Shown: piece after piece, positions 1-64,000 of the stretch
Layout: the number at the start of each line of letters is the position of its first letter
How positions within the stretch are numbered: the first letter of the stretch is position 1
Assembly: GCA_963847625.1 (NCBI GenBank)
Contig: CAWKAR010000027.1
Coordinates: 128,001-192,000 of the forward strand
Direction: 5' to 3'
Origin: a candidate division FCPU426 bacterium
GTDB taxonomy: Bacteria; Oederibacteriota; Muellerivitia; Muellerivitales; Muellerivitaceae
DNA: 64,000 nt
Made by a program: the position numbers and the translations under genes
The notes under the pieces: generated by a model
Told to the model about the DNA's origin: nothing
What the model saw: the letters and a program-made list of their open reading frames with translations, nothing else
The model's database searches: none

Positions 1-109
1 CCTGGGGTACACAATTTGACCTGGTCGCCTACTGGCAGGTACCGGGTCTGGCATATGCGATGCCGCCTACTGGCAGGTTTCGGAACCCTCCCGCGATTGC
101 GGTTTAGCG

Positions 110-173
110 GGAGTGCTTTTTGGGGAGAGAAGCGTTTCTTGAACAAGGAACAGTGAAAGGAAACCCGGTCTTC
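110..173. repeat. ~60-bp intergenic repeat, copy A
   Basis: TGGGGAGAGAAGCGTT...TGAACA...CCGGTCTTC shared with copies at 2891 and 6601. Confidence 0.75.
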
Positions 174-242
174 GCTTGATTAATCTTAAAAAGGAATGGG
201 AATCCTAACCCGAATAACCACCAGGCTTACTTTAGGCGCCGG

Positions 243-1115
243 TTAAAGGTGGATGACGTTGAACTGCCAAGTTATCGGAAGAGTTGATTTAGGCACGACA
301 ACCGCCACGATATCCCCCGGGTTGACAAGCGCATAACACACCACTTGAGGGATCACATCCTGGATGGAAACCGTCACTTGGCTGTTGGTTTCGCAGACAT
401 TATAAAAACTCACGTGGTCCAAGCATCCCTGGTATTCCACCGCGATGATCATTTGGGTGCTGAAATCCACCGGCGACGGCGGAGGGTTGGCACAGTTGTA
501 GAAATTTTGCCAATCGGCCTGGCTTTGAATGAGAAAAACCGAATTCCCCAAACTGCCGGAAAAGGCGGTCACGGGGGTTGCGCCCGTTCCCGGCCCCCAA
601 CAGTATGGGTTTGGGGTAGGGGTAATGCCGGGTGTAAGGCTGATGGTAAACACTTGCGGCCCGGTATTCGGCAAAGTGATGTAAGTAAAGGTACAGCCGG
701 CCGAAGGGGTGGGCGTGCCGGGAACGACCGTGACCGGGACCGTCGGTATGGCTGTCACGACCGTGATCGGAATGGTCGCGACCCAAGTGGGGGGCGGAAC
801 GGTAACCACCGTTGAAGTGATTGTCGGCGTGGGATACACAGGCGGAACGGGGCTCATCGTGATGGGAACCGTCGGTAAGGCTGTCACGACAGTGATCGGA
901 ATGGTCGCGACCCAAGTGGGTGGCGGAACGGTAATCCCCGTGGGCGAGATCGTCGGGGTGGCTACCAGGCCGGTAACAGGGGCTGAATTAATGGTGGTGG
1001 GAGTCGGTGTCGGGGCAAGGGCGGGACTGAGGGGCACGGTTCTCTCACAAGCCACAGCGGCTATTAATATTAGAAGAGATGCTGACAAGACGCATCGTTT
1101 CATGGTTCGCTCCAA
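243..1115 (-). CDS. Thr/Pro-rich lipoprotein with C-terminal PrcB-C-like domain
   Basis: Lipobox-like AAVAC after a hydrophobic leader; duplicated TVPPPTWVATIPITVVTA repeat; C-terminal W...PPPSPVDFSTQMIIAV resembles the PrcB C-terminal domain. Confidence 0.7.
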   Translation of the reverse strand: MERTMKRCVLSASLLILIAAVACERTVPLSPALAPTPTPTTINSAPVTGLVATPTISPTGITVPPPTWVATIPITVVTALPTVPITMSPVPPVYPTPTITSTVVTVPPPTWVATIPITVVTAIPTVPVTVVPGTPTPSAGCTFTYITLPNTGPQVFTISLTPGITPTPNPYCWGPGTGATPVTAFSGSLGNSVFLIQSQADWQNFYNCANPPPSPVDFSTQMIIAVEYQGCLDHVSFYNVCETNSQVTVSIQDVIPQVVCYALVNPGDIVAVVVPKSTLPITWQFNVIHL

Positions 1116-1233
1116 GTAAATGGTTTGGCTTGTTTCAAAGCGCTCAACCGCCTGATTGTTTCTGCATCAAGTATACCGCTCTCCTACCGCTTCCTCCATC
1201 CAACAAATGACCACACGGCAAGCCAATCGGAAA

Positions 1234-2550
1234 TTAGCTGTTAGAAAGGGGGTCGTTCACCCTTCCCATGAACAGGACCGTGTTCGTGGTGTTCTCGACG
1301 AGCATGAAAATGAAGGGATGGTCGACGATGAAGGGTGTGATCATTTGCACGGATACGGCCGTGCACATCTGGCAGGTTATCACCACACCGGTCGCCGCCG
1401 CGGCGGTGGTGCCCGTTTCGTTCACATCGACGTAGGCCTTGTGGACGACATCCGAAATGTACAAATCCGTCTTTGCATCGATGCCCGAAAAATCGGCCCC
1501 GGGGCCGGGAATGGGCAACGTAAAGGCCAGGGGCATCCCCATTTGCGACAAGGTGTTGGTCAGGTCATAACTAGTTCGAAAAGAGAATTTCGGCAGGGAT
1601 AGGGCCACTTGGTACGGGAACGCGGGAGCGACCATGTTCGGGGAGTTGGACGCGAGCCAGGAATTAATATTGTTCCCGCTCAAAGCGCTCTCCAAAGCCG
1701 CCATACCCCCCAGCGGGGGGAGGAAAATATACATGGAAGCTTCGCTGTTGGTGTAGGGGACCGCGAGAACACTGGCCGCCCCGTTATAGCTCCCGACCGC
1801 GGCGTTAAAGGTCAGGTTCATCATGCTGACCGGTTCCGTGCTTCCAGACGCGAGGTTGAATGTCTGTTGGACGGTGTTCGTCACCGGGAACTGGTATTGC
1901 CAACTGCCCTTGAAATAAATCGCGTTGGTCAGGACCAGCTTTGTTTCCGGGGTGATATTGGACTGGCTCAGGAGGTTCGGGATATATCCCGCCGTCTCCT
2001 GTGATACGGCCCCGTTGATCGTCTGCAGGGCCCCCGAGGGGTTCCCCCGGAAATCCACGTCCGTGACCCCCGCGTCATAGTAGGTTTGGCAGGTATTGAT
2101 ATAGGAAGCCAGGACCGGGAAATTCTGCTGGATCCACAGGTTATCGGCCGTGTCGAGGGTGTAATGCTTGTTCGGGCTGTTGATTTCGCCGATCAACTGC
2201 TGGAAATCCTGCAGGCGGGCGGCCGTGTTGCTGTTCAGGTTCAAGACGTTGCGCATTTGGACGGCGGTGTTGCCTTTCGCGCCTTCCTGGGCCATGGCCA
2301 TGGCCGTGATGATGCTGAAGGGCGAGAAGAAAATGTTCCCGGACTGGGACTGGTAAAAATTGTAAAGGTTGGAGGAAAGGCAGTTGTTCGCCTGGGAGGC
2401 CGTGCAGGTGGTGGCCATGGCGGCAATCGGCGGGCCGGAAACCGGGGTGAGTCCCGCCGTGGGGAGATTCCGGCTGCAACCCCCGTAAAGAAGAAGGGCG
2501 GATGCCGCCAGGGCCAGGACCCCATAAATCCGGTTTTGTTTTCTCATCAT
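1234..2550 (-). CDS. Serpin (serine protease inhibitor), lipoprotein
   Basis: NIFFSPFS, NAIYFKGSW, LPKF, hinge ETGTTAAAAT, FIVDHPFIF..FMGRVNDP serpin motifs; lipobox YGGC. Confidence 0.95.
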   Translation of the reverse strand: MMRKQNRIYGVLALAASALLLYGGCSRNLPTAGLTPVSGPPIAAMATTCTASQANNCLSSNLYNFYQSQSGNIFFSPFSIITAMAMAQEGAKGNTAVQMRNVLNLNSNTAARLQDFQQLIGEINSPNKHYTLDTADNLWIQQNFPVLASYINTCQTYYDAGVTDVDFRGNPSGALQTINGAVSQETAGYIPNLLSQSNITPETKLVLTNAIYFKGSWQYQFPVTNTVQQTFNLASGSTEPVSMMNLTFNAAVGSYNGAASVLAVPYTNSEASMYIFLPPLGGMAALESALSGNNINSWLASNSPNMVAPAFPYQVALSLPKFSFRTSYDLTNTLSQMGMPLAFTLPIPGPGADFSGIDAKTDLYISDVVHKAYVDVNETGTTAAAATGVVITCQMCTAVSVQMITPFIVDHPFIFMLVENTTNTVLFMGRVNDPLSNS

Positions 2551-2890
2551 TCAAGCCTCCATAAAAAGGGTTTAAGACAGGGGACAAAATATGCGCAATT
2601 GGTATATGCAAAAAGCATACCACTTGTTTGTAAATTTCATTAAGGCGGGCATTTCCGAAGGAAACGGTTCGTTTAACATTAATAGATTGTCCCAATTTTC
2701 CACTTCTAAAGACGGAACACTTCTTTTGCCGATTTACACACGAGAACAAAATGTTCGGCTGGGTTTAACCCTAAACAGTCAAAATAACCCCAATAAATTC
2801 AAAAACCTGACAACTTAAATTTTTTTAAGACCGGGAAATGGATGGTCCCCCCGAAATGACTTCCCTTGAATCCCAAACTTATTTTTGGAT

Positions 2891-2952
2891 GGAATGCATT
2901 GGGGAGGGAAGCGTTGGATGAACACGAAATGGCGGAAGGGTAACCGGTCTTC
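2891..2952. repeat. ~60-bp intergenic repeat, copy B
   Basis: GGAATGCATTGGGGAGGGAAGCGTTGGATGAACACGAAATGGCGG...CCGGTCTTC. Confidence 0.75.
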
Positions 2953-2999
2953 AGACAAGTAAACCCAAATCAGGTTTCATAGGCGGCATCCTTTTCCTT

Positions 3000-5363
3000 T
3001 TAAAATTCCACCTCCAGCCCCAGGAAAGGCAGGAGGGGAAGCTGGTAGATGGCTTGGCGCTGGGTGTAATCGGCGTTATAGCCGTAGGTCAGGATGTTTT
3101 GCTGGTTGGTGGCGTTCCATATCTCCAAATAAACCCTCCAACTCCAAGTGGGGTAAACCGCTTGATAGGACGTCGAGAGGTCCAATTGCTGGTAGTCCGG
3201 AAAACGCACCGAATCCTCCGCCCCGGAGATCGCCCTGTAAACCCCGGGCTTCACCAGGTAGGACCCCATGATGGGCGTGTAGGGAACTCCTGTGGAGTAG
3301 CGCCACTTGAGACCCGTGTCCCACCGGGAAGTGAGATGATAGCCGGCCACCACCGTGGCGATCTGGGGCTGGTCGAAGGTATAGGGATGCAGGGCCAGGC
3401 CGGAGGCGTCCCTGCGCTGGGAATCGCTCAAGGAATAGGAGACCCAGCCGAATAAACCGCCCTCGGGGTAATGGCGCAGGAACACCTCCAACCCCCGGGA
3501 GTAACCCGACCCGTCGTTGTTGTAGTGGTGGAACTGGTCCACTTCCATGATTTGGGAAAGGGCCTTGTGGTAACCCTCCAGGCGGAAGAAAAGGCCGCTC
3601 CCGAGTTTTTGCTCCAGGCCCACGACCACGGCTTGGGCCAATTCCGGCTCCAACGCCGGGTTCCCGAAATTCGGGGACTGGTAAAGACCCAGGAAAGGCA
3701 ATTGGTAATAATCCCCGTAGGACGCTTTGAGGGTGGTCCGCTCGGATAAAGCGTAGGCCTCGGAAAGCCGCAGGCTCGTCTGGGATTCTTGGCTGAAGGA
3801 CTGGTAATCCCAACGGCCCCCCACCGAGACCTCTAATTTCTTGTCGAGGGACTTGAACTTCTGGTCAAGATAGAGGGCCGAGTTGTCCGAAACCGCCGTG
3901 TAGGTCCCCTTGGCGAAGGGGGAGGTCTGGGGAAAAACGAAGGGGTTCAGGTCGTCCTGGGCTGGCAACAGGTTCATGTAGATGTCGCTGGTCGTGAGGC
4001 TGTGGTCGTATTTCCAACCCGCCGATAACCGGGTATCCCCATCGAAGTCGTGGAACCATTCCAGCCGGTTCGCGAAATCCTCCGACTTCATTTCCAGGTG
4101 GTAATTCAATTGCATATCCACGCCGAGGGAGAAAAGCGTGTGGTAAGCCGTGTCCAAAAGGGAGTCCTCCTCCCCCAACTGGTTCCGGTAACGGACGCCC
4201 TGGCTGTCGAAGGCGTTATGGTAGGTGAATTGGCCCGTCAGCACGTTGGAATCAGGTTCCAGGCTGAAGCCGTCCTGGAAGTTCACCGCCACGTTGTCCC
4301 CGCTTCCGAGGACCTCGAAATCCCAATGGGTTCCGGGGGACTCGTCGTAAACGGCCTTCCCCTGGTAATCGTAAAAGGACGGCACCGCCGTGAAATCACT
4401 GAGAAGCCCGCTGAACAATTCCAGGTAACTGCGGCGTCCCGAGGCCACCAGGGAAGTTTCCGGGAAGAGGGGCCCTTCCAGGCCCGCTTCCGAATACAGC
4501 GGCGTGATCTCAAACCGGCCGCCCCAACGGTCCTGCCGGGGGTCCCTTTGGGAGACGTCGATCACCCCCCCGTAGTCATCCCCGTATTGGGGGCCGTATC
4601 CCCCCGTGTAAAAATCGACGGACTTCACCAGGTCGGAATTCAGGATGGATAGGAGCCCCCCGAAATGGACGGGATAGGCCACGGGGATCCCGTCCACGAG
4701 CGTGAGGTTGTCCAGGGGGCCCGCGCCCCTCACTAGAGGGGCCGCCCAGAAGTCGCTGGCTTGGGCCATTCCCGGGAAGGATTGGATCGCCCGCAGGACG
4801 TCCCCGGCCGTTCCCGGGACGGAGGTTAGCTCCTGTTTGGAGATGCTTTCCGAGCTGACCTGGGTCCGGGGGACCCGGGGGGCCGTCACCAGCACCTCGG
4901 GCAGGGTGAATTTATCGGGCTCCAGGAAAAAATCCCGCTGGGCGTCCTGGCAAAGGTCCACTCGGGAAAGGGTGACGGGGATGAAACCGGCCGCGGCGGC
5001 GATGACCCGGTAAATGCCGTCCGGCGCCTCCACCCGGAATCCCCCGTTGGAGTCCGGATTGGCGGATAGGGGCCCAAACGTGGGTTCGGAAACGGCGGAT
5101 TCCGCCCCGCCGGTATCGCCTTCGGCTTCCAGGACCAACCGCGCCTGCGGGAGGGGGGCCTGAGAACTCTTATCCAGGATATTTCCGGAAAGAACCGCGG
5201 GAAAAACGGGGGATAGAAAAGGCCCGGCTCCAGAAAGTAGCAGGAGAAAGAAAAACCGGGTAACGATCCGTTTTTTCCAGGAGCCGGTGGGGAAATGAAA
5301 GAAAGGCGGTTCTCCCCGGCCGGAACGCGTTGGTAGGATAAAAAAGAACAATACAAACCCCAT
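3000..5363 (-). CDS. TonB-dependent receptor
   Basis: Carboxypeptidase-regulatory-like N-domain, LPEVLVTA, plug motifs (VRGAGP..N..LVDGIPV, GGVIDV), beta-barrel ending in F; true start may be downstream. Confidence 0.9.
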   Translation of the reverse strand: MGFVLFFFILPTRSGRGEPPFFHFPTGSWKKRIVTRFFFLLLLSGAGPFLSPVFPAVLSGNILDKSSQAPLPQARLVLEAEGDTGGAESAVSEPTFGPLSANPDSNGGFRVEAPDGIYRVIAAAAGFIPVTLSRVDLCQDAQRDFFLEPDKFTLPEVLVTAPRVPRTQVSSESISKQELTSVPGTAGDVLRAIQSFPGMAQASDFWAAPLVRGAGPLDNLTLVDGIPVAYPVHFGGLLSILNSDLVKSVDFYTGGYGPQYGDDYGGVIDVSQRDPRQDRWGGRFEITPLYSEAGLEGPLFPETSLVASGRRSYLELFSGLLSDFTAVPSFYDYQGKAVYDESPGTHWDFEVLGSGDNVAVNFQDGFSLEPDSNVLTGQFTYHNAFDSQGVRYRNQLGEEDSLLDTAYHTLFSLGVDMQLNYHLEMKSEDFANRLEWFHDFDGDTRLSAGWKYDHSLTTSDIYMNLLPAQDDLNPFVFPQTSPFAKGTYTAVSDNSALYLDQKFKSLDKKLEVSVGGRWDYQSFSQESQTSLRLSEAYALSERTTLKASYGDYYQLPFLGLYQSPNFGNPALEPELAQAVVVGLEQKLGSGLFFRLEGYHKALSQIMEVDQFHHYNNDGSGYSRGLEVFLRHYPEGGLFGWVSYSLSDSQRRDASGLALHPYTFDQPQIATVVAGYHLTSRWDTGLKWRYSTGVPYTPIMGSYLVKPGVYRAISGAEDSVRFPDYQQLDLSTSYQAVYPTWSWRVYLEIWNATNQQNILTYGYNADYTQRQAIYQLPLLPFLGLEVEF

Positions 5364-5397
5364 GGAATAAGATTTCTGCGTTTTAGGAACCTTCCGT

Positions 5398-6456
5398 TTA
5401 TTTTTGTTGGATCAACCGGACCGACCCATTCCAAGTATCCGTAACGTAAACATTGCCCGAGGAATCCACCGCGACGCCGAAGGGTTGGTTGAAGGTCGCG
5501 GCGGTGCCGGGGCCGTTGGTATCGCCTGTGACCCCCGCCGACCCCGCCAAGGTCGAAACCGTTCCACTGGGGGTGATTTTCCGGATCAAGTTGTTTCCCT
5601 GGTCCGCAACGTAAACATTTCCGGAAGAGTCCACCGCAACCCCAGTGGGCCCATTAAAAGATGCGGAGGCAACATTTCCATTGGTATGTCCGGATATCCC
5701 CGCCCCTGCCAGGGTCGAAACCATACCACCCGGGGTGATTTTACGGATGAGGCTGTTATAGGTATCCGCGACATAAACATTACCCTGCGGGTCGACCGCG
5801 ATCCCATTGGGCCATGTAAAAGACGCGGCGGTCCCGGCCCCGTTGGTACCGCAACATGGCCCCCCTCCCGCCAGGGTCGAAACCACGCCCCCAGGCGTGA
5901 TTTCCCGGATTAGACTGTTAAACGTGTCCGCGACGTAAAGGTTTCCGGATGAATCGACCGCTACTCCATTGGGCCAATAGAACGACGCGGCGGTCGCCGG
6001 GCCATTGGCCGCTCCAATCACACCGGTTTGGCCCGCTACGGTTGACACCGAGCCCCCGGCCAGTATTTCCCGGATCAAATCGTTGCCACGGTCCGCGACG
6101 TAAATATTTCTAAGGGGATCAACAGCGATTCCCATGGGCATCAAAAATGTCGCGGCGGTCGCCGGACCGTTGGCGGCTCCACCCTCCCCTGTCCCCGCGA
6201 CCGATGTGGATGCGCCCCAGGGGGAAATTTTCCAGATTTTTCTCCCGTAAGCATCCGAGACGTAAATATAACCGGACGAATCAACCGCGATTCCAGCAGG
6301 ATAATCACATACATCCGATAGGGTTGTCACCAAGACATGATCGAAATAAGGGTTGGGGGAATAGGGGCTGGTGGTATTGCCACAGCCGGTCGGGAAAACA
6401 GCCAAAAGCGGGAGAAGGATTAAAAAGAGACCAAGTAAATATAACGTTCGGCCCAT
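5398..6456 (-). CDS. NHL-repeat (beta-propeller) lipoprotein
   Basis: Six FxxPxGVAVDSSGNVYVAD repeats; lipobox PTGC. Confidence 0.9.
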   Translation of the reverse strand: MGRTLYLLGLFLILLPLLAVFPTGCGNTTSPYSPNPYFDHVLVTTLSDVCDYPAGIAVDSSGYIYVSDAYGRKIWKISPWGASTSVAGTGEGGAANGPATAATFLMPMGIAVDPLRNIYVADRGNDLIREILAGGSVSTVAGQTGVIGAANGPATAASFYWPNGVAVDSSGNLYVADTFNSLIREITPGGVVSTLAGGGPCCGTNGAGTAASFTWPNGIAVDPQGNVYVADTYNSLIRKITPGGMVSTLAGAGISGHTNGNVASASFNGPTGVAVDSSGNVYVADQGNNLIRKITPSGTVSTLAGSAGVTGDTNGPGTAATFNQPFGVAVDSSGNVYVTDTWNGSVRLIQQK

Positions 6457-6600
6457 TGGAACCTCAAAAAATCATGACATCCAAGACGTTCCTATAGATT
6501 ATCCCTTCAGATAGCCTCGGGCAACTTTTAAAGGATTCCAAGCTTAAAAGCCTGAAAACTCCTCACTCCTAACTTTTAATTCCTAACTTGTTTTCTTGTT

Positions 6601-6658
6601 GGAATGCATTGGGGAGAGAAGCGTTGAGTGAACATGGAATGGCGGTAGGTCATTCCGG
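6601..6658. repeat. ~60-bp intergenic repeat, copy C
   Basis: GGAATGCATTGGGGAGAGAAGCGTTGAGTGAACATGGAATGGCGG; preceded by ACTCCTA-type heptamers. Confidence 0.75.
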
Positions 6659-6703
6659 CATATCGTAAATAAACTTTACGCCCAACTCTCATGCCCCTAT
6701 GGA

Positions 6704-7792
6704 TTATGGCGAGTGCCATACGTCGTTTAAGGGGGTGGAGTTCGAATAGAGGCCGGCCATGACCCACATTTTCCCGTTAAAAGCCAAACTGGTGTGGGCG
6801 TACCGGCCGGGAAAATCCGCCCTCGAAGTCATTTGGCTCCAATGGGCGCCGTCAGTCGAGGTCCAAACGTCGCTGAGGTAAGGCGCGAGACCGGTATTCC
6901 CGCCGATCACCCAGAGGGCCCCGTCGTAAACCACGCATGACTGGCCGTAACGCTTCTGGAAATCCGCCGCGTCCGTGGCTTCCGTCCAGGCGGTGCAGTC
7001 GGAAGAGGTCCAAACATCGTCAAAAACCGCGGCGTTGCTTCCCCCGGTATGCAGGCCGCCGATCACCCAGATCGAGCCGTTATAAACGACACCGCTGAAA
7101 ATATCCCGGGACTGGAAAGACGAGGCCAAGGTGACGGGCGACCAATGGGCGCCGTCAGTGGAGGTCCAAATGTCGTTCAGCTCGCCGCCCCCCATCCTGG
7201 AAAAACCTCCCATGAGGTACATGGCGTTATTGAACACCACGCAAGACATGGCGGCCCTCGGGCTGAAAGCCGCCCCCGCCGTGGCCTGGGTCCATTGGCT
7301 GCCGTTGGTCGAGGACCAAACGTCGTTCTTGAACGAAGCGGCAAAACCGCCGATGACCCACATTTTCCCAGCGTAAACCACGGAGGCCTGGGAATACCTC
7401 GGGGTAAAGTCCGCCCGGTCCGTGACTTGCTTCCAGGTACTGCCGTCCGTGGAGGACCAGACATCGTTCAGGAAACCGTGGCCGGTGTTTCCCCCGATAA
7501 TCCACATGGCACCGTCATAAACGACCCCGGACTGGAAATACCTGGCGGTGAAAACCGAGGACGAGGCGGCCCGGGTCCAATCCTCCCCGGGAACGGGCGT
7601 TAGGAAGGGAATGCGCAGATTTTTCCGGTAAAAGAAACCCGCGAGGACGGCCAATAATAATGCGCAGAGCAAAAACGACGGCCTTAATTTCACAAGTATT
7701 CCGGGCGCGGGGGTCCGTTTAAACCGAGGTTTCCCGGACGTACGCCTGCCGCTTTTCCGCCCGGCGGCCTTGATGCCCATTGGTTTTTCCAC
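6704..7792 (-). CDS. Membrane-anchored Kelch-like beta-propeller protein
   Basis: Repeated R....VVY.G.MWVIGG....NDVWSS.DG..W units; N-terminal TM helix. Confidence 0.85.
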   Translation of the reverse strand: MEKPMGIKAAGRKSGRRTSGKPRFKRTPAPGILVKLRPSFLLCALLLAVLAGFFYRKNLRIPFLTPVPGEDWTRAASSSVFTARYFQSGVVYDGAMWIIGGNTGHGFLNDVWSSTDGSTWKQVTDRADFTPRYSQASVVYAGKMWVIGGFAASFKNDVWSSTNGSQWTQATAGAAFSPRAAMSCVVFNNAMYLMGGFSRMGGGELNDIWTSTDGAHWSPVTLASSFQSRDIFSGVVYNGSIWVIGGLHTGGSNAAVFDDVWTSSDCTAWTEATDAADFQKRYGQSCVVYDGALWVIGGNTGLAPYLSDVWTSTDGAHWSQMTSRADFPGRYAHTSLAFNGKMWVMAGLYSNSTPLNDVWHSP

Positions 7793-7916
7793 GAAACACC
7801 GCCCCTTTTTGCTGGCAGATCACGAACCCATCATTGGAAATTGGGAAATATTTGAAGCTTAAAACAATCCCGCGTTAAACCCTATCTTATCCATTGAAAC
7901 GCATTACAGACCATCT

Positions 7917-8633
7917 TCAGTAATTGACTGAGGCCACGTTGTTCATCAGCACGCAGGAGGAAGACTGGCAGCCGGGGAACGCCCCTTTATTGAGTTGAAC
8001 GACGTGAAAATTCACTACGTCGTTTCCGCTCCCCGGTGTTTCATTTCCAGAAAACACGCTGTTGGCCAGCACGTAAGGGTTGGTGGGAATCGGCGGGCCG
8101 ATGATTGTCATGGGCTGGGCCGAACCATTGGCGACTTCCACGTAATTATAGTTTCCCACCCCGGCGGCCCAGGAACAAGTGACCCCCGCCGTCCCCGAGG
8201 AGGGCTGGAGAAGGGGATTCCCGGCGATGGCCGTGACCGAGGAGGTATAGATCTTGCCGCCGATGTCGACATTGAAAGTGTAAGTATCGCCCGCGGTATA
8301 AGTGACTGAATTGGTGTACAAACCGCCGGTGATATTGGGCGCCCCCGACTGGGTGATGGCGCCGGTGGGGATGATACCCAGCAAAGTCAGGGGGATGGAA
8401 TTGCTGTTGTCCACGAGAGTGACGGACGTATTGGCTGTTCCCGTCGTTCCGGTACTGTCGGAAACGAGGACGGTCACGATATTAAGGCTGCCGTTTTCGC
8501 CCAGGTTAGCCACGATAATAGGCTCCTTGCTGCTGGCGGGGGTGGCCGGATTGTTGTTCGAACTGCAAGCTTGGAAAAGAACCACCGATACAACTGGAAA
8601 GAAGAAATACCACAAACTTTTTTTCAACCGCAT
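7917..8633 (-). CDS. Hypothetical lipoprotein
   Basis: ATG at 8633 with GAGGGAGG RBS; lipobox FQAC. Confidence 0.7.
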   Translation of the reverse strand: MRLKKSLWYFFFPVVSVVLFQACSSNNNPATPASSKEPIIVANLGENGSLNIVTVLVSDSTGTTGTANTSVTLVDNSNSIPLTLLGIIPTGAITQSGAPNITGGLYTNSVTYTAGDTYTFNVDIGGKIYTSSVTAIAGNPLLQPSSGTAGVTCSWAAGVGNYNYVEVANGSAQPMTIIGPPIPTNPYVLANSVFSGNETPGSGNDVVNFHVVQLNKGAFPGCQSSSCVLMNNVASVNY

Positions 8634-8740
8634 AAAAAACCTCCCTCGAAATTTTGGTTTCCAAGACAACCTGCGACAACCCACGGAGCTTAAAACTTTC
8701 CTGCTTTAAAACCCATATTATCTCTTAAATCTCGTTCCAA

Positions 8741-8910
8741 CTACCGGCATGGGGGGCTTCCGCCTGCCGGCAGAACCGGGACGCCTACTGGCATAAAGCT
8801 GGTTTCCTGGCGGCATGTGCCGGATTTTCTGGTAAACGGGGCCCGCATTTCTGGTAAACAGAACCGGGATTTCTGGTAAACAGGGGCGGTTACCTGGTAA
8901 ACGGAGCCCA
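8741..8910. repeat. Degenerate ~22-bp period tandem array (8 units)
   Basis: Cores start at 8741, 8764, 8785, 8807, 8829, 8851, 8873, 8894 (CTACCGGCA drifting to CTGGTAAAC). Confidence 0.75.
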
Positions 8911-8955
8911 TGATTTTACGAACCGCGTTTTGACAAGGTCCTATATTATGATGTT

Positions 8956-9636
8956 ATGACCAAAATGAAATATTCAGAAATAACCATCGAAAAGCATCGT
9001 TGCCTGGTCTTGGGCCCGCCGGCCCTGCCGCCCGGGGCGCCGGTTGTCCTCACCCTCCACGGACTGGGAACCAACGCCGACGACCTAGCCCCCCTCTGCG
9101 GGGAACTCGGTTTTTCCAAGTGTCGTTATGTCCTGCCAGACGCGCCCCTCTTGTTGCCGGGTTACCCGCCGGGATCCTTCGCCTGGTACGACTTCATGAA
9201 CCATAATCGCGAGGAGATCGAAGCCAGCCGGGATTACCTATACAAGGTCCTGGACCATTTTTGCAAAGATCCTTCCCGGGAAAAGGAGGCGCCCCCTCTT
9301 ATCCCTCTGGGTTTCTCCCAGGGCGGAGTCATGGCGCTGGAGGTGGGATTGAATTACAAGGGAAAGGTCGCGGCTATCGTCTCCATGAGCGGATACATGC
9401 CTAATCCTGAAGCCACCCTGGCGAAACCTGTCGCGCCCCGGGAGACCCCCCTTTTACTCGTACATGGGACCCAAGACCCGGTGGTCCCAGTGGAGGGAAC
9501 CCGTGTGGCGGTGGAAGCCTTGAAACTGGCGGGGTATCATCCGGTGTTTAAAGAATTCCCCATGCCGCATACCATCACGGAAGAATCGTTGGATGAAGTT
9601 CGAGAGTTTCTCGGTAGGGTTATTCTTGAAAAATAA
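8956..9636 (+). CDS. Phospholipase/carboxylesterase (alpha/beta hydrolase)
   Basis: LHGLG, GFSQGG nucleophile elbow, HGTQDPVVP, catalytic His in MPHTI. Confidence 0.9.
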   Translation: MTKMKYSEITIEKHRCLVLGPPALPPGAPVVLTLHGLGTNADDLAPLCGELGFSKCRYVLPDAPLLLPGYPPGSFAWYDFMNHNREEIEASRDYLYKVLDHFCKDPSREKEAPPLIPLGFSQGGVMALEVGLNYKGKVAAIVSMSGYMPNPEATLAKPVAPRETPLLLVHGTQDPVVPVEGTRVAVEALKLAGYHPVFKEFPMPHTITEESLDEVREFLGRVILEK

Positions 9637-9706
9637 CCAATAGATTTGTAACTTATATCCCTCCTGTTGCTTCACCTTACTTGAAGAAAAATTGAAGGAG
9701 TCCTTT

Positions 9707-10609
9707 ATGGCTTGGTTCCGACGGATCGCGTTGTTTTTGCTGGTCAACTTCCTGGTCATGGTCACCCTCTCCATCACCATGAACCTTTTAGGAATCGGCC
9801 CCTACCTCACGGCCCGGGGAATTGATTACACTTCCTTGATGGTTTTCTGCGTGTTTTGGGGTTTTGGGGGAGCTTTCATTTCCCTGATGCTTTCCAAGAC
9901 CATGGTGAAGTGGAGCATGGGGGTGAAGATCATCCCTCCCGAGAATCCCTCCGGCCCCGAGCAGGAATGGCTCCTTAAAACGGTCCATAAACTGGCCCAA
10001 GAGGCAGGGTTGAAATCCATGCCCGAAGTCGGGATGTACGAAAGCCCGGACCCCAACGCCTTCGCCACGGGTTTCGGCAGGGAAAGTTCCCTGGTATGCG
10101 TTTCCACCGGGTTGTTCCAGCACATGGGAAAAGACGAGATGGAGGGAGTCCTGGGCCATGAGTTGACCCACGTGACCAACGGCGACATGGTCACCATGAC
10201 CCTCCTGCAGGGCGTCATCAACGCATTCGTGATGTTCCTGGCCCGTGTCATCGCTTTCGTGGTCGCCAGGGACAGGCGGAGCAGTTATATGACCCGCTAC
10301 TTCCTGACGATGGCGCTGGAAATCGTCTTGAGCCTGTTCGGCATGATAGTCGTCATGGCTTTTTCCCGCTGGCGGGAATACCGCGCCGACGCGGGCGGGG
10401 CCAGGCTGGCGGGCCGTTACAAGATGATCAACGCCCTTCGGGCCCTGCAACGGGCACAGGAGCATTTAATCCCGACCCAGGAACCCAAGTCCGTGCAGGC
10501 TTTCAAGATATCCAGCCGGGACGGCTGGATGTTCCTCTTTGCCAGCCATCCTCCACTGGAAAAGCGCATCGAACGCCTGGAAAACACCTCGGACGTCGTG
10601 GGTGCTTAA
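9707..10609 (+). CDS. htpX: Zinc metalloprotease HtpX
   Basis: PNAFATG, HELTH, NGDMVTMTLLQG, SRWREYRAD, SHPPLEKRI; AAGGAG RBS. Confidence 0.95.
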   Translation: MAWFRRIALFLLVNFLVMVTLSITMNLLGIGPYLTARGIDYTSLMVFCVFWGFGGAFISLMLSKTMVKWSMGVKIIPPENPSGPEQEWLLKTVHKLAQEAGLKSMPEVGMYESPDPNAFATGFGRESSLVCVSTGLFQHMGKDEMEGVLGHELTHVTNGDMVTMTLLQGVINAFVMFLARVIAFVVARDRRSSYMTRYFLTMALEIVLSLFGMIVVMAFSRWREYRADAGGARLAGRYKMINALRALQRAQEHLIPTQEPKSVQAFKISSRDGWMFLFASHPPLEKRIERLENTSDVVGA

Positions 10610-10649
10610 TAGTAGAACTTCAAAGGCGGTCTTGAAATAAGACTCCGCT

Positions 10650-11753
10650 TCAAGGCCAATTGACAGGGAAATGGATCGGGTGAAAAAGGGAACCGGCTTT
10701 TTGGTACCGCTCCGCTAAGGGCCTGGCCTGCCCGTCCTTTAAAGCTTCCACGTGAAGTTTTTCCCATAAGAAATCGCTCTTTTCCACAATAGCTTTGGCT
10801 TGTTTCCAATAGAACCGGCCCTTGGATTTACGATCTCTCATCCATTCAACTTCCGCAAATCCCAATAGCGTATAAATCCTGCCCCTGGTATCCCCGGTTT
10901 TTTTAAAAAGATCGTCTGCCGTGCGAAAAGCACTGAGGGATTGAGCGTAACTCTTCATCATTTTATAGGTGGTGCCGATGGACCAGAGCGTGTAAGCGTA
11001 GCTCACCCGGTCCCCGATGGTTGCGTACAACTTTTCAGCTTTGCGGTAAAAGGGAAGGGCCTTTCGAAACCGGCCCGCCATGCGTTCCACGTTGCCCAGC
11101 CCGCAATAGGAATAAGCCGTTCCAAAGGTATCACCCCTTTGCCGCATTCGGCGGTTGGCCTCGCGGTAATATTTTCCCGACTCCCCGTACCGGCCCAGCA
11201 TCCGGAAAATTCCCCCCAAGGCGCAACAGACGTAGGAAACGCCTTCGCTGTTTCCCCGGGCCTTGAACATCTTGAGGGCTTTTTGAAGTTCTTGGAGGCC
11301 CTCTTTCATATCCCCGGAGATCCTCAGGGTTCCGCCCAAGGCCCAATGGGTAAAGGCTTCTCCCTCCTTGTCCTTTTGCTTTTGGTACTTGGACAGGGCG
11401 TCCCGGAGATCCCGCAAAGCTTGACGGGGCCGGCCCACCGCACGGGCGGCCAGGGCCCCTCCCACCTGGGCGTCCAAGGCCGAATCAAGGTCCCGATTTT
11501 GGAATATCATCCGGGCTTGACGATAGTGGCCGAGTGCTTCCTGGAAATATCCTTGAATCCGCTCCACATCCGCTAAACCTTTCCAGGCCGCGGCTTTGTC
11601 GAGGAGTTCCGTCGAGTTGTTTTTTAAAATCCGTAAATAATGACGGCGGGCAAGGATAAAAAGGGATTCTCCACGGGCTTTCTCAGCGAGTTGAAAGAGA
11701 AAATCGGTATTTTTTGTAGTTGTCATTGTTTTCATGGCCACAAAGTATCCCAT
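10650..11753 (-). CDS. Tetratricopeptide repeat protein
   Basis: Successive TPR-like helical repeats (AYSYCGLGNVER..G...A..FY..A). Confidence 0.85.
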   Translation of the reverse strand: MGYFVAMKTMTTTKNTDFLFQLAEKARGESLFILARRHYLRILKNNSTELLDKAAAWKGLADVERIQGYFQEALGHYRQARMIFQNRDLDSALDAQVGGALAARAVGRPRQALRDLRDALSKYQKQKDKEGEAFTHWALGGTLRISGDMKEGLQELQKALKMFKARGNSEGVSYVCCALGGIFRMLGRYGESGKYYREANRRMRQRGDTFGTAYSYCGLGNVERMAGRFRKALPFYRKAEKLYATIGDRVSYAYTLWSIGTTYKMMKSYAQSLSAFRTADDLFKKTGDTRGRIYTLLGFAEVEWMRDRKSKGRFYWKQAKAIVEKSDFLWEKLHVEALKDGQARPLAERYQKAGSLFHPIHFPVNWP

Positions 11754-11860
11754 TTTTAGTGGAAGTTTTAAATTTTGCTTTGGGTTTTAAAACAAAGAAG
11801 TTACTAACCATACAAATTAGGTAATAAACGTATTTGGGTAGTGGGTCAGTTTGAAATAGG

Positions 11861-11892
11861 TGCTTGACCGGTCATCAATCTAGGTTTATCCT
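11861..11892 (+). promoter_or_regulatory. Sigma70-like promoter with palindromic operator over -35
   Basis: TTGACC-17 bp-TATCCT; TGACCGGTCA palindrome; ATG 6 nt after -10 with no SD. Confidence 0.6.
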
Positions 11893-11898
11893 TGATTT

Positions 11899-12135
11899 AT
11901 GAAAAAACAAAAAGATGAAAACGAAATAGCTTTTAACATCGTTCAAAAAGCTACTCAAAGCGAATCAACTCCCAGCAAAGATTTAATCAGTAAGATTATG
12001 ACTGAAATGGGACGTAAAGGCGGTTTAAAGGGCGGCAAGGCTAGGGCTGAAAAACTATCGTCCTATCAAAAAACTGAAATAGCTCGTAAAGCCGCAAAAG
12101 CACGTTGGAATAAAAACCCTAAAAAACCACAATAG
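11899..12135 (+). CDS. Small basic protein (GRKGGLKGGKARA; histone-H1-like/KGG type)
   Basis: 78 aa Lys/Arg-rich with GRKGGLKGGKARAEKLS..EIARKAAKARW motif, which I recall occurring next to IS1-like transposases. Confidence 0.8.
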   Translation: MKKQKDENEIAFNIVQKATQSESTPSKDLISKIMTEMGRKGGLKGGKARAEKLSSYQKTEIARKAAKARWNKNPKKPQ

Positions 12136-12434
12136 GTGGATATCCTTGAGATATCATATGGATATCCACTTTCCATATTGGAAACAGGGTTATGTTATGC
12201 CAATAACATCATTTAATGTCACATGTCATGTAATATAATGCGGTAAATAGAAAAATTTACTTCCCGCCTCAAAATCTCTTAAAAAACAGCCATTTATAAG
12301 CAAAAATATCGAAAAAATTCTTTTGACAATACTATCCCTAGTGGTATATAAACCAAAATAGGTTGTTTTAAAGGAGAAAAAACGATGAGAAGAGGTGAAA
12401 CCGCCGGTTTTTAGAGTACGGCGGGAACATAAAT

Positions 12435-12580
12435 GAAAAAAGGGAAAGCGCTCTAGTTTGACCGCCAGGACGCTTTCCCTTACTCACTACTTTTTGGTGG
12501 GGTGTCTGCAACGATGAGGCGGATTGTTTATCCGAGATTCGTTTAGGCTAAGGGTAAAACCCTCAACCCCACCACCACTT
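12435..12580 (-). ncRNA. Candidate structured small RNA inside the transposon
   Basis: Minus-strand TTGACA(12610-12615)-17-TATTAG; 9-bp closing stem 12495-12503/12566-12574 with inner hairpins; 11-bp terminator stem 12440-12450/12471-12481 with U-tract. Confidence 0.5.
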
Positions 12581-12660
12581 ATAGACCTAATAACCCATTG
12601 ATCTGTTCGTGTCAACTCTTTTTTAAAAACCGATTAATTTTAAAGGATAAATATTAGTTT

Positions 12661-12693
12661 ATGCTTGACCGGTTATGCATGAAGTGATATGCT
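12661..12693 (+). promoter_or_regulatory. Transposase promoter with the same palindromic operator
   Basis: ATGCTTGACCGGTTATGCAT near-palindrome; TTGACC-17-TATGCT with TGn extension; GAGGTG RBS before ATG 12712. Confidence 0.65.
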
Positions 12694-12711
12694 TTAATCG
12701 AGGTGAAGAAA

Positions 12712-13563
12712 ATGAATAAACTCAATCAAGAAAAACAAGCGCAGGTTATTCAAGCTCTCGTTGAGGGTTGTTCTATCCGTTCAACGTCACGTATGACCGG
12801 CGTTGCCAAGGGAACGATCTTAAAACTATTGGCTGATGTTGGAAAGGCTTGTGAAAAATTTCACAACGAAAATGTCAAAGGCATTTATGCTCAACGGGTT
12901 CAATGTGATGAAATTTGGGCTTTCTGTTATGCCAAGGATAAAAATCTTCCTGCCCAATATAGGACTACTGAAGGAATGGGAAGCGTTTGGACTTTTACGG
13001 CAATTGAAGCCGATTCAAAACTTTGTATCAACTGGAAAGTAGGACATAGAGACGTTGAAACGGCTTTAGCATTTATGAAAGATTTAAAAAGCCGTTGTAA
13101 GGCTAGGATTCAATTAACAACGGATGCATGGCAAAAATTTTATAATGCGGTTTTTTATTCTTTTGGACAAAACGTGGATTATGCCATGTTACAAAAAGAA
13201 TATTTAGGTCAAGACCCTAAAATTCCAGGTGGCCGATATAGTCCGCCAACGGTAACAGGTTTAAAGAAAACAATCATCAATGGGAAACCAAACGAGGATT
13301 ATATTTCTACAAGTTTTGTAGAACGCCAAAATTTAAATATGCGAATGAGTATGAGGCGGTTTACTCGCTTAACAAATGCCTTTAGTAAGAAATATGAAAA
13401 CCTAAAATTTTCCATTGCTCTTCATTTTTTTTATTATAACTTTTGTCGGATTCATCAATCGTTACGGACAACACCAGCAATGGAAGCGGGACTTACAAAT
13501 CGAGTGTGGGAAATAAAAGATTTATTGTTGTTGATTGAAAACCAAAAATATTTAGTAGCTTAA
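12712..13563 (+). CDS. IS1-family transposase (single ORF, HTH + DDE)
   Basis: EGCSIRSTSRMTGVAKGTI HTH; QCDEIW, TTDAW, VERQNLNMR..RRFTRLTNAFSKK, HQSLRTTPAM. Confidence 0.92.
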   Translation: MNKLNQEKQAQVIQALVEGCSIRSTSRMTGVAKGTILKLLADVGKACEKFHNENVKGIYAQRVQCDEIWAFCYAKDKNLPAQYRTTEGMGSVWTFTAIEADSKLCINWKVGHRDVETALAFMKDLKSRCKARIQLTTDAWQKFYNAVFYSFGQNVDYAMLQKEYLGQDPKIPGGRYSPPTVTGLKKTIINGKPNEDYISTSFVERQNLNMRMSMRRFTRLTNAFSKKYENLKFSIALHFFYYNFCRIHQSLRTTPAMEAGLTNRVWEIKDLLLLIENQKYLVA

Positions 13564-13564
13564 T

Positions 13565-13983
13565 TTATATTCTCACCCCTTTTCCCAAATAACTAGCCAA
13601 AACATCTTTAATAATTTGGACTTCATCGGGGTCGGTTATAAAAGGATGTTCCAGCCCATTTAATAAATCACTAACTGTCGATGCCCTTAATTTTCCCCTG
13701 TAATATTCGTCCCCTTTTTTATTTGTCTATCAAAGAGTGAAATTATTTCCCCAAAATATAAAAAACTATCATACTCTAAAAAAGGATATTCTCTTTTTTT
13801 CACATCGACATTATCGGGAGAACCAAAATCATCGGTATTGATTAGAAGAAATCTAGCTTGACCCAAAGAAATACAATATTTTGGTTTATCTTCCGAGGTT
13901 TCTTTTAGTTCTTCTTTTTTACAGGGGATTTTATAAATATGGCCAATTGGAATTTGAGAAAGCCATATTTTTTCATTTTGCAT
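13565..13983 (-). CDS. Putative toxin of the Panacea pair, split by a -1 frameshift near 13714-13720
   Basis: 98-aa ORF (KPKYCI..FLLINT..YPFLEYDSF, PemK-like pattern) directly after the Panacea gene; -1 frame at A_AAA_AAG stays open to TAA at 13565. Confidence 0.6.
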
Positions 13984-14571
13984 TTAATGATCTTTAATAA
14001 ATGAAACTAATTCCTTTGAGAGTTTTGAGTGGGGCACATCTTTAAAATCAATAATTTGAGTTTCTAACAAATCCTCAAAATACATATTTCCCCTTTTTCC
14101 ATGCTCTCTATTCTTCCAGCGATCTTTATATATTTCGTCGTGAGTGTTTTCAATTATTTGTTTATTATAAAGTTTATCTACTTTTTCAAATGCCCAATTA
14201 AGGGCGAGTTTATCGCTTTCAGATAATTTTGTTATAGGTTTGTTTTCAATTAAATGAATATCTTTTGCGCCGATTTTTTTAATTGTAGACTGATTAATTC
14301 CTACACCTTTTAAGAAATCCAAATATTCTTTATCGCTTTTTAAAAAATTATACAATTCGGAATTAACAGGTCCAAATTCCATTGCATAATATGTCCCCCC
14401 GAAAATTGGACGGCCATAATTTAATAAATGATATTTATCGGCATAATAAACAGTTTTAATTAACCGAAACATTTCATTTGGATTCTTTTTTTCCAAAAGA
14501 AGCGTAAGAGCATCAATTAATTTAAATGGGTTGTGTTTGAAATTTAAACGGGAGGTTTGGCGATCTGCCAT
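13984..14571 (-). CDS. Panacea (SocA/DUF4065) domain antitoxin
   Basis: LIKTVYYADKYHLLNYGRPI.G..YYAMEFGPV.SELY, LSESD, TH motifs; alternative start 14643. Confidence 0.88.
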   Translation of the reverse strand: MADRQTSRLNFKHNPFKLIDALTLLLEKKNPNEMFRLIKTVYYADKYHLLNYGRPIFGGTYYAMEFGPVNSELYNFLKSDKEYLDFLKGVGINQSTIKKIGAKDIHLIENKPITKLSESDKLALNWAFEKVDKLYNKQIIENTHDEIYKDRWKNREHGKRGNMYFEDLLETQIIDFKDVPHSKLSKELVSFIKDH

Positions 14572-14650
14572 GCCTTTTTTAATACAATTGTCTTTGGCGT
14601 TTGGGGCGAAAAATCCGAACCATCTAAAGAGTTTGTTTCTCATATACTAG

Positions 14651-15845
14651 TGACCTTCCCCCAATGTTTGATCCAAATTTAAGTTAGTTAAGGCCCAACT
14701 TTTCGGCCTTTGCTTCCATTGGGGTTTTTCCCCCCAAACTGCTGTGCGGTCTCTGCCAGTTATACACCTGCCTCCACCAATCCACGACTACCTGGGCCTC
14801 CGCTTTTGAAAGAAAAATTTCTTGGTTCAGGCACTCATCCCTAAACTTTCCGTTGAAACTTTCGATGAATCCATTCTGCCATGGACTCCCTGGTTCGATA
14901 TATAGCACCTCTACGCCCTTCTCCTCAAGCCAGTTCCTCAGTTCTTTCGCCACGAACTCTGGCCCGTTGTCCACCCGCAGGCACTTTGGTGTCCCGTACT
15001 CCGTCATCAACTCGTCCAGCGTCTCCAGCACGTCCCGGCTTCTCATTCGCTTCTCCGCCCGGATCTCCAAGCATTCCCTAAATCCTTCATCCAACACCGT
15101 CAAAAACTTCACCTTTCCCCCGAACCATGTCAGGTCATGCACGAAGTCCATCGTCCACACCTCGTTGGAACCCAAAGCCGGGTGGGGCCTTCTCCATTCC
15201 GTCGGAACCCTCTTCTTCCTGGGTCTCCTGCGCGGTAATTGAAGCCCTGCTACCTGGTAGAGCCTCTCCACCCGCTTGTGATTCACATCAAGGCCTCTGC
15301 GTTCCAACATCCACAACATCCGAGGGCTTCCGAAACGTCGGTTTCTTTGCGCTAACTTAACCATTTCCTGCAGGATCACCTGGTTCAACGGATCTTCTGG
15401 CTGGGCCTCATATCGAAAACTCGATCGATTTACCCCAAGAACATCACAGGCTCGTCTTTCCGGTACTTCCTGAGCCTTCAGGGCTTCCACCATGCCTTTT
15501 TGCTCCTCGATCAATACCCCTTTTTTTTATGTGCTCTTGGAGAACCTGAATAGCCAGGGCCTGATCACCCGCTAACTGCTTGAGTTTCCGGTTTTCTTCT
15601 TCCAGCTGTTTGATGCGGTGGACTTCGGAAACTCCAAGGCTTCCGTACATGCGTTTCCAGCGGTAGTAAGTCTGCTCGGAAATGCCATGCTTTCGGAGAA
15701 CTTCCTCAACGGCGGGAGCTTTCTCCGCCTCGCGGAGAATAGCCACTATCTGCTCAGATAAAAACCGTTTCTTTGCCATCTTTCCCCTCCCGATCTATAA
15801 TCCAAAACTAACATATTTTTGGATCAGTTTTCGGGGGAAAGGTCA
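14651..15845 (-). mobile_element. IS3-family insertion sequence, copy 1 (nested)
   Basis: TG...CA imperfect TIRs (TGACCTT.CCCC); 4-bp TSD CTAG; orfA 15779 and orfB 14684-15514 (rve DDE); A8 at the frameshift site versus A9 in copy 2. Confidence 0.95.
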
Positions 15846-16010
15846 CTAGAGTAAACGGAAACTATACTAAAAAGTCAAGTATCCCCAAAAACTACATATT
15901 TGTCCTGATAATTCAAACTGACCCACTACCCGTATTTGTACTATTCTACATATTTGAATTCAAAATTTTGTTCAACCTTCTAATTCCCCTTAAATTTCAA
16001 TGTTTTCAAT

Positions 16011-16026
16011 TGGCATGAAACTCGCT
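16011..16026 (+). promoter_or_regulatory. Sigma54 -24/-12 promoter of amtB1
   Basis: TGGCATGAAACTCGCT, GG-N10-GC spacing, upstream of an ammonium transporter. Confidence 0.7.
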
Positions 16027-16099
16027 TAATCAAAAAGAGCATCGGTGGGGTCCCTGGGGAAAGGGGCATAGCCAATTTTCAATCAAGGAGCGGGGAGAA

Positions 16100-17422
16100 A
16101 TGAAATTTCTTCGAAGTCTTTTTCTGCTTTTGCGGGGGAAGCCGGCTGTATTGGCCATTGCGGTTTTTTCCATTCAATCCCTGGTTCCGGCTTGGGCCCA
16201 GCAGGCGGCACCGGCGGCGCCGGCCATCAGCGCGGGTGATACGGCCTGGGTGCTGGCCTCCTCCGCTTTGGTCCTGTTGATGACGCCGGGCCTGGCCTTT
16301 TTCTACGGCGGAATGGTGCGCCGCAAGAACGTCATGGCCACCATCATGCAGAGCTTTTTCATGGTGGCCCTCATCAGCATCCAATGGGTCGTCTGGGGCT
16401 ATTCCCTGGCCTTCAGCCCGGGAAACAACTATATCGGCGGTTTGAGCTGGCTTTTCCTCGACAACATGCCGGCGGTCAACCCGGCCGCGCCGACCATTCC
16501 CCACTACGCGTTCATGATATTCCAGGCCATGTTCGCCATTATTACGCCGGCCCTGATTTGCGGGGCTTACGCGGAGCGGGTGAAGTTCAAGGGTTTCGTG
16601 GCCTTCTCCCTTCTTTGGGCCACGTTCGTATACGACCCCATCGCCCACTGGGTGTGGGGCGGCGGGTATTTCAAGGACGCCCTGGATTTCGCCGGCGGAA
16701 CGGTTGTGCACATGTCCTCCGGCTACTCCGCCCTGACCCTGGCGCTTCTTTTAGGGACCCGGAAGAACTATGGCAGGGAACCGATGGTCCCGCATAACCT
16801 GACCCTGGTCCTATTGGGGGCGAGCCTGCTGTGGTTCGGTTGGTTCGGCTTCAACGCCGGATCGGCGGGCGCGGCCAACGCCCTGGCTTGTAACGCGTTC
16901 GTCACCACGAATTCGGCTACCGCCATGGCCGCCATCACCTGGTGCGTCATCGAGCTTTTCCACCGCGGAAAGGCCACCTCGCTTGGCGCGGCCTCGGGCG
17001 CGGTGGCGGGCTTGGTCGCCATCACCCCGGCCTGCGGTTTCGTGGATTTGAAAGCATCATTGGTCATCGGCATGATCGTGAGCCTGCTCTGCTATTCCGC
17101 CATCCAGGTCAAAGTGAAAATGGGTTATGACGATTCCCTGGACGCCTTCGGGGTGCACGGGGTCGGGGGAACCTGGGGCGCGCTGGCCACCGGATTGTTC
17201 GCCCTCAAGGCCATCAACGGCACAGATGGGCTTTTCGCGGGAAACCCGGCGCAATTCCTCATCCAAATCAAGGTCGTGGCGTCCACGATCGTTTACGCGG
17301 TGGCCCTGACCACCCTCATTTACTTCGTCGTGGAGAAAACCATCGGCCTGCGGGTATCGCCGAAGGATGAGGAACTGGGTTTGGACCTTTCCCAGCATGG
17401 GGAGGAAGGTTACAACATCTAG
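16100..17422 (+). CDS. amtB: Ammonium transporter
   Basis: MTPGLAFFYGG, FQAMFA, DFAGGTVVH, WFGWFGFN, DDSLDAFGVHG. Confidence 0.97.
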   Translation: MKFLRSLFLLLRGKPAVLAIAVFSIQSLVPAWAQQAAPAAPAISAGDTAWVLASSALVLLMTPGLAFFYGGMVRRKNVMATIMQSFFMVALISIQWVVWGYSLAFSPGNNYIGGLSWLFLDNMPAVNPAAPTIPHYAFMIFQAMFAIITPALICGAYAERVKFKGFVAFSLLWATFVYDPIAHWVWGGGYFKDALDFAGGTVVHMSSGYSALTLALLLGTRKNYGREPMVPHNLTLVLLGASLLWFGWFGFNAGSAGAANALACNAFVTTNSATAMAAITWCVIELFHRGKATSLGAASGAVAGLVAITPACGFVDLKASLVIGMIVSLLCYSAIQVKVKMGYDDSLDAFGVHGVGGTWGALATGLFALKAINGTDGLFAGNPAQFLIQIKVVASTIVYAVALTTLIYFVVEKTIGLRVSPKDEELGLDLSQHGEEGYNI

Positions 17423-17525
17423 GAACTTCTGTTAAAAAAGAATTTCACCACATGCTGTTTTTTAAAAAGCTTTTGTAAGCCTGGAATTTTTCAAATACGG
17501 TGGAACCGTGAGGGGGGTAATAAAG

Positions 17526-17861
17526 ATGAAAAAAATAGAGGCGGTCATCAGGCCAAGCGCTTTGCGGTCGGTTTTGGATGGTTTGAAGATAGTGGGTTAT
17601 CCCGGGGTGACGGTGTTCGAGGTCCAGGGACACGGCAAACAAAAGGGAATCACCGAATCCTACCGGGGGCAGAGCGTGGAAGGACTGCTTCCCAAGATAG
17701 TGGTGACGGCGGTGGTCCACGACAAGCAGGTGGGAAAAGTCACGGGAACCATCCTCAAAGCCACCCGGACGGGGGAGATCGGCGACGGAAAGATCTTCGT
17801 CTCGCCGGTCGCGGATGCCATCCGGATCCGGACGGGGGAAAAAGGGGATAAGGCCCTCTAG
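17526..17861 (+). CDS. glnK: P-II nitrogen regulator
   Basis: MKKIEAVIRP, GHGKQKG, RTGEIGDGKIFVSPV..AIRIRTGE; follows amtB. Confidence 0.93.
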   Translation: MKKIEAVIRPSALRSVLDGLKIVGYPGVTVFEVQGHGKQKGITESYRGQSVEGLLPKIVVTAVVHDKQVGKVTGTILKATRTGEIGDGKIFVSPVADAIRIRTGEKGDKAL

Positions 17862-17867
17862 AACCCT

Positions 17868-20120
17868 TCAATTGTTCCGAGGGGCTGGGGCTCTTTCTGG
17901 GTTTTTTGCCAAACTTTGCCAGTACTTTGAAAAAGGATAAAGCCTGACCGTTTCGGCCAACGACCGGCTGGCTTCAAGACGGTCGCCCCGGCGTGCGGCT
18001 TCCACAAATGATATAGCCGGAGTGGAAAGAAACAAAAAAGGATCAACCGCGGATAAATCCCTTTTCAATTTCAGTTCCGGCCTGATCTGGTAAACCGCCA
18101 AACCGTCCTTTGAATACAGGATGTCCAAGCCCGATGAAAAATATTCGTCAAAAAGCCGCCATTGGCTTGAGGTCAAATTATAGTTTGGATATTGCGAATT
18201 CATGCCGATGCCGCCGGGAACATTGACGACAATATGGGTGAATCCGGCTTCCCGGATTTTTAATTGAACTTCGTTCAAATCTTTGGCATGGCTGAAAAGG
18301 GAGGCTAGAAAAGGCGTTTCGTATCCCAAATCCAAATAAAAGGAGCGTGAATAATAGGCCCCGCGTCCATCACCCGCGATTAACACCTTTGAATCCACCG
18401 GCAACTCGTCCGAGACAAACCGGCAGGCCGGATAATAAGAATCAGCCATGACCCGGCTTAGATATTCATCGTGGGATTCCCTTCCGGCCCAGACGTCCCA
18501 TCCCGAATAATAAATCGCGCTCATCCCGGTTAAATAGGGAAAACAAAGTAAAGCCGAGAGAGAGGCAATGGAAAAAGCCGCCCTTGTCAACCAAGGGTTT
18601 TCAACCCGGCATAAAACGGCGGAACCCAGAATATAAATGAATAGGATTTCCGGAAGGTGGAATTTCAATATGCTTGATACGGCCAAATCGGCAAAGCCCA
18701 ACAGCAAAGCCGTCCAGACAGCCCACCGCCATTCAGCCTTTCTGAACCGGATTAAAAACAGCGCTGGAACCATCACCAACAACAGGGGCCCGGCAAATCC
18801 AAAGAGGCTTGGTTTGGACATCAACAAAGTCCAAGGTAATTTCCACTTGCTTCCAAGTTCCGCACTAAAACCGGAGGCCTCAAGTATCCATTGGGAAGCC
18901 TGCTGTGAAATTTGTCGTCCCCCGATCCAATGGCCAAAATAGGGATAAAAGGGATTGGCGGTATAGGTCCAGTTTTTAAACAGCCAGATCCCGGGAATTC
19001 CTAAAAGTAATAATACAAGCCCAAGGAAGAGGTGTTTTTTCTCACATATTGTTTCCCGATTTTTTTGAAAAAAAAGATAAACCAATAATCCGATGATCAC
19101 TCCCAAAACAGATATATATTTAATCGCCAACGTCATTCCGCCGCACAAACCCGTCAGCCATAACAAAGGTTTTAATTTATCAGGCTGATTTTCAGTGGAA
19201 AGGCGATATAAGCCATGAAAGTAGTGAATGAAAAATAACGTCAAAAGCCCCTCGATTTGGGAGGTCCAAGAAACCAGGTTCAAGAGCGGCAAAGTCAGGG
19301 TTAAGCCAAAGGCAAGCCATCCCGCATTTTGTCCACCCGCTTTTCGGGCCCAACCCCCGGCCGCAAGCGCGCAGACGCCTAAAACCATTACGTTTAACAA
19401 TTTGGCCGCTTCGGAGCCCTGGATTAAAAAACCCGTAAAGAAAAACAATTCACCACCATAGGGAAAACCCGAAAGGGGCTGGGACGGGAAGTCCGCCACC
19501 CCATGCATCCTCAACCAGTAGTTTGGTGTACCCAAGTGATAAACCAAACCGTCCACATGAACTTCGGGTAAAAAACCGTGCAAAAAAGAAAAACCAAAAT
19601 AGATCAAGGAGATGATGCAAAGAAAAATAGGTAATTTATCTTTCGGCAATGGGATTATGAATATGCCTGACGACGGCTTTTTTTTAAGAAAAGCCGCCAG
19701 CAGGATTAATAAGAAAACCGATTTCAAGAAAGATTCGAACCATAAATGAACTAACCCGAGTCCCAGCCATAAAAACGAAAGCGCTAAAACGCCCAGCGAA
19801 AATTCCGCCGAAAAATCCAGCCAGGAGTCCTCCAATTCAATCTGGAGCCATTCCCGGAATTTCCGCCCTATAAAAACCGTCAACCAGCTGATGGCCAAAG
19901 CGGTGAAAAAAATCCAAACGGAACGCCCCCCGTTTTTAAACCCTTGTGAAAAAGAAAAGGTATGCCCCGAATGACTGCTAAAAGCCGACCTTAATAGCCC
20001 TGGAAAGTCCGCCGGAAAGGGAAAATAGCGGTAAAAAACAAAAACAGTCCAGGCCAAAAGGACAAGAGCGATGGACCCGTTTATTTTTTTATTCGAAAAA
20101 ACAAAAGAAGAATTTTCCAA
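17868..20120 (-). CDS. Multi-pass ArnT/PMT-like (GT-C) glycosyltransferase
   Basis: Many TM helices; DGLVYHL..P, K in AIKY, W..KNW.YT.NPFYP patterns. Confidence 0.7.
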   Translation of the reverse strand: MENSSFVFSNKKINGSIALVLLAWTVFVFYRYFPFPADFPGLLRSAFSSHSGHTFSFSQGFKNGGRSVWIFFTALAISWLTVFIGRKFREWLQIELEDSWLDFSAEFSLGVLALSFLWLGLGLVHLWFESFLKSVFLLILLAAFLKKKPSSGIFIIPLPKDKLPIFLCIISLIYFGFSFLHGFLPEVHVDGLVYHLGTPNYWLRMHGVADFPSQPLSGFPYGGELFFFTGFLIQGSEAAKLLNVMVLGVCALAAGGWARKAGGQNAGWLAFGLTLTLPLLNLVSWTSQIEGLLTLFFIHYFHGLYRLSTENQPDKLKPLLWLTGLCGGMTLAIKYISVLGVIIGLLVYLFFQKNRETICEKKHLFLGLVLLLLGIPGIWLFKNWTYTANPFYPYFGHWIGGRQISQQASQWILEASGFSAELGSKWKLPWTLLMSKPSLFGFAGPLLLVMVPALFLIRFRKAEWRWAVWTALLLGFADLAVSSILKFHLPEILFIYILGSAVLCRVENPWLTRAAFSIASLSALLCFPYLTGMSAIYYSGWDVWAGRESHDEYLSRVMADSYYPACRFVSDELPVDSKVLIAGDGRGAYYSRSFYLDLGYETPFLASLFSHAKDLNEVQLKIREAGFTHIVVNVPGGIGMNSQYPNYNLTSSQWRLFDEYFSSGLDILYSKDGLAVYQIRPELKLKRDLSAVDPFLFLSTPAISFVEAARRGDRLEASRSLAETVRLYPFSKYWQSLAKNPERAPAPRNN

Positions 20121-20512
20121 CGTTTAATCCTTAGTCAAATATAAAATTCACAAACACCCTACCATAAGGCCTTCTTGAATAGAGATTGAGCATCAACTGC
20201 CAATTTTGTTAAAAGCCGGGATCCGGAGACCCCGGGTTTTTTGCGAAAATGAGGAAAAATAAATGTGACAAGAACAAATTTGCCCTTGAAAAATAGAAAA
20301 GAGTAAAAAAATTGGAATGACTTTGCCTCAAAAAGCCGGAAAAAGAAAAATTTATGAGAATTCCGCCCAATTATAACAAATGTCGTTTTTTCGTCTTGAA
20401 GAATAATTTTTCGGGGCTCCTTTCACTTTTGAATAGTGTCAAGGAACTTGATTGGTTATTCTCTTTTTGTTTTGGGCAGGTTTCGACCAACTATTTTTTG
20501 GGAGAGAGAAAA

Positions 20513-21841
20513 ATGAACTATTTCAGGTTTTTATCCCCAATATTCAAACGAATTTCCGTTTGCCTTGGCGCGGGGGCGGTTTTCTTTATCAATGGGACCG
20601 GAGCTTTCGCTCAAGCGAATAGCCCGGCACCCAGCGCCATTAATTCGGGTGACACGGCCTGGGTCCTGGCCTCCGCGGCCCTGGTCATGCTGATGACGCC
20701 CGGCTTGGGGCTTTTTTACGGCGGAATGGTGCGCCGGAAAAACGTCCTGGCGACCATCATGCAAAGTTTTTTCCTGGTGGCCCTGATCGGTGTCCAGTGG
20801 GTGGTTTGGGGTTATTCATTGGCATTCAGCCCCGGGAACAACTTTGTGGGTGGGCTTTCTTGGACCATGCTTAATGGTATCGGAGCGGTCAATCCTAGCG
20901 CACCGACCATCCCCCACTACGCCTTCATCCTGTTCCAGGCCATGTTCGCCATCATCACTCCTGCCCTTATCACGGGGGCCTTCGCGGAAAGGGTCAAGTT
21001 CAGCGGATTCATCCTCTTCTCTCTCCTTTGGGCCACATTCATATACGACCCCATCGCGCACTGGGTTTGGGGCGGGGGCTATTGGGCCCAAAAGGGAGGA
21101 CTCGATTTCGCTGGGGGAGCTGTCGTGCATATCAGCGCCGGTTTCTCAGCGCTTGCGATGGCTCTTCTAGCCAGCAAACGGAAGGGTTACGGGACGGTCC
21201 TCATGGTGCCCCATAACATGACCATGGTGTTGACCGGGGCGGGCCTCCTTTGGTTCGGCTGGTTCGGGTTCAACTCGGGTTCGGCTCTGGGGGCCAACAC
21301 CCAAGCTTGCACGGCCTTCCTAGCCACCAACACTGCGGGCGCCGTCGCCACACTGGTTTGGTGCTTGATTGAGACCATTCACCGCAGAAAGCCCACCGCG
21401 TTCGGAGCCGCCTCCGGAGCCATCGCGGGCCTGGCCGCGGTGACTCCCGCCGCGGGTTACGTGGATATGAGTGGAGCCCTTTGCATCGGAGCCCTGGCGA
21501 GCCTGCTTTGTTATGGGGCCATCCTGTTCAAGATGAAATTGGGTTATGACGACTCCCTGGACGCCTTTGGCATCCATGGCGTGGGAGGTTTTTGGGGGGT
21601 CCTGGCCCTGGGTCTTTGGGCCAATCCCCTCATCGGCGGCAAGGCCGGGTATTTATACGGGAACGCCGGCCAATTCACCATCCAGTTTCTCATGGCGGTA
21701 TCCACCGCTTTGTATTCCTTTATCGGCACGGTTATACTGTTCCAGCTGGTGGAAAAGACAATCGGATTTCGGGCCAGCGAGAGGGAACAAGACCTCGGCC
21801 TCGACCTATCCCAACATGGTGAGGAAGGCTATAACAGTTAA
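20513..21841 (+). CDS. amtB: Ammonium transporter, second paralog
   Basis: Same Amt motifs as copy 1; ATG 20513 with GGAGAG RBS. Confidence 0.96.
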   Translation: MNYFRFLSPIFKRISVCLGAGAVFFINGTGAFAQANSPAPSAINSGDTAWVLASAALVMLMTPGLGLFYGGMVRRKNVLATIMQSFFLVALIGVQWVVWGYSLAFSPGNNFVGGLSWTMLNGIGAVNPSAPTIPHYAFILFQAMFAIITPALITGAFAERVKFSGFILFSLLWATFIYDPIAHWVWGGGYWAQKGGLDFAGGAVVHISAGFSALAMALLASKRKGYGTVLMVPHNMTMVLTGAGLLWFGWFGFNSGSALGANTQACTAFLATNTAGAVATLVWCLIETIHRRKPTAFGAASGAIAGLAAVTPAAGYVDMSGALCIGALASLLCYGAILFKMKLGYDDSLDAFGIHGVGGFWGVLALGLWANPLIGGKAGYLYGNAGQFTIQFLMAVSTALYSFIGTVILFQLVEKTIGFRASEREQDLGLDLSQHGEEGYNS

Positions 21842-22072
21842 GATTGTTAAAAAATATTACCTCGAAGTTTTTCCGGCTGCCAAGGCCCGGATTTGCCCGG
21901 GGCCTAGCCGTGTACTTGGGCGGGGTCCCATTCCCCACCCAAGTGGCGGCCTGAAAGCACTGCCCTTCGCTGCGGTGCGAAGGGCGTCCCTTGACATCCT
22001 GATCACAGGGGAAGCGGGAAACGACAGGGTTTTGATAAAAGGCTTAACCTACAGACAAAAAGGGGGATCCAC

Positions 22073-22408
22073 ATGAAACGAATCGAAGCCATTATCCGTC
22101 CCGGCGCGCTGAGGGCGGTCATGGACGGCCTGAAAGCCGTTGGTTATTCGGGCTTAACCGTCACGGACGTTCACGGCCACGGCAAACAAAGGGGCGTGAC
22201 CGAGCATTACCGCGGGCAAAGCGTGGAAGGCCTTCTTCCCAAACTGCTGGTCACCACGGTGGTGAAGGACAAGGAAGTCCAGAAAGTCGTGAAGATCATC
22301 ATGACCACCACCCAAACCGGCGAGATCGGGGATGGAAAGATATTCATTTCACCCGTGGCCAACGTGATCCGCATCCGAACCGGTGAAAAGGGCGAAAAGG
22401 CCCTTTAA
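22073..22408 (+). CDS. glnK: P-II nitrogen regulator, second paralog
   Basis: MKRIEAIIRP, GHGKQRG, TGEIGDGKIF, IRIRTGE. Confidence 0.93.
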   Translation: MKRIEAIIRPGALRAVMDGLKAVGYSGLTVTDVHGHGKQRGVTEHYRGQSVEGLLPKLLVTTVVKDKEVQKVVKIIMTTTQTGEIGDGKIFISPVANVIRIRTGEKGEKAL

Positions 22409-22987
22409 TGGTGGTTTTCAAAAAGTCCTGTTGGAATCGCGGGCAGGGGAAACACCCCATGGCGGATTGTTCCAAGGTAGCCGGAACCTCAAGATCGATA
22501 TAAATGGGTTTTATGACGTTGATATTTCCCGTGGTGAGCCTGTTCTCGGAATTTTGCACAAAAAATTCAAATAATGGTTGACTACGATCCGGATAGAATG
22601 GATCGGATACAGCAATTTCTATTTAAATCTTGCAAAAGGTCGTTATGTATTTTTGGTGTAATTCCGCCCAGATTCGCGATAAAGCAGTCAGGGAAATCGC
22701 GACTTCTCCTTTTTTCTTAAAAGCATTATTGAAAGAGTGGCATGAGCTGAAATGATTTATGGGCAGATTCTCTTAAATCGTTATAAGAATTTTGACATGA
22801 CTGATAGAAATTTTTTCTTTTAGCTTCCTATAAATGTATTCCCTATGGAATTTCCTAGTTCTTCATTTTAGAATGCTCTGTCAAAAAGTTAACGCTTAGA
22901 ATGATTAAAATATCTAAGTTTAAACCATCATATTGATCACTGGGACGCGCGATTCCCAGCCAACTTATCAATCCGGGTTTTAACCAA

Positions 22988-24019
22988 GTGAGGAGTCACA
23001 GGGTGGCGACTATAAAAGACGTGGCGAAAAAAGCCGGTGTAACGATTGGAACCGTTTCCAGGGTTTTAAACAACAAAAAATGGGTTAGCGACGATTGCAA
23101 GGAAAAAGTTTTAGCGGCCATCAACGACCTCCATTACAAACCCCAGGCACACGCGAGGCGGCTTCGCCAGAAAGGGTCCCGTATTTTGGGGGTTATCGCC
23201 CCCCATCATACGGCCTTGTTCAGCAGTCCCTTCTTCACCAACATCATGGAGGGGATCGAGGAAGTGGCGGCCGAGCACCAATACCGGCTCTTGTTACACC
23301 CTTTGAACGAGACAGCCCGGGCGCAGGTTTCCTACCGGATCCTCCTGGGGGACGGAAGCGTGGACGGCATGTTCGTCCTGAATTCCTGGTCCAACGACGC
23401 TTCCATCCGGGAACTGATCGAAGCCAATGTCCCATTCGTCCTCATCAACGGAAAGATCACGGGCAAGGAAGAGCTGCCCTACGTGGGCTTGAACAACCGG
23501 TGCGGCGTTTTCAAGGCCATCGCCTATTTGAAAGACCTGGGCCATGAAAGAATCGGCATGATCAACGGAAAAATGACCACGACCAACGCCTTGGAACGCT
23601 TCCAGGCCTTTCAGGAAGCCCTAGCCGAGAACAAGATGGATTTCGAGAGGGATTGGATCGGCGACGGGGATTTCGAGGAAGAGGGAGGGTTCAAAGCCTG
23701 CCTGCAGATCATGAAATCCATCCGTAAACCCAGCGCCATCCTTTGCGCCAACGACCTCATGGCCATGGGGGCCATCCGAGCTTTGAAATCAATGGGCCTG
23801 ATGGTTCCCTCGAACATTTCCATCGTGGGGTTTGACGATATGGAGAAGGCGACGTATAACGAACCCGCCCTGACCACCGTTTCCTATTCCCCTTTTGAGA
23901 TGGGGAAAAAGGCGGCCCAGAAGATGTTCCAGTTGGTCGCCGGGGAAAAGCTCTCGGAAATAACCACCTTCCTGGAATCCAAGCTGATCGAGAGGGATTC
24001 CACCCGGAAGATTAATTAG
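22988..24019 (+). CDS. LacI-family transcriptional regulator
   Basis: TIKDVAKKAGVTIGTVSRVLN HTH; NDLMAMG, SIVGFDD, PALTTV. Confidence 0.95.
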   Translation: MRSHRVATIKDVAKKAGVTIGTVSRVLNNKKWVSDDCKEKVLAAINDLHYKPQAHARRLRQKGSRILGVIAPHHTALFSSPFFTNIMEGIEEVAAEHQYRLLLHPLNETARAQVSYRILLGDGSVDGMFVLNSWSNDASIRELIEANVPFVLINGKITGKEELPYVGLNNRCGVFKAIAYLKDLGHERIGMINGKMTTTNALERFQAFQEALAENKMDFERDWIGDGDFEEEGGFKACLQIMKSIRKPSAILCANDLMAMGAIRALKSMGLMVPSNISIVGFDDMEKATYNEPALTTVSYSPFEMGKKAAQKMFQLVAGEKLSEITTFLESKLIERDSTRKIN

Positions 24020-24045
24020 CTTAAATAGGGTTTAATCATTGTTTT

Positions 24046-24070
24046 AAAAAGCCCCCTTGAGGGGTTTTTT
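24046..24070. terminator. Intrinsic terminator-like hairpin
   Basis: AAAAAGCCCCCTTGAGGGGTTTTTT just after the LacI gene. Confidence 0.6.
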
Positions 24071-24119
24071 AATTTCCCCAGAAAAACCTAACATAAGAAT
24101 CCATGGGGTCGAAAAAAGC

Positions 24120-25907
24120 ATGAAGGAAATCCGGTACTTCCTAACTTTATTAACTTTTCTATTGGGGACAGTGGGTTGGGCCCAAGATCTCAATTCGCTT
24201 TCTTCCAATAGTTCCCAAGTTGTCTCGGCCGAGGGGTTTCCTTCCTTGAAACCGGTTCACTCAGGAGAATCTTTCAAGTTGGCGGTGAAACTTGTCATTC
24301 GAGAAGGATGGCATGTGAACGCCCACAACGGGCTTCCCGAATTTTTCATTCCCGCCGAACTTTCCTTCGGATCGGGGATGCCCGCATCCCTCCTTTCTCC
24401 CGTACTCTATCCCCTCGGTGTTCCAAAGGCATTAGGAGGAATCGACAAGCCTTTTCCGGTTTACGAAAAGGAAGCGGTGTTTTACGCTGAAATCAGATTA
24501 AACGAGGGGATAAAACCCGGAACCCTCGTAATACCACTCCAACTGCAAGTCCAGGCTTGCAATGACCGCGTCTGCCTGGCTCCCGCCACCCTACCAGTGA
24601 AGGTATCCCTGGAAATTGCGGGACTCAACCAGCCGGTGGCTCCATACCATCCGGAACTTTTCAAAACGGTTCCAGAATCAACCGAATTCATTTCCGAGAA
24701 CATCATCGCCAAGTTCCTGAGGGAAAAGGGCATCTTCCTGACTTTCATCCTTATTTTCCTGGGGGGTCTGGCCTTGAACCTGACCCCTTGCGTTTATCCC
24801 ATGATCCCCATCACGGTTTCCTATTTTGGAAGCCAGAAAACGGAAAGCGCACCGGTCATCCTGGCCCGAGCCCTGGCCTATGTTATTGGGATTTCGGTGA
24901 CCTATTCCTCCCTGGGGGTGACGGCCGCCATGACCGGAAAGATCCTGGGTTCCACCCTGCAATCCCCCTGGGTGCTCTTAGGCATCTCCATTCTGCTGGT
25001 GACTTTGTCCCTTTCCATGTTCGGGCTTTACGAGATCCAGGCCCCGTCCTGGCTTTTAAACAAAGTGGCGGCGGGGAACAGCCAGGGCTGGATCGGGGCC
25101 TTGGTCATGGGCCTGGTTTTTGGCATCGTGGCCGCCCCCTGCGTGGACCCCTTTTCCATCGGCCTGCTGACTTATGTGGCCGCCAAGGCCAACCCCTACT
25201 TGGGTTTCCTCATGTTCTTCACGCTTTCCCTGGGGCTGGGGTTCCCTTACCTTTGGCTGGGATTCTTTTCCAATGAAATCCAACGGCTTCCCAAGTCGGG
25301 GATGTGGATGATTTGGGTCAAGAAGGTGTTCGGGATGGTACTTTTGGGAATGCCGCTTTATTTCCTCCATTCTTTGTTCCCGGGGGATTTCAGCCGTTAC
25401 GCAGTGCCGGCCTACCTGGCCCTGGCGGGGATTTTGCTGGGGTGGGTCTTTTCAGGCATCGGGGTCACTGGAGGGTTCAAGAAATTCCAGCGTTCCTTCG
25501 GAATGGCCCTCATCCTTTTCGGGATTTTCATTTATAAGGCCTGGCCACAGCCGATCGAACTGCCTTTTCAAAATTACGATTTAAGCTTGGTGCAAGAGGC
25601 CCAAAAGCAAAACAAGCAGGTTTTCATCGATTTCTCGGCTACCTGGTGCCTTCCCTGCAAGGAACTGGAGGTGAGGATATTTTCCGATCCCAAGATCCAC
25701 GAGGCGTTCCGATCCTGGGTCCTGTTGGAAGCGGACATGAGCCAATATTCCTCGGGGCCCGTGGAGGAATTAAAAAAGGATTACCACATCCTGGGGGTAC
25801 CCACGTTGATATTCCTCGGAGCAGATGGGAAGGAAAGGTCGGGACTGCGGACAGTCGGATTTATTCCTGTTTCCGAACTCCTGGAAAAAATCAATCAGGT
25901 CAAATAA
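24120..25907 (+). CDS. dsbD: Protein-disulfide reductase DsbD family
   Basis: QACNDRVC N-domain, LTPCVYPMIP and AAPC TM cysteines, WCLPC thioredoxin domain. Confidence 0.92.
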   Translation: MKEIRYFLTLLTFLLGTVGWAQDLNSLSSNSSQVVSAEGFPSLKPVHSGESFKLAVKLVIREGWHVNAHNGLPEFFIPAELSFGSGMPASLLSPVLYPLGVPKALGGIDKPFPVYEKEAVFYAEIRLNEGIKPGTLVIPLQLQVQACNDRVCLAPATLPVKVSLEIAGLNQPVAPYHPELFKTVPESTEFISENIIAKFLREKGIFLTFILIFLGGLALNLTPCVYPMIPITVSYFGSQKTESAPVILARALAYVIGISVTYSSLGVTAAMTGKILGSTLQSPWVLLGISILLVTLSLSMFGLYEIQAPSWLLNKVAAGNSQGWIGALVMGLVFGIVAAPCVDPFSIGLLTYVAAKANPYLGFLMFFTLSLGLGFPYLWLGFFSNEIQRLPKSGMWMIWVKKVFGMVLLGMPLYFLHSLFPGDFSRYAVPAYLALAGILLGWVFSGIGVTGGFKKFQRSFGMALILFGIFIYKAWPQPIELPFQNYDLSLVQEAQKQNKQVFIDFSATWCLPCKELEVRIFSDPKIHEAFRSWVLLEADMSQYSSGPVEELKKDYHILGVPTLIFLGADGKERSGLRTVGFIPVSELLEKINQVK

Positions 25908-25969
25908 CAGCTTGCCAAAAAAAATCTAAAAATCAAACGTAGAGAAATAATGCAGGTTATTGGAGAAGC

Positions 25970-26167
25970 TTAATCTTCCTCAACCAAGGCGAATTCACGG
26001 TGGTGGGAAAAACAGGAAGGGCATTTCTCGGGAAGACCGGTTTTGCGGTGGACCAACTGACCGCAGGTGAAACAACGCCATAAAAGCTCCCGCGAATCCG
26101 AGTTCGCGTCGTAGAGATAGTTGTGGAGGATTTTGATTTTAGATTCAAACTTTAAAGTGGTGGACAT
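25970..26167 (-). CDS. Small rubredoxin-like/zinc-ribbon protein
   Basis: WRCFTCG...PEKCPSC; GAGGGGG RBS. Confidence 0.7.
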   Translation of the reverse strand: MSTTLKFESKIKILHNYLYDANSDSRELLWRCFTCGQLVHRKTGLPEKCPSCFSHHREFALVEED

Positions 26168-26277
26168 ATAACACCCCCTCATTCAACCGCGAATATTATT
26201 TTACTTTCAAAAGGGAATGATGGGAAATTTTGGAATGTTAAATGAGGTTAAAAGGTTAACTTTTTATAATATCAAAC

Positions 26278-27330
26278 GCTGAATTCAACCAGTAAGTGCA
26301 ACACCTTGACTAAAGACCTGCTCCGGCGTTTTGAAACGAAGGCACTTGCGAGGACGATGGTTTAGGATCCGTTCCACGCGTCGTACATTCGCTGGGGTTA
26401 TAGTAGCAAAATCCGTTTTCTTGGGATAGAAGCGACGAACAAGACCTGCAGTATTTTCAACACAACCTTTCTCCCAACTGTGGAAGGGCAAACAAAAGAA
26501 TGAACGAGTGCCTGAAACACGATTCACCTGGAGATGTTCGACGTTTTCGGAGCCATTGTCGTATGTGATGGTACGGCGGAGGCCTTTTGAAATCCGAACC
26601 AACCGACGGTTGATTGCGGCTCTAGTGTGGAAAGCTGATTTTTGAGGTAGCCAAGCCAGTTTCACCAGACGACTTTTGCGCTCGACCATAACCAGAAGTG
26701 AGGGTTTGCTTTTCCGGGAGATGATGGTGTCGGCCTCCCAGTGCCCGAATTGCTGTCTTGTTTCAACGATAGCTGGTCGTTGGGTAATGGGAGTACGTTG
26801 AGGAATATGGCTTTTGCGATGTTTTTGAGTGTGCCAACGTCGCAAACGTTTTCGATGGGCCCGGGCTAGATGAGGAATGAGGTTTCGAGCTTCGCAGTAG
26901 ATGAATTGATAGATGGCTTCATGGGAAACGGAAAGTTTTGGTTTCTCCCGGCGAAGAAAACCGGCAATTTGCTCGGGCGAGAGTCCACGAGGTATTTCTC
27001 GCAGTACTAAACGGCGAATCTCAGGATTTTTAAGCCTTAAATGAGTACGTGAAAGACGGTTTCGGTGTTCTGCACGCATGTGAGCTCTGGCGGGCAGGTA
27101 GCGGCAAGATCGTATAGGAGGGGGCGTTGCGCTTCAGTTCTCGGGAAATGCTGGATACATCACGGCCCAGACGGCGTGCGATTTCCCGAAGGGAGAGGCC
27201 TTCAGCATTCCAAACTGAAATTTCTTCACGTTCGGCTAACGACAGATGCTTGTAGGATGATTTCATAGCACTTAGGATAACCCCCGGGTTCTGCCGGGTC
27301 TAAGTGTTGCACTTCGTTATTGAACTGGGG
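26278..27330 (-). mobile_element. IS30-family insertion sequence, copy 1 (transposase frameshifted)
   Basis: Imperfect TIRs with TTCAA...AAGTGCAACAC; 3-bp TSD AAC; GHWEADT, TYDNGSE, WEKGCVEN; one extra base in the G-run at ~27120 relative to copy 2. Confidence 0.93.
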
Positions 27331-27420
27331 AACGCATATATCTAACGGGTTTTAGGTTAAAACAAAAAATGGTTGTATGACAAAGTATAAGGAAATAAAA
27401 AGGCTGACCGGGATCTTAAA

Positions 27421-28779
27421 TCATTTCCCGAGTTTTCGTAGAGTCTCAAAGGAATAGATGCCCGTCCCATGCCCGTCGGACCATTGGAAGTGGAGCGCGT
27501 AACGGCCTACCGGATCCACTCCCGCGATATAGACGCTGGGATCAATAGATTCGATATTCACCATCCGCTTTCCGGTCACTTCGTTCACGCAAGAAGCGCA
27601 GGGGCACATACTGCGCAGATATCGGTTTGGATAGCGAAGGACCTTCCCGTCATCCCACTTGATGACCGTGACCTTTTCATCCTGTGTGTCCACCTCCCGG
27701 GGCCGGTTGGAGACCCTGCTTGTTTTGTCGTTGATGATGGAAAGCTGGGAGGCCATCTGCCGGGCGATCTGGCCATAGGCCTTGGCCGAGAGGGAATCGG
27801 GATGGGAAGCCACGGTAGGAACGCCGGAATCCCCGTCTTCGGCTACCAGCGCCTCTAGGGGCACCTCACCCAGGAAGGGAACGGCCAATTCACCGGCCAT
27901 TTTCCCGCCCCCGCCCTTCTTGAAAATTTCGGTGATTTTCCCGCAATGCCCGCACACGAAACCGCTCATGTTTTCCACGATTCCGATAATGGGAACCTGG
28001 ACCTGCTGGAACATCCGGAGTCCCTTTTGAGTGATGACCCTGGCCACATCCTGGGGGGTCGTTACGAGAACAGCCCCCGACAGGGGAACGGACTGGGTCA
28101 GGGTCAGTTGGACATCGCCCGTTCCCGGGGGGAGGTCTATTAATAAGTAGTCTAAAGCACCCCATTCCACCCCTGCCAGGAATTGCCGGACCAGCTTGCT
28201 GGCCATGGGGCCGCGCCATATGAGGGCCGTGTCGCTCTCCTCCTGTAGCATGCCCACTGACATGAATTTGATGCCGTGTTTCTCGAAGGGGATCATTTTC
28301 TTGGAAAGGGGGTCCGTTTCGGGCTGGTGGCCCAATACCCCCAGCATTCGAGGAATGGAAGGCCCGTAGACATCCGCGTCCATCAACCCCACCAGCGCGC
28401 CGGTTTTAGCCAGGGCCAGGGCCAGGTTGGCGGCCACCGTGCTTTTCCCCACCCCCCCTTTTCCGGATGCCACGGCGATCAGGTTCTTGACGGTCGGCAT
28501 ATTCAGGTTTTTGACACCGGTGGGGGCTTGTTTCACGTTGGAGGTCATCCGGACATCCACTTGGGTGATGCCGGGAATCTTTTTCACTGCTTCCATGGCT
28601 TGGGACTTGAAAAGGTCCTTGACGGGGCAGGCGGGAGTGGTCATTTCGATATTGAAACTGACGTTTCCACCCTCGATTTTCATATTTTTGATGAAACCCA
28701 AGGTAACAATGTCCTGGTACAGGTCGGGATCCTTGATACCCCGAAGGGCGTTTAAGATGTCCTGTTCGGAAACACCCAT
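27421..28779 (-). CDS. mrp: Mrp/ApbC Fe-S carrier ATPase with N-terminal DUF59 and C-terminal DUF971
   Basis: DPDL..DIV.LG..TTPACP; SGKGGVGKS; DLPPGTGD; ENMS..CGHC; CPCASC..GRYAL..WSDGHGTGIYSF. Confidence 0.92.
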   Translation of the reverse strand: MGVSEQDILNALRGIKDPDLYQDIVTLGFIKNMKIEGGNVSFNIEMTTPACPVKDLFKSQAMEAVKKIPGITQVDVRMTSNVKQAPTGVKNLNMPTVKNLIAVASGKGGVGKSTVAANLALALAKTGALVGLMDADVYGPSIPRMLGVLGHQPETDPLSKKMIPFEKHGIKFMSVGMLQEESDTALIWRGPMASKLVRQFLAGVEWGALDYLLIDLPPGTGDVQLTLTQSVPLSGAVLVTTPQDVARVITQKGLRMFQQVQVPIIGIVENMSGFVCGHCGKITEIFKKGGGGKMAGELAVPFLGEVPLEALVAEDGDSGVPTVASHPDSLSAKAYGQIARQMASQLSIINDKTSRVSNRPREVDTQDEKVTVIKWDDGKVLRYPNRYLRSMCPCASCVNEVTGKRMVNIESIDPSVYIAGVDPVGRYALHFQWSDGHGTGIYSFETLRKLGK

Positions 28780-29155
28780 ACCTTTCTCCTTTTGATCCGA
28801 AAATCGATGGCTTATGGCTGAAATTACCAGGGTTTATCCAAGTTCATCTTGTTACATGCTGTATTAAGAAGAAGATTAAGAAATTAACATCGGTCCTGGG
28901 TCTGAAAAATGCAAGCCGGACTTTGCATTTATTTGGAGATCACTATTCCATCCCTCTCACTTCAGGTGAAAGGTCTGCGATTTTTAAAAGAACGACATTC
29001 TGCCATTCACGGAACCCAGAGAAAAGTTCAATTTTCCCGTGAAAACTAGTAAAATAATGATTGTCCCGCGTAAATTTACTTCCGGTTTTTTATTTGTTTT
29101 TTGATCCCTTTTCCCTTCTCTGAAGGGAAAGAATCTTCCAGAGACGAAGGATTCC

Positions 29156-31654
29156 ATGAAAGCCATCATTATGGCGGGTGGATTCGGAACCCGCATGCGA
29201 CCCCTGACTATCAACCTACCCAAACCCATGATCCCCATGGTGAACCGTCCCATCATGGAAATCATCTTGGATCTTCTCAAGAAACACTCCCTGACCGACG
29301 TGGTCGGCGTTATTTTTTACCAGCCCGAGATCATCACCGAGTATTTCCGCGACGGCGCCGAATTCGGCGTGCAGATGTTATATAAGTCAGCCGAGAGCGA
29401 CCTGGGTACCGCAGGCTCGGTGAAATCTTGCCAATCCCTGATCGAAGACAAGTTCATCGTCATCTCCGGAGACGTGCTCACCGATTTCAACCTTACCGAG
29501 GCCATCCGCTTCCACGAGAAAAAAAAAGCCAAGGCCACCATGGTCCTAACGCGGGTTGAAAACCCGCTGGCTTTCGGCGTGGTCATCACCGACAAAGACG
29601 GGAAAATCCAGAGATTCCTCGAGAAGCCGACCTGGGGGGAGGTTTTCTCCGACACGGTTAACACTGGCATTTATATCCTGGAGCCGGAAGTCCTGGACAT
29701 GATTCCCGCCAACGAGGAATACGATTTCTCCAAGAATCTTTTTCCCCAAATGCTCGAGAAAGGCATACCCCTCTACGGCTATATCGCCGAGGGTTATTGG
29801 GCCGACATCGGCAATTTGGACCAGTACCGCCTGGCCCACCAGGATATTTTCGCCGGTAAGGTGGATGTCCGCATCAAGGGATCACGCTTGAACAAAATCG
29901 GCAAGGAGATCTGGGCGGGCGAGAAGACCCATATCGACCCCACGGCCCAGTTCACGGGAACGGTGGTTGTTGGCGAGAACTGCAATATTGGCAAACACGC
30001 CAAGCTCACCAACTCTGTCCTGGGAGACGGATGCCAGGTGGAGGAAGGCGCGGTCCTTACCAACGCCATCTTATGGCGGAACGTTTCCATTGGCGCCGAA
30101 GCCCAAGTGCGGGAATGCGTGGTGGCTTCAGGGACTGATGTGCGGGAAAAGGCCAACATCTTCGAAGGGGCCATCGTCTCGGATAACTGTACCATCGGAC
30201 GTGACGCCGTCGTCAAGGCGGGTGTCAAGGTTTGGCCTAACAAGGTTGTGGAGGACGGTGGCCGGCTTTCCACCTCCTTGGTTTGGGGTGACAAGTGGGC
30301 GCGTTCCATCTTCGGACAGTACGGCGTCACGGGCATGGCCGGCATCGACATCACGCCCGAGTTCGCCAGCAAGATGGGGGCGGCCTACGGCGTGTCCCTG
30401 CCCAAGGGTTCCACGATTCTCACCTCCCGCGACATCCACAAAACCAGCCGCATGATCAACCGCGCCCTTATTTCGGGCATCCTTTCCTCGGGTGTCAACG
30501 TGCACGACCTACAGGAAATGCCCATCTCAGTTGCCCGGTACGCCGTCCCAAAACTATCCGACGCAGGTGGACTCCACACCCGCAAGAGCCCCTTCGACAA
30601 ACAGTTCATTGACATCAAGTTCTTCGACGGACGCGGGATGGCCCTTTCCTCGGGCAAGGAAAAGGGGATCGAAAACCTCTTCTACCGGGAAGACTTCCGC
30701 CGGGCCACCATGGAGGAGACGGGGGAGTTGATGTTCCCGCACCGGATGCTCGAGTTCTACCACCAGGGATTCCTGGACGCGTTGGACTTGAAATCCATCC
30801 TGGACTACAAGCCAAAAGTCGTCATTGATTACGCTTTCTCAGCGGCGGCGCCGATCTTCCCACTCCTGCTGGGAAAGTTAGGATGCGAGGTGGTGGCCTT
30901 GAACGCCTACATGGACGAGACCAAACTTACCAAGACCCCGGAGCAATTCCAGGCATCCCTCAAGCAGATGTCCGACATCGTCCCGACCCTCCACGCTAAT
31001 TTCGGGGTTTTGTTCGATTCCGGCGCCGAGAAGATTTTTGTCGTTGACGAGAAGGGCCACCTGTTAGGGGGGACGGAACTCCTGGCAGTTTTCTCTCTTT
31101 TCGCGTACCACACCCACAAGGGAGCCAAGACAGTTGTTCCCGTCAATAGTTCCCAGATACTGGAAGATTTGGCAAAGGCCAACGGCGGAACGGTGGTCCA
31201 TACGCGCACGACCTATTTCTCACTCATGGAAGCGGCCACCCAGAAAGACGTGGTGCTGGTGGGAGAATCGGACGGTGGCTTCATTTTTCCGCGATTTGCC
31301 CCCTTCATGGACGCCATGATGTCCACCGCCAAGCTGATGGAATTCATCGCCTTGGAAGGCAAACCCATTTCCCATTACCTGAAGGAGATCCCGAAAAAAG
31401 TCGAGATCAGCCAGACGGTCCATTGTTCCTGGGAGTTGAAGGGAAGCATCATGCGCCAGCTTATTGAGGATACGGCGAACGAGAAACGGGAGCTCATCGA
31501 CGGGGTGAAGATCAACCGCAACGGATCCTCGGTCATGATTTTGCCCGACGCCGACATGGCCCTTTTTCACGTCTCGGCCGAAGCTGAAAACGAGAAAAAA
31601 GCCCAGGAGTTGGTAACGGCCTACGTAGAGAAGATCAAGAAGTGGCAGAGCTGA
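29156..31654 (+). CDS. Mannose-1-phosphate guanylyltransferase / phosphomannomutase-like fusion
   Basis: MAGGFGTRMRPLT..PKPM, LGTAGSV, EKP, left-handed beta-helix, PGM/PMM-fold C-half. Confidence 0.92.
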   Translation: MKAIIMAGGFGTRMRPLTINLPKPMIPMVNRPIMEIILDLLKKHSLTDVVGVIFYQPEIITEYFRDGAEFGVQMLYKSAESDLGTAGSVKSCQSLIEDKFIVISGDVLTDFNLTEAIRFHEKKKAKATMVLTRVENPLAFGVVITDKDGKIQRFLEKPTWGEVFSDTVNTGIYILEPEVLDMIPANEEYDFSKNLFPQMLEKGIPLYGYIAEGYWADIGNLDQYRLAHQDIFAGKVDVRIKGSRLNKIGKEIWAGEKTHIDPTAQFTGTVVVGENCNIGKHAKLTNSVLGDGCQVEEGAVLTNAILWRNVSIGAEAQVRECVVASGTDVREKANIFEGAIVSDNCTIGRDAVVKAGVKVWPNKVVEDGGRLSTSLVWGDKWARSIFGQYGVTGMAGIDITPEFASKMGAAYGVSLPKGSTILTSRDIHKTSRMINRALISGILSSGVNVHDLQEMPISVARYAVPKLSDAGGLHTRKSPFDKQFIDIKFFDGRGMALSSGKEKGIENLFYREDFRRATMEETGELMFPHRMLEFYHQGFLDALDLKSILDYKPKVVIDYAFSAAAPIFPLLLGKLGCEVVALNAYMDETKLTKTPEQFQASLKQMSDIVPTLHANFGVLFDSGAEKIFVVDEKGHLLGGTELLAVFSLFAYHTHKGAKTVVPVNSSQILEDLAKANGGTVVHTRTTYFSLMEAATQKDVVLVGESDGGFIFPRFAPFMDAMMSTAKLMEFIALEGKPISHYLKEIPKKVEISQTVHCSWELKGSIMRQLIEDTANEKRELIDGVKINRNGSSVMILPDADMALFHVSAEAENEKKAQELVTAYVEKIKKWQS

Positions 31655-31719
31655 AAAGCAGGACCGATGGATGATTCGATCGGGCGATAATTCGCCCTAA
31701 TTTTCGAAGAAAGCCAAGT

Positions 31720-32616
31720 GTGAACAAATATCTCCAGAAGTTGCTTCCGCTTTACCAGAAACTTGGCGTGAACATCCTGCCAACCGGTTTCGAGGTACCG
31801 GTCCCATCGTTAGCTGAGTTAGAACACCATGATTGGGAGAAAAAGTCCGCGCTTCCAGGGTTGGTTTTTTCCGAAAAAAAACAGCTCCGGCTCATGGGGG
31901 ATTTCACTAAGGCTTATTTCAAAGAGTTTCGGCGGTTTCCCCAAGTAGTTTCCGAAGAATCAGAAATTTTTTACATACAAAATCCAGCTTTTGGCCCGGT
32001 GGACGCATGGATGTACTACAGCATGATCCGGCGTTTCAAACCCAGCCGGATATTCGAAATCGGGACCGGTTTTTCCACTTTTCTAGCGGCCCAGGCGGTT
32101 CTCCAAAACGGAAAAGAGGGGAAGAAGACCAAGCTGGAAGCCGTCGATCCTTTCCCGGGGCAAGCCCTGCGCACGGGATTCCCGGGGTTTCATCAGCTCA
32201 TCCGGGGGGAAGTGCAAAAGGTTCCACTCGGATTATTTACAACCTTGGGTAAAAACGACATCTTATTCATCGATTCCAGTCATGTCCTGAAAATCGGCAG
32301 CGACTTAAACTATTTACTGTTGGAAATACTCCCCCGGCTTTCCCGGGGCGTCCTGGTGCATTTCCACGATATTTTCCTTCCATTCGAATACCCGCGGAAA
32401 CTGGTGACGAAGGATTTTAAGTTTTACAACGAGCAATATTTTTTGCACGCCTTCCTGGCATTCAATCCAGCCTTTGAGGTGCTTTGGGCCGGACAGTTCA
32501 TGCTGAAAAAACATTTTAAAAAGATAGAAAATTTTTTTGAGCCATTCTGGCGGCCCGACGTCCGCCGCAAGGAGATTCCCTGGACCAGTGTGAGTTTTTG
32601 GCTTCGGCGTCATTGA
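31720..32616 (+). CDS. Class I SAM-dependent methyltransferase
   Basis: EIGTGFST, LFIDSSH, GVLVHFHDI..P.EYP. Confidence 0.88.
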   Translation: MNKYLQKLLPLYQKLGVNILPTGFEVPVPSLAELEHHDWEKKSALPGLVFSEKKQLRLMGDFTKAYFKEFRRFPQVVSEESEIFYIQNPAFGPVDAWMYYSMIRRFKPSRIFEIGTGFSTFLAAQAVLQNGKEGKKTKLEAVDPFPGQALRTGFPGFHQLIRGEVQKVPLGLFTTLGKNDILFIDSSHVLKIGSDLNYLLLEILPRLSRGVLVHFHDIFLPFEYPRKLVTKDFKFYNEQYFLHAFLAFNPAFEVLWAGQFMLKKHFKKIENFFEPFWRPDVRRKEIPWTSVSFWLRRH

Positions 32617-32775
32617 CTTTTAAGGAATTCCTGGCAGCGAGACCGGGTATTTCGTTCGAATTTTGGTTTTCACCCGATTTCAACTACTGCCTTGATCGAA
32701 GCTCGTTGCATAATGAATGTCTTTAGATTAAAATTCCCGCCGTTGGGAAGATTTTTATTATAAGGAAGCCTCATT

Positions 32776-34212
32776 TTGACAAAAATCACCTTTGGGACAT
32801 CCGGTTGGCGTGCGATTTTGGCCGAGGATTTCACCTTCGCCAACGTCAAGATCGCGGTGGCGGCAATCGCGCAGCATATACACCAAGAGGGCTCGGTTTC
32901 CAAAGGCGTTGTCGTGGCGGGGGACTACCGTTTTCTCTCCGAGGAATTCATGGAGCTGACCGCCGGGGTCTTGGCGGGCCACGGCATCACCTCTTATATA
33001 TGTCCGGTCGGAACGCCTACCCCTACGGTTTCCTATGAGCTGATCCGCCGCAAAACGGCGGGGTCCATTAATTTCACCGCCAGCCACAACCCGGCCATCT
33101 ACCAGGGCCTAAAATTCAACGGGCCCGACGGCGGTCCGGCCGCCCCCGAGGTCACTAAAAAATTAGAAGCCCTGGCCGCTATTATCGCCGCCAAAGGGGG
33201 CCTGGTTCCCGAATTACCCTTTAAAAAGGCGGTGGAAAAGGGAATGGCTATCCCCATCGATCCGAAGCCGGCCTATTTCGCGCGGATCCGGGAACTGGTC
33301 AGGTTTGACGTCCTCAAAAAAGCCAAACTCAAAATCGTCTTGGACCTGATGCATGGAAACGGTCTGGGATACATCGACACCCTTCTTCAGGAAGCTGGAA
33401 TTAACCTGAAGGTTCTGCACAATACCCGGGACCCGTTCTTCGGGGGGCGCGGCCACCATCCAGAGCCGGGGCCGGAGGAATTGAAGGAAGCTATCCACCT
33501 AGTGAAAACCCTTCCCGCCCATCTGGGGCTCGCCAATGACGGGGACGCCGACCGTTTCGGGGTCATCGACGGGGACGGAACCTTTATCGTCCCTAATGTC
33601 GTACTTCCCATCCTCTTCGAGCATCTCCTGAACACCCGCGATTGGAAAGGATGCGTGGTCCGCACTCTGCCCACCACCCACCTGATTGACGCCATCGCCG
33701 AGGCACACTTGATTCCCTTGAGAGAAACCCCAGTGGGGTTCAAGCATATCGCAAAAGTCATGTCCGAGGAATCCATCATCATCGGGGGAGAGGAATCGGG
33801 AGGCCTTACGGTGCATGGACACGTGCCCGAAAAAGACGGCATCCTGGCCAACCTGCTGATGGCCGAGGTCGTGGCGCAAGAGGGAAAGAACCTCTCAGCT
33901 GTCCTCAGAAATCTTTTCCAGAAATACGGGCCCTTTTACACTGACCGCTTGAACCTAGATCTTGAGGAAGGAATGAAAGAAGCCATAACCCTTAAATTCA
34001 ATGACAACCCCCCCGCTGAAGTGATCGGAAAGCGCGTGGTAGAGGTAAACCGGAAGGATCCGGACGGCACCAAACTCATCCTGGAAGACGACGAATGGCT
34101 GATGGTACGATTTTCCGGGACCGAACCTCTCATGCGTTGTTACATGGAAGCCCATTCCCTTGCAAGCCTGGAAAATTTAAGAAAAGCCGTAAAAGAAATC
34201 ACTCATAGTTAG
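32776..34212 (+). CDS. Phosphoglucomutase/phosphomannomutase
   Basis: FGTSGWR, TASHNP, DGDADR, GGEESGG, RFSGTEP. Confidence 0.95.
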   Translation: MTKITFGTSGWRAILAEDFTFANVKIAVAAIAQHIHQEGSVSKGVVVAGDYRFLSEEFMELTAGVLAGHGITSYICPVGTPTPTVSYELIRRKTAGSINFTASHNPAIYQGLKFNGPDGGPAAPEVTKKLEALAAIIAAKGGLVPELPFKKAVEKGMAIPIDPKPAYFARIRELVRFDVLKKAKLKIVLDLMHGNGLGYIDTLLQEAGINLKVLHNTRDPFFGGRGHHPEPGPEELKEAIHLVKTLPAHLGLANDGDADRFGVIDGDGTFIVPNVVLPILFEHLLNTRDWKGCVVRTLPTTHLIDAIAEAHLIPLRETPVGFKHIAKVMSEESIIIGGEESGGLTVHGHVPEKDGILANLLMAEVVAQEGKNLSAVLRNLFQKYGPFYTDRLNLDLEEGMKEAITLKFNDNPPAEVIGKRVVEVNRKDPDGTKLILEDDEWLMVRFSGTEPLMRCYMEAHSLASLENLRKAVKEITHS

Positions 34213-34332
34213 TTCGAAAAATCACGAAAAGACCGGTCCTTCCACTGGATTTTCATCATGCTTTTCCAGCACCTTTTGCTATAAACTAATGAAGTGTTTA
34301 CCTATGAACCGTTTTAAAAAAGGCTCCTGACA

Positions 34333-35373
34333 ATGGATTCAGAATCAGTCCTTCAGGTAATAAAATCCCGAATTTTAAAAGTCTTGGTTCCCTTGGCCCT
34401 ATGGCTCATATTGGGAATTGGGGCTGGAGTGGCTGCGGCTCTTTACATCCAGGATTCTGTGATCGTGGAATATATCGGGGTGGGGACCGCCTTTCTTCTT
34501 ATTTTATGGTGGGTTTTCATCTCCTGGTGGATCAAGTCCGAATGGCTCCTGGATATCCAAAATTACATGCTGGAGAATCAAATTCTTCCCTTTAACTTCG
34601 TCAAGTTCAAGCGATGCCTGCCTTGGACCGCGGGGATGCAAAAGGAAAAGCTGATCCGATCCGTTGCGGGGGAATATTACAACCTGAGGGAAAAAGCCGC
34701 CCGGACCCAGCAAACGCTCGAAAAATACGTCGGAACCAACATCACGGCGAAAGCCGCGGATAAGGCCAATCGTTCGGAACTGGGTGGAGAGCTCCAAAGG
34801 GTTTATGTCCTTTTTTCCGACTTGAGGGGTTTCACACACATGGCCGAGCAGTTAAAGCCCGAGGAAACAGTCGATATCCTGAACAAAATCTTCTCGGCCA
34901 TGGAAGAGGTCATCACCCAGAACGGGGGGAATATCAACAAGTTCATCGGCGACGCCATCTTCGCCTACTTCCGCAGGCCCTACAGCAACGAGGGGGAAGC
35001 GACCAAGCCGGTGTTGCGGGCTGCCTTGCGGATGCAGGACCGGTTTGAAATCCTGAACAAGGGCTTCAAGGCTGCCTACAGCGATCAAATGGAAATCGGC
35101 ATGGGTATCGGAGTGGCGGCGGGCACGGCCATCGTGGGAAACCTGGGTTCGGCCAACCGCATGGAATTCACCCTCATCGGCGACACGATCAACCTGGCAT
35201 CGCGCCTTTGCGGCATCGCCAAAAGCGGCCAGATTCTAGTGAACGAAGAAATGGCCGAAGTGTCCCAGGATTATTTCGAGTTGACGGCATTGCCTGCGGT
35301 CCAAATTAAGGGAAAGTCCGGGATACACACTCCTTACCAAGTGTTGGGGGAGCGTTTAACAATGAGCCGGTGA
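34333..35373 (+). CDS. Class III adenylate cyclase with two N-terminal TM helices
   Basis: FSDLRGFT, KFIGDAI, GDTINLASRL, IKGK. Confidence 0.92.
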   Translation: MDSESVLQVIKSRILKVLVPLALWLILGIGAGVAAALYIQDSVIVEYIGVGTAFLLILWWVFISWWIKSEWLLDIQNYMLENQILPFNFVKFKRCLPWTAGMQKEKLIRSVAGEYYNLREKAARTQQTLEKYVGTNITAKAADKANRSELGGELQRVYVLFSDLRGFTHMAEQLKPEETVDILNKIFSAMEEVITQNGGNINKFIGDAIFAYFRRPYSNEGEATKPVLRAALRMQDRFEILNKGFKAAYSDQMEIGMGIGVAAGTAIVGNLGSANRMEFTLIGDTINLASRLCGIAKSGQILVNEEMAEVSQDYFELTALPAVQIKGKSGIHTPYQVLGERLTMSR

Positions 35374-35430
35374 TGACCAGACGAACGTAAGGTTTTCTCC
35401 GATTCAGTCTTGAGGAAATGGCCTAACAAA

Positions 35431-36669
35431 ATGAAAAAAACAAAAAAATCACGCCCGGCCCCCGCCCCGCCGGCAACCGCGGCTTACCAGCATTTTGGGA
35501 TGAAAACCGACCCTTTCACGACTCTCTCCCTCCAAGCGCATAACTTGGATTATTTCGTGGGCCGCAAGGAACTCATCGACCGTTTGTCCTCCAACATGCT
35601 CTCTCTTTCGAATGTGGGTGTCGCGGGGGAACCCGGGGTGGGCAAAAGCAGCCTCATGCAATTGCTCCGCAGCCGCCTTCCAAAGGACTTTTTCTCAGTG
35701 GTGATCGGCGTCCCCCTGGATGACGCCTCCTATTTCCTTTCCGAACTTCTGAGGGAAGTTCTCGTAGCGATTCCGAAGGTGCCGGGATTGAAATTGGGCG
35801 AAGTGGCGAGAAGAGTCGAGAAGGAGACCCTCAGTAAGAACACGATCTTTTCCATCCTCAAGACCCTGATCGCTCACTTGAAAAAACCGCTGGTCGTCTT
35901 CGTGGACGACCTTGAAAAAACGAAAGGGGACCGGGTCCGGCATTTCACCCGTTCGGAAAGGACCCTCCAGCTGTTGGAGGAGCTAAAGCCCATCCTGGAA
36001 CTGCCCAAGGTGGGGTTTGTTGTTATTCTACAAGAGGAGTTTTATTCGATGGTCGGCCAAATCGTAAAGGAGGGCGCCGAACCCACCGTCCTGGGCCTTT
36101 TCAAAAACATCGTGTTCGTGGAAAGATTCACACGCGCCGAACTCCAGGAGGCGCTGGCGATCCGACTCAGGCAGGCTGGCTTTGGAGGCTCCCAGGAGGA
36201 ATTCCTGGAACCGGAAGCCTTGTCCATGGCCCTTTCCTTTTCCTACGGCAACCCCCGCCGCTTCCTTTTCCTCATTTCCGAGGGAATGTACCGATCGTTC
36301 CGGAGACGTTCCCGCCGGGTGGAATTCCAGGATCTGTTCGACGCGGTCAACGAGCACCTCAAGCTGGATTTGATCTGCAAAAAGCTGCTTTTTTTCCTCG
36401 CCAAGTCGGGACGGGCGGCGGCCACCAATGCCGACTTACAGAGTTTCATGGGCCGCGACATGATTACCATCGCCCGCCGGCTGGAGACCCTCGCTAAAAA
36501 CAGGCTGGCCGAGCTGGTGGACGTCGTGAATGGGACCAAGGTTTACGCTCTGCCGGGAACCCAGATCATCGCCCCAAAGGCCGTGGCGGTAAACAGAGAC
36601 CCCACCCTGCAAACGGAACCGGGGGAGAAAGTCTACTTTTTGGACGGGGACAACGCTTTAAAGGAGTAA
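35431..36669 (+). CDS. AAA+ P-loop ATPase with probable C-terminal winged helix
   Basis: DPF..FVGR, GEPGVGKS, VVFVDD, GNPR. Confidence 0.8.
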   Translation: MKKTKKSRPAPAPPATAAYQHFGMKTDPFTTLSLQAHNLDYFVGRKELIDRLSSNMLSLSNVGVAGEPGVGKSSLMQLLRSRLPKDFFSVVIGVPLDDASYFLSELLREVLVAIPKVPGLKLGEVARRVEKETLSKNTIFSILKTLIAHLKKPLVVFVDDLEKTKGDRVRHFTRSERTLQLLEELKPILELPKVGFVVILQEEFYSMVGQIVKEGAEPTVLGLFKNIVFVERFTRAELQEALAIRLRQAGFGGSQEEFLEPEALSMALSFSYGNPRRFLFLISEGMYRSFRRRSRRVEFQDLFDAVNEHLKLDLICKKLLFFLAKSGRAAATNADLQSFMGRDMITIARRLETLAKNRLAELVDVVNGTKVYALPGTQIIAPKAVAVNRDPTLQTEPGEKVYFLDGDNALKE

Positions 36670-36672
36670 AAG

Positions 36673-36987
36673 GTGAAAGTCTTCGTGGTTTTGATCACGA
36701 CCCCCGGCCGGAAGGCGAGCGAGAAACTTTCCAAAGGATTGGTTCGCAATAAACTGGCCGCCTGCGTCAGCCGCGTGCCGGGACTGACCAGCCGCTATTG
36801 GTGGAAGGGCAAGGTGAATACCGCCCGGGAAGAACTTCTGCTGGTTAAGACCGCCTCCTCCCGATTGAAGCCCCTCCTGCGTTGGGTGCGGGAAAATCAT
36901 CCCTATACCATCAGCGAAATACTAGCATTGCCCGTGGCCGTGGGAAACCCTCCCTATCTGAAGTGGATCGAAAAGAGTTTAAAATAA
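36673..36987 (+). CDS. cutA: Divalent-cation tolerance protein CutA
   Basis: LAACV, SRYWWKG, E..LLVKT, HPY..EI, GNPPYLKW. Confidence 0.93.
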   Translation: MKVFVVLITTPGRKASEKLSKGLVRNKLAACVSRVPGLTSRYWWKGKVNTAREELLLVKTASSRLKPLLRWVRENHPYTISEILALPVAVGNPPYLKWIEKSLK

Positions 36988-37015
36988 CTTATTTTAATTA
37001 ATAAAAGGGACTTTC

Positions 37016-38380
37016 ATGTCGTCGGTTGAAACCAATTCCCAAGCTTTTAAAACCCTCATCCGCACGAGAACCTTGTGCCTGATTGTGATGATGTTTTTGC
37101 TTTATCTCGTCGAGGGGAAAAGGGATTCCGCGGTCATCGTGACGGGATGGGATATTCTTTTCGTCGCAACGGTCCTGAGTTTGGTGTTCGGAGTTTTGGG
37201 AAGGATCAAGCGCATCACAGGCGTTCTTTTGCCGATGGGTTATGTTTTTGACAGCCTTTTGACGGGTTTTTGGGTTTCCATTTCCGGAGGGCCGGTTAGT
37301 TTTTATATCCCGTTTTTTCTCCTCATTCTCGTGAGCGCCATCATGGTTTTGCCGCCACGCAAGGCGTTATTCGTCATCGTGACGGTTTTGGTGGCTTTGA
37401 TCTCGGCTTTTTACCTCGATTACATGTGGCACATTTCCCAATCTTTCGACGCTGGGGAAATCAACCATTACTCCTCCATCATCGAAAAGGAACTGCCTGC
37501 CCAGCGTCTTGTTGTCTACAAGCAACAGGCGGAACGGTGGCTTTTTATTTTCCTCATGATGACCGTTCTGAGCATGTTATTAATGCGCCAAGTTTGGGAA
37601 AGGGAGGAAAAAATAAGGTTCAAGGAAAAGACCTTGGAACAAAAACGGCACTTGATCCAAATGGGGGAATTGACCGGCAGAATCGCACACGGCGTCAACA
37701 CGCCACTTGGCCTCATTTCCGGAAGCTTGGAACTTTTACTGACTGAAACCCGGAAGGACAATAAGATCCGGAAGCAACTGGAAAAAATCGACCAATATGT
37801 CCAGCGGGCCATCGGCACGGTGCGGGATGTCCTGGATTTCAGCCGCCAAAGCCTATCCGAGGTCAGGCCGGTCTCCTTTTCAAGAATTCTCCGGGCGGCG
37901 GTGGCGGCGGTCCAACCAAGGCTGAAAAAATCCGGGGGAAGATTGATCCTGGACGCGGATGACGACTTACCCCAAATCCTGGGCTATCCCGAGGGAATCT
38001 TCCAAGTGGTTCTCAATTTGCTGGAAAATGCCGTCGATTCCATTCCTCCCGGAGGACTTATCACGCTCTCCGCCCATTTTCAATACCGCCAAGTGCGGTT
38101 GAGCGAGCAGGATCGGCGCGGTGAAATCAAAATCGTAGTGTGCGACACCGGCAAGGGCATTCCCTCCGGCGAACTGAAGCGGATTTTCGAGCCCTTTTAT
38201 TCCACGAAAGAATTCGGCAAAGGCACGGGCCTTGGGCTGGCCATTGTCAAACGCGTTGTCGAGGATCATGGCGGGGTAATAAAGGTGGAAAGCCGCTTGG
38301 GCGAGGGAACGACATTTATCCTTCTTTTTCCAACTGAATGGATAAAAAGCGAAATGGCCGAGGAATTAGGAAAAGAGTAA
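37016..38380 (+). CDS. Membrane sensor histidine kinase
   Basis: IAHGVNTPL H-box, NLLENAVD, DTGKGI, FEPFYSTK, GTGLGL. Confidence 0.93.
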   Translation: MSSVETNSQAFKTLIRTRTLCLIVMMFLLYLVEGKRDSAVIVTGWDILFVATVLSLVFGVLGRIKRITGVLLPMGYVFDSLLTGFWVSISGGPVSFYIPFFLLILVSAIMVLPPRKALFVIVTVLVALISAFYLDYMWHISQSFDAGEINHYSSIIEKELPAQRLVVYKQQAERWLFIFLMMTVLSMLLMRQVWEREEKIRFKEKTLEQKRHLIQMGELTGRIAHGVNTPLGLISGSLELLLTETRKDNKIRKQLEKIDQYVQRAIGTVRDVLDFSRQSLSEVRPVSFSRILRAAVAAVQPRLKKSGGRLILDADDDLPQILGYPEGIFQVVLNLLENAVDSIPPGGLITLSAHFQYRQVRLSEQDRRGEIKIVVCDTGKGIPSGELKRIFEPFYSTKEFGKGTGLGLAIVKRVVEDHGGVIKVESRLGEGTTFILLFPTEWIKSEMAEELGKE

Positions 38381-38501
38381 ACATTCAAACCCATGTCAAA
38401 AGGCGGAGATCAGTAATATCTGGGTAGTAACAAATGAAAGGTAACGTGAATTTGGAATATAATTGTAATAATGTCAGTTTGCTCTAAAAGGACAACCCAA
38501 C

Positions 38502-38984
38502 ATGACCTCAGTAAAAAGGAAAATAAAAAAGGAAACGAAAAAACCCGTGCCTAAAACTCCTATTCGAGCCCATCTTTTAGTTGTGGATGATGAAGAAGAT
38601 TTTGCCAGGTTGATTCAAAAAAGCCTGATTCAATCCGACTACCGCGTGGATATCGCCACCAGCGCCACCCAGGCCATCGCCCTCCAACGCAAGCATTCTT
38701 ATGACCTGGCTTTAGTGGATCTGCGAATGCCCGAGATGACGGGGTTGGAACTTCTCCAATACCTGAAAGTCAGGGACAAGAAAATATTCGTCATTATCAT
38801 GACCGCCTACGGCTCCTTTTCCGTCGGTTTCGAGGCCCTGAAAAAAGGCGCCTGCGAGTACCTCTCCAAACCCTTCAAACTCAAAGCCATGAAAGACAAA
38901 GTTAAAGAAGCGCTTGAACGGCGCACCCATTTCCTGGAGGAGCAGAGGGTTTTTCCCCATCGATTTACGGTGGACGAGTGGTAG
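38502..38984 (+). CDS. Response regulator (stand-alone receiver)
   Basis: VVDDE, DLRMPEMTG, MTAY, KPF. Confidence 0.92.
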   Translation: MTSVKRKIKKETKKPVPKTPIRAHLLVVDDEEDFARLIQKSLIQSDYRVDIATSATQAIALQRKHSYDLALVDLRMPEMTGLELLQYLKVRDKKIFVIIMTAYGSFSVGFEALKKGACEYLSKPFKLKAMKDKVKEALERRTHFLEEQRVFPHRFTVDEW

Positions 38985-39142
38985 TGTTTTGAAGTGATCA
39001 TGAAATAGGGATTTGTTGAGGGCCGTTTTGAGGGAAGTTTTTCGAAGCCGGCCGCGATTCCGGCTTGAAATTATTTTTTGGTCAGCTTTGCCCTCGAATT
39101 TAGGAAAATAGTTTAATCGAGTTTTGGAAGGGTTCGCTATCA

Positions 39143-39799
39143 ATGTCCAATGATTTTAAAGTTGGGAATGAAATGGATAACCAAGCTGTAAAAGCAAAGA
39201 CCTTCCAAGGTTTCCGCAAAATCTATCATGTCCTGGCTTCCTCGCTTTTTCCATTAGCGTATCTTTATTTGCCTTTTCACATGACTTCCACCACGGCGCG
39301 AAAAACATTGTTGATTTTTACGTGTCTTTTTTTCTTGATTTCCTTCCTCCTGGATTTTTTCAGACTGCAAGACAGGGCGTTTAACTCCAAGTTCATGCGT
39401 TTTTTTTCAATCCTGATCCGCAGTTCGGAAGAAAACAGGTTCAATGGTTCTACATATCTTCTCCTGGCCTTTTTTCTCGTCATTTTGTTCTCATCCCGCA
39501 AGGTTGCCGTGACCGCGATGCTTTTCCTTTCACTCGGGGATGCCGCGGCGGAATTGGGGGGAAAGCATTTCGGGAGGATGAGGATTTTCCGGAAATCCTG
39601 GGAAGGTGCTTTTTTCTTTTTTAGCGTGGCTTTTTTAACTGCTTTCGCCATTTTTGAGGATTGGAGAGTCGCTCTGCTGGGGGCGATTACCAGCGCATTT
39701 TTAGAACTATTTTCCTTTGAAATTGATGACAACTTGACTGTGCCGATCGGTTCAGCTTTGGTTCTTTCCCTGGCACTTCTCTTTTTTCATTCAGTCTAA
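39143..39799 (+). CDS. CTP-dependent dolichol/phytol/diacylglycerol kinase family
   Basis: RKIYH, GDAAAELGG, KSWEG, DDNLTVP. Confidence 0.88.
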   Translation: MSNDFKVGNEMDNQAVKAKTFQGFRKIYHVLASSLFPLAYLYLPFHMTSTTARKTLLIFTCLFFLISFLLDFFRLQDRAFNSKFMRFFSILIRSSEENRFNGSTYLLLAFFLVILFSSRKVAVTAMLFLSLGDAAAELGGKHFGRMRIFRKSWEGAFFFFSVAFLTAFAIFEDWRVALLGAITSAFLELFSFEIDDNLTVPIGSALVLSLALLFFHSV

Positions 39800-40093
39800 A
39801 TCCTGGTCTTTTCCCTCGATTTTTCATGGAATAACCAATGCTTTTTTAATTTTTAACGTTAAATATTGAACATTTTAGCCAAATAATTGCCATTGATTGA
39901 GAAGCCCTGATCTTGGCGCTTCTACAAAAAACAGCATGTTAATGCGCATTTGCAATGTTTTGTAACAGGAATAAAGCATATTGAAGTTTAAAATTCTCAT
40001 TTTTTATGAAATAAAACCACTCCAAGCCCGTCTAGAGGATAGAAGTTAAATTAGGAGGCGGCTAAAAACCATAAAAGAGGGGCTTTTTAAAAG

Positions 40094-40109
40094 TGGCATG
40101 GTTGATGCT
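40094..40109 (+). promoter_or_regulatory. Sigma54 -24/-12 promoter
   Basis: TGGCATGGTTGATGCT, GG-N10-GC. Confidence 0.6.
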
Positions 40110-40216
40110 GTTATTATTAAAGAAGTAAGGTTGCCCGCTTGCAAGCGATCTAGCGGAAATTGAAGTTGAATCAGTGATCGCACGACGCCTACGGACGCCA
40201 GAAAGCAGGTGGAGTC

Positions 40217-40375
40217 ATGGATCAGAATTGCGAGAAAATTAAAAAGATGCTGGATCTTTACCGCGAGGGGAAATTGACGGAATCAGAAAAGGCTGATGTG
40301 GAATATCACCTGTTATATTGCCCGGAGTGTATATTCCTTTTGACCCTGGTACCGTCGTTATGCCTGGACCGTTAA
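40217..40375 (+). CDS. 52-aa zf-HC2 (anti-sigma-type zinc finger) protein, absent from the ORF track
   Basis: Hand translation MDQNCEKIKKMLDLYREGKLTESEKADVEYHLLYCPEC...; GGTGGAG RBS; terminator-like hairpin and U-tract at ~40410-40432. Confidence 0.75.
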   Translation: MDQNCEKIKKMLDLYREGKLTESEKADVEYHLLYCPECIFLLTLVPSLCLDR

Positions 40376-40582
40376 ACAACCAGTAAAATAATTGAATGAT
40401 CAATGCCTGCCCTGCCCGGCGGGCTTTTTTTTGCCATGAATCCTTCCTTGACAAGCACCATCTCCAATAGGCAAGATGCAATTTAAATCATTTGGTTTTA
40501 CCGGGTTTTCGGCGCCAAAAAGCGCGGAAAACCCTTTTTGTGTTTGGGGTTATCCATTCCTTTTAAAGTGAAATAAAGAACA

Positions 40583-43500
40583 ATGTCCAATTCTTCCAAC
40601 TCGGGTAAACCAAGCAATAATATAACGCTTTTTCTTGAAAAACTTTCTTGGCCCTCGGCCGAAAGGGTATTGGAAGCCTTAACAAAACAAAAACCCAGAA
40701 TGCTCATTCACGGTGTTTCGGGTTCCGCCAAGGCCTTCCTTCTATCCTGGTTTTTCCAAAAAATAAAGCCCAGCCACCCTTGGCTGATCCTCACTCCCTC
40801 CCAGGAAGACGCCGTGAACCTCCAGGCGGACCTGTTCACTTGGGAGCCCCAAACACCCGTCTATCTTTGTCCCTCTTGGGAAACCCTCCCGGGGGACGCG
40901 GAAACTCCCGATCCCGAGCTCGTCGGCGAACGGCAGCGTGCTTTTTATCAACTTCTGCAGGGCGGTCCATTTGTGGTCGTGGCATCCCTTTTAGGAGCCC
41001 TGCAAAACACACTTCCCGTTGAGGAGTGGCTTGACCAGGTGATGGTTTTAAGAAAAGGACAAAATGCGCCGTTGGATTTGAAAGAAAGACTGGTGGCGCT
41101 GGGTTATGAACCCGTCAGCCAGGTAGTCCAGTTGGGCCAGTTCGCCATGCGGGGGGGTATCCTGGACGTGGCCTCGCCCGGTTCGCCGTCGGGACCCGTC
41201 CGGCTTGAGTTTTTTGGCGAGACCCTGGAATCCGTAAGGCCATTGAATCTCTTCAGCCAGCGTTCCGGAGGGGACCTGGACGATATCCTCATTTTCCCCG
41301 CCCACGAGGTGGTATTGAGCGCCAAAGCGCTACAAAATTTGAAAACAGCTTTACGCGCGAAAGCAAAGGGGGAATCCGGCATTCCTTCCCACAACGCTGA
41401 AACGGCCCTGGAACTTCTGGGACAAACCCGCCAATTTCCCGGGTGGGAATGGCAAGCCGTCGGGGCCCTGGTCCGGCGGCAATGCCTCTTTGACTATCTT
41501 CCGGAAGAAACAAGGGTCATGATCCTGGAACCGATGGCGTTGGAGCGGAAGTTCGGGGATTTGCAGGAAAAACTTTCCAAATGCGGGGAAAGGGCCCGGG
41601 AGGAAAAGTCCGATCTTTTCGATCCCTTTTCTTTTTTTTCCGATTTAAGTTTCCTGGAAAAATCCTTGAAAAAGGGCAAGGCGGCGGGTTTGGGGCAGAT
41701 CCGCCAAGAGCTTTTTGGGGCGGCGGCCGGGGAGGAACTGGCGGTGGAAACCCGATCCCTCCCCCCTTATAAAGGCAAGTTCGCCTCCTTTACGTCAGAC
41801 CTGAAAAAGTGGATGACCTCCGGAAACCAAGTACTGCTTTGGTGCCACAACAAAGGGGAAAGGGAAAGATTTTCCGAACTCCTTCGGGAACAGTCCATTG
41901 AACCCAAGGATCACCCGAACCTATCCCTGCTTCTGGGGGAAATGGAGTCGGGATTCGCCGTAGACGAGATCGGTCTGGAGGTGCTTCCCGACCATGAGAT
42001 CTTCCGGCGTTACCGGGGAAACCGCCGCCGTTGGGGGGTCCGGGCGGTTTACGGCGGCAAGCCCCTGGCCTCCTTGAACGAGTTGTCCCTGGGGGACTGG
42101 ACCGTGCACGTGGATTGCGGAATTTGCCTTTACCGGGGTTTGACCCCCCTGACGATCGACGGGGTGACCCGGGAATACATCCAACTGGAATTCGCTGATA
42201 ACGAGAAAATCTACCTTCCCACGGACCAGATCGTCCTCATCCAGCGGTACATCGGGAGGGAGGGCTCGCCTGCGCTGTCCAAGCTGGGAGGCGAACAATG
42301 GAGCCGTGCCAAGGCCAAGGTGCGCCAGGAAATCGAGGCGGTGGCGCGGGAATTGATGGCTCTTTACTCCGCCCGGCAGGTCTTGCGCAAAAAGCCTTTC
42401 CCCCCCGACGCCCCCTGGCAGGCGGAATTCGAGGATTCCTTCATCTATGAGTTGACCCCGGGGCAGCACCAGGCCATCCAGGACGTGAAGCGCGACATGC
42501 AGTCCGAGCAGGTCATGGACCGGCTCGTTTGCGGCGACGTGGGATACGGAAAAACCGAAGTGGCCATGCGGGCCGCCTTCAAAGCGGTCCTGGATAAGCG
42601 GCAGGTGGCCCTTCTGGTGCCCACCACCATCCTGGCCCAGCAGCATTACCACACTTTCAAGGAACGCATGGCCGAGTATCCCGTGGAAATCCAAATGCTA
42701 TCCCGCTTCCGAAGCAGGTCCGATACCCTGCAAACCCTGGCCCTCCTGCGGGAGGGCCAGGTGGACATTCTCATCGGCACCCACAAGCTGCTGATGAAAG
42801 ACGTCCGCTTTTCCAGCCTGGGCCTGTTGATCATCGACGAGGAACACCGTTTCGGGGTCTCCCAAAAGGAACGTTTGAAGTCGTTAAAGCGCGACGTGGA
42901 TGTGCTGACCCTGACCGCCACCCCCATTCCCCGGACCCTCCACATGTCCCTCTCGGGCATCCGTGAGATCTCGATCATCGACACCCCGCCCCAGAACCGG
43001 TTGTCGGTCTTGACCCAGGTGGCTCCCATGGACGACCGGCTCGTGGCCGAGGCTGTCCGGAGGGAACTCAACCGGGAGGGGCAGGTGTTTTACGTCCACA
43101 ACCACGTCAAGGACATCGACCGGATCGCGGACCAATTGCAAAAAACCGTGCCCGAGGCCCGGTTAGCCGTGGCCCATGGGCAGTTGGCGAAGCACGAGCT
43201 GGAATCCGTCATGATCGATTTCGTGGACAGGGAATACGATGTTTTGGTGTGCACCTCCATCATCGAATCGGGGCTGGATATGCCCAACGTGAACACCCTC
43301 ATCGTGGAGCGCGCGGACCATTTCGGGCTGGCCCAAATGTACCAGCTCAAGGGGCGGGTGGGCCGCACCGACCGCCAGGCCTACGCGTATTTTTTCTATC
43401 CCCGTTACATCACCCTGAGGGAATTGGCCCAGAAACGCCTGGAAGTCCTCCAGCAATTTTCCTCCCTGGGTTCGGGCCTGCACATCGCCATGAAGGACAT

Positions 43501-44092
43501 GGAAATCCGGGGCGCGGGCAACGTGCTGGGAACCCAGCAGCACGGCAATATGGACGCCATCGGCTTCGACCTGTACAGCCGGATGCTGGGGCAGGAAATG
43601 GCCCGCATGAAGGGACAGGAAGCCGGGACGGATTTCATACCGGTCTTGTCCCTGGGTGTGAGCGCGTATTTTCCGAAGGATTACATCGCGGAAGAGCCGG
43701 CAAAAATCGACTTTTACCGCCGCCTGGCGGAAATGAGCGGGGAATCGGAAGTGACGGAGATCGGGGCGGAGTTGGAGGACCGGTTCGGCCCCCTGCCGGC
43801 GGAGGCCCGGATGCTTTTAACCGTCGCAGCTTTCCGGCCCCGGGTCAAGGGCCTGGGAATCCAGCGGCTGGAAGCGTTGGAAGGCTGGGTCAGCCTTCAA
43901 TGGCACCCGGAAAAGGCGCCCTCCCCGGAGCGGGTGGATAAATGGTTCAAGATGTGGCCGCCTTCCCGCATCCGGTTCTCGTCGAAGGAACCCCATTCGG
44001 TTTCCTTCCGGGTGATGAAGGGAGACGAGAGCCAGGAAGCGCGCCTCCAAGCGGTGGATAAGTTATTGAAGAACCTGGGTGGGGATGAGTGA
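40583..44092 (+). CDS. mfd: Transcription-repair coupling factor
   Basis: UvrB-homology N-terminus, CGDVGYGKTEV, DEEH, TATPIPRT, QLKGRVGR, TRCF C-terminus. Confidence 0.97.
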   Translation: MSNSSNSGKPSNNITLFLEKLSWPSAERVLEALTKQKPRMLIHGVSGSAKAFLLSWFFQKIKPSHPWLILTPSQEDAVNLQADLFTWEPQTPVYLCPSWETLPGDAETPDPELVGERQRAFYQLLQGGPFVVVASLLGALQNTLPVEEWLDQVMVLRKGQNAPLDLKERLVALGYEPVSQVVQLGQFAMRGGILDVASPGSPSGPVRLEFFGETLESVRPLNLFSQRSGGDLDDILIFPAHEVVLSAKALQNLKTALRAKAKGESGIPSHNAETALELLGQTRQFPGWEWQAVGALVRRQCLFDYLPEETRVMILEPMALERKFGDLQEKLSKCGERAREEKSDLFDPFSFFSDLSFLEKSLKKGKAAGLGQIRQELFGAAAGEELAVETRSLPPYKGKFASFTSDLKKWMTSGNQVLLWCHNKGERERFSELLREQSIEPKDHPNLSLLLGEMESGFAVDEIGLEVLPDHEIFRRYRGNRRRWGVRAVYGGKPLASLNELSLGDWTVHVDCGICLYRGLTPLTIDGVTREYIQLEFADNEKIYLPTDQIVLIQRYIGREGSPALSKLGGEQWSRAKAKVRQEIEAVARELMALYSARQVLRKKPFPPDAPWQAEFEDSFIYELTPGQHQAIQDVKRDMQSEQVMDRLVCGDVGYGKTEVAMRAAFKAVLDKRQVALLVPTTILAQQHYHTFKERMAEYPVEIQMLSRFRSRSDTLQTLALLREGQVDILIGTHKLLMKDVRFSSLGLLIIDEEHRFGVSQKERLKSLKRDVDVLTLTATPIPRTLHMSLSGIREISIIDTPPQNRLSVLTQVAPMDDRLVAEAVRRELNREGQVFYVHNHVKDIDRIADQLQKTVPEARLAVAHGQLAKHELESVMIDFVDREYDVLVCTSIIESGLDMPNVNTLIVERADHFGLAQMYQLKGRVGRTDRQAYAYFFYPRYITLRELAQKRLEVLQQFSSLGSGLHIAMKDMEIRGAGNVLGTQQHGNMDAIGFDLYSRMLGQEMARMKGQEAGTDFIPVLSLGVSAYFPKDYIAEEPAKIDFYRRLAEMSGESEVTEIGAELEDRFGPLPAEARMLLTVAAFRPRVKGLGIQRLEALEGWVSLQWHPEKAPSPERVDKWFKMWPPSRIRFSSKEPHSVSFRVMKGDESQEARLQAVDKLLKNLGGDE

Positions 44093-44133
44093 TTTAGCCG
44101 CGGACGGTGATGACTTTCATCCTGAGATGGGAA

Positions 44134-45896
44134 TCAACCTTCTTCGTCCTCGTGGGCGATTCGAAGGAGTTCTTCCACCGTGGTCAGGCCTTTCAATACT
44201 TTCTTGACGCCGCATTCCCGGAGCGTTTGCATCCCGTCCTGCCTGGCGATTTTCTTGAGTTCCACGGCTGATTTCCGCTGAAAGACCCCTTTGCGGAATT
44301 CCTCGTTCAGGATCAACACCTCATGAATGGCCATCCGGCCCTTGTAACCGGTGTTGGAACAGGTGGAGCACCCCCCCCCCCTATAAAGCATGACCGGCTC
44401 CCCGTTCTGGGTTTGGATGTTTAATTCCTCCAGGACATCGGGAGTGGCCTCGTAAGGTTGCTTGCAGTCGTTGCAGATCTTCCGGATCAAGCGCTGGGCC
44501 ACCACGCAGTTGAGAGTTGAGGAGATCAAGAAGGGAACGATGCCCATATTTCCCAAACGCGTGATCGCCCCCGGGGCGTCATTGGTATGGAGGGTGGAAA
44601 AAACCATCAGGCCGGTCAGGGCGGCGTTGATGGCGATCTCCGCCGTATCCTTGTCCCGGATTTCCCCCACCATGATGATGTCCGTGTTCTGCCGGAGGAA
44701 ACACCTAAGCCCCGTCGAAAAATCAAGCCCGATACCCGATTTCGCTTCGATCTGGTTGATCCCCGTCATCTGGTACTCCACCGGATCCTCGATCGTGGAG
44801 ATGTTGATGATCGGTTTGTTGATGTAATTCAAGGCCGAGTAAAGGGTCGTGGATTTTCCCGAGCCTGTCGGGCCGGTGAGCAAGACCATGCCGTAGGGCT
44901 GGGAAATGGCCCTCGTGAATTTCGGAAGAATGTCCTCCTCGAACCCCAATTTGGGAAGGTCCAGGGAAAGGTTGGAGTGGTCCAAAATCCGCATGACCAC
45001 CTTTTCCCCGAACTGCATGGGACAGATGGAGACGCGGATGTCGATTTCCTTGCCCAGGACCTTCACCTTGATGCGGCCGTCCTGGGGAAGACGCCGCTCG
45101 GAAATGTCCAGGGAGGCCATGATCTTGATGCGGGAGGCGATGGATGCCGCGAGGGACCGCGGGGGGGATTGAACCTCATGAAGCACCCCGTCGATCCGGT
45201 AACGGCACCGGAGGCTTTTTTCGTAAGTCTCGATGTGAATGTCGCTGGCCCCCGCCCTCACCGCCTCCGTCATGACCAGGTTCACCAAACGGATCACGGG
45301 CGTGTCCCTCCCCGCGGCCTCCAGCTTGGAAATATCCATGTCCTCGTTTTTATCCTCGAGCAGCTCCAAATCGGATTCGCCGCCCTTGGACATGCCGTCG
45401 AGGATTTCCTGCATATCCCCGCCGGCCTCCCCCCTCCGGCGCCGGCGCCGCCCGCGCCTCCGCCGTAGTACTTGGCCAGCAAAGCCTTGATTTCCGCCTC
45501 GCCCGCAATGGCCGGCTCCACCTCGAAACCCGTGGTCATCTTGATGTCGTCGATGGCGAAAACGTTCAGGGGATCGGACATGGCCACCATCAGTTTATTT
45601 TCCTTCTTGACGATGGGGATGAGGCAATGGTTGACCGCAATGGCCTCAGGAACGGAAAAAACCACATCGCTTGGGATTTCGCCGATTTCGCTCAAGTTCA
45701 CCTGGGGTATGCCGAGTTGGGTTCCCACGAAAGCCATGATGACATCCTGGGTAACGTAACCCTGGTCGATCAGGATTTTTTCGAGCCGTCCGCCCTTGCT
45801 CTTTTGTTCCTGCATGGCGTCCTCGAGCTGGGCATCGGTGATGATTCCCTCATCCACCAGCATATCGCCCAGGCGTTTTCTCATGGATTCAGGCAT
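44134..45896 (-). CDS. pilB: PilB/GspE secretion ATPase with MshEN domain, frameshifted near 45430
   Basis: RLGDMLVDEGIIT..QL...Q MshEN motif; ASDIHIE, GPTGSGKS, EDPVE, GEIRD, zinc CxxC pairs; the two ORFs join with one extra base in the C6 run at ~45429-45434. Confidence 0.88.
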
Positions 45897-46172
45897 GAAA
45901 CACCTCAAAGGAGTAGGGGGATCCAGTTCAGGCTTTTTTCCCCAGGCCCTCAAAGAATCCCTGCGATTAGGATACCGCCCCTATTATGGAACAGCCAAGC
46001 CATTTTCGATAGGAGTTCAAATACTACTATATTCCAACCCGGCATTAAAATTTCATTCTTTCGGCGCTTTATGGCTTTTTAGGAATATTTTTCGGGGGAT
46101 AACCCGGCTTACGAACACCCTTTAGATCTTGCCGTTCTTGGCCCGTGTTATACCCGGAGTTCCAATTTATTT

Positions 46173-46356
46173 AGCCGGAGCGTCAGGCAGCACATGCCAA
46201 TCACCCATAAAGCCGTTCAAGAGGCTTGCCTGTGACGAGGCTACCAGCCGAGGAACATGATTCGATGTTTTATATCGCCCTTGGGCCGGAGGCCCAACGG
46301 GTGGAAGTGCCGGTTCCATAGGGGAACCGGCCTGGCATGGCGCTGATGTCCCTGCT
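46173..46356. ncRNA. Candidate structured RNA (~185 nt)
   Basis: Long-range closing pairings GCGTCAG/CTGATGT and CATGCCA/TGGCATG enclosing several hairpins. Confidence 0.45.
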
Positions 46357-46435
46357 TTATATTGCGGCCAACGGGATGAAAGTGTTAGGATACGCCCTCT
46401 TTAAAAAAATTTCCTGGATCCGGAAGGGAGTTGTC

Positions 46436-47215
46436 ATGTTTTCTAGAGGGAAGCGTTTTTTGTTCCTGGCCTTGGCCGCGGGAGTCCTTATTTTCTTTGG
46501 ATGGTCCTGTAATAAATACCCGAATAAAGCGGGCATTTCCGACAACCAGCTTGTGGCGACCGTCGGCGACCAAAAAATAACCTTTAAGGATTGGATGATG
46601 CACCTGGACCTTCTGAGGGTTTTCTCCCCCCAGCCGGTTGATCCCAACAGCGCCGAACAAGTGAAGGAGGTCCTGGAAAGCCTCATTAACCAGGAAGTGG
46701 TCTTGGGGGTCATCCATAAAACCAGTTACTCCGATCCCAAATTCGAGGAGATGGCCCAGAAGGAACTCGTGGAGGCCGGCCTCCAGATCAAGGAACTCAA
46801 GGATAAACTCACCCGCGACATTGAAACGGTGAACCGGCTTGAGAAAAATTATAAGGACGGTTACATGCAAATGCTGATGGCCCAGCACTACGCGGCCTCC
46901 CAGGTGGATTCGGTGGTGGTTTCGGACCAGGAAGCCAAAGATAAATACATGGAACTTTCGAAGCAAGCAAAGCTCGCGGGGCAGCAGGTCCCGGCTTTCG
47001 ACAGGATCGAGGACCAGTTGAAACTCCGGATCCGGGCCGACAAACTCCTCACCAAGCTCCAAGGGGACCGCAAGATCAACCGGCAGGTTGACGTCATCGA
47101 GAAGTACCTGGCCAACCTTACCTCGGAGCAGCAATCCCTCCAAGCTCCGGTTCAGCCCGGGGCCGGCGGGGCGCCTTCCAGGGGGAAGGGGATGAATCCC
47201 AGGGCAAAGCAATAA
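46436..47215 (+). CDS. SurA N-terminal-like lipoprotein
   Basis: Lipobox GWSC; VATVGDQKIT, VLESLINQE, VSDQE pattern; GGGAG RBS. Confidence 0.7.
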   Translation: MFSRGKRFLFLALAAGVLIFFGWSCNKYPNKAGISDNQLVATVGDQKITFKDWMMHLDLLRVFSPQPVDPNSAEQVKEVLESLINQEVVLGVIHKTSYSDPKFEEMAQKELVEAGLQIKELKDKLTRDIETVNRLEKNYKDGYMQMLMAQHYAASQVDSVVVSDQEAKDKYMELSKQAKLAGQQVPAFDRIEDQLKLRIRADKLLTKLQGDRKINRQVDVIEKYLANLTSEQQSLQAPVQPGAGGAPSRGKGMNPRAKQ

Positions 47216-47413
47216 TCAAATTTATCAAAGCGTTTTAAATTTGGCGCCTGAAGGCTGAGCGGGTTAAGAATAGAGCCTTTGACCGTTCATGCCGACCCTT
47301 GGATTATCACAACCCGTTTGAATCGAAATAGGTTAAGCCCTTGCCGCTAAAGTGTTTTGGGGGGTTCGGTGCTTTGCCGCTTCATACAAGTTTTAACCGG
47401 TAACGGGTAGTCC

Positions 47414-48415
47414 ATGGATATGAACAAAAAATTTTTGGGATACTTCGGGCCCATCCTTGGCGCCGCCTTAAGTTTATGCCTTCAGGGATGTTCCCGGGAG
47501 TTGACGGTGGATCTTCCCCCGCCCCGGGTGGCGCCGGAAAAGACCGTGGTGACCGTCAATGGCGAACCCCTTTCGCTTGAGGAATTCGACAATGAATTCC
47601 GCCTCATGGCCATTCATTACAGCGCGGTCTCCGAAGGGGACATGCGCGCCATTAAGCGAAGGCTTTTCGAACAGGTGATCAACCGCCGCCTTTTGGTGCA
47701 GGAAGCCCGGAAGGCGAATTTAAGGATGACCCAGCAGGATGTCAATGAGACCTTCAGGGACGCGTTGAGTGAAATGCCCAATAATTACCTGCAGATCCTC
47801 AAAGTCAGGGGCGTCAGCGAGGATTCTTGGAAAAGAAAACTACTCCAGGAAAAACTAGCCCGGAAGCTGGTGGATCTCAAAGTCAATTCCAACGTCCTCA
47901 TCACTCCCGGGGAAGTCGAGGAATATTACTGGTCCCACCTTTCCGAATATTGGAAACCGGAAGCCGTCCGGGCCCGGCACTTGGTGGTCCAGCACAAGGA
48001 GGACTTGGACCGGGCCCTCCAGGGACTTCAAAAAGGGGAGGAATTTTCCATCATCGCCGAAAGCCTTTCGGCGGGGATGGAGAAGATCAACGGAGGGGAC
48101 TGGGGTTTCATGGATACCGACCGGTTGGATCCCGCTTACTTGAAAGTCCTTTCCCCGTTGAATCCCGGGGAAGTTTCTCCACCCTTGAGGGACGAGTTTG
48201 GATATCATTTGTTCCAACTCATCGAATGGCGGCCCCGGAGGATGCAATCCCTGGAGGAAGTCCGGAAAAGCATTCATGACAGCCTGCTGAAGGAAGAACA
48301 GGACCGGCGGTTCGACCAGTGGATGGCCGGCGTCAAGCGCAAAGCGACTATCCTGGTCAATCAATCAATGGCGCCCCTGGTGGGGGTGACCCTGGAGGAT
48401 ATAAGAGATGAGTAA
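47414..48415 (+). CDS. Parvulin (PpiC-type) peptidyl-prolyl isomerase, SurA/PrsA-like
   Basis: VNGEPL, VRARHLVV, GGDWGF, GEVSPP..FGYHLF. Confidence 0.9.
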   Translation: MDMNKKFLGYFGPILGAALSLCLQGCSRELTVDLPPPRVAPEKTVVTVNGEPLSLEEFDNEFRLMAIHYSAVSEGDMRAIKRRLFEQVINRRLLVQEARKANLRMTQQDVNETFRDALSEMPNNYLQILKVRGVSEDSWKRKLLQEKLARKLVDLKVNSNVLITPGEVEEYYWSHLSEYWKPEAVRARHLVVQHKEDLDRALQGLQKGEEFSIIAESLSAGMEKINGGDWGFMDTDRLDPAYLKVLSPLNPGEVSPPLRDEFGYHLFQLIEWRPRRMQSLEEVRKSIHDSLLKEEQDRRFDQWMAGVKRKATILVNQSMAPLVGVTLEDIRDE

Positions 48416-50207
48416 ATACATCATGGGGGCGGCGGCGATCCTGGCTTTGGCAACAGGCTTCGCCGCGCCCGGATGGGCCAAAACCCTGGACAAGACCACT
48501 TTGATCGTGGATCAAACCGCTTTGACCCAGGGGGAATTGGAGGATGGCATCCAGGCTTTCTTCCAGGCGCAGGGGCTAAAATTCCCACCCTCCGCAAGCA
48601 ATCCCGACTACGAGAAAGCCAAAAAAGCGGTGGTGGACAGCTTTATCCAGGAAGTGCTGTTGGCGGAAGAGGCGGACCGGGAGAAGGCGGGGGTTTCCGA
48701 CGCCGAAGTGGACCACCAAGTCGACCAGGAAATCGACAACATGAAAAAGAACTTCGACAGCCAAAAGGCGTTCGAGGTGGAGCTTAAAAAAGAAGGCATT
48801 ACGCTGGAGGACCTGAAGCAGGATACCCGGGACAAGCTTTTAAGGCGGATGAAAGCGGACCGGATGATCCGCATGAAGCAGGAGCAACTGCCGGGATCAG
48901 CCGTCGTGGAGGACGCGGAGGTCCAAAAATATTTCCAAAAGCACCCCCAGGATTACGAGCGGGTGAAGTTTTCCATCATACTCCTTCGCGTACCCGCGAA
49001 AGCCAAGCCGGAGAACGCGGCACAGGTGGAAAAACAGGCCAAGAACCTCCTGCTGGAACTGAAAAATGGGGCGGATTTCCCGGCCTACGCGAAAAAATAC
49101 TCCGAAGACCAGGGCTCCGCGGACAAGGGCGGCGCGGTCGGTACGGTTTACCGCGCGGAATTGGATCCCAAGCTGGCCAAAGGCGTTTTCGCGATTCCCA
49201 CCAAGGGAACCGGCTTGGTCAGGGCTTCGGATGGGATCTACATCGTCAAAGTGGATTACAAGGGAAAGGCGGATTACGACTCGGTGGCGCCCGCCATCAA
49301 GGACCATCTTGTGAAGGGAAAGCAATCCACGGCGCTTCAAAGCTGGGTGGAGGGCCTGAAGAAAAACGCCTATATCGTGGAGGACGGGAAGGTCCTTTCC
49401 GTCGCTTCCAACCCGCCGAAGGCCGCCGGGATTCTTCCCTCCTCAGCTTCGGTTTCGGAATCGCAGGCCGATGAAATCGAGGCGGCCGGCCAAACCACTA
49501 CCGCCGCGGCTGTTGAAACCCCCGTTGAGGAAGGCGATACCACCCGGGATTTCCCCACCTTGCCCAGCGCCGGGAGCCTCGCGTTGGCCTTCCATTTGAA
49601 CGGCTTGAATTACGGGACGCAGGACCTTTCGGGTTATTACCCTTCATCGGTGAATACCAACCAGGGATTCCCCTTCGGCTTGGGCCTGGACCTGGGGATG
49701 GAAATAGCGGTGGACCAGACCATCGAGGTGGGGATTCAGGGGGAGGCCCTGCATAAAATCACCGAGAATGTCACCGATTCCGCCGGTGACCAGGATCAAT
49801 GGAACGCCACCGCCGCGGGACCCCTGGTTTCAGCCAGGGTCTTGATTCCCCTGGACGAGGGGACCAATTTCATCCTGAACGCCGCCGGGGGCTATTACTT
49901 CCTTTTAAGCGGAAGTGTTTCCGTGACGGGTTCCTCTCCGCGAAACGCGGACTTAAGCGGGGAAACCTTCGGGGGAAGGGTTGGACTCGGCACCGAATTT
50001 TTCCTGGATGACGACAAGAACACCTCCCTGGACCTGGGGATCGCCTACCGCCTGGTCAAATTCTCCTCGCTTACCGCCCAAACGACCGCGGGCCCCACCC
50101 AGCCCTCGCCCTTGGAAAACATCAACGGCTCCAAGGCCAATATCGATTTTTCGGGAATCCAACTGGGGATCGGCATCCGGTTTTACCTGGATAAGAGCCA
50201 GGACTAA
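48408..50207 (+). CDS. SurA-like parvulin PPIase fused to a C-terminal outer-membrane beta-barrel-like domain
   Basis: SurA_N + rotamase (F..YAKKYSED.GS..KGG); linker; amphipathic beta-strands ending DFSGIQLGIGIRFY. Confidence 0.8.
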   Translation: MSKYIMGAAAILALATGFAAPGWAKTLDKTTLIVDQTALTQGELEDGIQAFFQAQGLKFPPSASNPDYEKAKKAVVDSFIQEVLLAEEADREKAGVSDAEVDHQVDQEIDNMKKNFDSQKAFEVELKKEGITLEDLKQDTRDKLLRRMKADRMIRMKQEQLPGSAVVEDAEVQKYFQKHPQDYERVKFSIILLRVPAKAKPENAAQVEKQAKNLLLELKNGADFPAYAKKYSEDQGSADKGGAVGTVYRAELDPKLAKGVFAIPTKGTGLVRASDGIYIVKVDYKGKADYDSVAPAIKDHLVKGKQSTALQSWVEGLKKNAYIVEDGKVLSVASNPPKAAGILPSSASVSESQADEIEAAGQTTTAAAVETPVEEGDTTRDFPTLPSAGSLALAFHLNGLNYGTQDLSGYYPSSVNTNQGFPFGLGLDLGMEIAVDQTIEVGIQGEALHKITENVTDSAGDQDQWNATAAGPLVSARVLIPLDEGTNFILNAAGGYYFLLSGSVSVTGSSPRNADLSGETFGGRVGLGTEFFLDDDKNTSLDLGIAYRLVKFSSLTAQTTAGPTQPSPLENINGSKANIDFSGIQLGIGIRFYLDKSQD

Positions 50208-50239
50208 GGCGGGCTGAAAGGGAAGGAAAAGGCGGGTCC

Positions 50240-50500
50240 TTGCGGGTCGACCTCTTTTTAAAACTCATCGGCATCACCAAAACCCGGATGGCCGCCAAGC
50301 GGTTGTGCGATTCGGGGAAGGTCCTGATCGGCCCAAAGCCGCTGAAACCTTCCCGGGAGATCCTGGCGGGGGAAATCCTCGAGATTTTTCTTCCCCAGCG
50401 GAAGCTTCAAATCAAGGTCCTGGAAGTCCCGCCGGATAAATCCGTATCAAAAAAAGACCGGAAAAATTATTTCACCCTGCTCTCCAGCCTGGAGGAGTAA
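50240..50500 (+). CDS. S4-domain RNA-binding protein (YabO/RqcP/Hsp15-like)
   Basis: MRVDLFLK..I.KTR..AK..CD.GKV...KPS. Confidence 0.88.
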   Translation: MRVDLFLKLIGITKTRMAAKRLCDSGKVLIGPKPLKPSREILAGEILEIFLPQRKLQIKVLEVPPDKSVSKKDRKNYFTLLSSLEE

Positions 50501-50589
50501 CCACACTAATCGCATATATTTGTCATTGTGCCGATTTTCATTAATGACTCAACTTTTGAAAAGTCCTGATGGCTTGTTATGGACAGCTA

Positions 50590-50752
50590 TTCCCCCCGTT
50601 GAAAAGGGGGGGGTAGGGGGGTATTAGTCGTTGTCAGAACGGAACGGAAAGACTAACCCTTCGACGTTGCTCAGGGCCCTGAGGCTCTCGAAGCACTGCC
50701 ACACGCTGCGGTGCGTGGGGCTCCCCTTTTTCCCCCTCTTTCAGAAGGGGAA
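50590..50752. repeat. Nested REP-like palindromic elements
   Basis: CCCCCGTTGAAAAGGGGG and CCCCCTCTTTCAGAAGGGG arms enclosing CCCTTCGAC..CTCAGGGCCCTGAG..TCGAAG and a hairpin shared with 21955. Confidence 0.6.
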
Positions 50753-51032
50753 ACGCGAGGCAACCTGCGATTTGCCAATGTCGATTATGCTTATTAAATC
50801 CCATGAGTCCCATGTATGCCAGCCTTCAATAAAGCTTTTAATGGGGCTGGTATCATACCGATCTCATTATATTTTTATGGATGATCGGCATATCCGTGGC
50901 TAGGTTTATATTGGATAGGTGTGAAGTTTTATACAAGCTTAGTTCGACCATCTAAATAAACCCTTGATTTAAATTTGATAATGATTATCATTTAGCTAAA
51001 GCGGAATTTGAACATATCAAGGACTCTTTAAT

Positions 51033-52313
51033 ATGAAAAAAACCGAAGTTTTCTCCCATCACTTTCCCGGCTGGAAGAAGCTGGGCGCTTTCCTCATGGT
51101 CATGGGCCCCGGCCTGATCGTCATGCAGGCCGACACGGAGGCGGGAAGCATCACCACCGCGGCCGTGGCCGGGGCCCAATACGGCTATCTCCTGGTGGGG
51201 CTCCTCGTCATCCTGATCGTCCCGCTTTACGTGGTCCAGGAAATGACGGCCCGCCTGGGTTCCATCACGGGCAAGGGGCACGCCTTCCTGATCCGCCAAA
51301 AATACGGGATGGGCTGGGCCTGGGTTTCCCTGGTCATCCTCTTCGCCTGCAACGTCGCGGCCCTCGTCACGGAATTCGCGGGGATCCTGAGCGCGGCCCG
51401 GCTGGCCCATATCCCGCCCTTGTTTTCCGTATCCTTCGCCGCGGTGTTGCTCATCCTGGTCGTTATTTCCGGCACCTACAAAACCGCCGAATACATCGCC
51501 CTGGCCTTCTGCCTGGCCGACCTGCTTTTCATCCCCGCCGCCTTCATGGCCCACCCCGATTGGGGACAGGTTTTCCGGCAGTCCGTTTCCCTTCCCACGG
51601 GACCCATCACCCGGGATTTCGTCCTGATCGTCATCGGGATGATCGGGGCGGTCATCATGCCCTGGATGATCTATTACCAGCAAAGCGCGGTGGTGGATAA
51701 GAAGCTGAAAGGGGAGGACCTGGGCTTCGAGCGGCTGGATACGGCCATCGGAGCGGTCGTGACGGAGGCTATCATGGCCTTCATCGTCATCGCCACGGGC
51801 GCCACGCTCTACATGAACCACGTCTCCATCGACGACGCGGCCCAGGCGGCCCAGGCCCTCATTCCCCTGGCGGGGAAGTACGCCGGGGTCTTTTTCGCGG
51901 TGGGGCTGATCAGCGCCTCGTTCCTCGGGGCCTTCGTGGTGGCGGTTTCCACCGCCTGGGCCTTCGGGGAAACCTTCGGTTGGCCCCACAGCCTCAACCA
52001 CAACCTTCCCCAGGCCAAGCGGTTTTACGCCTTTTACGCGGCGGGGGTGGCCCTGGCGGCCGGCATCGTGCTGATCCCGAATATCCCCCTGGTCCACATC
52101 ATGGTCATGGTCCAGGTCGGGAACGCGCTTCTTCTTCCGATCGTGCTGGGTTTCCTGCTTCTCTTGACCAACGACAAGAATCTTTTAGGAAACGCGGTCA
52201 ACGGTTGGAAGGCCAACACCCTGGTCATCACGACCGGCGCCGTCGTCATTCTTCTGGGCCTTTTGTCCGTGGCCATGTCGTTCTTTCCCGACTGGCCGCC
52301 CTTCTTGAAATAA
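51033..52313 (+). CDS. NRAMP-family divalent metal transporter (NRMT-like clade)
   Basis: GPGLI...AG.ITT...GAQYGY, QEMTARLG..TGKG, EFAG, GAVIMPW..YYQQS. Confidence 0.88.
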   Translation: MKKTEVFSHHFPGWKKLGAFLMVMGPGLIVMQADTEAGSITTAAVAGAQYGYLLVGLLVILIVPLYVVQEMTARLGSITGKGHAFLIRQKYGMGWAWVSLVILFACNVAALVTEFAGILSAARLAHIPPLFSVSFAAVLLILVVISGTYKTAEYIALAFCLADLLFIPAAFMAHPDWGQVFRQSVSLPTGPITRDFVLIVIGMIGAVIMPWMIYYQQSAVVDKKLKGEDLGFERLDTAIGAVVTEAIMAFIVIATGATLYMNHVSIDDAAQAAQALIPLAGKYAGVFFAVGLISASFLGAFVVAVSTAWAFGETFGWPHSLNHNLPQAKRFYAFYAAGVALAAGIVLIPNIPLVHIMVMVQVGNALLLPIVLGFLLLLTNDKNLLGNAVNGWKANTLVITTGAVVILLGLLSVAMSFFPDWPPFLK

Positions 52314-52454
52314 ATCTCAATATTATTTTATTTATCTGTCATCGCGAGCCCCTGCGCCAATCGGCGCGCTGAGGGGCGTGGCGACCCCAGTTCATGGGGG
52401 GTTTTCGATTTACACTAATTGGTAGTTTTCTTTTTTCGCCCCCATTCGGAAACA

Positions 52455-52555
52455 AAATTCTGAATTTTAAATGTTTTATTTTAAATTGTGATGTGATTTT
52501 CGAATTCCGAAAATCCTCAATAATTCATAATTAAGAATTTAGAATTCATAATTGC
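52455..52555 (-). repeat. Heptamer-armed palindromic element (MITE-like), reverse copy
   Basis: Reverse complement contains GAATTATTGAGGATTT core with 7-nt periodic arms as at 54286 and 55576. Confidence 0.7.
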
Positions 52556-52618
52556 ATTTATAGGGATGCCCTTTCGCTTACTGGTGATGTGATCTACAGG
52601 GCCATTTGGAAGATGCTC

Positions 52619-53290
52619 TCATGAAGGGGGCAGGGGTTTAATAAACGGCAACAAATCGGCCAATTGGCCGAGGGAATCTACGAGCCAATCGGGGTGGAGG
52701 GATTCCAGCTTTTCCTTGGGGACGAACCCGTGTGAAACCAGGCCCACCCTCATTCCCGCGGCCCGGGCCGCTTCCAGGTCCACCGACGAATCACCGACCA
52801 TCACAGCTTCTTCCGGGGAGACCCCCATCTCCCGCAGGACCGCCAAGAGGGGATCAGGATTGGGTTTTTTATTCTGGGTGCTGTCTCCCCCCAGGATCGC
52901 GGAAAAGTAATGGAACAAGCCCAGCTTCTGAAGGGTGATGAGGGTGAGTTCATGGGGTTTATTGGAAACGAGCCCCAGTTTCAACCCGCGCTTTGTAAGC
53001 GCCTCCAGCAACTCCCGGGTCCCCGGAAAAACCAGGGTCTGGTCCACGCAATGTTCCCGGTAATGGGCCCCCAGGACCTTCAGGCCCTCCGCGAGAATGG
53101 CGGGATCCTCCGTGCCGAGTGCTTTCCGGTTCAGGTGCTCGACGCCCCAGCCGATATAACCCACCAGGGTATCCAAATCCAGGGGACACATTCCAAAGTG
53201 CCGGCGCGCGGCGTTGGCCGCGGCGGCGATGTCTTTTTTCGAGTCGATGAGGGTCCCGTCCAAATCGAAAAGAACCGCTTTTAGGACCAT
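52619..53290 (-). CDS. HAD-IA hydrolase, phosphoglycolate phosphatase-like
   Basis: FDLDGTLIDS, VSNKP, KKPNP, VGDSSVD. Confidence 0.92.
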   Translation of the reverse strand: MVLKAVLFDLDGTLIDSKKDIAAAANAARRHFGMCPLDLDTLVGYIGWGVEHLNRKALGTEDPAILAEGLKVLGAHYREHCVDQTLVFPGTRELLEALTKRGLKLGLVSNKPHELTLITLQKLGLFHYFSAILGGDSTQNKKPNPDPLLAVLREMGVSPEEAVMVGDSSVDLEAARAAGMRVGLVSHGFVPKEKLESLHPDWLVDSLGQLADLLPFIKPLPPS

Positions 53291-53371
53291 GAGGAAGCCT
53301 TTCTAGCAGGCAGCTGAAAAAGTAAAAATAGGACAACATGCCGCTAAACAAATTAATAAAGACTGGGAATG

Positions 53372-53530
53372 CGGTATAGCACCGTTCTCAATATTTCATT
53401 ATGGTTAATCGGCACAAAGACTCAAAGACTCTGCGTAAAAGAACGAATATTTAATAGTTTATCTATGCTGGGCCTCTGAGTCTCTGTGCCGATTCACCAT
53501 TAGTCAGAAATTGAAATCGGTACTATACCG
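53372..53530. repeat. 159-bp imperfect palindrome (MITE/REP-like)
   Basis: CGGTATAGCACCG...ATCGGCACAAAGACTCA / TGAGTCTCTGTGCCGAT...CGGTACTATACCG. Confidence 0.75.
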
Positions 53531-53714
53531 ACCTCCTTAAAAAATTAATGGAAGGTCGGCATGTGGTAAAAAGAGGTTTTGTTAATGTCTCTTAAAAGAT
53601 TATAGGGCGATTTCATATATGGCAACTTGAGATCATGGGTATTAAACGGGGGCCGCCTACCGGCATGGGCTGGAACGGCAATTCTAAATTCTCAATTGGC
53701 CATTAAATAGGTTT

Positions 53715-53828
53715 TCCGTCGGCATGGGCCGGGAGCCCCGTGAACATGAACTGGAACCCCGTGAACATAGGCCGGATGCCCCGTGAACATGGCCGGTAAC
53801 CCCGTGAACAAGGGCCGGGAGCCCCGTG
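53715..53828. repeat. ~22-bp period array (CCCCGTGAACA cores)
   Basis: Four full CCCCGTGAACA cores plus a truncated fifth, with 10-11-nt variable linkers. Confidence 0.75.
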
Positions 53829-53910
53829 TTGAATTATTGAGGATTTCCGAACCTCAGAAATCTACCAAAATTCATAATTCAAAACTCAAAATTCAAAATT
53901 GGCTTTTAAT

Positions 53911-54275
53911 GGGTTCTCGGGTTCTCGGGTTCTCGGGCAGTTCTTGGGTTCTCGGCTAGTTCTCGGGTTCTCGGGCAGTTCTCGGGTTCTCGGCTAGTTC
54001 TCGGGTTCTCGGGCAGTTCTCGGGTTCTCGGGCAGTTCTTGGGTTCTCGGGCAGTTCTCGGGTTCTCGGGCAGTTCTCGGGTTCTCGGGCAGTTCTCGGG
54101 TTCTCGGGCAGTTCTCGGGTTCTCGGGCAGTTCTTGGGTTCTCGGGCAGTTCTCGGGTTCTCGGGCAGTTCTCGGGTTCTCGGGCAGTTCTCGGGTTCTC
54201 GGGCAGTTCTTGGGTTCTCGGCTAGTTCTCGGGTTCTCGGGCAGTTCCCGAGTTCCGGGGTTCCTGGGTTCCGGG
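53911..54275. repeat. Composite minisatellite of GGGTTCTC and GGGCAGTTCTC units
   Basis: ~350 bp of mostly alternating 8- and 11-bp units, flanked by identical 82-bp direct repeats (53828-53909, 54313-54394). Confidence 0.92.
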
Positions 54276-54285
54276 GGCCTGGAAC

Positions 54286-54394
54286 GGCAATTCTAAATTC
54301 TCAATGTTAAATGTTGAATTATTGAGGATTTCCGAACCTCAGAAATCTACCAAAATTCATAATTCAAAACTCAAAATTCAAAATTGGCTTTTAA
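54286..54394 (+). repeat. Heptamer-armed palindromic element (MITE-like)
   Basis: GGCAATT...GAATTATTGAGGATTTCCGAA...AATTCATAATTCAAAACTCAAAATTCAAAATTGGC. Confidence 0.8.
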
Positions 54395-54561
54395 ATAGGT
54401 CCTGCCCGCAGGGGCCGGTGCTGGGTTTTACCATGGAAAATTCTCAAGACCACCTTTCTTTTACGGGTTTACCGTCCATAAACTTGTTCTCAGGTACGCC
54501 GGGGATGGCACCGGTCCGCCGCCGGATCGGCGGGGAAATCAGATGACTAAAGGGGAGAAAT

Positions 54562-55551
54562 ATGGAAACAGTTAATAACATAAGCAAACCGGGAACCGGC
54601 AGGGAGTTCGTTCTCACCCGGGTTTTCAAAGCTCCAAGGGAGTTGGTCTTCAAGGCTTGGACCGAGCCGGACCGTATCGCCCGCTGGTTTGGACCTAGGG
54701 GTATCTCGGTCAAAAGCGCCAAAATGGATTTGCGGCCGGGGGGGTCTCTTCTCACCTGCATGGCCGCCCCCGATAAAACTGAAACATGGGGAAAATGGGT
54801 GTTCCGAAAGATCGCCCCGCCGGCGGAACTTGTTTACATTAATTCTTTCTCGGATGAAAAAGGGGGGTTGACCCGCCACCCCATGCACTCCGCTTGGCCC
54901 TTGGAATTGCTCACCACTGTCGTATTGAAGGACAAGGGAGGGGAAACCGCAGTCACGCTCAAGTGGCTTCCGCTCAACGCGACGGAAGGGGAAGCCAGCG
55001 CCTTTGAAAACGCCATGGAGGGGATGAAGGCCGGCTGGACGGGGACTTTCGACCAGCTGGAGGGGTACCTGGTGGAAGTTGGGAGTGAAATAGGACCCCA
55101 TCCCCTGGACCTCCGGCTCACCCGGACCGTGGAAGCCCCGCGGGAAAAGGTGTTCGAGGCCTTTACCCGCGCTGAGCATCTGGTGCGGTGGTGGGCCCCC
55201 GGGGGGTTATCCATGCCCCTATGCGAAGTCGACTTGCGGCCGGGGGGCACTTGGCGTTACAGCTTCCGCTCGCCCGAGGGCTGGGAGCACAGCTGCGTCA
55301 CGGTTTATTCAATAGTGGCACCGCCCCGAAAGCTCGTCATGGAAGCCCATGTCCCGGCCAAGGATGGGCAACCGATCTTCAGGATCAGGCAAACCGTGAT
55401 CCTGGAGGAAAAAGGGGATGCGACCGTGGTGGATTTGGATGTGAAAATCCTCCTCGCCAATCCGGGGTCGGAACCCTACCTGGCCGGGATGAAGGAAGGC
55501 ACGAACCAAACCCTGGACAACCTGGTAGCCTACCTAAAGAAATCGAGGTAA
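54562..55551 (+). CDS. Tandem SRPBCC/AHSA1-domain protein
   Basis: Two TR.F.APRE.VF.AWT......W..P...DLRPGG domains. Confidence 0.92.
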   Translation: METVNNISKPGTGREFVLTRVFKAPRELVFKAWTEPDRIARWFGPRGISVKSAKMDLRPGGSLLTCMAAPDKTETWGKWVFRKIAPPAELVYINSFSDEKGGLTRHPMHSAWPLELLTTVVLKDKGGETAVTLKWLPLNATEGEASAFENAMEGMKAGWTGTFDQLEGYLVEVGSEIGPHPLDLRLTRTVEAPREKVFEAFTRAEHLVRWWAPGGLSMPLCEVDLRPGGTWRYSFRSPEGWEHSCVTVYSIVAPPRKLVMEAHVPAKDGQPIFRIRQTVILEEKGDATVVDLDVKILLANPGSEPYLAGMKEGTNQTLDNLVAYLKKSR

Positions 55552-55575
55552 GCGGAAGCCTGCCCGCATTTCAAC

Positions 55576-55670
55576 GGCAATTGTTAATTATGAATGTTAA
55601 ATGTTGAATTATTGAGGATTTCCGAAATCTACCAAAATTCATAATTCAAAACTCAAAATTCAAAATTGTC
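55576..55670 (+). repeat. Heptamer-armed palindromic element (MITE-like)
   Basis: Near-identical to the 54286 copy with a 9-bp shorter centre. Confidence 0.8.
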
Positions 55671-55779
55671 TTTCATTTGTTATTCCTACAGTAGTCCTGC
55701 CCGCAGAAGCCAGGTATAACAAGCGTATCCATCTGCCGGCAAAGTGATAATATCGGGAACATTGGATAGGAGGCTTTTC

Positions 55780-56256
55780 ATGGGTGTCCGGCGCGAATTG
55801 AGGTTCAAGATCCTGGACGACGCCAGGCGGGAGCTGGCCCTATTGGAGAAGGGTCCGGTGGCCACGACGGGGAACTGGTCCTATTTCCAGATCCTGACCC
55901 ATTGCGCCACTTCCCTCGAGGGGACCATGAAAGGGATCAAGAGGGACATATCCTGGTGGAAGAGGCATTTCTCCGGGCCGCGCGCGGCCAGGAGGGTGAT
56001 GGCCCAGGGTTTCATACCCGCCGGGGTCAATTCGTCCTCGACCCTGAAGCCCGAAAGGGTGGAAGGGGACGAAAAAGAGGCCCTGATCCGTTTGAGGAAG
56101 GCGATGGAGGATTTCGAGAAATTCGAGGGCCCCTTGAGCGAGCATCCGCGGTTCGGCCCTTTGAATAAGAATCATTGGATCCATTTCCACGCCATGCACT
56201 TGGCGAACCATTTGGGTTTCGCCAAACCCAAGGATTCTGACGGGGGAAAAGCGTGA
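55780..56256 (+). CDS. DUF1569/DinB-like protein
   Basis: GNWS..QILTHCA, HPRFGPL...W..FH..H..NHL. Confidence 0.8.
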   Translation: MGVRRELRFKILDDARRELALLEKGPVATTGNWSYFQILTHCATSLEGTMKGIKRDISWWKRHFSGPRAARRVMAQGFIPAGVNSSSTLKPERVEGDEKEALIRLRKAMEDFEKFEGPLSEHPRFGPLNKNHWIHFHAMHLANHLGFAKPKDSDGGKA

Positions 56257-56675
56257 AATTATCCATCCAAGATAAACAACTCATCGGGGAAGCCAAGCAC
56301 ATCATCGTCAAGTCGCGGCCAGTCAGGCTGGACAACACCGGGGATGTCGGGGCCGCGCTGGTTACTCCCCAGGGCAATGTCTACCGCGGGGTTTGCACCG
56401 GCTTTGGCTGCGGAATCGATTCCTGCGCGGAATTCCAGGCCATCGGGGCGATGATTTCCAACGGGGAAAAGGAAATCAAGAAAATAGTGGCGGTTTGGTT
56501 CGATAAAAAGACGGGAAAGTACCAGGTGATCCCGCCTTGCGGGAAGTGCAGGGAAATGATCAAGCAAGTCTGCAAGAAAAATCATAAGACGGAAGTGATC
56601 ATCTCAGAGTCGAAAAAAGTAAGCTTGAAGGATTTGCTCCCCCATTCCTGGGGCGGTACTATCGATCAAGGATAA
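56253..56675 (+). CDS. Cytidine deaminase family protein
   Basis: VGAAL, CAE, PPCGKCRE zinc motifs, LKDLLP. Confidence 0.88.
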   Translation: MKLSIQDKQLIGEAKHIIVKSRPVRLDNTGDVGAALVTPQGNVYRGVCTGFGCGIDSCAEFQAIGAMISNGEKEIKKIVAVWFDKKTGKYQVIPPCGKCREMIKQVCKKNHKTEVIISESKKVSLKDLLPHSWGGTIDQG

Positions 56676-56972
56676 GCCCTGGATCCGCAATGAGGCCCGG
56701 TTCGATTTCCGCCCTCGGGAAATCCTCAACAATTCTTCATTTTTCATTGTTATTTGGATAACTCCTAACCCCTCACTCTTTATCCCCAGAAGCTTTAGCG
56801 CAGGGGGGCTAACTACTAACTTTTCTTTCGAAAGCTCCTCACTCCGTATTTTTGAATTGGTGGCATAATAAGGGTCCGTTATTGGCATGAGGCCAGGGGC
56901 CGGATAAAAACCATAAACCATGCCTGACCCCCAAAGCCGGTTAACCAAGCGAAATTCAAGGAGGTTTATCCG

Positions 56973-58688
56973 ATGGCTCAATTGAAAACGTTCGTGGTTT
57001 TAGTCCTTTTAACGGCTGGTATCCTGTTTCCGCTCGCGTGCAGCAACAAGAACTCCACCACCTCCCCCACGGTTCCCGGGGTTCCCACCCAGGGCATCCC
57101 CACCGTCACCTGCCCCCCCAACGGGCTTTGCGGCCTTTTCCTGGTCCAGAGGGTTTCCTACAGCGGTTCCTCGACCATCCTCAATATGGCCGCGACCGTG
57201 TCCGTGGCGGGTGCCGCGGTTTCCACGGCGGGCGTCACGGTGGACAGCCCCTCCAACGGCTCGTTTCCCCTGACCTGGTCCTCCGGGGCTTCCGATTACA
57301 CCACGGCCGTTTCCTGGGCCTACGAGCCCGGCGGGGCCTACACCGTCCATTTCGCCACCGCCATGGGGAACGCCGGCGCCTCGGTGACGGCGCCGGGCGG
57401 CATCACCGTTTCCCCCGACGGGCGGTCCACGACCTGGTCGGCCGACGGGAACCTGGACATCATGGAGGTTGCGAATAACGGGGGCTTCGTGTACTACTCC
57501 CTGACCGACCTTAACCCCCCGGTCAACCTGCCCGCCTCGGATTTCGCGAACCCCGGCACCTATATGTTCGTGGTGGACTGCAACCGGATCTCCGCCTTCA
57601 GCCAGGGCTTAACCGCCATCGAGTGCCAGGCGGCCGATGAGCTTTTCACCGACGTTTACGTGGCCACCTTCACGCCCACGAACACCGGCACCCCCACTCA
57701 TACCGGCACCCCCACCCGAACCAACACCCCGGGCAGCCCCACGGCCACGCCCACCCCAACCCACACGCCCACCATCACCGACACCTTTACCATCACCAAC
57801 ACGCCCACCATCACTAACACCCCCACCATCACCCTCACCCCCACCATCACCCGGACTTTCACTACCACCTCCACCCCCACCAACACCAACACGCCCACAT
57901 TCACCTATACGCCCATCCACCACCTGGTCAAATCCTTCGGGGTGACCAATGCCGCGGGCCTAGCGGTGGATTCGGCCAACGGGGTTCTTTTCGCGAGCAA
58001 CGGCTCCAACGGCAACATCATGGAATACAACCTCTCCACCGGCGCCACCATCCGGCAGATCGGGGATTACAACCTCCTGTCCGGCACCAACATGACTTGG
58101 GACGCGAACAACCATTACCTCTACGTGGTGGACAGCACCAATAACGCGGTCCAGAAATACAGTGAAACCAACGCCACCCATCTCGCCCAGTACGCCGGAT
58201 TCGCCCCGGCCCTTCTTTACGAGCCCCAGGGCATCACGACGGATTCCGCGGGCAACGTCTACGTGGCCGACGCGGGCAACGGAAGGGTGCTCAAGCTGGA
58301 CCCCACCCTGACCACCGCCGTCACCTGGACCTCCGCCGGGGCCGTCACCTTCTCGGCACCCTTCGGCATGGCCACGGACGGGGGCAATATCGACGTGGGC
58401 GATACCAACGCCTCCCTGGTTGATGTCGTCACCACCTCCGACGGCCTCGTCTCAAATTTCGGGGGCTGTTCCGCCACCCCCCCGCTTTGTTACCCCAGGT
58501 TCATGATGGCCTACACGGATGGTAACCTCTACATCGGCATCAACGGGACCACGGCCGTTTACGACCCCTCCACCGGGAGTTTTGTCGAGGACTGGCCGGT
58601 CACGGGGCCCATGGCTTGCGACACATCGGGGAATATCTACGTGGGGAACTTCAATACCCAACAGATTGACGAGTATTCCATCCACTAA
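56973..58688 (+). CDS. Lipoprotein with Thr/Pro linker and NHL repeats
   Basis: Lipobox PLAC; TPT(I/N)T repeats at ~57660-57915; [19 protein letters not shown] repeats. Confidence 0.85.
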
Positions 58689-59066
58689 AGGTTTTTCCTG
58701 AAATAGGTGTTTTTCGGTCAATTTTATTAGGAGATGCATCATGGCTAATGATAGAAAGCCTCAACAATTCAAAATCTAAAATTTAGAATTTAAATTTCCA
58801 CATGTTTTAAGCGATAGTCAGTTTTTCATCGTTTTAAATAATTTGCCTAATTCCTGGCATTTTTTCTCTACGAATTATAAATTCCTTATTTTTATTGGCT
58901 TTTTAATTGTTTGGTTTTAACTCCTAACTTCTCACTCCTAACTTCTAACTGTTTTCTTGAATGCCCCTCACTCCGATCTTTTGAATTGGTGGCATAATAA
59001 GATTCGGTTTTTAGCGAGAGGATTTGAGGTGGTCAGCACTTTTTGCGTTTATAAGGAATCACATTT

Positions 59067-60494
59067 ATGATCTTTAAAAGGGAACAAATAAACAAATGCC
59101 ATACCCCAACAGGAATGATTGATATACTTTCCGGTTTTAAGTATTTTTTTATATTTATAATAATGATATTTTTTATCGCCCCTGGTTTTCTGCGCGGGGA
59201 AGAATATTCGAGATGGCCATTATCTCCTGAATCAGGACTTATTAAAAATAATAGTATTTTCCCTTCAATAGTTATGAAAGGGGAAATTTTCACATCTGCA
59301 CCTATAACAATTGGAAATAGAAAGGGTAAAGAAAAAAAGTTTCCTCAAATTATTTTTGATAATTGTGAAATTGATTCAATCACTTTTATTAATTGTTCTT
59401 TCGACACACTTTCTTTTTATGCATGCAAAATAAATAATATAATTCTAGAAAAATGCGATTCTATATGGGGTTTTCATTTTAATAATTGTGAACTTATAGA
59501 CCAAATTAAGATGGATTCATGCTCCACGACCCCAACAGATTCTTGTTCTTTTACAGGAATAAATGTTTATTCGCCATCGAATTGGAAAAGAGGATATTTA
59601 GGAGAAGAGAAAATATTGCTGACTAGAAATTTTCTTGATGATATTGATTTTTCTAATTGTTCGGTTGGCCACATATTTATTGAGGATAAAAAACAAAATT
59701 ACTACTCGGGGGAGCCAACAGAAATATATTTTTCTGGTAATTTTAAAACAATTGAAATGTCACACCTTGATCCCTTGGATTATGTTGAATTTGGCATTGC
59801 AACCTGTAACCAAATTTCCTTCGATACAATGTCCCACATTAATCAAAAAGATGAATACCCTTATCTTACGAGTAATTTAAAACTTACGGGGTTAACTGTA
59901 GATACTTTAAAAATGCGAGGAGATTTTTTCACGGAATCTAGCAAACCTGATTTAGAGGGGTTCGAATATAGAAATCTTCAATTTTTCAACAAAAAATCGA
60001 ATGATTATGAAATGAACATAACAAGAACAAGAATTGAAACTGCATCTGATATGTTCGGACCAGATTGGGATGGAGTTAGAAATCTTTTTTGGAAATCTAA
60101 TTATTCCAGTTCTGCTTATAAAACACTTTATGAAAAATTATTAAACCTTGGTAAAAATAAGTTGGCGGATCAAATTTATATAGATTGGCAATTCCGTGCG
60201 GTTAAAGATTCCCAGTGGTATAGCATTAATAAAATAAAAACTGAATTATTGTTTTTAATTGCTGGTTTTGGACGCTTAAGTTTATCGTGTATTCCATTTT
60301 TGTGGATTTTAGGTTTGTTTTTTCTTGGATATATATTGTTCCGACCTGAGAGGATGTTCCGAAAAGGACTAAATAAAGGGCTCGGAAAATGTTTATTATT
60401 TTCACCTTTTTGGCATTGTATGGATCTTATTGTTCCAGGGATGGATTTACATTCAGAAAGTGAATGGCAACCCAAAAAAAGATACCTGGAGTGA
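59067..60494 (+). pseudogene. Low-GC beta-helix/membrane protein truncated by IS3
   Basis: AT-rich; stop codon TGA is supplied by the IS3 end (60492-60494); ends after PFWHCMDLIVPGMDL..W.P, where related proteins continue with a TM helix. Confidence 0.65.
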
Positions 60495-61687
60495 CCTTTC
60501 CCCCGAAAACTGATCCAAAAATATGTTAATTTTGGATTATAGATCGGGAGGGGAAAGATGGCAAAGAAACGGTTTTTATCTGAGCAGATAGTGGCTATTC
60601 TCCGCGAGGCGGAGAAAGCTCCCGCCGTTGAGGAAGTTCTCCGAAAGCATGGCATTTCCGAGCAGACTTACTACCGCTGGAAACGCATGTACGGAAGCCT
60701 TGGAGTTTCCGAAGTCCACCGCATCAAACAGCTGGAAGAAGAAAACCGGAAACTCAAGCAGTTAGCGGGTGATCAGGCCCTGGCTATTCAGGTTCTCCAA
60801 GAGCACATAAAAAAAAAGGGGTATTGATCGAGGAGCAAAAAGGCATGGTGGAAGCCCTGAAGGCTCAGGAAGTACCGGAAAGACGAGCCTGTGATGTTCT
60901 TGGGGTAAATCGATCGAGTTTTCGATATGAGGCCCAGCCAGAAGATCCGTTGAACCAGGTGATCCTGCAGGAAATGGTTAAGTTAGCGCAAAGAAACCGA
61001 CGTTTCGGAAGCCCTCGGATGTTGTGGATGTTGGAACGCAGAGGCCTTGATGTGAATCACAAGCGGGTGGAGAGGCTCTACCAGGTAGCAGGGCTTCAAT
61101 TACCGCGCAGGAGACCCAGGAAGAAGAGGGTTCCGACGGAATGGAGAAGGCCCCACCCGGCTTTGGGTTCCAACGAGGTGTGGACGATGGACTTCGTGCA
61201 TGACCTGACATGGTTCGGGGGAAAGGTGAAGTTTTTGACGGTGTTGGATGAAGGATTTAGGGAATGCTTGGAGATCCGGGCGGAGAAGCGAATGAGAAGC
61301 CGGGACGTGCTGGAGACGCTGGACGAGTTGATGACGGAGTACGGGACACCAAAGTGCCTGCGGGTGGACAACGGGCCAGAGTTCGTGGCGAAAGAACTGA
61401 GGAACTGGCTTGAGGAGAAGGGCGTAGAGGTGCTATATATCGAACCAGGGAGTCCATGGCAGAATGGATTCATCGAAAGTTTCAACGGAAAGTTTAGGGA
61501 TGAGTGCCTGAACCAAGAAATTTTTCTTTCAAAAGCGGAGGCCCAGGTAGTCGTGGATTGGTGGAGGCAGGTGTATAACTGGCAGAGACCGCACAGCAGT
61601 TTGGGGGGAAAAACCCCAATGGAAGCAAAGGCCGAAAAGTTGGGCCTTAACTAACTTAAATTTGGATCAAACATTGGGGGAAGGTCA
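60492..61687 (+). mobile_element. IS3-family insertion sequence, copy 2
   Basis: orfA 60558-60827, orfB 60824-61654 in -1 frame with A_AAA_AAG slippery site; TG..CA TIRs; flanks GGAG/GCAA give no TSD. Confidence 0.95.
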
Positions 61688-61708
61688 GCAATGCCAATTA
61701 GATAAAGA

Positions 61709-62760
61709 CCCCAGTTCAATAACGAAGTGCAACACTTAGACCCGGCAGAACCCGGGGGTTATCCTAAGTGCTATGAAATCATCCTACAAGCATCTGTCGT
61801 TAGCCGAACGTGAAGAAATTTCAGTTTGGAATGCTGAAGGCCTCTCCCTTCGGGAAATCGCACGCCGTCTGGGCCGTGATGTATCCAGCATTTCCCGAGA
61901 ACTGAAGCGCAACGCCCCTCCTATACGATCTCGCCGCTACCTGCCCGCCAGAGCTCACATGCGTGCAGAACACCGAAACCGTCTTTCACGTACTCATTTA
62001 AGGCTTAAAAATCCTGAGATTCGCCGTTTAGTACTGCGAGAAATACCTCGTGGACTCTCGCCCGAGCAAATTGCCGGTTTTCTTCGCCGGGAGAAACCAA
62101 AACTTTCCGTTTCCCATGAAGCCATCTATCAATTCATCTACTGCGAAGCTCGAAACCTCATTCCTCATCTAGCCCGGGCCCATCGAAAACGTTTGCGACG
62201 TTGGCACACTCAAAAACATCGCAAAAGCCATATTCCTCAACGTACTCCCATTACCCAACGACCAGCTATCGTTGAAACAAGACAGCAATTCGGGCACTGG
62301 GAGGCCGACACCATCATCTCCCGGAAAAGCAAACCCTCACTTCTGGTTATGGTCGAGCGCAAAAGTCGTCTGGTGAAACTGGCTTGGCTACCTCAAAAAT
62401 CAGCTTTCCACACTAGAGCCGCAATCAACCGTCGGTTGGTTCGGATTTCAAAAGGCCTCCGCCGTACCATCACATACGACAATGGCTCCGAAAACGTCGA
62501 ACATCTCCAGGTGAATCGTGTTTCAGGCACTCGTTCATTCTTTTGTTTGCCCTTCCACAGTTGGGAGAAAGGTTGTGTTGAAAATACTGCAGGTCTTGTT
62601 CGTCGCTTCTATCCCAAGAAAACGGATTTTGCTACTATAACCCCAGCGAATGTACGACGCGTGGAACGGATCCTAAACCATCGTCCTCGCAAGTGCCTTC
62701 GTTTCAAAACGCCGGAGCAGGTCTTTAGTCAAGGTGTTGCACTTACTGGTTGAATTCAGC
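61709..62760 (+). mobile_element. IS30-family insertion sequence, copy 2 (intact)
   Basis: 326-aa transposase 61773-62753; TIRs; 3-bp TSD AGA. Confidence 0.95.
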
Positions 62761-62858
62761 AGATCATTTTGCTACTTTAGCTGAAACTCTCACTAGTGGT
62801 TTTGGTTCACATGACTATAAAATTGACGCGTTTGAAGCTAAAAATAAATTAGGTTTAA

Positions 62859-64000
62859 CCGGAATTTCCCAGATGACCTTCTCTGAAAACATTGCCGGGT
62901 AATTTGTTTCTCATTATATTCCCCCCCCCCGCTTCTTCCACCCGTATCCGGAATTTTCTGGCCCAAGGCCAGCGAAATGAGCCCAAAAAAGGGTTTCTGT
63001 GCCCCAAAAAAGTTGAAAATGACCTTCCAGAAAGCCAATTCTCGTTGTGAACGCACACCTATCCCACGATGGTTGATCCGGTTGAAGCCATGAAGTGTTC
63101 CTGCGGTTATCGCAGTACTGGCGCTCGCGGCCTTACCATCGCCAGTAGCCTTATCCGTCCAAGGATTTCAGCAAACAGGCGTTGGGTAACCATCACCTCC
63201 GCCATCTGGAAAACCACGTACCGCGAATGGCGGATAACGTTAGCTCCGATTTTGATAAGTTTTTCTCGCAACGTCGTCAGCGACCAATGCTTCACCAGTT
63301 CTGGCAGGGCTAGACGGCGAAGGAAGTTGCCCAAGTTGTAAGCCAGTGCAAATAGTTGCAACCTTACTTGGTTGTCCGCGAAGTCGTGGCAGCTTAGTCT
63401 TGTCCACTTCATCGCGTACTTTCCCTCCTTGATCCATTGCTCAGCCGTACCTCTTCCGTTGTAGAACTTCACCACCTGGGGTGCCGGTCGTCGCATGTTC
63501 GTCACGATGAAACCCACCCTCGGGAAAAGTTCGCCGTTGTGATGCTCAATCTTCGCCACCACGCGGCGGGGTTTGTCCCAGCTGACGGCTTGGTATTGGA
63601 AGCTGTGATACCGGACAACCGGCTTGTGGGAAGGGCGGCCCACGGGACGGGTCAAAAATGGCTCAATTTCTCTTTGTAGCACGCCATTGGCGGGTTGGCG
63701 GATCGCATAAAGGTATCCTTCGTCTTCTAGGTACTCGTATAGTTCCTGACGGGCGAAGGCCGCGTCACCCCGGAAAAAACGGCTGATGGAAAGACCCCGA
63801 TAACGGACAACCACTGGTTCAAGAACCGACCGCCACTCGTGGGCGCTGGCCACATTGCCGTTGCGCAACATTGCCCGTTCCAAATCGCCAAACTGGTTGA
63901 AACAAAACAGGGGATGGTAACAGGTACAGCCGAAGTAACCGTTGTACAAGGAACCTTCTTGGTCCCCGTAGGTTTCACTCACGGAGCTGTCCATGTCGAG
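62859..64000 (-). mobile_element. IS1380-family element (partial, runs off window)
   Basis: MDSS...G.QE..YNG..CYHPL, RGDAAF, FYNGRGTAEQWIKEGK, LSCH.F..N; probable IR end CCGGAATTTCCCAGAT at 62859. Confidence 0.9.

Follow-up and report, generated by a model that had tools for sequence, protein, structure and literature searches.

Structure and insertion site of the element

The window analysed here, a stretch of 64,000 nucleotides from a candidate division FCPU426 bacterium, contains at positions 11837–15930 an IS1-related transposon of 4094 bp, bounded by terminal inverted repeats (TIRs) and a target-site duplication (TSD), whose features are listed in Table 1. The TIRs match at 19/19 bases (22/23 with the extension), and the same 8-bp sequence, CGTATTTG, lies on both sides, as a preliminary description of this DNA had claimed. 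The order of the genes was also found as described there: an ORF of 78 aa (11899–12135), a non-coding block (12136–12702), the transposase gene (12703 or 12712 to 13563), and then, in convergent orientation, a Panacea gene and a 98-aa ORF. After removal of the nested IS3 element (1195 bp), 2895 bp remain, in agreement with the earlier estimate of about 2.9 kb, and the GC content of this IS3-free element is 0.35, compared with 0.52 for the window. The host genome holds one copy. When the empty site was sought in relatives, a same-genus genome proved to lack the element, and in four genomes of the family the flanking genes were found to be adjacent, 0.6–0.9 kb apart.

Table 1. Positions of the features of the transposon, numbered from the first letter of the window
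Feature	Position	Strand	Remarks
Left TSD	11829–11836	+	8 bp, CGTATTTG, same as 15931–15938
Left TIR	11837–11855	+	19 bp, GG start; family consensus common to several phyla
Operator 1, palindromic	11860–11879	+	14/18 to consensus; over –35 of small-gene promoter
Small-gene promoter	TTGACC at 11864; TATCCT ending at 11892	+	Likely leaderless
78-aa basic four-helix protein, likely repressor	11899–12135	+	20 K+R, 8 D+E; conserved left-end gene
Promoter-like stretch	12302–12353	+	TTGACA at 12323; one NrdR-box-like palindrome at 12329–12344
Hairpin, likely intrinsic terminator	12436–12479	–	GC-rich, U6 tail; from sequence and fold
82-nt structured element, weakly tRNA-like	12496–12577	+	8-bp terminal stem, ACCA end; 8/4-type branch
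Operator 2, palindromic	12661–12680	+	16/18 to consensus; over –35 of transposase promoter
IS1-related DDE transposase	12703–13563	+	Single ORF, intact; likely start ATG 12712; N-terminal HTH; zinc-finger cysteines absent
Predicted MazF/PemK-like PanT toxin gene, frameshifted	13565–13983	–	A6G4 run at 13711–13720
Stand-alone Panacea antitoxin, PanA	13984–14643	–	195 aa from ATG 14571, or 219 aa; stop abuts toxin ATG
Nested IS3-family element	14651–15845	–	4-bp TSD CTAG
Right TIR	15912–15930	–	
Right TSD	15931–15938	+	CGTATTTG

The transposase and the family defined by its TIRs

The transposase (286 aa, one ORF) carries an HTH at residues 6–45, and its residues D69, D141 and E207 were 100% conserved in 87 transposase homologues, with no cysteine conserved at ≥90%. 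Its best profile matches were NF033558 (E = 8.5e-16; 58.5 bits, under the cut-off of 100) and PF03400 (E = 8e-4; 20.2 bits, under the cut-off of 24.1), and close homologues on plasmids carry the annotation 'IS1 family transposase'. We collected elements with this TIR and transposase and obtained 54 distinct complete ones, 1.3–4.2 kb in length and from many phyla, in which the genes of the relatives lie inside the same TIRs. Both TIRs and a TSD were present at 42 of 123 transposase loci (TSD of 8 bp in 38, 9 bp in 4); short TIRs starting with GG and a TSD of 8–9 bp are features of the IS1 family. These results support the view that this is an IS1-related, single-transposase element bounded by its TIRs and TSD. 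From the comparison of these sequences, the fixed core of the family is the transposase together with the 78-aa basic gene.

The element resembles IS1 of E. coli in its GG-starting TIRs, 8–9 bp TSD, HTH and DDE transposase and, below the cut-offs, in its IS1 profile matches. Unlike IS1, which encodes InsA and InsAB', it has one ORF, with neither an insA/insB overlap with an A6C frameshift nor an N-terminal zinc finger, and its catalytic residues are spaced differently, by 72 and 66 residues. It is also larger (2.9 kb versus 768 bp) and, in contrast to IS1, has a separate, unrelated small gene, a separate palindromic operator and passenger genes.

The small basic protein and the palindromic operator

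At least 7576 homologues of the small protein were found. Of 56 left ends, 43 had a small gene on the + strand no more than 500 bp from the TIR and, in the reverse test, a TIR was located within 600 bp upstream of 37 out of 40 full-length small-gene homologues. The structural model has four helices (pLDDT 78, pTM 0.37); no Pfam, PDB, fold or Foldseek match was obtained, the best structural alignment (Z 4.0) having an rmsd of 11.5 over 70 residues, and the model matched no known DNA-binding fold (HTH, RHH). PHROG 2384 covers only the C-terminal half. The 'KGG-type' label given to the protein in the preliminary description reflects resemblance only: no Pfam family matches it, and membership of the KGG (YciG/GsiB-like) family was rejected, with no KGG match at E ≤ 0.1 for the protein itself or for any of 130 homologues. 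A link of the small gene to IS1595, sought with one seed, was not found.

A 20-bp palindrome overlaps the promoters of both the small gene and the transposase gene. Operator 2 is the top match in the 4.43-Mb host genome, in which only 9 sites reach 14/18. Scored against a consensus that was derived by visual inspection of these very sequences and that overlaps –35/–10 letters, the operator reached at least 13/18 upstream of 33 of 76 transposase genes and likewise at the starts of 19 of 46 small genes, compared with 0.3% in shuffled sequences; the other 43 transposase promoters scored under 13, and 24 of the 54 complete elements had no site of 13 or more. Its register to the promoter varies among loci, and it sometimes covers the start codon of the small gene. 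In a sub-lineage with divergent small proteins, another motif was present in 8/8 related loci.

These observations suggest that the small basic protein is likely the element's own repressor, and the self-regulation claimed for the element is thus supported, at the level of sequence, by a conserved operator. The similarity of operators follows the transposase (partial r = 0.39 over 49 loci) as well as the small protein (0.33), so that either may be the binder. We slightly favor the small protein as the predicted binder. A possible but less probable arrangement is that the N-terminal HTH of the transposase binds the palindrome and the small protein serves as a non-specific DNA-binding or structural helper in transposition; the marginally closer correlation with the transposase points in this direction, as do the HTH that the IS1 repressor and transposase have in common (PMC12428005) and an AAACTGA resembling the inner part of the TIR that lies beside the palindrome at several transposase promoters (seen by eye, uncounted). 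However, the palindrome is unlike the TIR, which the HTH must read, it covers the start of the small gene as well, and it is absent from three complete elements that lack the small gene (L014, L015 and L106).

Assigning the palindrome to the small protein, we consider it quite probable, if short of firm, that the element is an IS1-related transposon whose core consists of a transposase and a small protein, the latter likely repressing the two genes via the palindrome, and whose PanA/MazF-like passenger pair is damaged and likely inactive. The transposase would bind the TIRs through its HTH and insert the element with an 8-bp duplication, and a dimer of the small protein would bind the palindrome, thereby covering the –35 of the small-gene promoter and that of the transposase promoter. 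Because a single-ORF element cannot produce InsA by frameshifting, the small protein may take the role that InsA has in IS1, and the predicted control of the transposase promoter resembles that of InsA on P-IS1 as described in that paper (PMC12428005). A single protein and a single 20-bp oligonucleotide would suffice to test such repression, and thousands of small proteins labelled 'hypothetical' or 'histone H1' could then be understood as regulators of one transposon group.

The non-coding block between the two core genes

The block of 567 bp was described as structured, and its fold was indeed better than those of all 100 shuffled sequences (z = –6.7). A reading of the candidate ncRNA as a conserved part of the element was not supported: no homologue beyond a 52-bp promoter was present in 99 genomes of the phylum, nhmmer detected none in the fetched loci, four viral pattern scans yielded none, and the other 50 elements have no gap so long. 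Rfam gave only chance-level matches for the element and for a 141-nt core, and ARAGORN detected no tRNA in the window. The block is likely the middle cargo slot with a non-coding passenger rather than a part of the core; in relatives, the corresponding slot carries tRNA genes.

The 52-bp stretch at 12302–12353 shows 87% identity with the promoter of a host ribonucleotide reductase gene and is followed by an RBS and a 9-codon ORF (12385–12414). Its NrdR-like box is single and scores 11.7 bits, and the host genome has 101 sites of ≥11. NrdR-regulated promoters have two tandem boxes 31–32 bp apart (PMC2892513), and by a pattern search 6 of 8 host reductase promoters have such a pair, spaced 32 bp; the block lacks a second box. 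NrdR-like boxes were rejected as a family feature. A type I toxin–antitoxin (TA) system in the block was likewise rejected, the + strand ORFs being of 7–10 codons and not hydrophobic.

We considered two products of the block. The 82-nt element could be a degenerate or regulatory tRNA-derived gene of the allo-tRNA-like 8/4 type, expressed from the NrdR-box promoter in the slot in which relatives hold odd tRNAs. The acceptor-like branch comprises an 8-bp stem, 3 of 4 T-stem pairs and ACCA, and the element also has a 7-nt anticodon-like loop and the register G53-T54..A58..C61; in score it ranked sixth of 31 upstream regions that gave a cloverleaf, after five real tRNAs and above 60/60 shuffles. 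In addition, ARAGORN detects 11 distinct tRNAs within family elements or at their core, and allo-tRNAs, like their pseudogenes, are found close to TA systems and to genes of transposons (PMC5389517). The 82-mer resembles allo-tRNAs (Mukai et al., PMC5389517) in a putative 12-bp acceptor branch with an 8-bp stem, a long variable region and the TA/transposon neighborhood. Unlike them, it is missed by the tRNA models (ARAGORN and Rfam), has A73 instead of G73 or U73, and lacks the long D-stem with a tetraloop and a canonical T-loop (no TTC, and no GG in the D-loop); the cloverleaf energy is poor (–16.6 versus –36.4 kcal/mol for the best fold), and no homologues were found. Moreover, the stem has a chance rate of 3%, as an 8-bp stem with NCCA arose in 92 of 3000 shuffles and in 90 of 3000 random genome windows. 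We regard a tRNA-derived gene as a tentative reading that is probably wrong. Loci like the 82-mer may already appear in Figure 4 or Figures S5–S6 of PMC5389517.

Alternatively, the 82-mer may be the 5΄ part of a minus-strand sRNA of about 145 nt, transcribed from a promoter with TTGACA at 12615–12610 and ending at the U6 terminator (12436), which would be antisense to a + strand leader and dampen read-through into the transposase gene. The –35, the strong fold (z = –5.3) and the terminator are all on the minus strand, the orientation that middle-slot cargo usually has in relatives; the hairpin was missed by the terminator scan, which had a loop limit of 8 nt. The –10 is weak, however, homologue searches were empty, and the transposase has a promoter of its own downstream, and we judge such an sRNA to be doubtful, a little more so than the tRNA-derived gene.

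The Panacea passenger and the nested IS3 element

PanA matched PF13274 (E = 6e-19; 69.4 bits, cut-off 25.7). The ORF of 98 aa beside it, described as a putative toxin, was the only one of 1225 six-frame segments to match a profile of PanA partners (E = 1.4e-6, profile positions 5–87 of 136), in which one partner of a PanA homologue bears a MazF-like annotation, and the same pair occurs in the same layout, with an intact toxin, in a relative on a viral contig (L241). By these matches the ORF is assigned as a PanT of the MazF/PemK-like class, its wider family having been sampled through 34 PanA loci. An Atlas cluster with PemK on 13% gave a lead only, word-index searches with the toxin and with PanA returned self-matches, a PDB sequence search and tblastn of plasmids yielded nothing useful, and the single-sequence model of the toxin was unusable (pLDDT 45).

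The 98-aa ORF, which stops at 13687, is the truncated product of a longer, frameshifted gene, and the C-terminal helices go on in the –1 frame (13568–13726). This tail is free of internal stops, terminates 1 nt away from the stop codon of the transposase gene, and scored 364 against the C-termini of 15 homologues compared with 297 ± 18 for shuffles (0/2000). Matches to single homologues were weak (P < 0.05 in 4 of 15), the read-through added nothing with one of two profiles, and neither half gave a significant BLASTP match to the L241 toxin. The IS3 element, of which the genome holds 19 near-identical copies, separates panA from its likely promoter (TTGACT, 15878–15873) and ends up 8 bp upstream of the first ATG of the gene. 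Because the toxin is frameshifted and the operon is split from its promoter, the passenger in the present copy is likely inactive, in contrast to the working addiction or anti-phage module proposed earlier, and PADLOC profiles gave no match for the element's four proteins at E ≤ 0.01. The intact ancestor likely relied on PanA–PanT as a passenger for addiction or abortive infection, and the L241 pair could still act in this way.

It is rather improbable that the pair is still active, with programmed –1 frameshifting at A-AAA-AAG yielding a low dose of full-length toxin, or with the shift being an assembly error, and with transcription reading through from IS3. A-AAA-AAG is a classic slippery heptamer, and the run sits in its zero-frame register, ahead of the stop-free tail. 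Furthermore, a homopolymer length is off by one base among the IS3 copies of this assembly (11/19), so that a sequencing error in the A6G4 run is possible. On the other hand, the 15 homologues are all single ORFs of 96–164 aa, no obvious stimulator hairpin or SD was seen by eye, the likely promoter is cut off by IS3, and an independent record, on a separate 11.9-kb contig, has the identical 98-aa protein.

Cargo across the family and relation to known systems

The cargo of the family varies and is often TA- or defence-like, with PADLOC matches in relatives to RmrA, PD-Lambda-2_B, NsnA/PD-T4-2_A, MTase_II and PDC-M34A, and the PanA and MazF-like pair, present in 2 of 51 elements, is a variable passenger. 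The ISMhu11 group of the IS1 family reportedly (Siguier, Gagnevin and Chandler, 2009) includes members without a zinc finger, with regulators, methylases and nucleases upstream and downstream of the transposase, and the cargo seen here fits that account. In the literature searched, neither a conserved second core gene nor an operator is described for such elements, and named ISfinder/ISMhu11 members may already exist. IS derivatives with passenger genes (tIS) have been defined (PMC9330008; PMC7986276), and the present element likewise carries passengers inside the TIRs of an IS that has one transposase.

The cargo had been put forward as an undescribed system; however, pairs of PanA and a MazF-like toxin have been published, as have PanAT systems in the neighborhood of transposases, and MazF-like PanTs validated (PMC8832971). 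It is the two-gene core with its operator, rather than the TA cargo, that appears undescribed. As in PanAT systems (PMC8832971; PMC10440598), a stand-alone Panacea gene immediately precedes the gene of a small toxin that has no CDD/Pfam match, and unlike the published ones the pair is inside the TIRs of one transposase and the toxin is frameshifted. Dataset S1 of PMC8832971 may already include loci of this kind. Tn3-family transposons, too, hold TA pairs as passengers within a unit transposon (cited in PMC8832971 and PMC9330008), but here the transposase is of another family, there is no resolvase, and the TA pair is variable.

The present locus is a partly decayed member, and the family is the more important; the TIR and the small gene offer a simple handle for harvesting the contents of the cargo slots, where defence and TA genes may await testing. 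We would give little credence to the fullest reading, that a very large, cross-phylum IS1-related group has replaced InsA with an unclassified helical repressor reading a 20-bp palindrome and acts as a general shuttle for TA/defence genes and unusual tRNAs, the present copy having a tRNA-derived RNA under an NrdR-box promoter. If true, this promoter would tie the tRNA-derived RNA to dNTP depletion, for example during phage attack.

The core of an IS1-related transposon family

The element is 4094 bp long and flanked by identical 8-bp repeats, its terminal inverted repeats (TIRs) match over 19 bases without a mismatch, and it is present in one copy in the 4.43-Mb assembly. IS1 profiles were the top matches to its transposase, yet scored below their cut-offs, and plasmid proteins 50–53% identical to it carry the annotation 'IS1 family transposase'. 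The protein has an N-terminal HTH, and D69, D141 and E207 are invariant across 87 homologues. The type element IS1 has a frameshift and a zinc finger, whereas the present element lacks both. The ISMhu11 group includes passenger-bearing members. With its cargo, the element belongs to the passenger-carrying IS, a known kind termed tIS (PMC9330008, PMC7986276).

Features of the element and its surroundings (window positions)
Feature	Position	Strand	Remark
Element	11837-15930		
Palindrome before small gene	11860-11879		14/18
Small gene	11899-12135		78 aa
Non-coding block	12136-12702		
Promoter-like stretch	12302-12353		87% identical to promoter of host ribonucleotide reductase gene
Hairpin with U6 tail	within block	minus	
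82-nt-scale element	12496-12577		8-bp terminal stem and ACCA; 125 nt before transposase match
Palindrome before transposase	12661-12680		16/18
Transposase	12703/12712-13563		
panT locus	13565-13983		contains 98-aa ORF
panA	13984-14643		
Nested IS3	14651-15845		TSD CTAG
IS3 slippery run	15521-15528		8 T
Sigma-54-like motif (presumed)	16010-16027		upstream of ammonium transporter gene

The scans, which took in genomes, metagenomes, plasmids and relatives, yielded 123 transposase loci, a set that counts the window itself and some duplicates. Both TIRs and a TSD were found in 42 of them (8 bp in 38, 9 bp in 4), many of the remaining loci being short contigs or partial matches. Once viral and same-phylum loci were added, there were 54 distinct complete elements of 1264–4224 bp, from Acidobacteria, Bacteroidota, Proteobacteria, Nitrospirota, Chloroflexota and others by record titles. 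The preliminary description had placed the accessory genes within the TIRs, and the relatives likewise keep genes inside them, so that the refuting case it had named, genes lying outside the TIRs, did not arise; when conserved parts and cargo were tabulated as it had proposed, everything beyond the transposase and the small gene varied.

The small protein had been called KGG-type, a label that we abandon, as it matched neither KGG nor any Pfam family; its relatives are auto-labelled 'histone H1' in GenBank and Atlas. Homologues numbered at least 7576 among 8000 candidates scored. Among the 56 loci that have a left TIR, the small gene lay on the + strand less than 500 bp from that TIR in 43; the other 13 comprised six inverted genes, one at 506 bp, two loci where it is present only as the N-terminal part of a P63C protein, and four without the gene. 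In the reverse test, with the small gene as seed, the profile matched 95 of 96 loci, 40 of them full-length. A TIR (≥13/17) was located within 600 bp upstream of 37 of these 40, with the transposase also in the fetched stretch for 25 of the 37, and the remaining 55 loci matched in the C-terminal half only, mostly with no element.

The C-terminal motif of the small protein is also the N-terminus of P63C proteins (L002, L016, L063, L089, L096; PHROG 2384), and in P63C gene promoters there are palindromes whose half-sites are similar and whose spacers are longer. Three complete elements of 1.3–1.9 kb with TIRs and TSD (L190, L196, L252) have the small gene and no transposase; they are non-autonomous derivatives, one of them with a tRNA-Leu. 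The host genome also encodes a 41%-identical IS1-like transposase paralogue (G000:C23:41730-42551) with no matching family TIRs.

A palindromic operator and its candidate binder

The direct repeat before the small gene and the transposase is a palindrome, with the consensus, drawn by eye, ATGCTTGA-NCGN-TCAAGCAT. A match of ≥13/18 precedes 33 of the 76 transposases and occurs at 19 of the 46 small-gene starts (shuffles, 0.3%). It lies on the –35, on the –10 or on the first codons of the small gene, and these several registers imply that promoter letters alone do not account for it. Across the host genome, the top-scoring site is that before the transposase, and only nine sites reach 14/18; this scarcity, together with the top match, makes control of a host regulon unlikely and an element-encoded binder likely.

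The small protein is, by a slight preference, our candidate for this binder. It is basic and, in a model, helical; the palindrome overlies the start of its gene; where the small protein of a sub-lineage is divergent, 8/8 related loci show another motif; and the palindrome is likewise missing from three complete elements that have no small gene. Against this assignment, operator similarity is tied no less closely to the transposase (partial r 0.39 versus 0.33, kin not being independent), 24 of the 54 complete elements have no palindrome at ≥13, and fold searches with the small protein gave no match. In IS1, InsA is the repressor of the transposase promoter (PMC12428005). Since a single-ORF element is unable to make InsA, a separate repressor makes sense; the small protein would stand in for it, and the predicted control would resemble InsA-type repression. 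A literature search, which covered at most a minority of subscription journals, found no description of the small gene or the operator.

Variable cargo and a Panacea toxin-antitoxin pair

The cargo of relatives includes XRE-HTH/ImmA, P63C, DNA methylases with Mrr or HNH, PIN with DUF433, GmrSD with HEPN, SDH protease, PemK, HigB and many unknowns (115/123 and 60/82 listed ORFs were submitted for annotation; almost every ORF left out was probably a shadow ORF). PADLOC matched the XRE-HTH/ImmA cargo to RmrA and PD-Lambda-2_B and gave no match for the cargo of the window element. PanA with a MazF-like gene was found in 2 of 51 elements, namely that in the window and that in the viral contig L241.

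PanA is clearly identified by its Panacea domain; next to its closest homologues on plasmids and in phages, the gene downstream encodes 118–164 aa and in one case is annotated MazF-like. A profile of ten such partner genes was run on the window's 1225 six-frame segments and matched only the 98-aa ORF (E 1.4e-6), which spans profile positions 5–87 of 136. Past an A6G4 run, the –1 frame stays open for ~45 residues, its end lying 1 nt away from the stop codon of the transposase. This tail, compared with homologue C-termini, gave a summed score of 364 versus 297±18 (0/2000 shuffles), with p<0.05 in 4 of 15 single comparisons, and with read-through by way of an X the score for one profile rose from 35.3 to 40.8 bits, that for the other staying the same. 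The matching tail indicates, at the level of sequence, that the toxin gene is frameshifted. A separate 11.9-kb contig on record encodes the same 98-aa protein and thereby speaks against an assembly error, a case weakened by the homopolymer that differs among IS3 copies (11/19). Close to the right TIR there is a promoter-like TTGACT site, from which the panA-toxin operon is also cut off by the IS3. The literature already describes MazF-like PanTs, as well as PanATs located near transposases (PMC8832971), and stand-alone Panacea neutralises directly (PMC10440598).

In L241, a complete 4021-bp element (4580-8600) is inserted among tRNA-like genes, its PanA/MazF-like pair is intact and an operator copy (8544) lies ahead of panA; this pair is the best candidate for experimental test. 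A second Panacea gene is located elsewhere in the host genome (G000:C46:4497-4808).

The non-coding block

For the structured non-coding block proposed before the transposase, the folding held (z –6.7). The block is not conserved: no homologue was found in phylum genomes, fetched loci or viral pattern scans. Its 571 bp exceed every other ORF-free gap in the 51 elements, the runners-up being 532 and 488 bp. Its promoter-like stretch retains one NrdR-box-like palindrome alone, whereas NrdR sites are tandem boxes 31–32 bp apart (PMC2892513).

Relatives carry tRNA genes, with 18 ARAGORN calls in 135 regions (11 distinct calls inside TIRs or between the small gene and the transposase, 2 not placeable inside elements and 5 duplicates), and such element-borne genes speak for a tRNA origin of the 82-nt-scale element. 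So does its cloverleaf score, which ranks sixth of 31 scoring upstream regions: the five ahead of it are real tRNAs, and all 60 shuffles fall below it. Allo-tRNAs are also known to occur close to TA and transposon genes (PMC5389517). However, the element lacks T-loop and D-loop signatures, an 8-bp stem with NCCA has a 3% chance rate, and the best fold is more stable than the cloverleaf by 20 kcal/mol, so that we regard a tRNA origin as rather doubtful. A minus-strand sRNA encoded by the block appears a little less probable still, and the remaining share falls to a decayed cargo remnant or another origin.

Five relatives (L021, L027, L080, L116, L121) carry element-borne short-arm tRNAs, Ser by anticodon (ACT/GCT) according to ARAGORN. 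Serine tRNAs are normally long-armed, and these are possibly mis-decoding tRNAs.

Insertion site

The GC content is 0.35 for the element without its IS3 and 0.52 for the window. The element is flanked by genes for a TPR protein and an ammonium transporter, which are 0.6–0.9 kb apart in four family genomes, and the empty site sought in relatives was found in the sole same-genus genome (G001), which lacks the element at the orthologous position. The perfect ends and intact transposase suggest a recent insertion; the window copy is partly decayed. The nested IS3 has 19 near-identical copies in the genome, and 11 of the 19 have nine T in the slippery run, a difference that would alter the IS3 frameshift requirement.

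In G001, though the element is absent, a 14/17 TIR-like sequence lies directly 5' of the orthologous target 8-mer (L050:2770-2800). A TIR-like sequence adjoins the left TSD in 2 of 54 complete elements (background 0.2%; compare the left flanks of L051 and L196), and the left flank of the window element matches the TIR at only 8/17. Such sequences beside targets hint at repeat insertion adjacent to old ends. A different IS of ~1 kb with an 8-bp TSD, which by its motifs we take to resemble IS1595, lies ~150 bp from the same site in G001 (L050:1650-2650); IS elements seem drawn to the intergenic stretch upstream of the ammonium transporter gene. What we presume to be a sigma-54-like –24/–12 motif upstream of the transporter gene is kept in G001, and the element, ~80 bp upstream of the motif, may separate this putative promoter from enhancer sites.
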